A stretch of 12,570 nt of DNA from Nitrosotalea sp. GTDB taxonomy: Archaea > Halobacteriota > Syntropharchaeia > Alkanophagales > Methanospirareceae. The notes beneath the pieces were generated by a model. The model had not been told where the DNA came from. It saw nothing but the letters and a program-made list of their open reading frames with translations, and searched no databases. This document shows positions 1 through 12,570 of this stretch, piece by piece. A program made the translations under genes and the position numbers. The DNA is taken from the NCBI GenBank assembly GCA_020725315.1, contig DYFG01000037.1, forward strand, positions 1 through 12,570. The letters run 5' to 3'. Positions within the stretch are counted from its first letter, which is position 1; every line of letters begins with the position of its first letter.

Positions 1-1
1 T

Positions 2-53
2 GAACGAAATTCAGAAAACAACATCTTTATAAACTTAAAGTGCGGAATATGGG
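2..53. repeat. Left arm of a perfect 52-bp inverted repeat whose partner is 12519..12570. Position 1 is unpaired only because the window ends, so the IR may extend outward.
   Basis: By-hand reverse complement of 12519..12570 is identical to 2..53 (gaacgaaattcagaaaacaacatctttataaacttaaagtgcggaatatggg). Position 54 versus the complement of 12518 is the first mismatch. Confidence 0.9.
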
Positions 54-580
54 CTGTAAGCGGAAATAGCATCTTCGTAGCTTCCCCTATCAAATGTTTT
101 CTTTGCATCTTCCGATAAAGAGATGCCGATCGCATTTTTACCTGCGATTATGCTCTTCTTCACATTATAAATGTTCTTTTCAATCGCTTTTACAAGCCCT
201 TCATCCTTAAGCCCTTCTGCACCGCTTCTTGCTTCTATGAATTTTCTCAATGATTCCTGGTATTTTCCAATCGATTTCTCATAATCTTTTACTTCGAATA
301 ATCTTGTTGCTTCAGTTGCGAGTCTCTGTGCGGTATCAAATAATCCAGGAGTTGTCTTTTTCCATTCCTCACGCTCCCCTATCTTGACTCTCAGTGTGGC
401 AATGTCTCTCTCCACTTCTTCCACCTTCTTCGGGTCTTTCAGCTTTGATCTTATTGCATTTGCTTCGGATTCGAGTCCTTCCGTGTTCAAAGAGTTTAGT
501 TCCCTCTCGAGTTGCTTTAATCGCTGGACCCTATTTTCATACTCTACAAGTTTCCGTTCTATGAGGGATAGGTCTTTCAT
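35..580 (-). CDS. 181-aa charged coiled-coil protein of unknown function. Its last six codons (PYSAL-stop) lie inside the left IR.
   Basis: Intact ORF. Its ATG overlaps the TGA of the upstream gene as ATGA at 577-580. E/K/R-rich heptad-like sequence and TAA stop at 35-37. Confidence 0.6.
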   Translation of the reverse strand: MKDLSLIERKLVEYENRVQRLKQLERELNSLNTEGLESEANAIRSKLKDPKKVEEVERDIATLRVKIGEREEWKKTTPGLFDTAQRLATEATRLFEVKDYEKSIGKYQESLRKFIEARSGAEGLKDEGLVKAIEKNIYNVKKSIIAGKNAIGISLSEDAKKTFDRGSYEDAISAYSPYSAL

Positions 581-1608
581 TTCAGCATCTCCTCCAGTTT
601 ATCATCTCCTTTATAGCCTTCCTCTTTCAATTGCTCGTATCTGGTCTTTAACACCAGATATTCCTTCCGCTTCTTCTTATTTCTTCTAACTACAAATCCA
701 GCGCCTGTAAAGGCAGCAATGAGCACCACTCCACCGATATAAATGTAGTTATTATTAATTGTTGGAGCAAAGTCAAAGCTGTTTAGCACACCGTCGCCAT
801 CTATATCAATAGCAATGCTCATAGCTTGATTTACAAGCTCTTTTGCTATCTCATATTTCCCGGTGCTTAAAGCCTGTTCTGCCTGAAAAAGTAAAGCCTC
901 CGCTTTAGCCATGTTAAAGCCTTTGGCTTTCTCTGATTCTATTGTTTTCTTTGCCTCTCTTATACCATCCTCGGCAAAAACTTTAAGATTGTCGAAAAAG
1001 TAAACATTATTATCACCAGATCCTGCTGCTATATAAGAGCCATCAGAAGAGACAGAGACACTTTTAACATCTTTACCTGTCTTATAGCTCCAAATAAGCT
1101 TTCCTTCTCTGTTGAAGAAGTAAGTATTGTTATCCCTAGACCCAGCTGCTATATAAGAGCCATCAGAAGAGACTGAGACACCCCAAACCTGATCGCCTGT
1201 CTCATAGCTCCAAATAAGCTTTCCCTCTCTGTTGAAGTAGTAAACATTGTAATCCATAGACCCAGCTGCTATATAAGAGCCATCAGAAGAGACTGAGACA
1301 CTACAAACCGGATAGCCTGTCTTATAGCCCCAAATAAGCTTTCCCTCTCTGTTGAAGAAGTAAACTTTAGTATCATCAGACCCAGCTGCTATATAAGAGC
1401 CATCAGAAGAGACTGAGACACTATTAACCAAACCACCTGTCTCATAGCTCCATAGAAGCCCGTAGTCTTCTTGTGTTCCCTCTGCCTGAGCTACGCTAAT
1501 TAAAAGAAATAAGATTGTAATTATCCCAATTGTCTTCGTCACTTCTTCAGCTTTTTCAGCTAACCTGAGCCACTCCCCTGATGCTCTTTTATTCATTCCA
1601 ATACTCAT
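577..1608 (-). CDS. Membrane-anchored beta-propeller repeat protein (YVTN/PQQ/WD40-like 40-aa blades). It has an N-terminal signal anchor, a C-terminal transmembrane helix and a basic tail.
   Basis: Repeated motif SVSVSSDGSYIAAGSxDxxVYFFNREGKLIWSYxTG occurs four times. Hydrophobic segments are TIGIITILFLLISVAQA (N-terminal) and IGGVVLIAAFTGAGFVV followed by RRNKKKRK (C-terminal). Alternative ATG at 1596. Confidence 0.8.
   Translation of the reverse strand: MSIGMNKRASGEWLRLAEKAEEVTKTIGIITILFLLISVAQAEGTQEDYGLLWSYETGGLVNSVSVSSDGSYIAAGSDDTKVYFFNREGKLIWGYKTGYPVCSVSVSSDGSYIAAGSMDYNVYYFNREGKLIWSYETGDQVWGVSVSSDGSYIAAGSRDNNTYFFNREGKLIWSYKTGKDVKSVSVSSDGSYIAAGSGDNNVYFFDNLKVFAEDGIREAKKTIESEKAKGFNMAKAEALLFQAEQALSTGKYEIAKELVNQAMSIAIDIDGDGVLNSFDFAPTINNNYIYIGGVVLIAAFTGAGFVVRRNKKKRKEYLVLKTRYEQLKEEGYKGDDKLEEMLK
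985..1460. repeat. About four tandem copies of a 120-bp coding repeat (1021-1140, 1141-1260, 1261-1380, 1381-~1460, plus a partial copy upstream), each encoding one propeller blade.
   Basis: The 60-nt sequence lines align in perfect 120-nt register. The block cccagctgctatataagagccatcagaagagactgagaca recurs almost unchanged, as does ctt/ctcatagctccaaataagctttccctctctgttgaag. Confidence 0.9.
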
Positions 1609-1724
1609 ACATTCTTACCATTTCTTACGTAGTTGCAACTTTATTCTCTCCGATCCGAGACTTGCTTAAAGTATCTCATTTGCTTTTTCCTCCCAATATC
1701 TTGATCATTGTTTCGTGCTGTTCC

Positions 1725-1940
1725 TCATGACATAATATCCATGGATGCACGTTCAAGTTTAACCCTATCTCCAACCTTCACACACAACACATCCCTCACC
1801 GTTTTATTAATCCTTATCACATCCATGTCATCATTGACACCCAGCGGTTGAACTGTTACAATCTGCTTCTGCTCATCAAACACGATTCTCGCGTGGTCAA
1901 TCTTTCGCAGACCCAATCGTTCCATTATTACAGGATGCAC
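1725..1940 (-). CDS. Small 71-aa hypothetical protein with a GTG start (or ATG at 1925). It could be an AbrB/SpoVT-like swapped-hairpin DNA binder, but this is very tentative.
   Basis: ORF only. The KVGDRVKLE-type segment is weakly reminiscent of looped-hinge-helix proteins. It overlaps ORF 1897..2100 by 44 nt in another frame. Confidence 0.3.
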   Translation of the reverse strand: MHPVIMERLGLRKIDHARIVFDEQKQIVTVQPLGVNDDMDVIRINKTVRDVLCVKVGDRVKLERASMDIMS

Positions 1941-2100
1941 AACCGCGTCTCTCGAACCTTTCTTGACTTATTCGACCATCTCCGCAATCCTGAGTATCCT
2001 CCTCGAAGGTATGAAATTCGTAGAGCCGCAATAGGTATTTGTAATTCTCTTCAATTGATTTCACCCATTCCAGATGCTGATGGATGAGTTCGCTATCCAT
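1897..2100 (-). CDS. Small 67-aa hypothetical protein lying 8 nt downstream of the SPFH gene. It may be spurious or a remnant.
   Basis: ORF with a GGAG 13 nt upstream of the ATG. It contains three Cys (CGDG...CASC) and overlaps the 1725..1940 ORF. Confidence 0.25.
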   Translation of the reverse strand: MDSELIHQHLEWVKSIEENYKYLLRLYEFHTFEEDTQDCGDGRISQERFERRGCASCNNGTIGSAKD

Positions 2101-2108
2101 AGATAGGA

Positions 2109-3761
2109 TTACTCCTTGCGCCCAATCGCCGTTCCGCAGTTCGTGCAGAACCTCGTGCCAACTGGCAGTTCAGCATTACATCCTGGGCAGATGATAACCT
2201 TCTTCACTTCATAAACAGGTGGGACTGGTTGTGCACCCCCGCCTATTACCACAGGTTGTCCATATCCTCCGCCCGTGACAACCGTTGTGCCTCCGGGTTC
2301 TGCATCCCGCGCCCTCGTAGCAGCCGTAGTCCCCATCTGTTCAAGTGCCTTCGCAGCCATACGTTCTATTCTATCCCCGCCTTTATCCGCAATCTCCTGT
2401 GTAGTCCGTGCAAGTGCCTCCTTATCGCCAAGCCTATCCTCGTATATCTTCATAATCTCCTCAGCGCTCTTCGATTTGTATCTCTCTTTGAACGCCTCGG
2501 CAATTGCAACGCTGTCCCTTGCACCGAGCGCGAGTATCTGCTCGTCTGTAAGACCAGTAGCTAATTTCATTCTCGCCAATTCGCTGAGATATTCTGCCTG
2601 TTTACCCTCTACCATAGATATGAGCGCCTCATCGGTAGCGGCTGAGCGTGCCTTAACCCTCTCTTCTTCTAACTCCGCCTCTATCTTCATCCTCTCAAGC
2701 CCAAGTTCTTGATAGCCAGCCACGTCCTCACGTTTTACTGCTTTCATCGCTTTTAGCAGTTCGATGCCTTCTCTTGCAGCTCTTGCATCCTCCTCGTCTT
2801 CTTTCCGCTCTTTCTCAAGTTCATGTAAATGCCGTTCCATATCCATCTCCAGTTCGTGCCGCTGTTCAACTCGTCTCAGCATCAACCTCCGTGCAAATGC
2901 TCTATCCTCTTGATTATCCTCAAATATCCGTTTGAGCTCGTTCATCTCGTTCTCTCTTATGACTTTATCCCTGTCAAGCTCGTGCAAAAACTTCTCAAGG
3001 TCTTCTACATTCTTGAATTCGTCCATCTTATCATCGGTGAGCCGTGCACGCATCCGCTTCTTGAGTTCGAGTCGCTCATCCTCAAGACCCTCTACTCGCT
3101 CCTCTAAGCCAAGCTTCGCGCCTTCCTTCCCAATATAAGCCCTTTTTTCAATCAAATCCTTCCAATAACTTTCGTCGTAGTCAAAATACGGCATATACAC
3201 GAGTTTAAGACAAACTCTGCTCAGTGTTGTATTCAGTAGATGTTCAAAGTCCTGTTCAAGCTCTTTTTTCAAGTCTAAATTACCGTACAAATCCTCGAAC
3301 GAATACTGCTTGACCTTTGATTGCAGTAAATTCAGCATTTCATTCCTCAGCATAGCTTCAACGTCTGCCGTCGTTATGTGCTCCCTGCCTTTCATAAGAT
3401 TATTGAAGAATAGTATCGGATCCTCAACATTCACAACTATCTTCCCCTTCACACCCGCATCAAAGTTCTCTTTTGTTCTCAGTCCTCCAATGTTGAAGTA
3501 GAGCCCAACATCTGAGTCGTCCACTAATATTACGGTCGCCTTTTCCGCAAGGTTCAGCGTCTTTATCACCTGGATAAGCCCGCCAACGGTGTATGTTCCG
3601 GGTGGTAACTCTCCGAAGAATCTCCCTCCTTGCAAGAATATCGCCTTCGTTCCTGATGTAACGGTTATTTTCTTGCTAAAAAACCCTTTTATGTCACTGA
3701 CCTCGATTCGCTCTGCAAAGTCGTTCGGGTTCCTTTGCCATACGCTTATTTTACCAAACAT
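2109..3761 (-). CDS. 550-aa SPFH (band-7/stomatin/flotillin-like) domain protein. After the SPFH domain it has a long E/R/A-rich coiled coil, a Gly-rich linker and a C-terminal CxxC...CxxC zinc ribbon.
   Basis: The N-terminal ~200 aa follow the SPFH pattern (ITVTSGTKAIFLQGGRFFGELPPGTYTV ... TKENFDAGVKGKIVVNVEDPILFF ... MLRNEMLNLLQSKV ... LSRVCLKLVYM). The C-terminus is CPGCNAELPVGTRFCTNCG. A strong SD AGGAGGTGA lies 7 nt before the ATG, and the stop is TAA. Confidence 0.7.
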   Translation of the reverse strand: MFGKISVWQRNPNDFAERIEVSDIKGFFSKKITVTSGTKAIFLQGGRFFGELPPGTYTVGGLIQVIKTLNLAEKATVILVDDSDVGLYFNIGGLRTKENFDAGVKGKIVVNVEDPILFFNNLMKGREHITTADVEAMLRNEMLNLLQSKVKQYSFEDLYGNLDLKKELEQDFEHLLNTTLSRVCLKLVYMPYFDYDESYWKDLIEKRAYIGKEGAKLGLEERVEGLEDERLELKKRMRARLTDDKMDEFKNVEDLEKFLHELDRDKVIRENEMNELKRIFEDNQEDRAFARRLMLRRVEQRHELEMDMERHLHELEKERKEDEEDARAAREGIELLKAMKAVKREDVAGYQELGLERMKIEAELEEERVKARSAATDEALISMVEGKQAEYLSELARMKLATGLTDEQILALGARDSVAIAEAFKERYKSKSAEEIMKIYEDRLGDKEALARTTQEIADKGGDRIERMAAKALEQMGTTAATRARDAEPGGTTVVTGGGYGQPVVIGGGAQPVPPVYEVKKVIICPGCNAELPVGTRFCTNCGTAIGRKE

Positions 3762-3782
3762 CTTTCTATCACCTCCTATTTT

Positions 3783-4271
3783 TCACCTCACAACCCGCAT
3801 TTTAAACTTAACAGCTTGAATACCTGCTCGGCACCATTTCATGTACTCAAGGCATGCTTTTCGATTAGCTTTCCTCTCCCTACTGAACTCTATTTGCAGA
3901 GACTTGTTGAAATGTTCAAACGCAGTTTTGAGAATGGATAGCGCCTCCTTGTAGCCAGAAAGCGCATCGTCCAGGTCACCAACCGCATCAGACGCCCATG
4001 CAAGATAATAAGGATAGAATGCCTTATCTGTATGTGCAAGACCAATCCTGCTATGATACGAAGCAGTGTAACCTTGTGCTTTGGCGATTTCCGCAGCTTC
4101 CATCCTGAACGAACTGGCTGAGAGCATGTATCTTGCTCTTTCTGTTTTATCCTGCTCCGCCATCTGATGCCAGAGTGAAACCGCCTTGTCATACAACTCG
4201 ATTACAACCTCTTTATTCCGTTCTTTAAGTGCTCTTTCCTTGTATTCTATTGCCTGTTCCCACAGTTCCAT
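3783..4271 (-). CDS. 162-aa all-helical (TPR-like?) protein of unknown function.
   Basis: Intact ORF 3 nt downstream of the 4275..5477 stop. A GAGGTGA SD is embedded in the upstream gene end, and the stop is TGA. Confidence 0.55.
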   Translation of the reverse strand: MELWEQAIEYKERALKERNKEVVIELYDKAVSLWHQMAEQDKTERARYMLSASSFRMEAAEIAKAQGYTASYHSRIGLAHTDKAFYPYYLAWASDAVGDLDDALSGYKEALSILKTAFEHFNKSLQIEFSRERKANRKACLEYMKWCRAGIQAVKFKMRVVR

Positions 4272-4274
4272 TTT

Positions 4275-5477
4275 TCACCTCACCAGCAACAAAACATCCT
4301 TCGCACCCTCTTCCGGTGTTATGATCTCCCCTTTTCCATCTTCCACCATCTCCCTGAATGCACCCACCACTACCTTCCTCGGCACCTGATATTTCGATGC
4401 AACCTTATCAGCCCTGAACTGTAGCACGCCCTCTTTTACATCTTCTTCGAGCTCACTAATCATATTCTCAATCTCCTCCTCCATCGAAACAGGCACGAAC
4501 CACTCCGCAAACTGCTTCGTCTTCTTATCGCTCTCGTTGAAAAACACCTTTCTTTCGCTTAAATCCACGAGATAAACGCTTTTGTTCACGTTCCTGATAT
4601 TTTCTACCTTATCAATAATCCATTCGGTCCATCCTGTAGGTGATACCAGAACCAAAGCACCAAACGAATTCTTCTCACCTTCACCTGCTTGTATAAACCC
4701 GGTAATCATATCAGAGACTTCTTTTCCTATTTTTCGGTAAATAAAACATTCTTCATCTTCTGGAACGATGAATTTAATGTTGAACCCAACAGAAACGCGT
4801 TCACGAATTACCCCTTTTGTAATCTTCGCAGTTATTCCCTCTTTCTCAATATCAATCTTCCAAGCCTCTTTATCGTATTCCTCTTCCGTTAGTGGATTGA
4901 CCACGCCTTGACTCGCGAGACGCGATTGCAATAGGAAGAAATAATTCAACCGCACGAACTCAACATCCTCCTGCGTGAGCACGCTATCCCGTATCTTCTC
5001 TGCATCTTCTGCCAGAACGTTATCAATCGCATTTTTCGTCTTTTCCAACTCCTCCATCTGCTCCTTCACATTTTCGGATAACTGCGCGATGGTCTGTAAT
5101 TCATTACTCATGCGTTCTCGCTGCTCAGCTTCAAATTCCTTTATTCTGCTTTCAAGCTTCTGTTCACGCTCTAAAATCGCTTGCTGCTGCATCGCAATTT
5201 CTTCTTCGCGTTTCTTCATCTGAAGCTTCTTCTGCTTCCATTCATTCACCATAGCTGCGACGACGCTTTTCACCTCCTCAACGCCTTCGCCAATCAATTC
5301 CTTTATGGCTTGTCGGTATCTAATATCCTCAACGTGTTCCCGGTATTCATCTATGGACTCTCTCTGTGATTTTATGTTCTCCTCAAGAGCTCTTGTCTCT
5401 TCTAAAAGTCGTTGCGCCTCTCCAAGCACATCACCCATCGTGCCGGTATCTTTGAAAAACAAGGGCTGCTTCTCCAT
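4275..5477 (-). CDS. 400-aa protein with an N-terminal ~200-aa charged coiled coil and a C-terminal ~200-aa globular domain of unknown function. No Walker A motif is present.
   Basis: Intact ORF with an ATG at 5477 five nt after the upstream TAG and a TGA stop. The composition is coiled-coil (EEIAMQQQAILEREQKLESRIKEFEAEQRER) followed by a mixed alpha/beta-looking C-terminus. Confidence 0.6.
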   Translation of the reverse strand: MEKQPLFFKDTGTMGDVLGEAQRLLEETRALEENIKSQRESIDEYREHVEDIRYRQAIKELIGEGVEEVKSVVAAMVNEWKQKKLQMKKREEEIAMQQQAILEREQKLESRIKEFEAEQRERMSNELQTIAQLSENVKEQMEELEKTKNAIDNVLAEDAEKIRDSVLTQEDVEFVRLNYFFLLQSRLASQGVVNPLTEEEYDKEAWKIDIEKEGITAKITKGVIRERVSVGFNIKFIVPEDEECFIYRKIGKEVSDMITGFIQAGEGEKNSFGALVLVSPTGWTEWIIDKVENIRNVNKSVYLVDLSERKVFFNESDKKTKQFAEWFVPVSMEEEIENMISELEEDVKEGVLQFRADKVASKYQVPRKVVVGAFREMVEDGKGEIITPEEGAKDVLLLVR

Positions 5478-5482
5478 GCGGA

Positions 5483-5986
5483 CTACACCCCCTGCGCCAT
5501 ATTCTTTATGAGGAAGTCCGTTCTGTATAGGAAGATGTTCCTCAAGTTGTCTAAGCTCCGCTTCACTGTTCTTACCTGTAGAATAATGTCCGAAGTCTCG
5601 CCCTTGAGCACATGGTCATACACGAGGTCTGCCGCCTTCGTTATTATTTCTAACTCGCTTAATAACTCTTTATCAAATTCCACCATTCTATCCACTACCT
5701 CATCCGATACCTTATCCTGCTTAAATAAGGGCGATAGTCAAAAAGAGGCATTATCTATTTCGTTTCTGAACAGGTCTAAGGTATTGAGAATGTCTTTGAT
5801 ATGCTCTACTACCTCCCTCCTTCCGTCCTTATAAGCTAAATCGCTAACCTCTTTCAACGTATTATACGACTTTTTCAATTCCCTTGAAAGTTTGTCTCTT
5901 ACCGCACGGTCTGAATTGAGTCTGTTCTTCTTTACTCGATAGTCATAACCCGGTATGATCTTCTCCATCAATTTTCCCATATCCAT
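5483..5986 (-). pseudogene. Possible single ~166-codon gene interrupted by an in-frame TGA at 5738..5740. As annotated it is two small ORFs, 5738..5986 (82 aa) and 5483..5695 (70 aa, GTG start).
   Basis: Both ORFs are in the same minus-strand frame (5986-5695=291=3x97). The 14 codons between the TGA and the next start are open (LSPLFKQDKVSDEV). A GGGGTGA SD lies 5 nt before the ATG at 5986. Confidence 0.4.
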
Positions 5987-6080
5987 ATAATCACCCCTTT
6001 ACCAATTTACTGTTAAGTATATCTTCGAGTTACATTCCTTATAATGGTTGTTACATATAATCAGAATATTAATCAGCATA

Positions 6081-7334
6081 TTACAAAAAATCCGTAACGA
6101 CCCTATCCTTGCTCACTTTATCACCCCAATTCACCAGGCCATTGTACAGAAAAAGTGCTAAGGTCAGGATAAAGATGATGACCGTGGGTATGAAGGAGAA
6201 GGAGATTCCAAACAGGTAAACAAAGATCGACGTACTTACCGGCCCTATCAGGAATCCTGAGGTCTTTGCGAATTCAAAGATACCGGAATAAGCGCCATAT
6301 CTTTCCCGCGGCACAATATCCGTTACCCGTGCCTCTATTAACGGTTCGGCAAAGGTAGTGCCGAGGGATATAATAAATATCGTTGCTAAGAGACCTGGAA
6401 GTAACTTCAGAAATCCTAAGGGTATGATAAAGAGGGTGGAAATTAAGAACCCGAGATAGATCATTTTACTTTTTCCAATTCTATCACCCAACTTACCAAG
6501 CGGTATCTGGAAGAGCAAGAAAGGAGCGGCAGAGATACCTAACCAGAGTCCGATTACGAATGGGTTATAACCCAGGTTGCGAAGAAATAAGGGACCGAAT
6601 ACCCATTTGGCTGAATACCAGAAAAAGAGTGATACGGTGCAGAGAGCCAGAACTTTAAGTTCTCGCTGCTGATTGAACTCCCTGAGTAATATTAACAGAT
6701 CATCCTTACCTATTCCGTTTCTCGTGCTGTTTCTATTACTATTACTATCACGGTTATTATCTTTTAATTTGAGGACTAACAGCAACGATGCGAGGAGCAG
6801 AAGAGCCGAGAAGATGTAAGGAGTTCTTATTTCGAATCGCTCTGCCAATAAGCCGCCAATTAAGGGTCCTATAAATATACCTGCATTTGCAAAGGTACCG
6901 TAAAAAGATCTGAACTCGCCCCTCCTTCCGATAGGCGATATATCCTTAATAACAGCCTCACTGATAACCCAGGCCGGGGCCATGGCGATACCAAATGCTA
7001 TTTGCAACCCTATTAATGCATAAAGGCTGGTATTCCTGAAGAATGCGAAAAGCACGCCCGAGATGAGGAGAAACGAAACGATTAACAATCGTTTCTTTCC
7101 GATTTTATCAGAAAGAACACCAACTGGAAGACTGAATGCCAGCCCGGCAAACGAAGCGAGCGCGGCAATGAGCCCAACCAATTCCGCTTTTCCGAGGAAT
7201 TGCTTCAGGTAGAGTGGATGGACGGTGATGAAAGCGCCTATGAATATGCTGAAAAGGAAGAAGATCGTGGAAAATAAGAGTAACTGAGTGCGGGCTTGGG
7301 CTTTCGGCTGTCGTTGTAATCTCGGTTTGAACAT
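6081..7334 (-). CDS. Major facilitator superfamily (MFS) transporter, 417 aa, about 12 transmembrane helices.
   Basis: Two motif-A signatures (GVLSDKIGKKRLLIVS and LGKLGDRIGKSKMIYLGF) sit in loops 2-3 and 8-9. Hydrophobic helices are present throughout, with a hydrophilic central loop (KDNNRDSNSNRNSTRN). The stop is TAA. Confidence 0.9.
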   Translation of the reverse strand: MFKPRLQRQPKAQARTQLLLFSTIFFLFSIFIGAFITVHPLYLKQFLGKAELVGLIAALASFAGLAFSLPVGVLSDKIGKKRLLIVSFLLISGVLFAFFRNTSLYALIGLQIAFGIAMAPAWVISEAVIKDISPIGRRGEFRSFYGTFANAGIFIGPLIGGLLAERFEIRTPYIFSALLLLASLLLVLKLKDNNRDSNSNRNSTRNGIGKDDLLILLREFNQQRELKVLALCTVSLFFWYSAKWVFGPLFLRNLGYNPFVIGLWLGISAAPFLLFQIPLGKLGDRIGKSKMIYLGFLISTLFIIPLGFLKLLPGLLATIFIISLGTTFAEPLIEARVTDIVPRERYGAYSGIFEFAKTSGFLIGPVSTSIFVYLFGISFSFIPTVIIFILTLALFLYNGLVNWGDKVSKDRVVTDFL

Positions 7335-7421
7335 AGATATAAAACACCTTCTCAGCTAAAAAGAATATTATCTGTACGAATGACCCGGTAAAAAATCCAG
7401 GTCCAAATACAAACTATAACT
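7335..7421. promoter_or_regulatory. 87-bp AT-rich divergent intergenic region between the MFS gene (-) and the phosphatase gene (+). It is a likely bidirectional promoter region. No SD precedes the phosphatase ATG, so the transcript may be leaderless.
   Basis: The region is AT-rich (gatataaaac, aaaaagaatattatc, caaactataact), and both flanking genes start at its edges. Confidence 0.35.
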
Positions 7422-8336
7422 ATGCATGCGGAAGTTGAGGAGTGGGTGAAGAAGGCGTTTGAGGCGCGTGTGGAGGAGTTCTCAGCACTGATTAATGAAG
7501 CAAGGGAGGTGTTAAAGCGCGAGAACGGGTTACGAGCAGGAAGCGGATTGGTTCGCATAGCTCCCCAGGCAGTGAGGAAGGTTGCCGTTATAGGCGATAT
7601 ACACGGTGATATCGAAAGCCTTGTTCACGTATTGAGGGATACGGATGTGGAAACCGCTGATAGAATTATCTTTCTTGGTGATTATGGCGACAGGAGCGAG
7701 GAAAGTGTTGAAGTTTACTATCTCCTTTTGACGCTCAAGGCATTAGCGGGGATTGGGGAAAAATTAATTCTGCTAAGAGGTAATCATGAAGGCCCGCCGG
7801 ACATGCCGGTCATGCCCCATGACCTCCTGTTATTCTTTACGAGCAAATATGGAGCTCGGGGGAGGGAGTTGTACAACCGCATAAGAGAACTTTGGGAGTA
7901 TTTACCGTATGCTGTAGTGGTCACCGGCAGCTATCTGATGGTGCACGGTGGGGTGTCTGCCACGGTGACTTCTAGTGAGGATATTGCGTATGCACGTGAA
8001 ACGCATCCCTCGTCGAGCACCTTTGAGGAGATACTCTGGAGCGACCCGATTGAGGGCAAGGGCTATTTTAGTTCGCTGCGGGGTGCGGGCAGGATGTTTG
8101 GTGAGGATATCACCGATGCGGTTTTTCGTGCGGTAGGCGTGAAGACGTTGATAAGAAGCCATGAGCCGTGCGAGGGTGTTGACGTGCGGCAGAGAGGAAA
8201 GATTCTAACCCTATTTTCACGGAAGGGGGCGCCCTATTTCAACAAACGAGCCGCATATTTGGTGTTGGATGAAACTATACTTCGAGACGCAAAAGATGCC
8301 GGGGAGCTGGCGAGAAATGCTGCACGGATATGGTAA
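7422..8336 (+). CDS. PPP-family serine/threonine protein phosphatase (calcineurin-like metallophosphoesterase; PP1-arch/PrpA-like).
   Basis: Canonical PPP motifs GDIHGD, GDYGDRS (GDxxDRG) and GNHE occur in the correct order and spacing. The stop is TAA. Confidence 0.9.
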   Translation: MHAEVEEWVKKAFEARVEEFSALINEAREVLKRENGLRAGSGLVRIAPQAVRKVAVIGDIHGDIESLVHVLRDTDVETADRIIFLGDYGDRSEESVEVYYLLLTLKALAGIGEKLILLRGNHEGPPDMPVMPHDLLLFFTSKYGARGRELYNRIRELWEYLPYAVVVTGSYLMVHGGVSATVTSSEDIAYARETHPSSSTFEEILWSDPIEGKGYFSSLRGAGRMFGEDITDAVFRAVGVKTLIRSHEPCEGVDVRQRGKILTLFSRKGAPYFNKRAAYLVLDETILRDAKDAGELARNAARIW

Positions 8337-8548
8337 AGAAGAAAGCATAAAGGAGAAAGAAGGTCGTTGAGTGAGATGCTTGCTTCAGTACTTTCGAAAC
8401 CTATGAAGATCTGAGTAAGATAAAAAGCCCGTTAGATTTAAAAACGAAGAATTCGTATATTGAAAATGAGGTTGAAGGAGATGAAGGTCAGCAGTCAGCT
8501 GAAAGGAGGTATATACGAAGTAAGTTTCGGATATCATCCCAATTTGGA

Positions 8549-9085
8549 ATGATATACGACATTAATGTCGGATATACCGAAGTTAGGCGACATTTTGCTT
8601 GGCGGTGCGAGAAAATGAACGAAAAAACAATAAACAAAGATAAAAGGTATCTGCTTATATTGCCATGCTCCAAACGTAAGAAGAGAATCTCTGAGGCACG
8701 CGCCATAGAATTATATGATGGCCCATTTTATAGGATGGTTAGAAAGAGCGGGTTGATGAACTTAAATATTTTAATTCTATCGGCAAAATACGGCTTAATT
8801 AATGCTTGTGACAATATTTCTTCTTATGACCAAGTAATGAGTGCTCAGAGGGCGAAAGAGTTAGCGGAAGGAGTTAAACTTAAATTAGAGAAAGTACTAG
8901 AAAATAACGGTTACGACGAGATATTCATAAATCTTGGTAAAACATACACGCTTGCGTTAGAAAACAGCAACAAAATTCTTAACGATTACGATGTTTACTG
9001 GGCAAGAGGGCAAATCGGAGAAAGATTAAATCAACTTAAAAGATGGTTGCGTAGAATCGAGTTGGAAAATGGTGGTAAATTATGA
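8549..9085 (+). CDS. 178-aa hypothetical protein, first gene of the helicase-nuclease operon. The true start may be the internal ATG (MNEKTINK). Its function is unknown.
   Basis: Its TGA stop overlaps the helicase ATG as ATGA at 9082-9085. Conserved-looking segments are KRYLLILPCSKRK, ELYDGPFYRMV and ILILSAKYGLINA. GC is low. Confidence 0.6.
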   Translation: MIYDINVGYTEVRRHFAWRCEKMNEKTINKDKRYLLILPCSKRKKRISEARAIELYDGPFYRMVRKSGLMNLNILILSAKYGLINACDNISSYDQVMSAQRAKELAEGVKLKLEKVLENNGYDEIFINLGKTYTLALENSNKILNDYDVYWARGQIGERLNQLKRWLRRIELENGGKL

Positions 9086-9645
9086 TTACTTGGAATGACT
9101 TTCAAAATACTGTTTTTACTCAACTAGGTAGAGACATTAGAAGACAAAGTAACCCTGACCAAAACGCTGCTATACAAGCCCCTCCAAATCACTCTTTATT
9201 CATAGTCTCTGGGCCAGGCAGTGGAAAGACAACAGTAATTACCCTGAGGGTTCTGAAATTAATTTTTGTGGACGACATAAATCCCTTAAATATTTTAGTT
9301 ACAACTTTTACACGAAAGGCTGCCGCTGAACTGAGATCAAGGGTTCTTGGATGGGGAGACCAACTGAGACGTGCATTTATAAATAATTCATCTTACTATC
9401 CCGTTAGGAATCAACTACAAAGATTAGATTTCAACAGAATAATTACGGGGACTTTGGACAGTATCTCGGAGGAAAAATTAGGAGAGTACCGTGCTCCAGG
9501 CACTCCACCACCACCAGTAGTCATTGAGGATTTTGTCTCAAATGCATTGATGATAAGGGTTGGGCTTTTTGGGCACGGTAGACACAATAATCCGGTTCTC
9601 AGAGATTATATCATCCAATTAAGTGGATCTGCCTTTGGTGGTTAA
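9082..9645 (+). CDS. UvrD-like helicase N-terminal fragment (Q motif, Walker A, motif Ia/Ib).
   Basis: GPGSGKTT and TFTRKAAAELR are present. The ORF ends with TAA at 9643-9645, 23 nt after the next fragment starts in the +1 frame. Confidence 0.8.
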   Translation: MITWNDFQNTVFTQLGRDIRRQSNPDQNAAIQAPPNHSLFIVSGPGSGKTTVITLRVLKLIFVDDINPLNILVTTFTRKAAAELRSRVLGWGDQLRRAFINNSSYYPVRNQLQRLDFNRIITGTLDSISEEKLGEYRAPGTPPPPVVIEDFVSNALMIRVGLFGHGRHNNPVLRDYIIQLSGSAFGG

Positions 9646-10174
9646 CGTTGGTGAGATGAGTGCTACGCTAAGGGAGATAAAAGATAGGTTCTTTCATGAC
9701 AAAGTAAATGTTAATCGCTTCAGGAGTCTGAGTAACCACCCAGGTATTGGGGTGGCGTGCGATGCTATAGATGATTATAACCAAGAATTACAAAGTCGCC
9801 TTCTTTTCGATTTTGCGAGACTGGAGATAGAATTCCTTGAACGGCTTCGAGCAGGCGTGTTGAATAATTTTCTTCAAAATATAAGATTCATTTTGGTTGA
9901 CGAATATCAGGACACAAACTTACTTCAAGAACAAATCTATTTTGAGCTTGCGAGAGCAGCATTACAAAATGGAGGCAGCATCACAGTTGTTGGTGATGAT
10001 GACCAATCTCTCTATCGTTTTCGTGGTGCAACAGTCGATCTTTTTCAAGCATTTCCAAATAGAGTCAATAATCACTTGGTGATAAGCCCTGTGACTGTGT
10101 ATCTCTCTCAAAACTACCGCTCTACGCCGAATATTGTACGTTTTGTAAATGATTTTGTTACCTTAGATACGTGA
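9623..10174 (+). CDS. UvrD-like helicase middle fragment (motifs II, III, IV), GTG start.
   Basis: DEYQDT, GDDDQSLYRFRGA and QNYRS are present. It ends at an in-frame TGA, and the frame reopens immediately after. Confidence 0.8.
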   Translation: MDLPLVVNVGEMSATLREIKDRFFHDKVNVNRFRSLSNHPGIGVACDAIDDYNQELQSRLLFDFARLEIEFLERLRAGVLNNFLQNIRFILVDEYQDTNLLQEQIYFELARAALQNGGSITVVGDDDQSLYRFRGATVDLFQAFPNRVNNHLVISPVTVYLSQNYRSTPNIVRFVNDFVTLDT

Positions 10175-10189
10175 TTTCAAAACGCCAGA

Positions 10190-11461
10190 GTGACAGGTAA
10201 ACCCCGGATTAGAGCATCACGCCCAACAACACCCCAACGTTATATTAATTATCCAGTTTTAGGAATGTTCCGGGACGATGTTGGCACCCTTGCCCACGAG
10301 CTAGCGCAATTTGTTCATAGAGTAGTTCATAGGGGGGGATTTCAAATAAGGCATCAAGGTAACCGTTATACAATACGAATTAGTCCTCAAGGTGGCTCAC
10401 CAACGGACGTTGCTATGTTGTGCAGTTCACCACGAGAGTTGGCTTCTAATGGTAATCCAAGACTTCCTTTACTTTTGGATGATGAGTTGAGGCGCATGAG
10501 CCCACCAATTCAAGTTTTTAATCCAAGAGGTCAAAATTTAGAGAGAATCCCAGAAGTTCAAAGATTATGCGGTTTAATTTTGGAGTGTATAGATCCTGAT
10601 AGCAACATCCAAAATAGCATAGTGACATTGCCTCAAGCAGCGGTAACTATCTTTAATGCTTGGCGTGCCGAGGCTACGAACCTTGTAAATAGTAATCCAT
10701 CTCCCACCGCTCCAATCAATCTTAGACAATTCGTCAATGCGTGGCAGCGCAGAACCCCCTTACGTAGAAGAATGCAGACCAGAGAGGAAGTACCATTGCT
10801 AGATCTGGTTTACAAGTTGGTCACATGGATACCTCCTATGCAAAATGATATAGAAGGTTTAGTGTATCTAGAGGCAATAACTCGGGCAATCAGTCAAAGT
10901 GCATTGTTTGGTAACTTTGGTGCTGAAATAATCTTTGACCCTAGTAATCCTAATAGTAGGTTAGAGCAAGCTTCAATAAGAGAAGCACTTTGGAATATAT
11001 TTATGCCACTTGCAACTGGTGCAATCGAAATTGATGAAGACCTTCTTGAAACTTTACCAAGCGACAGAATAAACATCATGTCAATTCATCAGGCAAAAGG
11101 ATTAGAGTTTCCTCTGGTGATAGTGGATGTAGGAAGTGACTTTAGATATGATCATTGGAAGCAAGCATTTAAACGCTTTCCACGGCTAAACAATATAGGA
11201 AGAGTGGATGGTGTAAAAAGCCTGAATATGGAAGATGAATTAAGAAAGCACTCCCCCTTAGGACAATCTTCAAGATCAAGTTTAGATAGAGCATTCGATG
11301 ATTTAATAAGACATTATTTTGTAGCCTTTAGTAGGGCCCAAGATGTCCTATTATTAGTTGGTTTAAACTCTGTAAGAAGTGGTATTCCCAACATCGCCAC
11401 AGGATGGGATAGAAATGGAAGCTGGTATTGGAGGAGGTTAACCAATTTGGTGCATATTTAG
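10190..11461 (+). CDS. UvrD-like helicase C-terminal fragment (2B-domain region, motifs V and VI), GTG start, in the same frame as 9623..10174.
   Basis: IHQAKGLEFPLVIV and YVAFSRAQDVLLLVG are present. The TAG stop at 11459-11461 abuts the SD of the next gene. Confidence 0.8.
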   Translation: MTGKPRIRASRPTTPQRYINYPVLGMFRDDVGTLAHELAQFVHRVVHRGGFQIRHQGNRYTIRISPQGGSPTDVAMLCSSPRELASNGNPRLPLLLDDELRRMSPPIQVFNPRGQNLERIPEVQRLCGLILECIDPDSNIQNSIVTLPQAAVTIFNAWRAEATNLVNSNPSPTAPINLRQFVNAWQRRTPLRRRMQTREEVPLLDLVYKLVTWIPPMQNDIEGLVYLEAITRAISQSALFGNFGAEIIFDPSNPNSRLEQASIREALWNIFMPLATGAIEIDEDLLETLPSDRINIMSIHQAKGLEFPLVIVDVGSDFRYDHWKQAFKRFPRLNNIGRVDGVKSLNMEDELRKHSPLGQSSRSSLDRAFDDLIRHYFVAFSRAQDVLLLVGLNSVRSGIPNIATGWDRNGSWYWRRLTNLVHI

Positions 11462-11465
11462 GAGG
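11461..11465 (+). promoter_or_regulatory. Shine-Dalgarno GGAGG for the nuclease gene, 7 nt upstream of ATG 11473.
   Basis: ttaGGAGGaaaaaatATG. Confidence 0.6.
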
Positions 11466-11472
11466 AAAAAAT

Positions 11473-12537
11473 ATGTCATTGTCTGTTAGACCGAGACCAT
11501 ACATAATCCCTGAGTATAGTTTAACTGGCGACCTACTAGCATATCTTACCTGCGGGTTGCAATATAGATACCACAATAAGGGCTCTCTCCCTCCCTCTAC
11601 ACCTGTTCAGCTATGGTTTGGAGAATTCATACACAGTGTTATGGAAGAAGCATATCGTAGATGGCAAGATGAAACCTCGGAACAGCGTTTTCCATGGAAT
11701 TGGGATCCTGACGTACGCGATATCGAACTTGAAGTTGAAAGGAGACTAGAGGCAAGAGGTCTGTATGCTCCATTCGGTCTTTTTTGCGCATACGGATTGA
11801 CCCAAAGCCGACAATGCACCTGCTATACTAGAAATCCACCTCGTCAACATCAACTTATTGCGAGTCAGAGAACTGAGTCAGCAATCAATACTTGGGGACA
11901 ACACCTATTTCCACTTATTGCAGAAGCCGAAGTGAGACTTAAGGGTAGCAGAGACATGCCAAACTATCAACCCAATATTAGCAGGTCTAACTATTACGGA
12001 GTTACAGGCGTTATAGACGTAATAAGCTCTGTTAACCTTATCAATGCGCCACCGGGAAATTTAATTCTTCACTATATTCATCAGCATACGGAAGTGAGCC
12101 AAATAATAAATAATCTCGCTTCACAAGAGTATGAAATTATCATTGATTATAAAGGTATGAGAAGACCTGCTACTAATAGCCGTCTCTGGCAACATCATGA
12201 ATGGCAGATACTTACCTATACTTGGCTTAGGTCTCAACAACCGCAATCACGACCTATAGCTGCAGGAATAATTTTCTATCTTAATGAGTTGGCTTTATCC
12301 GGGGAAGATGTGGAAGAATTAAGAGATGATGTCGCGAGCAGTCTTACGGATGTGATGCCATCCGGACAGGACTTAAATAGAATACAAAACTGGCGGCGAG
12401 GAACGCCACCGCCCGTCCTCACACGTCCGTTTAGGGAGCAAAGGTCAATTAGAATTATACCAGTCAATGATACCGCTGTGCAAAATAGCCTTCAAAGATT
12501 TGATAATGTTGTATCTACCCCATATTCCGCACTTTAA
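11473..12537 (+). CDS. RecB-family PD-(D/E)xK nuclease (Cas4/AddB-like PDDEXK_1 fold), 354 aa from the SD-preceded ATG. The upstream-extended ORF 11428.. has no SD. The last five codons lie in the right IR.
   Basis: It has the N-terminal Cas4/RecB-like motif SLTGDLLAYLTCGLQYRY, motif II GVIDVIS, motif III IIIDYKG (hhhDYK) and the downstream QxxxY (QILTY). The stop is TAA at 12535-12537. Confidence 0.7.
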   Translation: MSLSVRPRPYIIPEYSLTGDLLAYLTCGLQYRYHNKGSLPPSTPVQLWFGEFIHSVMEEAYRRWQDETSEQRFPWNWDPDVRDIELEVERRLEARGLYAPFGLFCAYGLTQSRQCTCYTRNPPRQHQLIASQRTESAINTWGQHLFPLIAEAEVRLKGSRDMPNYQPNISRSNYYGVTGVIDVISSVNLINAPPGNLILHYIHQHTEVSQIINNLASQEYEIIIDYKGMRRPATNSRLWQHHEWQILTYTWLRSQQPQSRPIAAGIIFYLNELALSGEDVEELRDDVASSLTDVMPSGQDLNRIQNWRRGTPPPVLTRPFREQRSIRIIPVNDTAVQNSLQRFDNVVSTPYSAL

Positions 12538-12570
12538 GTTTATAAAGATGTTGTTTTCTGAATTTCGTTC
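12519..12570. repeat. Right arm of the perfect 52-bp inverted repeat. It contains the last five codons and the TAA stop of CDS 11473..12537, followed by a T-rich tract.
   Basis: Exact reverse-complement identity to 2..53. It runs to the last base of the window. Confidence 0.9.

Follow-up and report, generated by a model that had tools for sequence, protein, structure and literature searches.

The window, that is, the whole stretch of 12,570 nt analysed here, comprises an accessory block on the left, a central core conserved in close relatives and, on the right, a module resembling the Dpd-type DNA modification clusters. Both ends of the window lie in the arms of a perfect inverted repeat, which very probably belongs to an insertion sequence (IS). 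The host appears to be an ANME-1 / Syntrophoarchaeum-type archaeon. Features are given below by position and strand (handles beginning with L denote loci used for comparison).

1..53, + strand: left IS1634-family copy, last 53 nt (IRR side, downstream of the transposase gene), 100% identical to L009 2286-2338
40-53, + strand: 14-nt terminal inverted repeat (TIR) of the left copy; the element ends at 53
35..580, - strand: coiled-coil protein of 181 aa with a weak MIT-like match, apparently truncated by the left IS (native 54-580; 35-53 from the IS)
577..6080, - strand: left accessory block (Pfam)
6143..8364, no strand: conserved core, 93-95% nucleotide identity to L024, L025 and L026
6081-7334, - strand: MFS transporter, in the conserved core
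7422-8336, + strand: calcineurin-like phosphoesterase, in the conserved core
8549..9085, + strand: DUF6884 protein, weakly DpdC/YaaA-like (PF21818, E=1e-13; PADLOC PDC-M57A and weak DpdC matches)
9082..11461, + strand: UvrD-family helicase pseudogene (frameshift near 9640; in-frame TGA at 10172-10174)
11473..12537, + strand: Cas4-like PD-(D/E)XK nuclease of 354 aa, truncated by the right IS (native 11473-12518; PDDEXK_1; weak Cas4 matches)
12519..12570, - strand: right IS copy, last 52 nt (IRR side), 100% identical to L009 2338-2287
12519-12532, - strand: 14-nt TIR of the right copy; terminus at 12519

The arms of the repeat (2-53 and 12519-12570) are 52 nt each and 100% complementary, as the first-pass annotation had reported, and its guess of a longer repeat was correct as well. 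In the source contig, JGI Ga0246235_101006 (12,619 nt), the repeat reaches both ends, the left arm measuring 75 nt and the right arm 79 nt; the IS sequence continues beyond the window for 22 nt on the left and 27 nt on the right, and the two arms are identical as far as each can be read. The 14-nt terminus CCCATATTCCGCAC occurs twice in the window, both times in the arms, against a chance expectation of 0.05. In L009, the 79 nt of the right arm run on into a complete IS of 2,184 bp with 14-nt TIRs CCCATATTCCGCAC, and comparison with this copy shows that the inner edge of the repeat is the exact terminus of an IS1634-family IS. Uninterrupted relatives are homologous at the DNA level up to 12512-12518, before the right IS terminus. 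Scans of metagenomes and of genomes for the IS end returned one locus each (L009 and L010), in both of which the same end adjoins unrelated DNA. The IS terminus is fixed, since all four bases were seen directly before CCCATATT across different copies. We are therefore highly confident that the 52-nt repeat derives from an IS1634-family IS of ~2.0-2.2 kb, of which it forms the transposase-distal (IRR) end, and that two inverted copies of this IS flank the window. Among the options raised at first, this corresponds to a longer inverted duplication seen at its inner edges, such as inverted IS copies, an option upheld by the continuation into a complete IS in L009; in essence, the repeat belongs to IS copies of an ordinary kind that have nothing to do with the end genes. 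The flanking copies are probably full length, with 75-79 nt of each visible in the source contig. Their transposase genes would lie outside the window and point inward. The ORFs scanned between the arms contain no transposase, integrase or invertase domain, as had been noted, and the window holds no tRNA that could represent an attachment site.

The L009 transposase matches the curated model NF033559 (IS1634 family) at E=7e-64 and 216.5 bits for an N-terminal fragment, well above the cut-off of 100 bits, and also contains DUF4277. A related intact IS of 1,996 bp (L027 672-2667; L030 2-1997) encodes a 552-aa transposase that scores 382.9 bits against the same model, covering positions 3-482 of 483. 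The IS1634 family, related to IS4, comprises elements of 1500-2000 bp whose terminal repeats have the conserved end C-----YT, and it is reported to be preferentially euryarchaeal (De Palmenaer et al. 2008, PMC2266710). The intact relative lies within this size range, the termini CCCATATT match the consensus (CCCATATTCCGCAC has C at position 1 and TT at positions 7-8), and the sites of insertion are AT-rich, with ATATAT-like flanks in L010, L027, L030 and L032. On the other hand, the expected AT-rich target duplication of 5-6 bp was unseen in the copies examined, no direct repeat being present at the two loci with both flanks readable (L009 and L027/L029). The variant in this population also departs from the family in its length of 2,184 bp, which is due to internal inserts (two palindromic ones of 45 nt), and in its transposase gene, which is spread over three frames by frameshifts. 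L032, another contig from the same metagenome, displays the IRL side of the same IS in an unrelated context; it is 99.7% identical to L009 over the first 1,317 nt, and a first ORF of 321 aa is common to both copies.

Both genes at the window ends read into the IS. The left ORF ends in ...AYSPYSAL* and the right one in ...VSTPYSAL*, and the IS end read in this frame (…CCA TAT TCC GCA CTT TAA) supplies PYSAL and the stop; at the left gene the IS contributes 35-53, from the third base of the Ser codon through PYSAL to the stop. The junctions fall within genes, and the first in-frame IS codons stand in place of each native 3' end. The PYSAL tails pointed out in the first-pass annotation are thus real in both proteins, but they are a by-product of IS truncation, and the common frame is a 1-in-3 coincidence. 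The same swap of a native 3' end for a few IS codons until the first stop is known from other genes truncated with IS-encoded C-terminal tails, and nothing is unusual here by comparison, given that two of the three frames that leave the IS end in this direction stop within 6-9 codons. The left gene and its homologues (196-294 aa) can be aligned as far as ...DRGSYEDAISAYS, beyond which the homologues have at least 15-110 further residues; judged from these homologues, which share only 43-47% identity, the left gene looks truncated by the IS. Its Pfam MIT match is below the cut-off. For the nuclease, homologues are 394-404 aa long, and homology stops at ...FDNVVS, where the homologues go on ...IENSVLSEM...CTACDFKTFCPNP...VP. 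The loss amounts to ~44 C-terminal residues, including a conserved CxxCxxxxxC cluster, and the nuclease is probably inactivated. Located 3' of the PYSAL stop are TTTATAAA and then a T-rich tract, features that had led to the proposal of terminator activity in the arms. This proposal finds no support, as no terminator-like site was called on either arm and the fold z-score was -1.1.

Synteny in relatives identified the DUF6884 gene as the first of a conserved DUF6884-UvrD-nuclease-DpdA module. When intact helicase relatives of 787-793 aa were aligned by tblastn, the frame switched at residue ~185 and the alignment read through the stop; the JGI, Logan and NCBI assemblies agree in the three ORFs called for this region. 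All intact relatives examined have dpdA after the nuclease (the neighbour in L013 matches NF041059, E=2e-125). The window lacks dpdA, and the IS starts at 12519 after the truncated nuclease. The relatives' block, DUF6884-UvrD-PD-(D/E)XK-DpdA, often beside preQ0 synthesis/transport genes, resembles the Dpd-type 7-deazaguanine DNA modification clusters, in comparison with which the module in the window is broken: the helicase is a pseudogene, the nuclease is cut and dpdA is removed by the IS. Look-ups with the DpdA neighbour of the closest relative, and further ones, did not find the organism's own dpdA or nuclease remnant, all matches being to other organisms with intact modules, and tblastn of the nuclease and left-gene C-termini against L009, L032 and L010 gave nothing significant. 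As the nuclease 3' remnant and dpdA were not found, a simple in-place insertion is unproven at the right junction, a deletion or rearrangement mediated by the IS being just as plausible.

The left accessory block encodes a WD40-like beta-propeller protein, a CDC48_N-only ORF, an SPFH/Band-7 protein with a zinc ribbon, an MIT/TPR-like protein, a 400-aa protein of unknown function and two small ORFs. It has no homology to the flanks of the relatives' locus. The core (6143-8364, 2.2 kb) is the sole part common to close relatives, in which it is flanked by housekeeping genes, and L032, considered as a candidate for the region next to the window, has no homology to these housekeeping flanks. That close relatives share only this central part lends some support to the earlier suggestion of an accessory island. 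The cargo blocks of different GC invoked along with it are only loosely true: GC varies from 0.36 to 0.51 along the window with no sharp step.

Contigs of other assemblies break at the same element. Besides the JGI source contig, this holds for four Logan and JGI contigs and one NCBI MAG contig: the sequence of each runs out within the IS, and the window, a separate assembly, likewise ends there. Short-read assemblers break within the IS, leaving contig ends at this point. The first-pass annotation had also raised the possibility of an assembly chimera. On such an account, unrelated pieces were joined, or the inverted repeat is a k-mer artefact; the contig does end in repeated sequence at both sides, and how much of each arm is present (52-53 nt for the window, 75-79 nt for the JGI contig) depends on where the assembler stopped. 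However, 1-1166 and 5634-12550 recur with 99.95-100% identity in independent assemblies, only three mismatches separate the JGI contig from the whole window (1166-5634 being backed by these two alone), and both gene-IS junctions recur in several samples. We consequently consider a chimera extremely unlikely.

Two separate IS events, each an insertion or an IS-mediated deletion or rearrangement, would account for the two junctions in a chromosomal accessory region, and movement of the whole 12.5 kb is probably not their origin. Alternatively, the 12.5-kb segment and its two inverted IS arms could form a functional composite transposon with SPFH and helicase-nuclease cargo, comparable to Tn5 and Tn10, in which two inverted copies of one IS likewise enclose a multi-gene segment. 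Such a transposon would agree with the identical IRR ends of the same IS, which face inward on either side, with the lack of both outer blocks at the corresponding position in close relatives, and with the failure to find dpdA and the nuclease remnant, given which the right junction may have arisen otherwise than by simple in-place insertion. Nevertheless, two independent insertions are expected to be inverted half the time, and the relatives' locus amid housekeeping genes matches the centre of the segment at 93-95% identity. The cargo is decaying, with a helicase pseudogene and a truncated nuclease, and the readable copies, L009 and L032 (first 1,317 nt), have the transposase in three frames and palindromic inserts. 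Neither a second genomic context or copy of the segment nor a clean empty site was found, the relatives compared sharing only 6143-8364, and the outer junctions fall beyond the contig. Unlike Tn5 and Tn10, then, the segment gives no sign of unit movement, the transposase in the population is degenerate and the cargo includes the relatives' chromosomal locus. A functional composite transposon is therefore unlikely, and we similarly doubt that in this ANME-1/Syntrophoarchaeum-type archaeon it moves an SPFH/MIT membrane-associated block and a defence-type module between replicons.

Inverted repeats of ~2 kb can support inversion of the DNA between them by homologous recombination, and the window might accordingly be an invertible region. 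Inversion would leave the coding sequence at the junctions unchanged because both arms are identical, and short-read contigs are unable to show both orientations. The window encodes no invertase or recombinase, and its repeats are the ends of an IS instead of sites for a recombinase; this explanation is very unlikely, if slightly less so than a chimera. A perfect inverted repeat at both contig ends, divergent gene arms and the change of GC-skew sign near 7 kb would also be explained if the contig were a small linear extrachromosomal element or virus in its entirety, with inverted terminal repeats (ITRs), or if it were a giant non-autonomous element with 52-bp TIRs at its ends. The repeat, however, extends past the window, and its L009 counterpart leads into the transposase-bearing body of an IS; the same end adjoins unrelated DNA in L009 and L010, and relatives carry the central 2.2 kb on the chromosome. 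There are no replication, packaging or capsid genes, the inverted-repeat scan of viral contigs gave 0 matches, and megablast of plasmids and phages gave no match. We rejected the linear element with ITRs because the repeat runs into the IS body and replication genes are absent, and the continuation of the repeat likewise tells against the non-autonomous, TIR-bounded element proposed at first; the two together are the least credible of the explanations considered.

The inverted repeat itself is very probably the end of an ordinary IS1634-family IS. Recognizing it as such explains the end points of this contig and of at least six contigs from other assemblies of the same population, and the striking common C-terminus becomes an insertion by-product rather than a designed feature. 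It also cautions that perfect terminal inverted repeats on a metagenomic contig should not be taken for the ITRs of a linear element. The finding has little importance beyond such housekeeping, apart from documenting IS-driven decay of a Dpd-like module in what appears to be an uncultured alkane- or methane-oxidising archaeal lineage.

A perfect 52-nt inverted repeat had been described at the window ends by the first-pass annotation, and this was borne out (2-53 against 12519-12570). The innermost 14 nt of the arms, CCCATATTCCGCAC, were found within the window only there (0.05 chance matches expected). The claim that the two end ORFs share a frame and a C-terminus was confirmed as well, both reading outward into the arms:

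35-580, minus strand: left gene, ending ...SPYSAL-stop
11473-12537, plus strand: Cas4-like PD-(D/E)XK nuclease gene, ending ...TPYSAL-stop

As had been stated, no recombinase or transposase domain was present among the ORFs scanned. An exact-protein look-up placed both end genes on the JGI contig 3300029892|Ga0246235_101006 (12,619 nt), which differs from the window at 3 positions and exceeds it by 22 nt on the left and 27 nt on the right. The suspicion that the repeat is longer than the window proved right, as it is still perfect to both ends of this contig (75 nt and 79 nt). The window is probably the whole contig of a separate assembly, likewise stopping 52-53 nt into the repeat, since an NCBI contig of exactly 12,570 nt is recorded as the source of one of its proteins. 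Six more contigs stop within the same repeat, just past one or other end gene:

Logan SRR13164376: two contigs
Logan SRR5011273: one contig
JGI 3300029893: two contigs
NCBI MAG GCA_020724985.1: one contig

Since every assembler stops at the repeat, it must be multi-copy and longer than assemblers can bridge.

A metagenome scan, for which the query was the repeat's outermost known stretch, recovered QZGF01001191.1 (L009). Unrelated DNA precedes the same 79 nt there, and beyond them the sequence runs on into a transposase gene encoded on the other strand. The complete element occupies L009 155-2338 (2,184 bp) and has perfect 14-nt terminal inverted repeats of the same sequence as the innermost arms. 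In its first ORF, matches were obtained to DUF4277 and, at E=7e-64 and 216 bits (cut-off 100 bits), to NF033559, the curated model for IS1634-family transposases. Relatives of this IS whose 552-aa transposase is intact measure 1,996 bp and carry the same terminal repeats; the protein scores 383 bits against NF033559. These values agree with what PMC2266710 reports for IS1634-family elements: a length of 1500-2000 bp, C-----YT ends, AT-rich target sites and a preference for Euryarchaeota. The window matches the element as follows:

Window 1-53: L009 2286-2338, same strand
Window 12519-12570: L009 2338-2287, opposite strand

Therefore, the transposase-distal end (IRR) is faced at both window ends, and the two IS copies are mutually inverted, each with its transposase gene directed into the segment. 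All four bases were seen directly before CCCATATT among IS copies, and the inner edge of the repeat (53/12519) is therefore the exact IS terminus. At the two loci where both sides could be read, no target duplication of the expected 5-6 bp was found. Inverted IS copies, one of four explanations offered by the first-pass annotation, was thus the right one, the repeat continuing into the IS body in L009.

The nuclease measures 354 aa against 394-404 aa in its homologues, and every alignment spans only about 98% of the query. Its homology ends at ...FDNVVS, whereas relatives run on for about 44 residues that include a conserved CTACDFKTFC cysteine cluster, absent from the window nuclease; DNA homology to uninterrupted relatives ends at 12512-12518. 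The left gene aligns up to ...EDAISAYS with 196-294-aa homologues that extend at least 15-110 residues further, and with identities of only 43-47% the case for truncation is weaker here. To both end genes the IS contributes the third base of the junction codon and then CCA TAT TCC GCA CTT TAA. Two of the three frames entering the IS end stop within 6-9 codons, and the same frame would be used twice about 1 time in 3 by chance. A mechanical ORF read into a related IS copy on L010, a Candidatus Syntrophoarchaeum MAG contig, likewise ends ...PYSAL. Given the truncated homology, the IS-supplied codons and the L010 reading, the shared C-terminus is therefore a by-product of IS insertion. The idea that the arms act as terminators was not supported, as a simple terminator scan called none and, for the arm transcript, folding was no stronger than in shuffled sequence (z = -1.1).

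The right block is what is left of a four-gene module conserved in archaea, which encodes a DUF6884 protein, a UvrD helicase (745-797 aa), a PD-(D/E)XK nuclease and DpdA:

Window 8549-12518: nuclease truncated, without dpdA
L013 991-5947: intact module
L015 153-5456: intact module
L017 337-5684: intact module
L018 1847-7341: intact module

The dpdA gene of relatives matches NF041059 (E=2e-125), and genes for preQ0 synthesis or transport often come after the module in relatives. Neighbours there are often QueC/QueD/QueE/FolE2 or a Vut_1 transporter. The intact module is kept in many archaeal contigs, with source names among the matches including Methanoperedens, Methanobacterium, Methanococcus and Thermoplasmatales. 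The DUF6884 protein matches the PADLOC candidate PDC-M57A, and DpdC weakly. The four-gene module resembles a minimal Dpd-type system, for 7-deazaguanine modification of DNA or for defence. In the window, dpdA has been cut away by the IS, and one frameshift near 9640 together with an in-frame TGA at 10172-10174 makes the helicase gene (9082-11461) a pseudogene. Its three resulting ORFs are called alike in the assemblies from JGI, Logan and NCBI, and a sequencing error of one assembly is therefore not the cause.

Only 6143-8364, encoding an MFS transporter and a phosphoesterase, is common to close relatives (93-95% nucleotide identity), where its counterpart stands amid housekeeping genes. By comparison with them, both outer blocks thus count as accessory, as had been proposed for the two cargo blocks. 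The homology begins and ends abruptly at 6143 and 8364, and neither breakpoint (6081-6142, 8365-8548) showed an IS remnant or a repeat. Because the left breakpoint falls within the 3'-terminal part of the MFS gene, the encoded protein has a different C-terminal tail (417 aa vs 405 aa). In the left block are genes for a WD40-like propeller protein, for a zinc-ribbon SPFH/Band-7 protein and for two proteins that are weakly MIT-like, one of them TPR-like as well, besides a CDC48_N-only ORF:

990-1459: tandem 120-nt DNA repeats, mutually 83-86% identical, encoding 40-residue blades (…SVSVSSDGSYIAAGS…) of the WD40-like beta-propeller protein, which has a C-terminal membrane anchor
1725-5477: SPFH/Band-7 protein (zinc ribbon C-terminal), MIT/TPR-like protein, 71-aa CDC48_N-only ORF and 400-aa protein without family match

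Together with the weakly MIT-like product of 35-580, this block may form a gene set for membrane remodelling or quality control.

It is improbable that the segment and its two inverted IS copies form a composite transposon. Two independent insertions would give the inverted orientation 50% of the time, the cargo is decaying and the segment centre is chromosomal in relatives. Furthermore, in L009, the IS copy readable in full, the transposase gene is spread across three frames and carries two 45-nt palindromic inserts, and the same 321-aa first ORF occurs in the assembled part of L032 (Ga0246235_101257, from the window's own metagenome), which covers the IRL side and is 99.7% identical to L009 over 1,317 nt. 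For the right junction, a nuclease 3' remnant and this organism's dpdA beside an IRL end were sought and not found; that they are missing among the 120 best DpdA matches is weak evidence for a possible deletion or rearrangement there rather than a clean insertion.

A linear element bearing inverted terminal repeats, or a giant element bounded by them (the non-autonomous version had been suggested earlier), is at odds with the IS body outside the arms and with the lack of replication genes and of viral, phage or plasmid matches. The concordance of independent assemblies likewise contradicts an assembly chimera, another of the original options. Inversion of the segment through homologous recombination between the IS copies is possible in principle; it would leave the junctions unaltered.

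In L009, two copies of the 45-nt unit interrupt the transposase gene at 1467-1694, each unit holding two short palindromes, GGGGCTCTGCCCC and AAACCCTGTAAGGGTTT. L032 ends at 9404, a few bases inside the first copy, and the unit may therefore itself be a dispersed small palindromic repeat. At L032 7480-8101, a gap of 36 nt puts the IRL end downstream of a Y1 transposase gene (IS200/IS605 type), a sign that the region may be rich in IS elements. The related copy on L010 (120-242) is 86% identical over the 133 nt visible, and 35 nt separate its end from a tRNA-Pro(TGG) gene. The label Methanophagales is attached to proteins sharing at least 90% identity with the window phosphoesterase, and this, with the Syntrophoarchaeum IS copy, points to an ANME-1 / Syntrophoarchaeum-type archaeon as host. 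The feature in this genome is an ordinary one, namely two IS1634-family copies that cut two genes short and interrupt the assembly.

Follow-up and report, generated by a model that had tools for sequence, protein, structure and literature searches.

An archaeal operon encoding an SPFH/zinc-ribbon protein together with putative ESCRT-associated partners

A minus-strand operon built around an SPFH/zinc-ribbon protein seems rather likely to represent the cytoplasmic scaffold/adaptor module of euryarchaeal ESCRT-type membrane-remodelling and protein-sorting systems. The module matches the euryarchaeal ESCRT-like systems described by Makarova et al. (2024) because of the homology of its 400-aa protein (g400), the MIT domain predicted in its 162-aa protein (g162) and the related loci that lie next to Vps4 genes. 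The window, i.e. the whole stretch of DNA that was analysed, is the 12,570-nt contig DYFG01000037.1, in which the following features are relevant:

35..580, minus strand: 181-aa coiled-coil protein, possible accessory gene; Pfam MIT 5.3e-5, below cut-off
577..1608, minus strand: WD40 gene; Pfam WD40/PQQ_2, TM segments at about 21-45 and 288-308
1725..2100, minus strand: disrupted or uncertain region; 67-aa ORF 2100-1897 (g67) overlapping a CDC48_N-like ORF 1940-1725
2109..3761, minus strand: g550, 550 aa; SPFH (33-184), long coiled coil, low-complexity linker and zinc ribbon (525-545)
3783..4271, minus strand: g162, 162 aa, variable accessory gene for a predicted stand-alone TPR-like and MIT-domain protein
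4275..5477, minus strand: g400, 400 aa; three-helix bundle/coiled coil (11-156), alpha/beta globular core and C-terminal winged helix
5483..5986, minus strand: g168, one gene of 167 codons; four-helix protein with an N-terminal IPGYDYR motif and an in-frame TGA at 5740-5738

All five minus-strand ORFs listed in the initial annotation (5986->5483, 5477->4275, 4271->3783, 3761->2109 and 2100->1897) are present. The gaps between them, from g168 to g67, amount to 5, 3, 21 and 8 nt, in agreement with the 3-21 nt given there, and GGAGGTGA-type SD motifs precede g168, g400, g162, g550 and g67, as had also been described. The last of these ORFs calls for a correction: g67 has no homologue in 76 other loci and overlaps the CDC48_N-like ORF by 44 nt. 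The latter matches Pfam CDC48_N (E 5.5e-8, 33.3 bits, just under the cut-off of 35.1), a double-psi beta-barrel (DPBB), and its PDB matches are all CDC48/VAT N-domains or DPBB designs. It lacks an SD motif, and the barrel frame runs on upstream through an in-frame TAA. A homologue of the 1725..2100 region was not found in the other loci; P0308 combines a CDC48_N domain with a g400-like protein as a fusion. Further downstream, the WD40 gene has similar propeller genes after SPFH in three related loci (L007, L020, L036). The gene of the 181-aa protein overlaps it by 4 nt, has no homologue in the other loci and enters a terminal repeat with its 3' end. This perfect inverted repeat of at least 75 nt, the sole notable one, has its two copies at the contig termini, and both terminal ORFs extend into it; it therefore marks the contig ends and does not flank the operon, contrary to the accessory segment bounded by inverted repeats that had been proposed. 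PDC-M57A-, UvrD- and Cas4-like genes lie elsewhere in the window.

The first gene of the operon, g168, had been described as an interrupted pair of products of 82 and 70 aa. The interruption was confirmed, but the two products are one 167-aa gene: 5986-5738 and 5695-5483 share one frame and are parted by a single TGA, while g168 is uninterrupted (165-190 aa) in all other loci. The TGA replaces a near-invariant Gly (TCT TTT TGA CTA in the window versus TCT TAT GGA TTA in relatives) and is unique to this copy among more than 60 loci. In the AF2 model (pLDDT 84) g168 consists of four long helices. No other member of the module is as well conserved, and 27 of 27 family members match NCBIfam NF047596 (LIMLP_15305 family). 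No relation of g168 to any ESCRT component was detectable. An identity with arCOG08177, an inactivated Cas2 plus TBP/DUF3568 (PMC10936438), was rejected: g168 is all-helical and lacks the YLxVVDYxxD-AERKRxEY motif of the Cas2-like beta-alpha N-domain, and hhalign gives only 0.4% against the genuine arCOG08177-like gene of locus L018. The g168 family is new in the sense that it seems to be missing from the component lists of Makarova et al. (2024).

The second protein, g400, is judged from profile comparisons to be an arCOG09748-type ESCRT-associated coiled-coil/winged-helix protein. Its AF2 model (pLDDT 84) shows the coiled coil, here within a helical bundle, and the C-terminal globular part that had been predicted, and the architecture fits the published combination of coiled coil, unknown globular domain and winged helix; the globular core is a novel alpha/beta domain (SPTGW...VYLVDL). 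Comparison with the arCOG09748-type "ESCRT system" winged-helix proteins, a class containing P0300, yielded an hhalign probability of 99.8% (E 1.4e-28), and P0300, which is encoded directly downstream of a gene bearing the arCOG08177 signature, was matched at E 2.9e-9 in a profile search (1.8e9 sequences). The homology spans the C-terminal ~430 residues of these proteins, whose N-terminal helical domain is missing from g400. Thus, g400 has the ESCRT-II-like winged helix expected of an arCOG09748-type protein.

Next in the operon, g162 is likewise assigned by profile similarity and appears to carry a Vps4-type MIT domain. The Pfam matches to MIT (5e-5) and to TPR are both below cut-off; in the search of the family profile against the PDB, the MIT domains of VPS4A, VPS4B and SKD1 account for six of the eight matches (E 0.006-0.12 for VPS4A/B). 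The putative MIT domains reside on stand-alone proteins and not on Vps4. Relatives of g162 are restricted to L004 and three copies in L005/L015, and about 43 internal residues are deleted in frame relative to paralogues.

The largest protein, g550, combines SPFH, coiled coil and zinc ribbon in the manner of a published component of archaeal ESCRT-like loci (PMC10936438). In line with the predicted SPFH domain, long coiled coil and zinc ribbon, Pfam identifies Band_7 (PF01145; 32.7 bits against a cut-off of 23.6, E 9.5e-8, residues 33-184) and Zn_Ribbon_1 at the C-terminus; Band_7 is also precomputed for most homologues. These are 605-675 aa long, and nearly all have an N-terminal double zinc ribbon (DZR, ~82 aa) that is deleted in frame in g550. 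As had been noted, an NfeD partner is missing, with no match among the window or neighbouring proteins. With g400 an arCOG09748-type winged-helix protein, g162 a putative MIT protein and the SPFH protein a known ESCRT-like component, the earlier description of the partners as uncharacterised coiled-coil proteins is too simple.

Given the nonsense codon, the two in-frame deletions and the broken CDC48_N ORF, the present copy is probably in decay or retains only part of its function. A non-functional relic, whatever the ancestral function, has somewhat less than an even chance: a UvrD helicase near the operon is likewise split into three ORFs, and in an independent assembly (L002) the sequence recurs without a difference over 4.2 kb, a span that takes in the g550 deletion and the g67/g71 region. 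However, the remaining codons are well conserved (g168 is 82% identical to P0174) and both deletions are in frame, so any decay would be very recent. Moreover, the TGA of g168 falls into the loop that joins helices 2 and 3 and an SD-like motif precedes a downstream ATG, so the two halves could still be made separately, and the second assembly does not reach the TGA, which may be a sequencing or assembly error.

The co-function that had been postulated for the operon genes is supported by their neighbourhoods. In 61 of the 64 informative loci no more than 40 nt separate g168 from the start of a g400-family gene, and this gene pair is essentially invariant. An SPFH gene was seen in 37 loci, adjacent in 11, after a cassette in 7 and divergent in 19; the remainder are mostly short contigs. 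Where the SPFH/zinc-ribbon gene follows a cassette, the latter is variable and 0-8 kb long, and the part conserved across loci is the three-gene core only. This linkage spans ANME-2/Methanosarcinales, Methanoperedens, Methanomicrobiales, Thermoplasmatota and Haloarculaceae, so the missing linkage that would have refuted the initial proposal is not what the loci show. The cassette domains (ZnR, TPR, HEAT/Adaptin_N, PQQ/WD40, CARDB/PEGA/TRAP_beta, FHA, STK) are the vocabulary of the published loci; kinases, FHA domains and an SPFH-FHA fusion are present in related loci.

Vps4-family ATPases adjoin the module in haloarchaeal, Methanoperedens and Methanoregula-type loci, and Vps4_C-positive ones are adjacent in four independent lineages. 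L018 unites arCOG08177, arCOG09748, Vps4, a g168-like gene and SPFH: in the order 221 aa, AAA 393, g168-like, DZR-SPFH, the g168 homologue (hhalign 98.5%) stands between the Vps4 and SPFH genes, and the 608-aa SPFH protein matches the g550 profile at 4e-69 and occupies the position of arCOG15283. In L034 a 202-aa gene and an AAA+Vps4_C gene precede g168; in L069 g400 is convergent with a 192-aa gene and AAA+Vps4_C; in L007 and L062 an AAA+Vps4_C+DAC gene lies 5 kb upstream on the same strand; L019 and L078 have the order g400-like, ~240 aa, AAA. HMMER and Pfam give no Snf7 match for the genes of ~200 aa that precede Vps4, and their putative ESCRT-III identity is based on position and the published arCOG07402 assignment in a similar locus. 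The contig contains neither an AAA ATPase/Vps4 nor a recognisable ESCRT-III, and none was found within 10 kb of the module in the most closely related loci (ANME-2/Methanosarcinales-type); this layout in ANME-2-like archaea is new.

An alternative is an autonomous SPFH scaffold working without Vps4/ESCRT-III, in which the SPFH oligomer with g168-g400 would organise or protect membrane patches like the bacterial YdjI-PspA stress module. Where Vps4 does occur nearby, this would be a sign of common ancestry and not of a common function. We consider it unlikely. Most loci, including all closest relatives, lack Vps4 within 10 kb, the three-gene core alone is conserved, g550 has a weak Band_7_1 (YdjI-type) signal (marginal E 0.015) and, as in YdjI, no TM segment, and a link of SPFH to PspA is known in Bacillus subtilis (PMC10936438, PMC7619361). 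However, the operon apparently encodes an MIT domain, by which Vps4 characteristically binds ESCRT-III, the homologues of g400 form a family that was defined by occurring in Vps4 loci, Vps4 genes adjoin the module in the lineages named above, and a PspA-like gene was not seen in the loci. The membrane-microdomain scaffold suggested by the initial annotation is compatible with the ESCRT-type reading, but a KD scan found no TM segment, and hence no membrane anchor, in the four core proteins.

A defence module was also among the earlier suggestions. Such a defence or conflict system, housed in a variable genomic island, would use the core for sensing or scaffolding and the zinc-ribbon/repeat cassette for diversifying recognition; it is highly improbable. 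Its surroundings would fit: HEPN-MNT pairs, HicA, integrases, transposases and type I-D cas genes beside related loci, the PDC-M57A/UvrD/Cas4-like genes of the window, an IS605 TnpB inserted in L034, FGE-sulfatase, Fic and DAC domains nearby in Methanoperedens, a hypervariable cassette rich in repeat domains and the frequent gene decay in the window copy. Yet no PADLOC-DB v2 model was matched significantly by the core proteins (coiled-coil noise of E >= 0.007 for g400, nothing at all for g162, g550 and g67), a nuclease, toxin or further effector conserved together with the core is lacking, the module genes were not found on viral contigs, sequence identity follows taxonomy across orders, and the homology leads to ESCRT-associated proteins.

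Among known systems, Meth_adaptin (Makarova et al. 2024, mBio; Methanosalsum zhilinae WP_013898571-578) comes close. Its loci encode a coiled-coil/wHTH protein of 399 aa, Vps4 and ESCRT-III divergent from the SPFH-coiled-coil-zinc-ribbon protein arCOG15283 (PMC10936438), and share with the module these two proteins, zinc-ribbon accessory proteins and a Methanosarcinales host; g400 was likened to WP_013898572 by description and g550 to arCOG15283 (WP_013898576, WP_087715646) by architecture and position. In contrast to the window operon, Vps4 and ESCRT-III lie between the genes, adaptin-appendage, GOLD and ProX proteins are added, and a g168-like gene, which in the module always precedes the winged-helix gene, is not listed; the SPFH homologues of the module are larger (605-675 aa) and have an N-terminal DZR. 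The Main and Halo_FHA systems consist of arCOG08177, arCOG09748, Vps4 and ESCRT-III, with or without STK/STP/FHA genes (PMC10936438). They also have a small gene ahead of the winged-helix gene, but g168 is unrelated to the Cas2-like/TBP arCOG08177, and Vps4/ESCRT-III are missing here. B. subtilis ydjFGHI (PspA, zinc-ribbon YdjG, YdjH, SPFH YdjI) likewise ties a TM-less SPFH protein functionally to zinc ribbons, which in the module are fused to it, and also to an ESCRT-III-superfamily polymer (PMC10936438, PMC7619361); PspA/ESCRT-III is lacking in the window operon, and g168, g400 and the MIT protein are unrelated to YdjG/H. SPFH-NfeD pairs (stomatin/HflKC-type operons) share the SPFH domain and, behind it, a coiled-coil region for oligomerisation, whereas the module has no NfeD, no TM/hairpin anchor, terminal zinc ribbons and wholly different partners.

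In the favoured ESCRT-type scaffold/adaptor, the SPFH protein would oligomerise via its SPFH domain and coiled coil, forming a ring or cup on the cytoplasmic side of the membrane, and a g168-g400 complex would link this assembly to ESCRT-III-type polymers through the winged helix. The polymers would be remodelled by the Vps4 ATPase, whose gene belongs to the locus itself in Haloarculaceae, Methanoperedens and Methanoregula-type loci but presumably lies elsewhere in the genome in ANME-2-like archaea. MIT proteins may bind MIM-like tails, and the swappable cassette proteins (zinc ribbon plus TPR, HEAT/adaptin-like, beta-propeller or Ig-like) may serve as cargo or partner adaptors. Weighing against this reading are the absence of Vps4 and ESCRT-III from the contig and from the surroundings of its closest relatives, the failure of the ~200-aa genes to match Snf7, the missing relation of g168 to ESCRT components and the lack of a membrane anchor in the core proteins. 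A bolder proposal, in our view very unlikely, is that in ANME-2-like and related archaea g168-g400-SPFH is an autonomous Vps4-independent sorting/coat machine, in which g168, with distant relatives in Leptospira, polymerises or acts on membranes in place of ESCRT-III and the zinc-ribbon-tagged TPR, HEAT/adaptin-like, propeller and Ig proteins are plug-in cargo adaptors. If true, prokaryotes would possess an analogue of coat/adaptor systems that has so far gone unrecognised.

Ideas on the origin of eukaryotic membrane trafficking draw centrally on the archaeal ESCRT-like systems, of which, to our knowledge, no euryarchaeal version has been studied experimentally. The present loci indicate that the arCOG09748-type winged-helix protein and the SPFH/zinc-ribbon protein form a conserved unit which persists without neighbouring Vps4/ESCRT-III in methane-cycling archaea (ANME-2-like, Methanoperedens, Methanoregula). 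This unit includes the highly conserved 167-aa helical g168, apparently missing from published component lists, and recruits swappable zinc-ribbon-tagged interaction proteins, adaptin-like HEAT repeats among them. With g168, g400 and the putative MIT protein, small and concrete targets are available for binding and structural work on SPFH-ESCRT coupling.

The minus-strand operon is most probably a scaffold/adaptor module of a euryarchaeal ESCRT-type machinery. Together with the genes that follow it, it comprises:

5483..5986, minus strand: g168, gene for a four-helix protein
4275..5477, minus strand: g400, gene for a coiled-coil protein with a winged helix (wH)
3783..4271, minus strand: g162, gene for a putative MIT-domain protein
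2109..3761, minus strand: g550, gene for an SPFH/zinc-ribbon (ZnR) protein
2100-1897, minus strand: 67-aa ORF
1940-1725, minus strand: CDC48_N-like ORF
577..1608, minus strand: WD40/PQQ gene

The five ORFs from g168 to the 67-aa ORF were all found as initially annotated, and their tight spacing was borne out by gaps of 5, 3, 21 and 8 nt and by GGAGGTGA-type Shine-Dalgarno (SD) motifs upstream of g168, g400, g162, g550 and the 67-aa ORF. The CDC48_N-like ORF shares a 44-nt overlap with the 67-aa ORF; it has no SD motif and its reading frame extends upstream across a TAA. Its match to the CDC48_N double-psi barrel lies slightly below the Pfam cut-off (E 5.5e-8), and its PDB matches are all CDC48/VAT N-domains. 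Three tandem 120-nt repeats (990-1459, 83-86 % identical) in the WD40/PQQ gene correspond to propeller blades.

The link to ESCRT-type systems comes foremost from g400. An exhaustive profile search over 1.84 billion representatives returned 62 matches, about 45 of them remote, in which positions ~250-390 match the C-terminal part of proteins of either ~400 aa or ~600-670 aa. Among the remote matches is P0300 (E 2.9e-9), a 674-aa protein of a member of the Haloarculaceae, whose gene lies immediately 3' of a 173-aa gene bearing the exact arCOG08177 signature EYLYVVEYDSDAERKRVEYLF and thus occupies the position of arCOG09748, which is listed in the survey of archaeal ESCRT-like systems as 'ESCRT system protein with C-terminal wHTH' (Makarova et al. 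2024, PMC10936438). In a profile-profile alignment (hhalign) against fifteen ~650-aa proteins the g400 family reached 99.8 % probability (E 1.4e-28, 352 columns), with g400 residues 32-391 aligned to the last ~430 residues of these longer sequences. By sequence, g400 is therefore of the arCOG09748 type but lacks the helical domain at the N-terminus. A Foldseek search of g400 against the PDB gave wH and three-helix-bundle matches alone, and the central domain was unmatched.

The product of g162 shows repeated sub-threshold matches to Pfam MIT and TPR. With the family profile, six of eight PDB matches were MIT domains of VPS4A, VPS4B and SKD1 (best E 0.006), and the alignment spans the canonical helix 2-3 motif. 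The assignment of the 550-aa protein as SPFH plus zinc ribbon was upheld by matches above the Pfam cut-offs for Band_7 and Zn_Ribbon_1. When g168, g400 and g550 were compared by sequence with PDB entries, nothing significant emerged, and the literature on LIMLP_15305, the NCBIfam family matched by g168 proteins, was uninformative. A scan for hydrophobic segments found none in the four core proteins and two in the downstream WD40/PQQ protein.

Conservation of gene linkage was examined in 57 metagenome loci for which g168 served as the anchor, in 8 loci of named MAGs and in several exact look-up contexts. The initial proposal that these genes belong together is supported in other archaeal loci: a g400-family gene begins at most 40 nt after g168 in 61 of the 64 loci informative for the downstream gene. 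Of the three exceptions, two have technical causes; in the third, L034, an IS605 OrfB/TnpB gene (Cas12f-like TNB; 3255-4229, minus strand) stands at the expected place of g400, right after Vps4 and g168, and probably represents an insertion disrupting that locus. Of the 37 loci in which the SPFH/zinc-ribbon gene was found, 11 (Methanoperedens and Thermoplasmatota types) have it directly adjacent and 19 (Methanoregula type) have it in divergent orientation; in 7 (ANME-2/Methanosarcinales type, to which the window is most closely related) it follows on the same strand after a cassette of 0-8 kb. The loci in which it was not seen are mostly contigs too short to judge. The best-conserved member is g168, with about 60 % identity in Methanoregula versus about 22 % for g400. 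The gene g162 is accessory: apart from L004 it was seen solely in Methanogaster, where three copies stand in tandem. The 67/71-aa and 181-aa ORFs are confined to the window contig (no homologue of the 67-aa ORF across 76 other loci).

Several of these loci carry Vps4. In L018 (Haloarculaceae) a 221-aa gene, a 393-aa AAA ATPase, a 173-aa gene and a 608-aa protein with double zinc ribbon (DZR), SPFH and ZnR (4e-69 against the g550 profile) are divergent from the arCOG08177-type gene and P0300; the 173-aa gene between AAA and SPFH is homologous to g168 (hhalign 98.5 %, E 3e-15). The same layout is found in Natronolimnobius baerhuensis, for which the survey lists an FHA-CdvA-like protein, SPFH arCOG15283, Vps4, ESCRT-III arCOG07402 and arCOG08177 (PMC10936438). 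An ATPase with Vps4_C over the Pfam cut-off lies directly 5' of g168 in L034 and convergent to g400 in L069, and the order g400-like gene, ~240-aa gene, AAA is present in L019 and L078. The Meth_adaptin loci of Methanosalsum and Methanococcoides, as described in the survey, consist of a ~399-aa CC-wHTH protein, Vps4 and ESCRT-III, divergent from SPFH-CC-ZnR (PMC10936438). In Methanoperedens-type loci (L007:932-2722, L062:3353-5143) a 597-aa fusion of AAA, Vps4_C and a C-terminal diadenylate cyclase (DAC/DisA_N) is encoded 5 kb upstream of g168 on the same strand, preceded by a ~210-aa gene. From their position, the small genes 5' of Vps4 may be of ESCRT-III type; searched for Snf7 with HMMER against the PDB and with Pfam, they gave no matches. 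P0308 (L077:8001-9701; 566 aa) starts with a TM segment and joins a CDC48_N domain to a C-terminal region resembling g400. This fusion connects CDC48_N with the wH-protein family, and thereby the window's CDC48_N-like ORF with the system.

Two observations count against an ESCRT-type module: Vps4 and ESCRT-III are absent from the window contig and from the 10-kb flanks in the closest relatives, and g168 has no detectable relation to known ESCRT components. Its identification as arCOG08177 was rejected, as fold and motif differ. So was an origin of g168 by gene fission, as a detached helical N-terminal domain of arCOG09748 (hhalign 0.2 %; both coexist in L018). The operon might instead encode an SPFH scaffold acting autonomously, which is considered rather unlikely.

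Most products of the genes between g400 and SPFH, or right after SPFH, are interaction proteins tagged with zinc ribbons. The set comprises HEAT+CARDB, TRAM+CARDB+ZnR, ZnR-TPR, TPR-ZnR, beta-trefoil+CARDB+ZnR, PQQ+CARDB+DZR, HEAT plus ZnR with a significant match to Adaptin_N, Ig-like proteins of PEGA/TRAP-beta type, kinases, FHA proteins and a fusion of SPFH with FHA. The same domain vocabulary is found in the archaeal ESCRT neighbourhoods covered by the survey (PMC10936438). The Adaptin_N-type HEAT-repeat protein (L036:10468-11547; 60 bits versus a Pfam cut-off of 37; C-terminal zinc ribbon) is encoded directly after the SPFH gene. In P0169 (L014:1753-3975) SPFH is fused to three FHA domains in place of the coiled-coil/zinc-ribbon tail; genes for large uncharacterised proteins follow, along with those for two Ser/Thr kinases and one FHA protein. 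FGE-sulfatase-domain proteins recur beside the module (L007:5983-7599, L062:5212-8166, L019:2515-4434), one fused to a Ser/Thr kinase, and in L062 a Fic-domain protein lies directly 5' of g168. A defence or conflict system, which island-like contexts might suggest, is improbable, as PADLOC, effector and viral support was not obtained; scans of viral contigs were empty.

The window instance is damaged. The first gene, suspected of being interrupted, does contain a stop in the window sequence: its 82-aa and 70-aa ORFs lie in one frame, and their sole separator is a TGA at 5740-5738. All related loci have the g168 family gene as one continuous ORF (about 165-190 aa), and the TGA occupies a near-invariant glycine position (YG[LMQ]SP; TCT TTT TGA CTA in the window versus TCT TAT GGA TTA in relatives). 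Programmed recoding was rejected because an N-gap in the scaffold accounts for the similar split in L073 and every other locus has GGN at this position; the TGA stems from either a nonsense point change or an error in assembly. Its position corresponds to the loop predicted to connect helices 2 and 3. Just downstream (5686-5710) an SD-like GAGGT precedes an in-frame ATG (5686) by ~10 nt, and two half-proteins could conceivably still be made. Furthermore, homologues of g550 mostly have 605-675 aa versus 550 aa in the window, where the N-terminal double zinc ribbon is cleanly deleted (MFGKI|SVWQRNPNDF versus MFGKIKCSVCG...EEKGKIRVWQRNPNDF). The extra residues are these ribbons, and a C-terminal extension matching the 67/71-aa ORFs was rejected. 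Likewise, g162 lacks about 43 internal residues compared with the three Methanogaster paralogues. That the copy is a decaying relic is a serious possibility, held just short of being favoured and compatible with the other readings.

The window corresponds approximately to the whole JGI metagenome contig Ga0246235_101006 (12,619 nt), reverse-complemented; apart from three clustered substitutions inside an MFS transporter gene (6465, 6469, 6477) both are identical. The 4.2 kb shared with an independent second assembly (Logan SRR13164376), which extend from the g168 3' end into the WD40 gene, show no difference. The operon had been placed inside an accessory segment bounded by inverted repeats. 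The only significant inverted repeat, perfect and at least 75 nt long, reaches both contig ends (window 2-53 and 12519-12570; contig L001 5-79 and 12545-12619) and does not flank the operon. Both terminal ORFs run into it and terminate in PYSAL*, and none of the 77 other loci contains it. The repeat, whether an artefact of assembly or a repeated element at the flanks, marks assembly break-points and not the boundaries of a mobile or accessory segment. An Rfam scan was empty, and a sigma-70 promoter and terminator scan stayed at background level, the sigma-70 model not being applicable to Archaea. The plus-strand region 8549-12537 looks like a candidate defence module, itself degraded: a DUF6884 protein matches the PADLOC candidate PDC-M57A (E 2e-12), a UvrD-like helicase is split into three ORFs (9082-9645, 9623-10174, 10190-11461) and a PD-(D/E)XK Cas4-like protein is encoded at 11428-12537.

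From these homologies and gene linkages we infer the following interactions for an ESCRT-type module. The SPFH-coiled-coil protein would form an oligomeric platform at the membrane, and a g168-g400 complex would link it via the winged helix to ESCRT-III-type polymers. These would be remodelled by Vps4, with its gene in cis in certain lineages and, presumably, in trans in ANME-2-like ones, and MIT proteins and zinc-ribbon-tagged repeat proteins may serve as regulators or adaptors. The kind of system is already known (Makarova et al. 2024, PMC10936438), and no later description was found in the literature. New are the bracketed architecture devoid of Vps4 and ESCRT-III in methane-cycling archaea, the zinc-ribbon-tagged cassette and the recognition of g168, which is not visible in the component tables consulted from the survey, as an invariant and highly conserved partner.

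Follow-up and report, generated by a model that had tools for sequence, protein, structure and literature searches.

To our knowledge, 7-deazaguanine in cellular DNA has so far been tied to the large bacterial dpdA-K islands, and in archaea it is known from viruses only. The bacterial system, Dpd, is the 7-deazaguanine restriction-modification system of Salmonella Montevideo. In this system, DpdC converts dPreQ0 to dADG, and the insertion needs the DpdB ATPase (PMC10164549). In the viral modules, for example those of Vibrio phage nt-1 and Sulfolobus virus STSV2, a DNA transglycosylase has as its partner a small protein that stands alone, belongs to the ArcS-C1 (DUF5591) fold class and further modifies DNA-bound preQ0: DpdA2 and the stand-alone ArcS core domain make dG+ in DNA (PMC10516641). 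The DUF6884 proteins have been described as possessing CxxxK and LSAxxG motifs and a YaaA-like DNA-binding cleft, and YfjM, a member of DUF6884, has been reported as a DNA-lesion interactor (PMC11701544).

We analyzed a stretch of archaeal DNA of 12,570 nucleotides (hereafter, the window). The initial annotation had recognized in it an operon, suggested to be horizontally acquired, of three translationally coupled genes, which encode a small protein, a UvrD-family helicase and a RecB-family nuclease. The positions and the coupling signals were confirmed. The small gene and the helicase gene overlap as ATGA (ATG, 9082-9084; TGA, 9083-9085), and an 11-nt spacer with a Shine-Dalgarno sequence (AGGAGG, 11460-11465) lies between the TAG of the helicase (11459-11461) and the ATG of the nuclease (11473). 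However, the operon is not intact: the DUF6884 gene, which encodes the small protein, is the only module gene in the window that looks intact (Table 1). We consider it quite likely that the region derives from a mobile, Dpd-like 7-deazaguanine modification-restriction module of archaea, of which it is an inactivated copy; the module comprises DUF6884, a UvrD-like helicase, a Cas4/AddB-like Fe-S nuclease and DpdA. The copy in the window is almost certainly non-functional.

Table 1. Features of the module and of the IS termini in the window
Feature	Position	Strand	Remark
IS terminus, left copy, inverted orientation	2..53		52-nt inverted repeat, 100% complementary
Left boundary of the acquired module, with the intergenic sequence upstream of its genes	8365..8614		similarity to related genome ends at 8364
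DUF6884 gene, 156 aa, appears intact	8615..9085	+	alternative upstream ATG at 8549
UvrD/PcrA-like SF1A helicase pseudogene	9082..11461	+	frame +1, 9082-9639; extra base, 9640; frame +2, 9641-11458
Cas4/AddB-type PD-(D/E)xK nuclease, 3'-truncated	11473..12537	+	authentic coding 11473-12516
IS1634-family IS terminus, right copy, outward-facing	12519..12570		identical sequence opens ~2.2-kb element in L092

The operon is AT-richer than its surroundings, as had been claimed from sample counts. Its GC content is 0.406 versus 0.445 for the remainder of the window, and the GC content at the third codon position is 0.32-0.36 versus 0.37-0.54 in the other genes. The region 8337-8614 has an overall GC content of 0.388. 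In a related genome (contig L095), the module is missing beside the phosphatase gene: the similarity (93% identity) spans only 6143-8364 of the window and ends 28 nt past the phosphatase stop codon. Thus, horizontal acquisition of a helicase-plus-nuclease module led by an uncharacterized small protein holds.

The small protein was assigned to DUF6884 (PF21818) with 51.9 bits against a Pfam gathering cut-off of 30. A length of 178 aa had been given to it, but it is probably 156 aa, because the homology of relatives begins 3' of 8615 and other annotations give 156 aa. C18-S-K-R-K22 and L55-S-A-K-Y-G60, which correspond to the CxxxK and LSAxxG motifs, are conserved among 43 homologues. The fold class is ArcS-C1/YaaA/DpdC-like, and the sequence similarity of DUF6884 to DpdC and ArcS is weak. 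The protein is not a DpdC (DUF328/PF03883). In comparison with the ArcS core domain/ArcS2 (DUF5591, PF17884), whose motif is PC-x3-KPY-x2-S-x2-H, DUF6884 keeps PC-x3-K but not the KPY-x2-S-x2-H part. The protein also matches PDC-M57A (2e-12) of the PADLOC candidate system PDC-M57; in contrast, the helicase, nuclease and DpdA match no PDC-M57 component.

The helicase gene is a pseudogene. One inserted nucleotide at 9640 and a TGA in frame at 10172-10174 break its reading into three ORFs (9082-9645, 9623-10174 and 10190-11461). When intact relatives (791-796 aa) were aligned with the window by tblastn, frame +1 matched residues 1-185 and frame +2 matched residues 186-791, with no residue gap at the frameshift and with the stop codon opposite residue ~363. 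The fragments are matched by Pfam UvrD-helicase and UvrD_C, show 67-72% identity to intact relatives and carry no additional lesions; the closest named relatives are PcrA, AddA and UvrD. Every SF1A motif had been ascribed to this helicase. All of them are readable in the translations (GPGSGKT, TFTRKAA, DEYQD, GDDDQSLYRFRGA, YLSQNYRS, HQAKGLEFP and VAFSRAQD), but they do not stand in one polypeptide, whereas intact relatives (785-811 aa) carry motifs Q, I, Ia, II, III, IV, V and VI in a single chain.

The nuclease is 354 aa in the window versus ~396 aa (394-404 aa) in homologues. The predicted motifs (N-terminal Cys, IDVIS, EIIIDYKG and QILTY) are present. D180, E219/D223-Y-K225 and Q243...Y247, which are invariant in an 18-sequence alignment, are all kept, and the window copy possesses the catalytic D...(D/E)xK and QxxxY of Cas4/AddB-type nucleases. 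Pfam PDDEXK_1 matches residues 23-69 (1e-9); Cas4 models match weakly, under the NCBIfam cut-off. The "~150-aa N-terminal extension" of the initial annotation is better called an insertion, since C27 and the PDDEXK_1 match are already N-terminal. C27 is invariant in this family, and nearly all full-length homologues possess a C-terminal CxxCxxxxxC (CTACDFKTFC). Of the four cysteines expected for a 4Fe-4S cluster, the window nuclease keeps C27 only; the three C-terminal cysteines are missing because the sequence departs from the family at residue 347 and stops at residue 354. Homology to relatives stops at 12516 (about residue 346-348), and the final codons and the stop codon come from IS sequence.

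The nuclease gene is interrupted at codon ~347 by an IS1634-family element, and the Fe-S ligands and anything downstream have been removed. The window is bounded by a perfect terminal inverted repeat, and the ORF at 35-580(-) reads into the left IS copy and, like the nuclease, ends ...PYSAL*. In contig L092, a ~2.2-kb element bounded by CCCATATTCCGCAC and GTGCGGAATATGGG encodes a DUF4277 / IS1634-family transposase (NCBIfam NF033559, 216 bits versus a cut-off of 100; DUF4277, 9e-39). The transposase ORF in L092 looks interrupted. The transposase lies between terminal inverted repeats, as in the IS1634 family, and the terminus is seen with three different flanks (both window ends and L092). The inverted repeat beside which the operon had been placed is real, but it is an IS terminus, which cuts off the nuclease. 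All five contigs with this nuclease terminate 8-60 nt beyond its stop codon. Because every contig ends in the IS, a prior dpdA 3' of the nuclease in this genome would be out of view. Within the window, dpdA gave no match (tblastn, two DpdA proteins of relatives as queries, E<=1e-5).

In relatives, the intact cluster consists of DUF6884, the UvrD-like helicase (HEL), the Cas4/AddB-like nuclease (NUC) and DpdA, and dpdA is located 3' of the nuclease gene in nearly all close relatives. The four genes are found together at L007/L017, L008, L009/L010, L014, L015, L016, L018, L040, L042, L093 and L094. Two lineages (L011 and L019) possess HEL-NUC-DpdA without DUF6884; the contig of L012, also with HEL-NUC-DpdA, begins inside HEL, with the upstream gene out of view. 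The carriers are Methanoperedens, Methanotrichaceae, Methanoregula, Theionarchaea and Methanococcus aeolicus. Their DpdA scores 420-440 bits against the cut-off of 200 of the equivalog model NF041059 (NCBIfam), matches PADLOC DpdA (5e-130) and can be aligned from end to end with 7ui4, the solved DNA-guanine transglycosylase of Salmonella (E 8e-89). Three loci have a queuosine-precursor transporter gene (TIGR00697, 166 bits versus a cut-off of 51) after dpdA: it lies directly 3' of DpdA in L014 and L015, and the same blast family (f27) occurs in L013. Sometimes the cluster is accompanied by a preQ0 transporter, a kinase or a HerA pair. No dpdA was present within 8 kb of the intact DUF6884-HEL-NUC of L096, or in the 1.35 kb of contig left downstream of NUC in L029. 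L013 is a second decayed copy, in which HEL and NUC are split and dpdA is internally deleted.

A neighbour-joining tree placed the window nuclease inside the DpdA-linked clade. This clade shows 68-83% identity between distant lineages, is patchy across phyla and has no conserved flanks. AbiEii, a MazE/PIN toxin-antitoxin pair, GmrSD, McrBC, HNH and transposase genes flank its members; an excess of defence genes over a control set was not demonstrated for these flanks. The gene arrangement is kept in other genomes, and for the window's clade neither an addAB/recBCD housekeeping locus nor an unrelated enzyme as the small protein was found.

Because the intact copies carry DpdA, the archaeal cluster is probably a compact and so far undescribed relative of Dpd, the bacterial defence system that marks DNA. 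No description of the architecture DUF6884-helicase-nuclease-DpdA was found in the literature. The module had seemed unclassifiable; with dpdA counted, the family is a variant of the Dpd-type 7-deazaguanine DNA modification system. Intact relatives and Dpd share a DpdA above the equivalog cut-off, a companion protein of the YaaA superfamily (DpdC in bacteria), ATP-dependent helicase and nuclease genes in the same operon and an island-like genomic context. In contrast, the archaeal cluster does not possess DpdB (ParB-like ATPase): PADLOC and NCBIfam gave no DpdB match among the operon proteins of the window or relatives, and the Pfam lists of neighbouring genes contain no ParB domain. Furthermore, its small protein is DUF6884, not DUF328/DpdC, and none of DpdD-K is present. 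One UvrD-type SF1 helicase and one Cas4/AddB-type nuclease replace ~8 restriction genes; the hits are to GajB/RTasHel models for the helicase and to Cas4 models for the nuclease, and neither protein matches a Dpd restriction component. The window copy differs further: it has no dpdA, and its genes for the helicase and the nuclease are broken. With the viral DpdA and ArcS2 modules, the cluster shares a DNA transglycosylase and a small protein of the same fold class. However, the viral modules have no helicase-nuclease pair, their role is anti-restriction, and they use DpdA2 and other subfamilies rather than the cellular bDpdA-like type of the archaeal cluster.

In the intact copies, DpdA would exchange guanine in host DNA for preQ0. 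DUF6884 may turn the DNA-bound nitrile into a further derivative, by analogy with the formation of dADG by DpdC and of dG+ by ArcS2. The helicase-nuclease pair may act like AddAB as an ATP-driven DNA degrader that spares marked DNA, and the helicase may also supply the ATPase function given by DpdB in bacteria. We tentatively propose, while leaning slightly to the side of doubt, that the intact clusters are an undescribed minimal archaeal modification-restriction system, in which an SF1 helicase replaces DpdB, DUF6884 is a new DNA-preQ0-modifying enzyme and a helicase-nuclease of the resection type, taken over from an Mre11-Rad50 repair setting, is the restriction effector checked by the deazaguanine mark. 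If this idea is correct, genomic DNA of cultured methanogens such as M. aeolicus would carry 7-deazaguanines, and DUF6884, a domain of unknown function, would gain a first, testable role in modifying preQ0 already in DNA. With its four genes and its presence in cultured methanogens, the archaeal version would offer a minimal system that is tractable, and it could reveal what directs and powers DpdA when DpdB is absent and how the mark is read by a nuclease. As for the window, an IS event may have removed the modification gene; the restriction half would then have been useless or toxic, and its inactivation favoured. The window would thus be a snapshot of system turnover, with IS-mediated loss followed by decay. 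This copy is almost certainly dead, yet the family deserves study.

AddAB and RecBCD also combine a UvrD-like SF1A motor with a RecB-family nuclease, and the cysteine layout of our nuclease (one N-terminal and three C-terminal) is that of AddB/Cas4. However, in the archaeal cluster the motor and nuclease are separate and much smaller, the helicase has no nuclease domain, a second inactive helicase or a Chi-scanning subunit is absent, and the window's clade is linked to DpdA. Identity with AddAB or RecBCD was rejected by the NCBIfam scores (AddA, 141 bits versus a cut-off of 708; RecB, 91 versus 696; AddB, 20 versus 487). In the case of Gabija, GajB HMMs recognize the helicase (E as low as 8e-36 for an intact relative), but these matches are limited to the generic UvrD core, GajB has ~500-600 aa versus ~790 aa for the helicase, and no operon protein matches GajA (OLD-family ATPase/TOPRIM nuclease). 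The initial statement that the module matches neither Gabija nor Hachiman holds, and it is also not addAB or recBCD.

The pair could instead be a housekeeping end-resection machine, namely an archaeal split AddAB analogue replacing HerA-NurA, with DUF6884 as a lesion-binding accessory and the DpdA link reflecting repair/marking physiology. We regard this explanation as unlikely. It draws on a sister clade in Methanobacteriales, in which the pair occurs without DpdA and DUF6884 beside mre11/rad50-like genes. In Methanobacterium (L024, L025, L027, L034, L036 and L088), the pair lies directly 3' of co-directional mre11-like and rad50-like genes, and in Methanobrevibacter about 40 species share its synteny, with herA-mre11-rad50 at a distance of about 8 kb. 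This sister pair, which is syntenic across species, looks housekeeping. Because it is vertically conserved beside mre11/rad50-like genes, the basal activity of the pair may be DNA repair and not defence, and the sister clade suggests an unrecognized AddAB-like end-resection machine in archaea. The AddB/Cas4 Fe-S signature, the kinship of the helicase to PcrA, AddA and UvrD, and the reported lesion interaction of YfjM are consistent with resection. However, the Mre11 and Rad50 assignments score far under the NCBIfam cut-offs. Moreover, the window copy belongs to the other clade, which is patchy, highly identical, without conserved flanks and linked to DpdA and the preQ0 transporter, and repeated decay (the window and L013) is unusual for a housekeeping repair system.

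It is improbable that the module serves a virus or mobile element, which would modify its own DNA with 7-deazaguanine to escape host restriction and use the helicase-nuclease for its replication or recombination. Phages and archaeal viruses do use DpdA with an ArcS2-type partner in this way (PMC6884629, PMC10516641), the L096 contig is classed as viral by IMG/VR, and IS copies bound the window. However, the module was counted in 222 species genomes versus 1 locus in 2.9 million viral contigs, and its DpdA fits the bacterial cellular equivalog model and the Salmonella enzyme. In cultured methanogens, intact copies lie on the chromosome amid housekeeping genes (for example, LeuRS and FTR), and virion or replication genes were not seen in the flanks.

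A functional stand-alone helicase-nuclease defence operon, with the helicase made by recoding or working as split subunits, is very improbable. The readable motifs, the otherwise undamaged fragments, the retained coupling signals and the lack of an adjacent dpdA in L096 would agree with such an operon. However, two independent disruptions hit the helicase, and the nuclease lacks three of its four Fe-S cysteines. The slip site (GGT-G-GTT) has no recognizable shifty signal, and the TGA is aligned to His or Tyr of relatives, not to Cys or Sec. Of the breaks, one lies inside the N-terminal domain of Pfam UvrD-helicase and the other shortly behind it, and no intact relative shows such a split.

Although de Bruijn graph assemblies can yield perfect terminal inverted repeats, there is next to no chance that the frameshift, stop codon and terminal repeat are one-contig sequencing or assembly artefacts: the helicase split is called alike, with both lesion sites matched exactly, in all three assemblies that cover the helicase (L001-L003), five assemblies (two from JGI metagenomes, two from SRA runs and a GenBank MAG) agree on the operon with at most one mismatch, and in an unrelated contig, where the flank is a third and different one, the repeat leads into a genuine IS1634-family element.

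The initial annotation described an operon of three translationally coupled genes with complete helicase and nuclease motifs, and this observation was confirmed in part. The ATGA overlap of the small gene and the helicase gene lies at 9082-9085, AGGAGG precedes the nuclease ATG at 11473 within the 11-nt spacer, and the motifs of both enzymes are present. However, the operon is broken: the nuclease is truncated, and ORF listing gives three ORFs instead of a single helicase gene. We mapped the lesions by tblastn of intact helicase relatives (791-796 aa) against the window. Residues 1-185 matched frame +1 (9082-9639) and residues 186-791 matched frame +2 (9641-11458). Because no residue is missing between the two pieces, the lesion is one extra base at 9640. 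Furthermore, a TGA at 10172-10174 faces residue ~363 of the intact relatives. Outside its lesions, the helicase is 67-72% identical to its relatives, which suggests that the inactivation is recent. The window nuclease has 354 aa vs 394-404 aa in its homologues, and tblastn homology stops at 12516. In the family alignment, the Cas4/AddB-type Fe-S signature consists of the invariant C27 and a C-terminal CTACDFKTFC, and the window copy is missing the latter.

The window is nearly an entire metagenomic contig. Its sequence recurs in JGI 3300029892 as Ga0246235_101006 (12,619 nt), in the GenBank MAG and in three further assemblies; the source samples are JGI 3300029892/3300029893, SRR13164376 and SRR5011273. 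The operon shows at most 1 mismatch across these five assemblies, and both helicase lesions are present in every assembly that spans the helicase (3/3); this recurrence rules out sequence errors. A programmed frameshift or a selenocysteine codon in the helicase was rejected for three reasons: a shifty signal is absent, relatives have His/Tyr opposite the TGA, and the gene that follows is itself truncated by a third lesion. The window operon is a dead copy.

The perfect 52-nt terminal inverted repeat of the contig starts exactly at the end of the nuclease homology. In a metagenome scan, the same sequence was found to open a ~2.2-kb element with a different flank on an unrelated contig (L092). 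This element encodes an IS1634-family transposase (NF033559, 216 bits vs a cut-off of 100; DUF4277 present). All five nuclease-bearing contigs end 8-60 nt past the nuclease stop codon, as is expected at a repeat boundary. Given these contig ends and the identity of the IS, the window contig is bounded by two inverted IS1634-family copies, one of which truncates the nuclease. A true linear-element terminus or an assembly hairpin was rejected in favor of these IS copies. At the other end, the leftmost ORF runs into the left IS copy; its terminal PYSAL before the stop, as in the nuclease, is IS-encoded. This ORF may likewise be truncated by the IS; its product (181 aa) is coiled-coil/MIT-like. 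The layout of the 12.5-kb contig between inverted IS copies resembles a composite transposon. In the L092 copy the transposase is interrupted, and short repeated GC-rich palindromic units (ggggcagagccccg) are present.

The operon had been noted as AT-rich, and we measured a GC content of 0.406 vs 0.445 in the rest of the window and a GC3 of 0.32-0.36 vs 0.37-0.54. A related genome shows 93% similarity only over 6143-8364 of the window, ending 28 nt past the phosphatase gene, and there aconitase-family genes take the place of the operon. Moreover, identity among nucleases of the clade that includes the window (clade A) is 68-83% between distant lineages, with no conservation of the flanks. Thus, GC, GC3, the junction and the clade A pattern support the suggested horizontal acquisition, with the cautions that one relative was compared and that this relative also lacks similarity to the left part of the window. 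The interpretation as an acquired helicase-nuclease module is partly supported: the acquisition stands, but the window copy is dead. To look for defense islands, we compared 94 neighbors of DpdA-linked loci with 94 neighbors of Methanobacteriales loci using PADLOC (E<=1e-10). Many matches were obtained in both sets; generic helicase and SMC-like domains accounted for those in the control set, and defense-gene enrichment in the flanks was not demonstrable against this control.

The small protein matched Pfam DUF6884 (51.9 bits). Its match to DUF5591, the ArcS core domain, was marginal (27.7 vs 26), and that to the YaaA model was under threshold. In PADLOC it matched PDC-M57A, and DpdC weakly. 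An alignment of 43 homologues showed no variation at C18, S19 and K22 (CxxxK) or at S56-G60 (LSAKYG), and the window protein carries LPCSKRK. DUF6884 proteins have CxxxK and LSAxxG motifs and a YaaA-like DNA-binding cleft (PMC11701544). DpdC (DUF328/YaaA family) turns dPreQ0 into dADG in DNA, and preQ0 insertion requires the DpdB ATPase (PMC10164549). ArcS2, a stand-alone ArcS core domain, gives dG+ in DNA together with DpdA2, and its motif begins PC-x3-K (PMC10516641). A fold search gave the informative result on the fold of the DUF6884 protein; the DUF6884 and nuclease profiles gave nothing meaningful against the sequences of solved structures.

We surveyed the neighborhoods of intact nuclease and DUF6884 homologues, and then 80 species genomes with custom-built HMMs. 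Two contexts were found: Context A, the window's clade, with DpdA, and Context B, the helicase-nuclease pair alone. The coordinates are summarized in the table.

Coordinates of features in the window and in related loci
Feature	Contig or locus	Coordinates (strand)	Remark
DUF6884 gene	window	8615-9085 (+)	
Helicase gene	window	9082-11461 (+)	
Nuclease gene	window	11473-12537 (+)	
Terminal inverted repeat	window	2-53 and 12519-12570	
Leftmost ORF	window	35-580 (-)	
WD40 gene	window	577-1608 (-)	
120-nt tandem units	window	990-1459	
71-aa ORF	window	1725-1940 (-)	
IS element	L092	150-2340	matching inverted ends CCCATATTCCGCAC / GTGCGGAATATGGG
Transporter gene	L014	11774-12463	
Transporter gene	L015	12572-13330	
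Locus with HerA-type ATPase	L009	1008-4655	
Locus with HerA-type ATPase	L010	1966-5583	
Methanococcales cluster	L093	8276-16116	Methanococcus aeolicus CP000743.1, within 245,049-263,498
Methanococcales cluster	L094	8233-14193	
Decayed copy	L013	3649-6452	contig binned Bacillota
DUF6884-helicase-nuclease trio	L096	5168-9185	IMGVR_UViG_3300006094_000039
Methanobacterium arrangement	L024	2434-9898	also L025, L027, L034, L036, L088
Methanobrevibacter loci	L050, L069-L091	around 7500-21200	

In Context A, the genes for DUF6884, the helicase (~790 aa) and the nuclease (~396 aa) are followed by a TGT-family gene. This order was found in Methanoperedens, Methanotrichaceae, Methanoregula, Ca. Pyrohabitans, one uncultured archaeon and contigs binned as Dehalococcoidia. 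The cluster of Theionarchaea and Methanofastidiosia is without DUF6884. An Altiarchaeota contig (L012) carries helicase, nuclease and DpdA genes; it begins inside the helicase gene, and any DUF6884 gene upstream would lie outside the contig. The TGT-family gene is dpdA: its product matched the NCBIfam equivalog model NF041059 with 420-440 bits vs a cut-off of 200 and the PADLOC DpdA model with 5e-130, and it aligned over its full length, Zn-motif region included, with the solved Salmonella DNA-guanine transglycosylase 7ui4 (E 8e-89). Immediately 3' of dpdA, two loci (L014 and L015) have a gene for a queuosine-precursor (preQ0/preQ1) transporter of the YhhQ family (TIGR00697, 166 bits vs a cut-off of 51), and a homologue (blast family f27) is present in L013. 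This gene links the cluster to 7-deazaguanine base supply.

Several variants were observed. In one lineage (L009 and L010), DUF6884 and the helicase are separated by two inserted genes, one for a HerA-type ATPase (PADLOC HerA, 2e-94) and one for a 611-621-aa protein that gave no match in Pfam, PADLOC or NCBIfam. Two complete genomes, those of Methanococcus aeolicus Nankai-3 and Methanothermococcus sp. Ax23, carry a more divergent version. Its chromosomal site, between LeuRS and PAC2/FTR, is shared by the two. Both loci have a Bud32/MAD6-like kinase gene upstream, and the M. aeolicus locus has a GmrSD-type (type IV restriction) gene between the nuclease gene and dpdA. McrBC is encoded near the Methanothermococcus locus. 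In L013, the helicase and nuclease genes are both broken into two pieces, and dpdA retains only residues 1-26 joined to 374-393; this second decayed copy shows that turnover of the kind seen in the window recurs. No dpdA was found within 8 kb downstream of an intact trio (L096), where a ~750-nt ORF-free gap follows the nuclease gene, nor in 1.35 kb 3' of the nuclease gene of L029, another relative. L096 was the only related locus on a viral-classed contig among IMG/VR contigs, and a viral origin of the module was rejected on this ground.

Context B was found in Methanobacterium and Methanobrevibacter. In Methanobacterium, co-directional mre11/sbcD-like (403 aa) and rad50-like (900 aa) genes are directly followed by the pair. 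In archaeal double-strand break repair clusters, herA-nurA usually occupy the position beside mre11/rad50. In Methanobrevibacter, the pair is syntenic in ~40 species, with herA-mre11-rad50 ~8 kb downstream and an MrfA/YprA-type helicase (DEAD and MZB) divergently upstream. A neighbor-joining tree of the nucleases gave three groups, namely the DpdA-linked clade with the window, the Methanobacteriales clade and the DpdA-linked Methanococcales. The Mre11/Rad50 link in the Methanobacteriales clade suggests that the basic activity of the pair is DNA-end processing, and the Methanobacteriales pair may be an unrecognized AddAB-like resection machine.

Beyond its dead copy, the window leads to a conserved module of archaea in which the helicase-nuclease pair is linked to DpdA. 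This module is best classed as a new form of the Dpd kind (7-deazaguanine DNA modification-restriction). A literature search did not find the architecture DUF6884-helicase-nuclease-DpdA described, and an earlier mention is possible. Gene content and order, DpdA identity, the preQ0-transporter linkage, the DUF6884 fold, the UvrD/PcrA-type motor, the Cas4/AddB-type nuclease signature and the window lesions were counted as established. In the mechanism that we propose, DpdA would insert preQ0 into chromosomal DNA, DUF6884 would turn it into a further derivative, and the helicase-nuclease would be an AddAB-like degrader of DNA without the mark. The helicase may also stand in for the ATPase of DpdB, which the module lacks. 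The IS insertion in the window would have taken the nuclease end and presumably dpdA, and the helicase lesions fit a later loss of a restriction half that was useless or harmful.

The host is probably an ANME-1 archaeon, since clustering at 90% identity places the window phosphatase with a protein named Methanophagales (ANME-1). The left-side genes are archaeal cellular genes (WD40, SPFH/Band 7, TPR/MIT-like, MFS transporter and metallophosphatase), and Rfam and tRNA scans of the window gave no matches. Within the WD40 gene, a 120-nt unit is repeated 3.9 times in tandem (85% matches); the copies are recently duplicated WD40 blades. The 71-aa ORF, whose sole match is the CDC48 N-terminal domain under the Pfam cut-off, adjoins the SPFH/Band 7 zinc-ribbon protein and TPR/MIT-like proteins; it may be either a fragment of a gene or a stand-alone domain.

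Follow-up and report, generated by a model that had tools for sequence, protein, structure and literature searches.

A UvrD-like (SF1) helicase gene in the 12,570-nt stretch of DNA that we analyzed (hereafter, the window) very probably represents the recently inactivated remains of an acquired cassette, lost through ordinary decay and not read by special decoding. The gene, of ~792–795 codons, is now spread over three ORFs (Table 1). It appears to have been killed by an insertion at 9637–9643 together with a nonsense substitution at 10172, both of which would be fixed in the sampled population. In the scheme we favor, the helicase would have belonged to a horizontally acquired four-gene cassette comprising a DUF6884/DpdC-like protein, the helicase, an Fe-S PD-(D/E)XK nuclease and DpdA, which in intact relatives seems to resemble a compact 7-deazaguanine (preQ0-type) DNA-modification/restriction system. 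This cassette would be decaying in the present Methanophagales (ANME-1) strain, where an IS1634-family element has shortened the nuclease gene at its 3′ end and where DpdA is no longer its neighbor.

Table 1 Coordinates of the features discussed, in window numbering.
Feature	Position	Strand	Basis or content
IS1634-family element terminus, left copy	1–53	+	Abuts unique DNA at 53/54
Core segment common to Methanophagales contigs	6143–8364		blastn
DUF6884 gene (short DpdC/ArcS-C1-like)	8615–9085	+	Pfam, PADLOC, alignment to L089, L090
Helicase fragment 1	9082–9645	+	ATG 9082 to TAA 9643–9645; 187 aa
Helicase fragment 2	9623–10174	+	+1 frame; motifs II, III, IV; ends at TGA 10172–10174
Frameshift site GGTGGTT	9637–9643	+	Both frames aligned to 40 homologues; codons compared with L089, L092
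In-frame TGA nonsense codon	10172–10174	+	Alignment to 40 homologues; codon comparison
Helicase fragment 3	10175–11461	+	Frame of fragment 2; domains 2A/2B; ends at TAG 11459–11461
PD-(D/E)XK (Cas4/AddB-like) nuclease, 3′ truncated	11473–12518	+	Pfam PDDEXK_1, PADLOC Cas4, alignment
IS1634-family element terminus, second inverted copy	12519–12570	-	Inverted repeat; same terminus in L001–L003, L094

The coordinates and frames of the three ORFs are exactly those given in a preliminary description of this DNA. Fragment 1 carries the Q motif, Walker A (GPGSGKT) and motif Ia, matches the Pfam UvrD-helicase profile over positions 2–90 and aligns with residues 1 to ~186 of intact homologues. The frame of fragment 2, preceded by a TAA at 9620–9622, is open from GTG 9623 (183 aa), and gene callers on the public contigs place its start at GTG 9638 (178 aa); it matches UvrD-helicase profile positions 140–269 and contains DEYQD as motif II, GDDDQSLYRFRGA as motif III and YRST as motif IV. 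Fragment 3, started by the ORF finder at GTG 10190 (423 aa), contributes motifs V and VI, a region whose translation shows QAKGLEFP and VAFSRAQ, and matches Pfam UvrD_C and UvrD_C_2. Across the joined ORFs, motifs Q, I, Ia, II, III, IV, V and VI are all present in order, and the profile matches place the protein among SF1A helicases (PF00580, E = 1e-20 and 1e-24; PF13361, E = 2.5e-7), the best NCBIfam match being AddA, below its cutoff. The joined 792-aa translation matched 120 uninterrupted homologues (738–809 aa) from end to end, with 100% coverage, at most 73% identity and E = 0, bearing out the earlier proposal of a former single frame of ~795 codons; judged from these alignments, continuity across the three ORFs is far beyond chance. 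A scan of genome contigs with the reconstructed helicase, dominated by the generic VDEYQDTN pattern, returned just distant UvrD helicases (24–31% identity).

Relative to homologues, the first break is one surplus base, a 1-nt insertion: where they read F-G-L-N-V-S-E, the window has TTT GGT g GTT AAC GTT GGT GAG. Alignment to intact homologues, a check proposed in the preliminary description, placed the indel within GGTGGTT, and its account of a +1-type frame change lacking a slippery heptamer held, no slippery site being found at the frameshift. The second break is, as described, a single in-frame TGA; fragments 2 and 3 share one frame and read T-L-D-T-stop-F-Q-N-A-R across it. The alignment column at this codon is variable (Q 17, H 6, R 5, L 3, E 3, G 2, P 2, A 1, Y 1; n = 40). 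Because one homologue, L092, has CGA at the TGA position, a C>T nonsense change (CGA to TGA) is plausible and is probably the origin of the stop. Neither lesion is present in any of the 120 homologues. With the TAA at 9643 that follows the 1-nt insertion and the TGA at 10172, the helicase is no longer encoded as one continuous polypeptide, and we infer that no full-length enzyme is made.

Programmed recoding, in which full-length helicase would be made by a +1 shift at GGU-GGU-UAA-C combined with UGA 10172 being read through or recoded, had been offered as one explanation and is extremely unlikely. The 0-frame stop lies exactly at the shift site, as in prfB and antizyme, and the downstream coding sequence is undegraded; however, a P-site tRNA-Gly on GGU would be unable to re-pair on GUU, and the TAA is merely a by-product, generated by the base inserted before GTT-AAC. 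RNA folding at and downstream of both lesions gave z-scores of −1.1 to +1.6 and no stable structure, an Rfam search returned 0 matches, no SECIS was found, and neither feature is conserved among the 120 homologues. TGA serves this genome as an ordinary stop codon. The preliminary description had cited the ATGA overlaps at 577–580 and 9082–9085, which are real and in both of which TGA is the stop, and 6 of the 12 other window genes terminate in TGA; moreover, the alignment column never contains Cys or Trp. To our knowledge, two unrelated recoding events within one gene would be unprecedented. Three specific candidates were rejected individually: a programmed +1 frameshift of the prfB, antizyme or Ty type, on the lack of re-pairing, z-scores of −1.1 to +1.5 and lack of conservation; selenocysteine or an alternative code for UGA, on the lack of an Rfam match, the stop usage and the Q/H/R/L/E/G/P/A/Y column; and a stimulatory RNA structure at the lesions, on the folding z-scores.

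The fragments might alternatively be split subunits that assemble into an active enzyme, with translational coupling at GTG 9638 yielding fragment 2 and reinitiation at GTG 10190 yielding fragment 3. Start codons do stand at or just past both stops (GTG 9638 overlaps the region of TAA 9643, and GTG 10190 sits 15 nt past the TGA), every helicase motif is intact, and the helicase of the L098 cassette also occupies two ORFs, through a real, different frameshift ~19 codons beyond the site of the TGA, within the 1A–2A interdomain linker. Nevertheless, we consider such an assembly very unlikely: the first break in the window falls inside domain 1A/1B, separating Walker A from Walker B, rather than at a domain boundary; neither GTG is preceded by a Shine-Dalgarno-like sequence; and the partner nuclease is itself crippled. 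Natural splitting at exactly these points, raised in the preliminary description as contrary evidence, was not seen, since 0 of the 120 closest homologues are split and truncated homologues end scattered from residues ~196 to ~636, with no cluster at 187 or 363. The unrelated L098 frameshift shows that loss of this gene recurs.

Both lesions recur base-identically in four other contigs (L001–L004), and the frameshift recurs in a fifth (L005). The contigs come from JGI 3300029892 and 3300029893, Logan SRR13164376 and SRR28264341, and NCBI MAG GCA_020724985.1, with L001–L004 representing at least four samples or runs; all of these assemblies may derive from a single population or study, and "fixed" applies to that population only. 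A literature search on the sample and accession identifiers returned no match. Together with the window, the five contigs fall into three SNP haplotypes, distinguished by six further positions (6456, 6465, 6469, 6477, 7313 and 9019). The preliminary description had allowed for sequencing or assembly errors, with the real gene intact. The window is indeed a metagenomic contig, and in L097 (a 1.68-Mb "contig_14930") the breaks in the helicase and in FolE2 resemble long-read indel errors; since FolE2 is affected too, the L097 helicase split is probably such an artefact. For the window, the repetition of the lesions in independent assemblies with differing SNPs, the position of the insertion outside any homopolymer and the nature of the TGA as a consensus substitution make an artefact at both sites exceedingly improbable. 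A protein search with the N-terminal 363 residues for single-lesion alleles gave a best match of 77% identity; this search omitted the window's own fragments too, which leaves the absence of an intact, near-identical allele unproven.

Among the three explanations offered earlier, the best fit is recent pseudogenisation of an acquired system, because the lesions recur across haplotypes, relatives lack the island and the coding sequence is undegraded. The helicase deviates at just 2 of 171 near-invariant columns, compared with an average of 1.8 in intact homologues, which argues for young decay and points to a recent inactivation. Two kinds of lesion in this gene are accompanied by a third, an IS truncation, in its neighbor. 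We think it unlikely that the interruptions are either tolerated or regulatory (through low-level +1 shifting at GGU-UAA with UGA readthrough or reinitiation) or else selected "off-switches" of a toxic restriction half, a selection that would follow separation of the DpdA modification gene by the IS. On the latter point, the L098 frameshift, in an otherwise complete cassette, would fit recurrent selection against the helicase. With ordinary decay as the preferred reading, the broken helicase itself is a routine pseudogene and matters little; we suggest annotating 9082–11461 as a single helicase pseudogene with a frameshift and a nonsense codon, and 11473–12537 as an IS-truncated nuclease gene. 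Against this reading, all helicase motifs are intact and both breaks are followed by start codons, and the sequence remains compatible with some product still being made.

The partner nuclease, described earlier as intact, has lost its 3′ end at 12518/12519, where an IS1634-family insertion took ~44 residues. A PD-(D/E)XK core is recognizable (PF12705, E = 1.2e-9; PADLOC Cas4, E about 1e-5). Intact homologues (395–397 aa in the alignment, 395–404 aa across the six related loci described below) combine one N-terminal Cys with the motif C-x2-C-x5-C at the C terminus and end in ...NCTACDFKTFCPNP..., whereas the homology of the window nuclease stops after ...RFDNVVS; the missing residues include the C-x2-C-x5-C and with it three of the four conserved cysteines, and the four-Cys Fe-S signature is absent. 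The present tail, PYSAL followed by a stop at 12535–12537, is encoded by the IS, and the left IS copy likewise provides the last codons (PYSAL and stop) of ORF 35–580(-).

Positions 2–53 form a perfect 52-nt inverted repeat of 12519–12570, and the repeat reaches 75 nt or more in L001. The nuclease/IS junction also occurs in L001, L002 and L003, the latter two of which stop 27–32 nt into the element; all contigs break within it. In L094, the same terminus comes after an IS1634 transposase ORF (NF033559, 216.5 bits against a cutoff of 100; DUF4277, E = 9e-39) and is followed by unrelated DNA. The terminus, ...GTGCGGAATATGGG, is joined to three different flanking sequences, and this variety of flanks, with a transposase beside the repeat, identifies the element as an IS1634-family member. 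We also considered whether the terminal inverted repeat marks a complete linear or viral genome, and rejected this, the repeat being an IS1634-family end and the gene content chromosomal. Decaying defence islands in prokaryotes carry frameshifted, nonsense-containing and IS-disrupted pseudogenes. The window resembles them in the independent lesions that disable neighboring genes within an acquired, strain-specific island, in the IS copies that flank the segment and in the otherwise undegraded sequence; it differs in nothing essential and is a typical case, its host being an uncultured, methane-oxidizing ANME-1 archaeon. The contigs, from several independent metagenomes, document an acquired island being eroded by IS1634 activity in an ANME-1 population.

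Upstream of the helicase, which it overlaps in ATGA, the DUF6884 gene appears intact. It encodes 156 aa from the homologue-supported ATG 8615 within an ORF open from ATG 8549, and the protein can be aligned from end to end with its homologues in L089 and L090, keeping the C-x3-K and LSAxxG motifs. It matches Pfam DUF6884 (E = 1.1e-13) and PADLOC PDC-M57A (E = 2e-12); the latter scores better than DpdC, to which the match is weak and partial (E = 2.6e-6, ~70 of 312 profile positions), and an NCBIfam search returned 0 matches. Further upstream, blastn identity of 93–95% to L086, L087 and L088 is confined to 6143/6463–8364, a segment with an MFS transporter gene (6081–7334, -) and a metallophosphatase gene (7422–8336, +). 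In these three relatives, aconitase genes come after the phosphatase gene and the whole island is absent; we place the left edge of the island at 8364, where homology ends. The G+C content of the island is lower.

In six related loci (L089, L090, L092, L095, L096 and L098), DUF6884, helicase and nuclease genes are followed by DpdA, directly after the nuclease or within a few genes of it. For DpdA, the NF041059 score is 367.8 bits (cutoff 200) and the PADLOC DpdA matches span E = 1e-109 to 6e-125, and preQ0 synthesis genes (folE2, queD, queE, queC) often lie near the cassette in intact relatives. Judged by gene content, the related loci are a Dpd-like 7-deazaguanine DNA-modification cluster. 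The Dpd-like (DpdA-associated) nature of the cassette, and the lack of DpdA on the contig, had gone unrecognized in the preliminary description. No TGT or DpdA ORF was found in the window, whose contig ends in the IS at 12519; in the actual genome, dpdA may be located on the far side of the IS. The dpd cluster of Salmonella enterica serovar Montevideo comprises dpdA-K, ~11 genes over ~20 kb (PMC10164549, PMC5699537). Intact relatives share with the Dpd system a true DpdA, a small protein weakly similar to DpdC and often adjacent preQ0 genes, and they couple modification genes to a helicase and a nuclease, as dpdD-K do. In contrast, the cassette has ~4 genes, no DpdB ATPase or other ParB/DndB-like gene was found in five intact cassettes (DndB-family genes lie near the cassette in L097 only), a UvrD-like helicase and a Cas4/AddB-like nuclease take the place of DpdE/J/K, and the hosts are mostly archaea and assorted anaerobic bacteria. 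The window departs further, lacking DpdA and having both its helicase and its nuclease defective. In the intact system, the helicase–nuclease pair would form the ATP-dependent DNA-degrading (restriction) half, and DpdA with the DUF6884 protein the modification half.

Our literature search found no paper describing a compact DUF6884/helicase/nuclease/DpdA cassette, and none with an experimental test of helicase–nuclease function in it. The cassette, with its UvrD-like helicase and Fe-S nuclease, is widespread in archaea and anaerobic bacteria and might represent a minimal 7-deazaguanine restriction-modification system. Helicase–nuclease pairs of the AddAB and Cas4 types carry an iron-sulfur "staple". 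The cassette resembles these pairs in that a UvrD-family SF1 helicase adjoins a PD-(D/E)XK nuclease with a Cys and C-x2-C-x5-C, whereas its proteins are separate and much smaller, reach no NCBIfam equivalog cutoff and are linked to DpdA instead of recombination or CRISPR genes; the window nuclease, in addition, is without the C-terminal cysteines. GajB of Gabija gave the best PADLOC matches of the helicase fragments (E down to 1e-17), reflecting a shared UvrD-like core, but these matches span generic motifs only, there is no GajA partner, and the neighborhood is Dpd-like.

The helicase reading frames were checked by ORF listing and three-frame translation of the window, which resolved the gene into three fragments. 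In a protein search, their joined 792-aa translation matched 120 uninterrupted proteins (738–809 aa) with 92–100% query coverage, mostly 100%, identity of up to 73% and E = 0. The broken UvrD-like helicase of the preliminary description was thus accurate in its frames and coordinates, in its domain order by Pfam, and in its single ancestral frame, which these continuous homologues preserve.

Fragments of the helicase gene in the window
Feature	Start	End	Strand	Frame and domain evidence
Helicase fragment 1	ATG 9082	TAA 9643–9645	+	Frame 1 open; Pfam UvrD-helicase profile positions 2–90
Helicase fragment 2	9623 (after TAA 9620–9622)	TGA 10172–10174	+	+1 frame; UvrD-helicase profile positions 140–269
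Helicase fragment 3	Past TGA 10172–10174	TAG 11459–11461	+	Fragment-2 frame, no other stop; Pfam UvrD_C

Both helicase frames were aligned to 40 intact homologues to place the lesions. At the frameshift, the homologue consensus is ...G-[ST]-x-[WF]-G-L-N-V-S-E-I-S-A..., against S-A-F-G-G-* in frame 1 and V-V-N-V-G-E-M-S-A in frame 2 of the window. Codon comparison with L089, a locus with an intact helicase (window TTT GGT G GTT AAC GTT GGT GAG; L089 TTT GGC CTT AAT GTA TCT GAA), revealed a surplus of one base inside GGTGGTT (9637–9643). The indel that such an alignment was meant to locate is therefore a single extra base, and fragment 1 ends in TAA because (G)TT-AAC is read out of frame after it. 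The column holding the TGA is variable among the 40 homologues (Q 17, H 6, R 5, L 3, E 3, G 2, P 2, A 1, Y 1). In L092, another locus with an intact helicase, the aligned codon is CGA in an otherwise similar context (...GAC CGA CGA TTT CAA AAT GC...), and the TGA would arise most simply from CGA by a C>T substitution. At 171 near-invariant columns, with conservation of ≥97% across the 120 homologues, the window helicase deviates twice, compared with a mean of 1.8 and a median of 1 for intact homologues, and all its motifs are intact; inactivation was therefore recent relative to the divergence of the protein.

The partner nuclease, previously called intact, proved to be truncated. Downstream of the intact helicase at five loci (L089, L090, L092, L095 and L096), the PD-(D/E)XK protein is 395–397 aa long. 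The window copy has 354 aa and aligns at 67–72% identity through ...RFDNVVS, followed by the tail T-PYSAL*; it lacks the ~44 further C-terminal residues with the conserved NCTACDFKTFCPNP. The lost C-x2-C-x5-C, with an N-terminal Cys, is the Fe-S motif of Cas4/AddB-type nucleases. A 52-nt sequence begins at the divergence point, 12519; it matches window 2–53 perfectly in inverted orientation and reaches at least 75 nt in L001, a public contig with the same locus. A metagenome scan found this terminus in contig L094, 3′ of an IS1634-family transposase (216.5 bits to NF033559, whose cutoff is 100; DUF4277) and followed by unrelated DNA. The 12.46-kb segment therefore sits between two inverted copies of the element, and by sequence the nuclease gene is cut short by one of them, which encodes the PYSAL* tail. 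L002 and L003, two further contigs of the locus, end 27–32 nt into the element, as expected of a repeat. The ORF at 35–580 (−), a 181-aa coiled-coil/MIT-like protein, also ends in IS-encoded PYSAL*, and its 3′ end was probably lost to the left copy. The L094 transposase is itself in pieces (223–2101; ORFs of 321, 112 and 92 aa), with a short 15-nt tandem repeat at 1664–1694, and that copy may also be defective. With such an inverted repeat at its ends, the window could be mistaken for a whole linear or viral genome in screens that use terminal inverted repeats as their signal of completeness.

Five further public contigs encode an identical 187-aa fragment 1: JGI 3300029892 (12,619 nt), Logan SRR13164376, NCBI MAG GCA_020724985.1, JGI 3300029893 and Logan SRR28264341. 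Compared base by base with the window, four (L001–L004) carry both the frameshift and the TGA, and L005, which spans the frameshift only, carries it. The lesions are common to at least three haplotypes, since L001 and L002 depart from the window sequence at 6465, 6469 and 6477, and L003 does so at 6456, 7313 and 9019. This recurrence in every contig covering the sites, with an extra base lying outside any homopolymer, makes a sequencing or assembly error behind the interruptions very unlikely. Programmed recoding that yields a full-length helicase has similarly scant probability. TGA is a genuine stop in the window, as first described, ending 6 of the 12 other genes; an Rfam search of the window gave no match; and predicted RNA structures spanning the two lesions or lying downstream of them were no stabler than those of shuffled sequence (z = +1.5, −1.1, +0.9 and +1.6). 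A +1 shift at GGU-UAA would lack any re-pairing, both interruptions are missing from all 120 homologues, and two unrelated events in one gene beside a third lesion in its neighbor are not a credible design.

In six related loci (the five above and L098), we found the gene order DUF6884, helicase, nuclease and a TGT-family gene, except in L092, where a few genes intervene before the TGT gene and the sole DUF6884 gene, a larger one, adjoins it. Profile matches identify the TGT-family gene as DpdA (367.8 bits to the NCBIfam equivalog NF041059, whose cutoff is 200; PADLOC DpdA E = 1e-109 to 6e-125). Hosts include archaea (Methanoperedens, Methanobacterium and uncultured archaea) and bacteria (Nitrospiraceae and Thermodesulfovibrio). 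In the Dpd system, DpdA puts preQ0 into DNA, DpdC converts it to ADG, and dpdD-K confer the restriction phenotype in Salmonella (PMC10164549). The relatives' cassette shares with it DpdA and, at several loci, preQ0 genes (folE2, queD, queC and queE), but the five intact cassettes showed no DpdB. DUF6884, which is related to YaaA (PMC11701544), has C-x3-K and LSAxxG motifs and showed weak similarity of DpdC and ArcS-C1 type in profile searches. We infer a compact Dpd-like modification/restriction module in which the helicase and nuclease together would form the half that degrades DNA. The searchable literature yielded no account of such an architecture, and the uncharacterised four-gene DpdA cassette is a more useful lead than the broken helicase.

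That the window fragments are functional split subunits seems improbable. Homologues naturally split at the same break points were sought and rejected. The many shorter relatives in a second protein search have ends scattered over query residues ~196 to ~636, without clustering at 187 or 363. Two of these relatives, L097 and L098, were inspected. In L097 (5224–8303; ERZ25039480 contig_14930, 1.68 Mb), the helicase is split near residue 365 (362 + 388 aa); because FolE2 is split as well (62 + 183 aa) and the record resembles a long-read assembly, these splits are likely long-read homopolymer indel errors. The L097 cluster also has DndB-family genes and a phage-type integrase. In L098 (JGI 3300067986, 2740–2800), a genuine frameshift splits the helicase (383 + 388 aa) within CAGCATATATAAAC, ~19 codons past the position of the window TGA; it is reproduced in Logan SRR33577143, and the cassette is otherwise complete, DpdA included. 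This is an independent loss rather than a conserved split, which suggests that the cassette helicase is lost recurrently.

At an identity of ≥90%, the flanking phosphatase falls into one cluster with a protein from Methanophagales (ANME-1). Relatives' contigs share only window 6143–8364, at 93–95% nucleotide identity, and continue after the phosphatase with aconitase genes, which makes 8365–12518 a strain-specific island. The island has a G+C content of 0.36–0.44, lower than that of the adjacent core (0.46–0.51). The absence of a counterpart in relatives, the lesions shared among haplotypes and the few deviating columns bear out recent pseudogenisation of an acquired system. We are thus confident that the helicase is a pseudogene in a decaying cassette. 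What this ANME-1 archaeon retains of the Dpd-like cassette is an unremarkable remnant that decayed recently and was eroded by an IS element.

Window 1–6142 is also not syntenic with the close relatives L086 and L088: beyond the MFS gene, these have an NTPase and NAD synthase, where the window carries genes for SPFH/zinc-ribbon, MIT/TPR and coiled-coil proteins. The SNP cluster between assemblies at 6465, 6469 and 6477 lies at the edge of a 235-nt deletion in L086 and in L087, a third relative. A WD40/PQQ-like beta-propeller gene (577–1608) contains a 120-nt tandem repeat (990–1459, −; 3.9 copies, 85% identity) encoding repeated ...SVSVSSDGSYIAAGS... blades. The 71-aa ORF at 1725–1940 (−) consists of a CDC48_N domain alone, by Pfam annotation of the L001 gene call, and may be what is left of a gene for a CDC48/VCP-like AAA ATPase.
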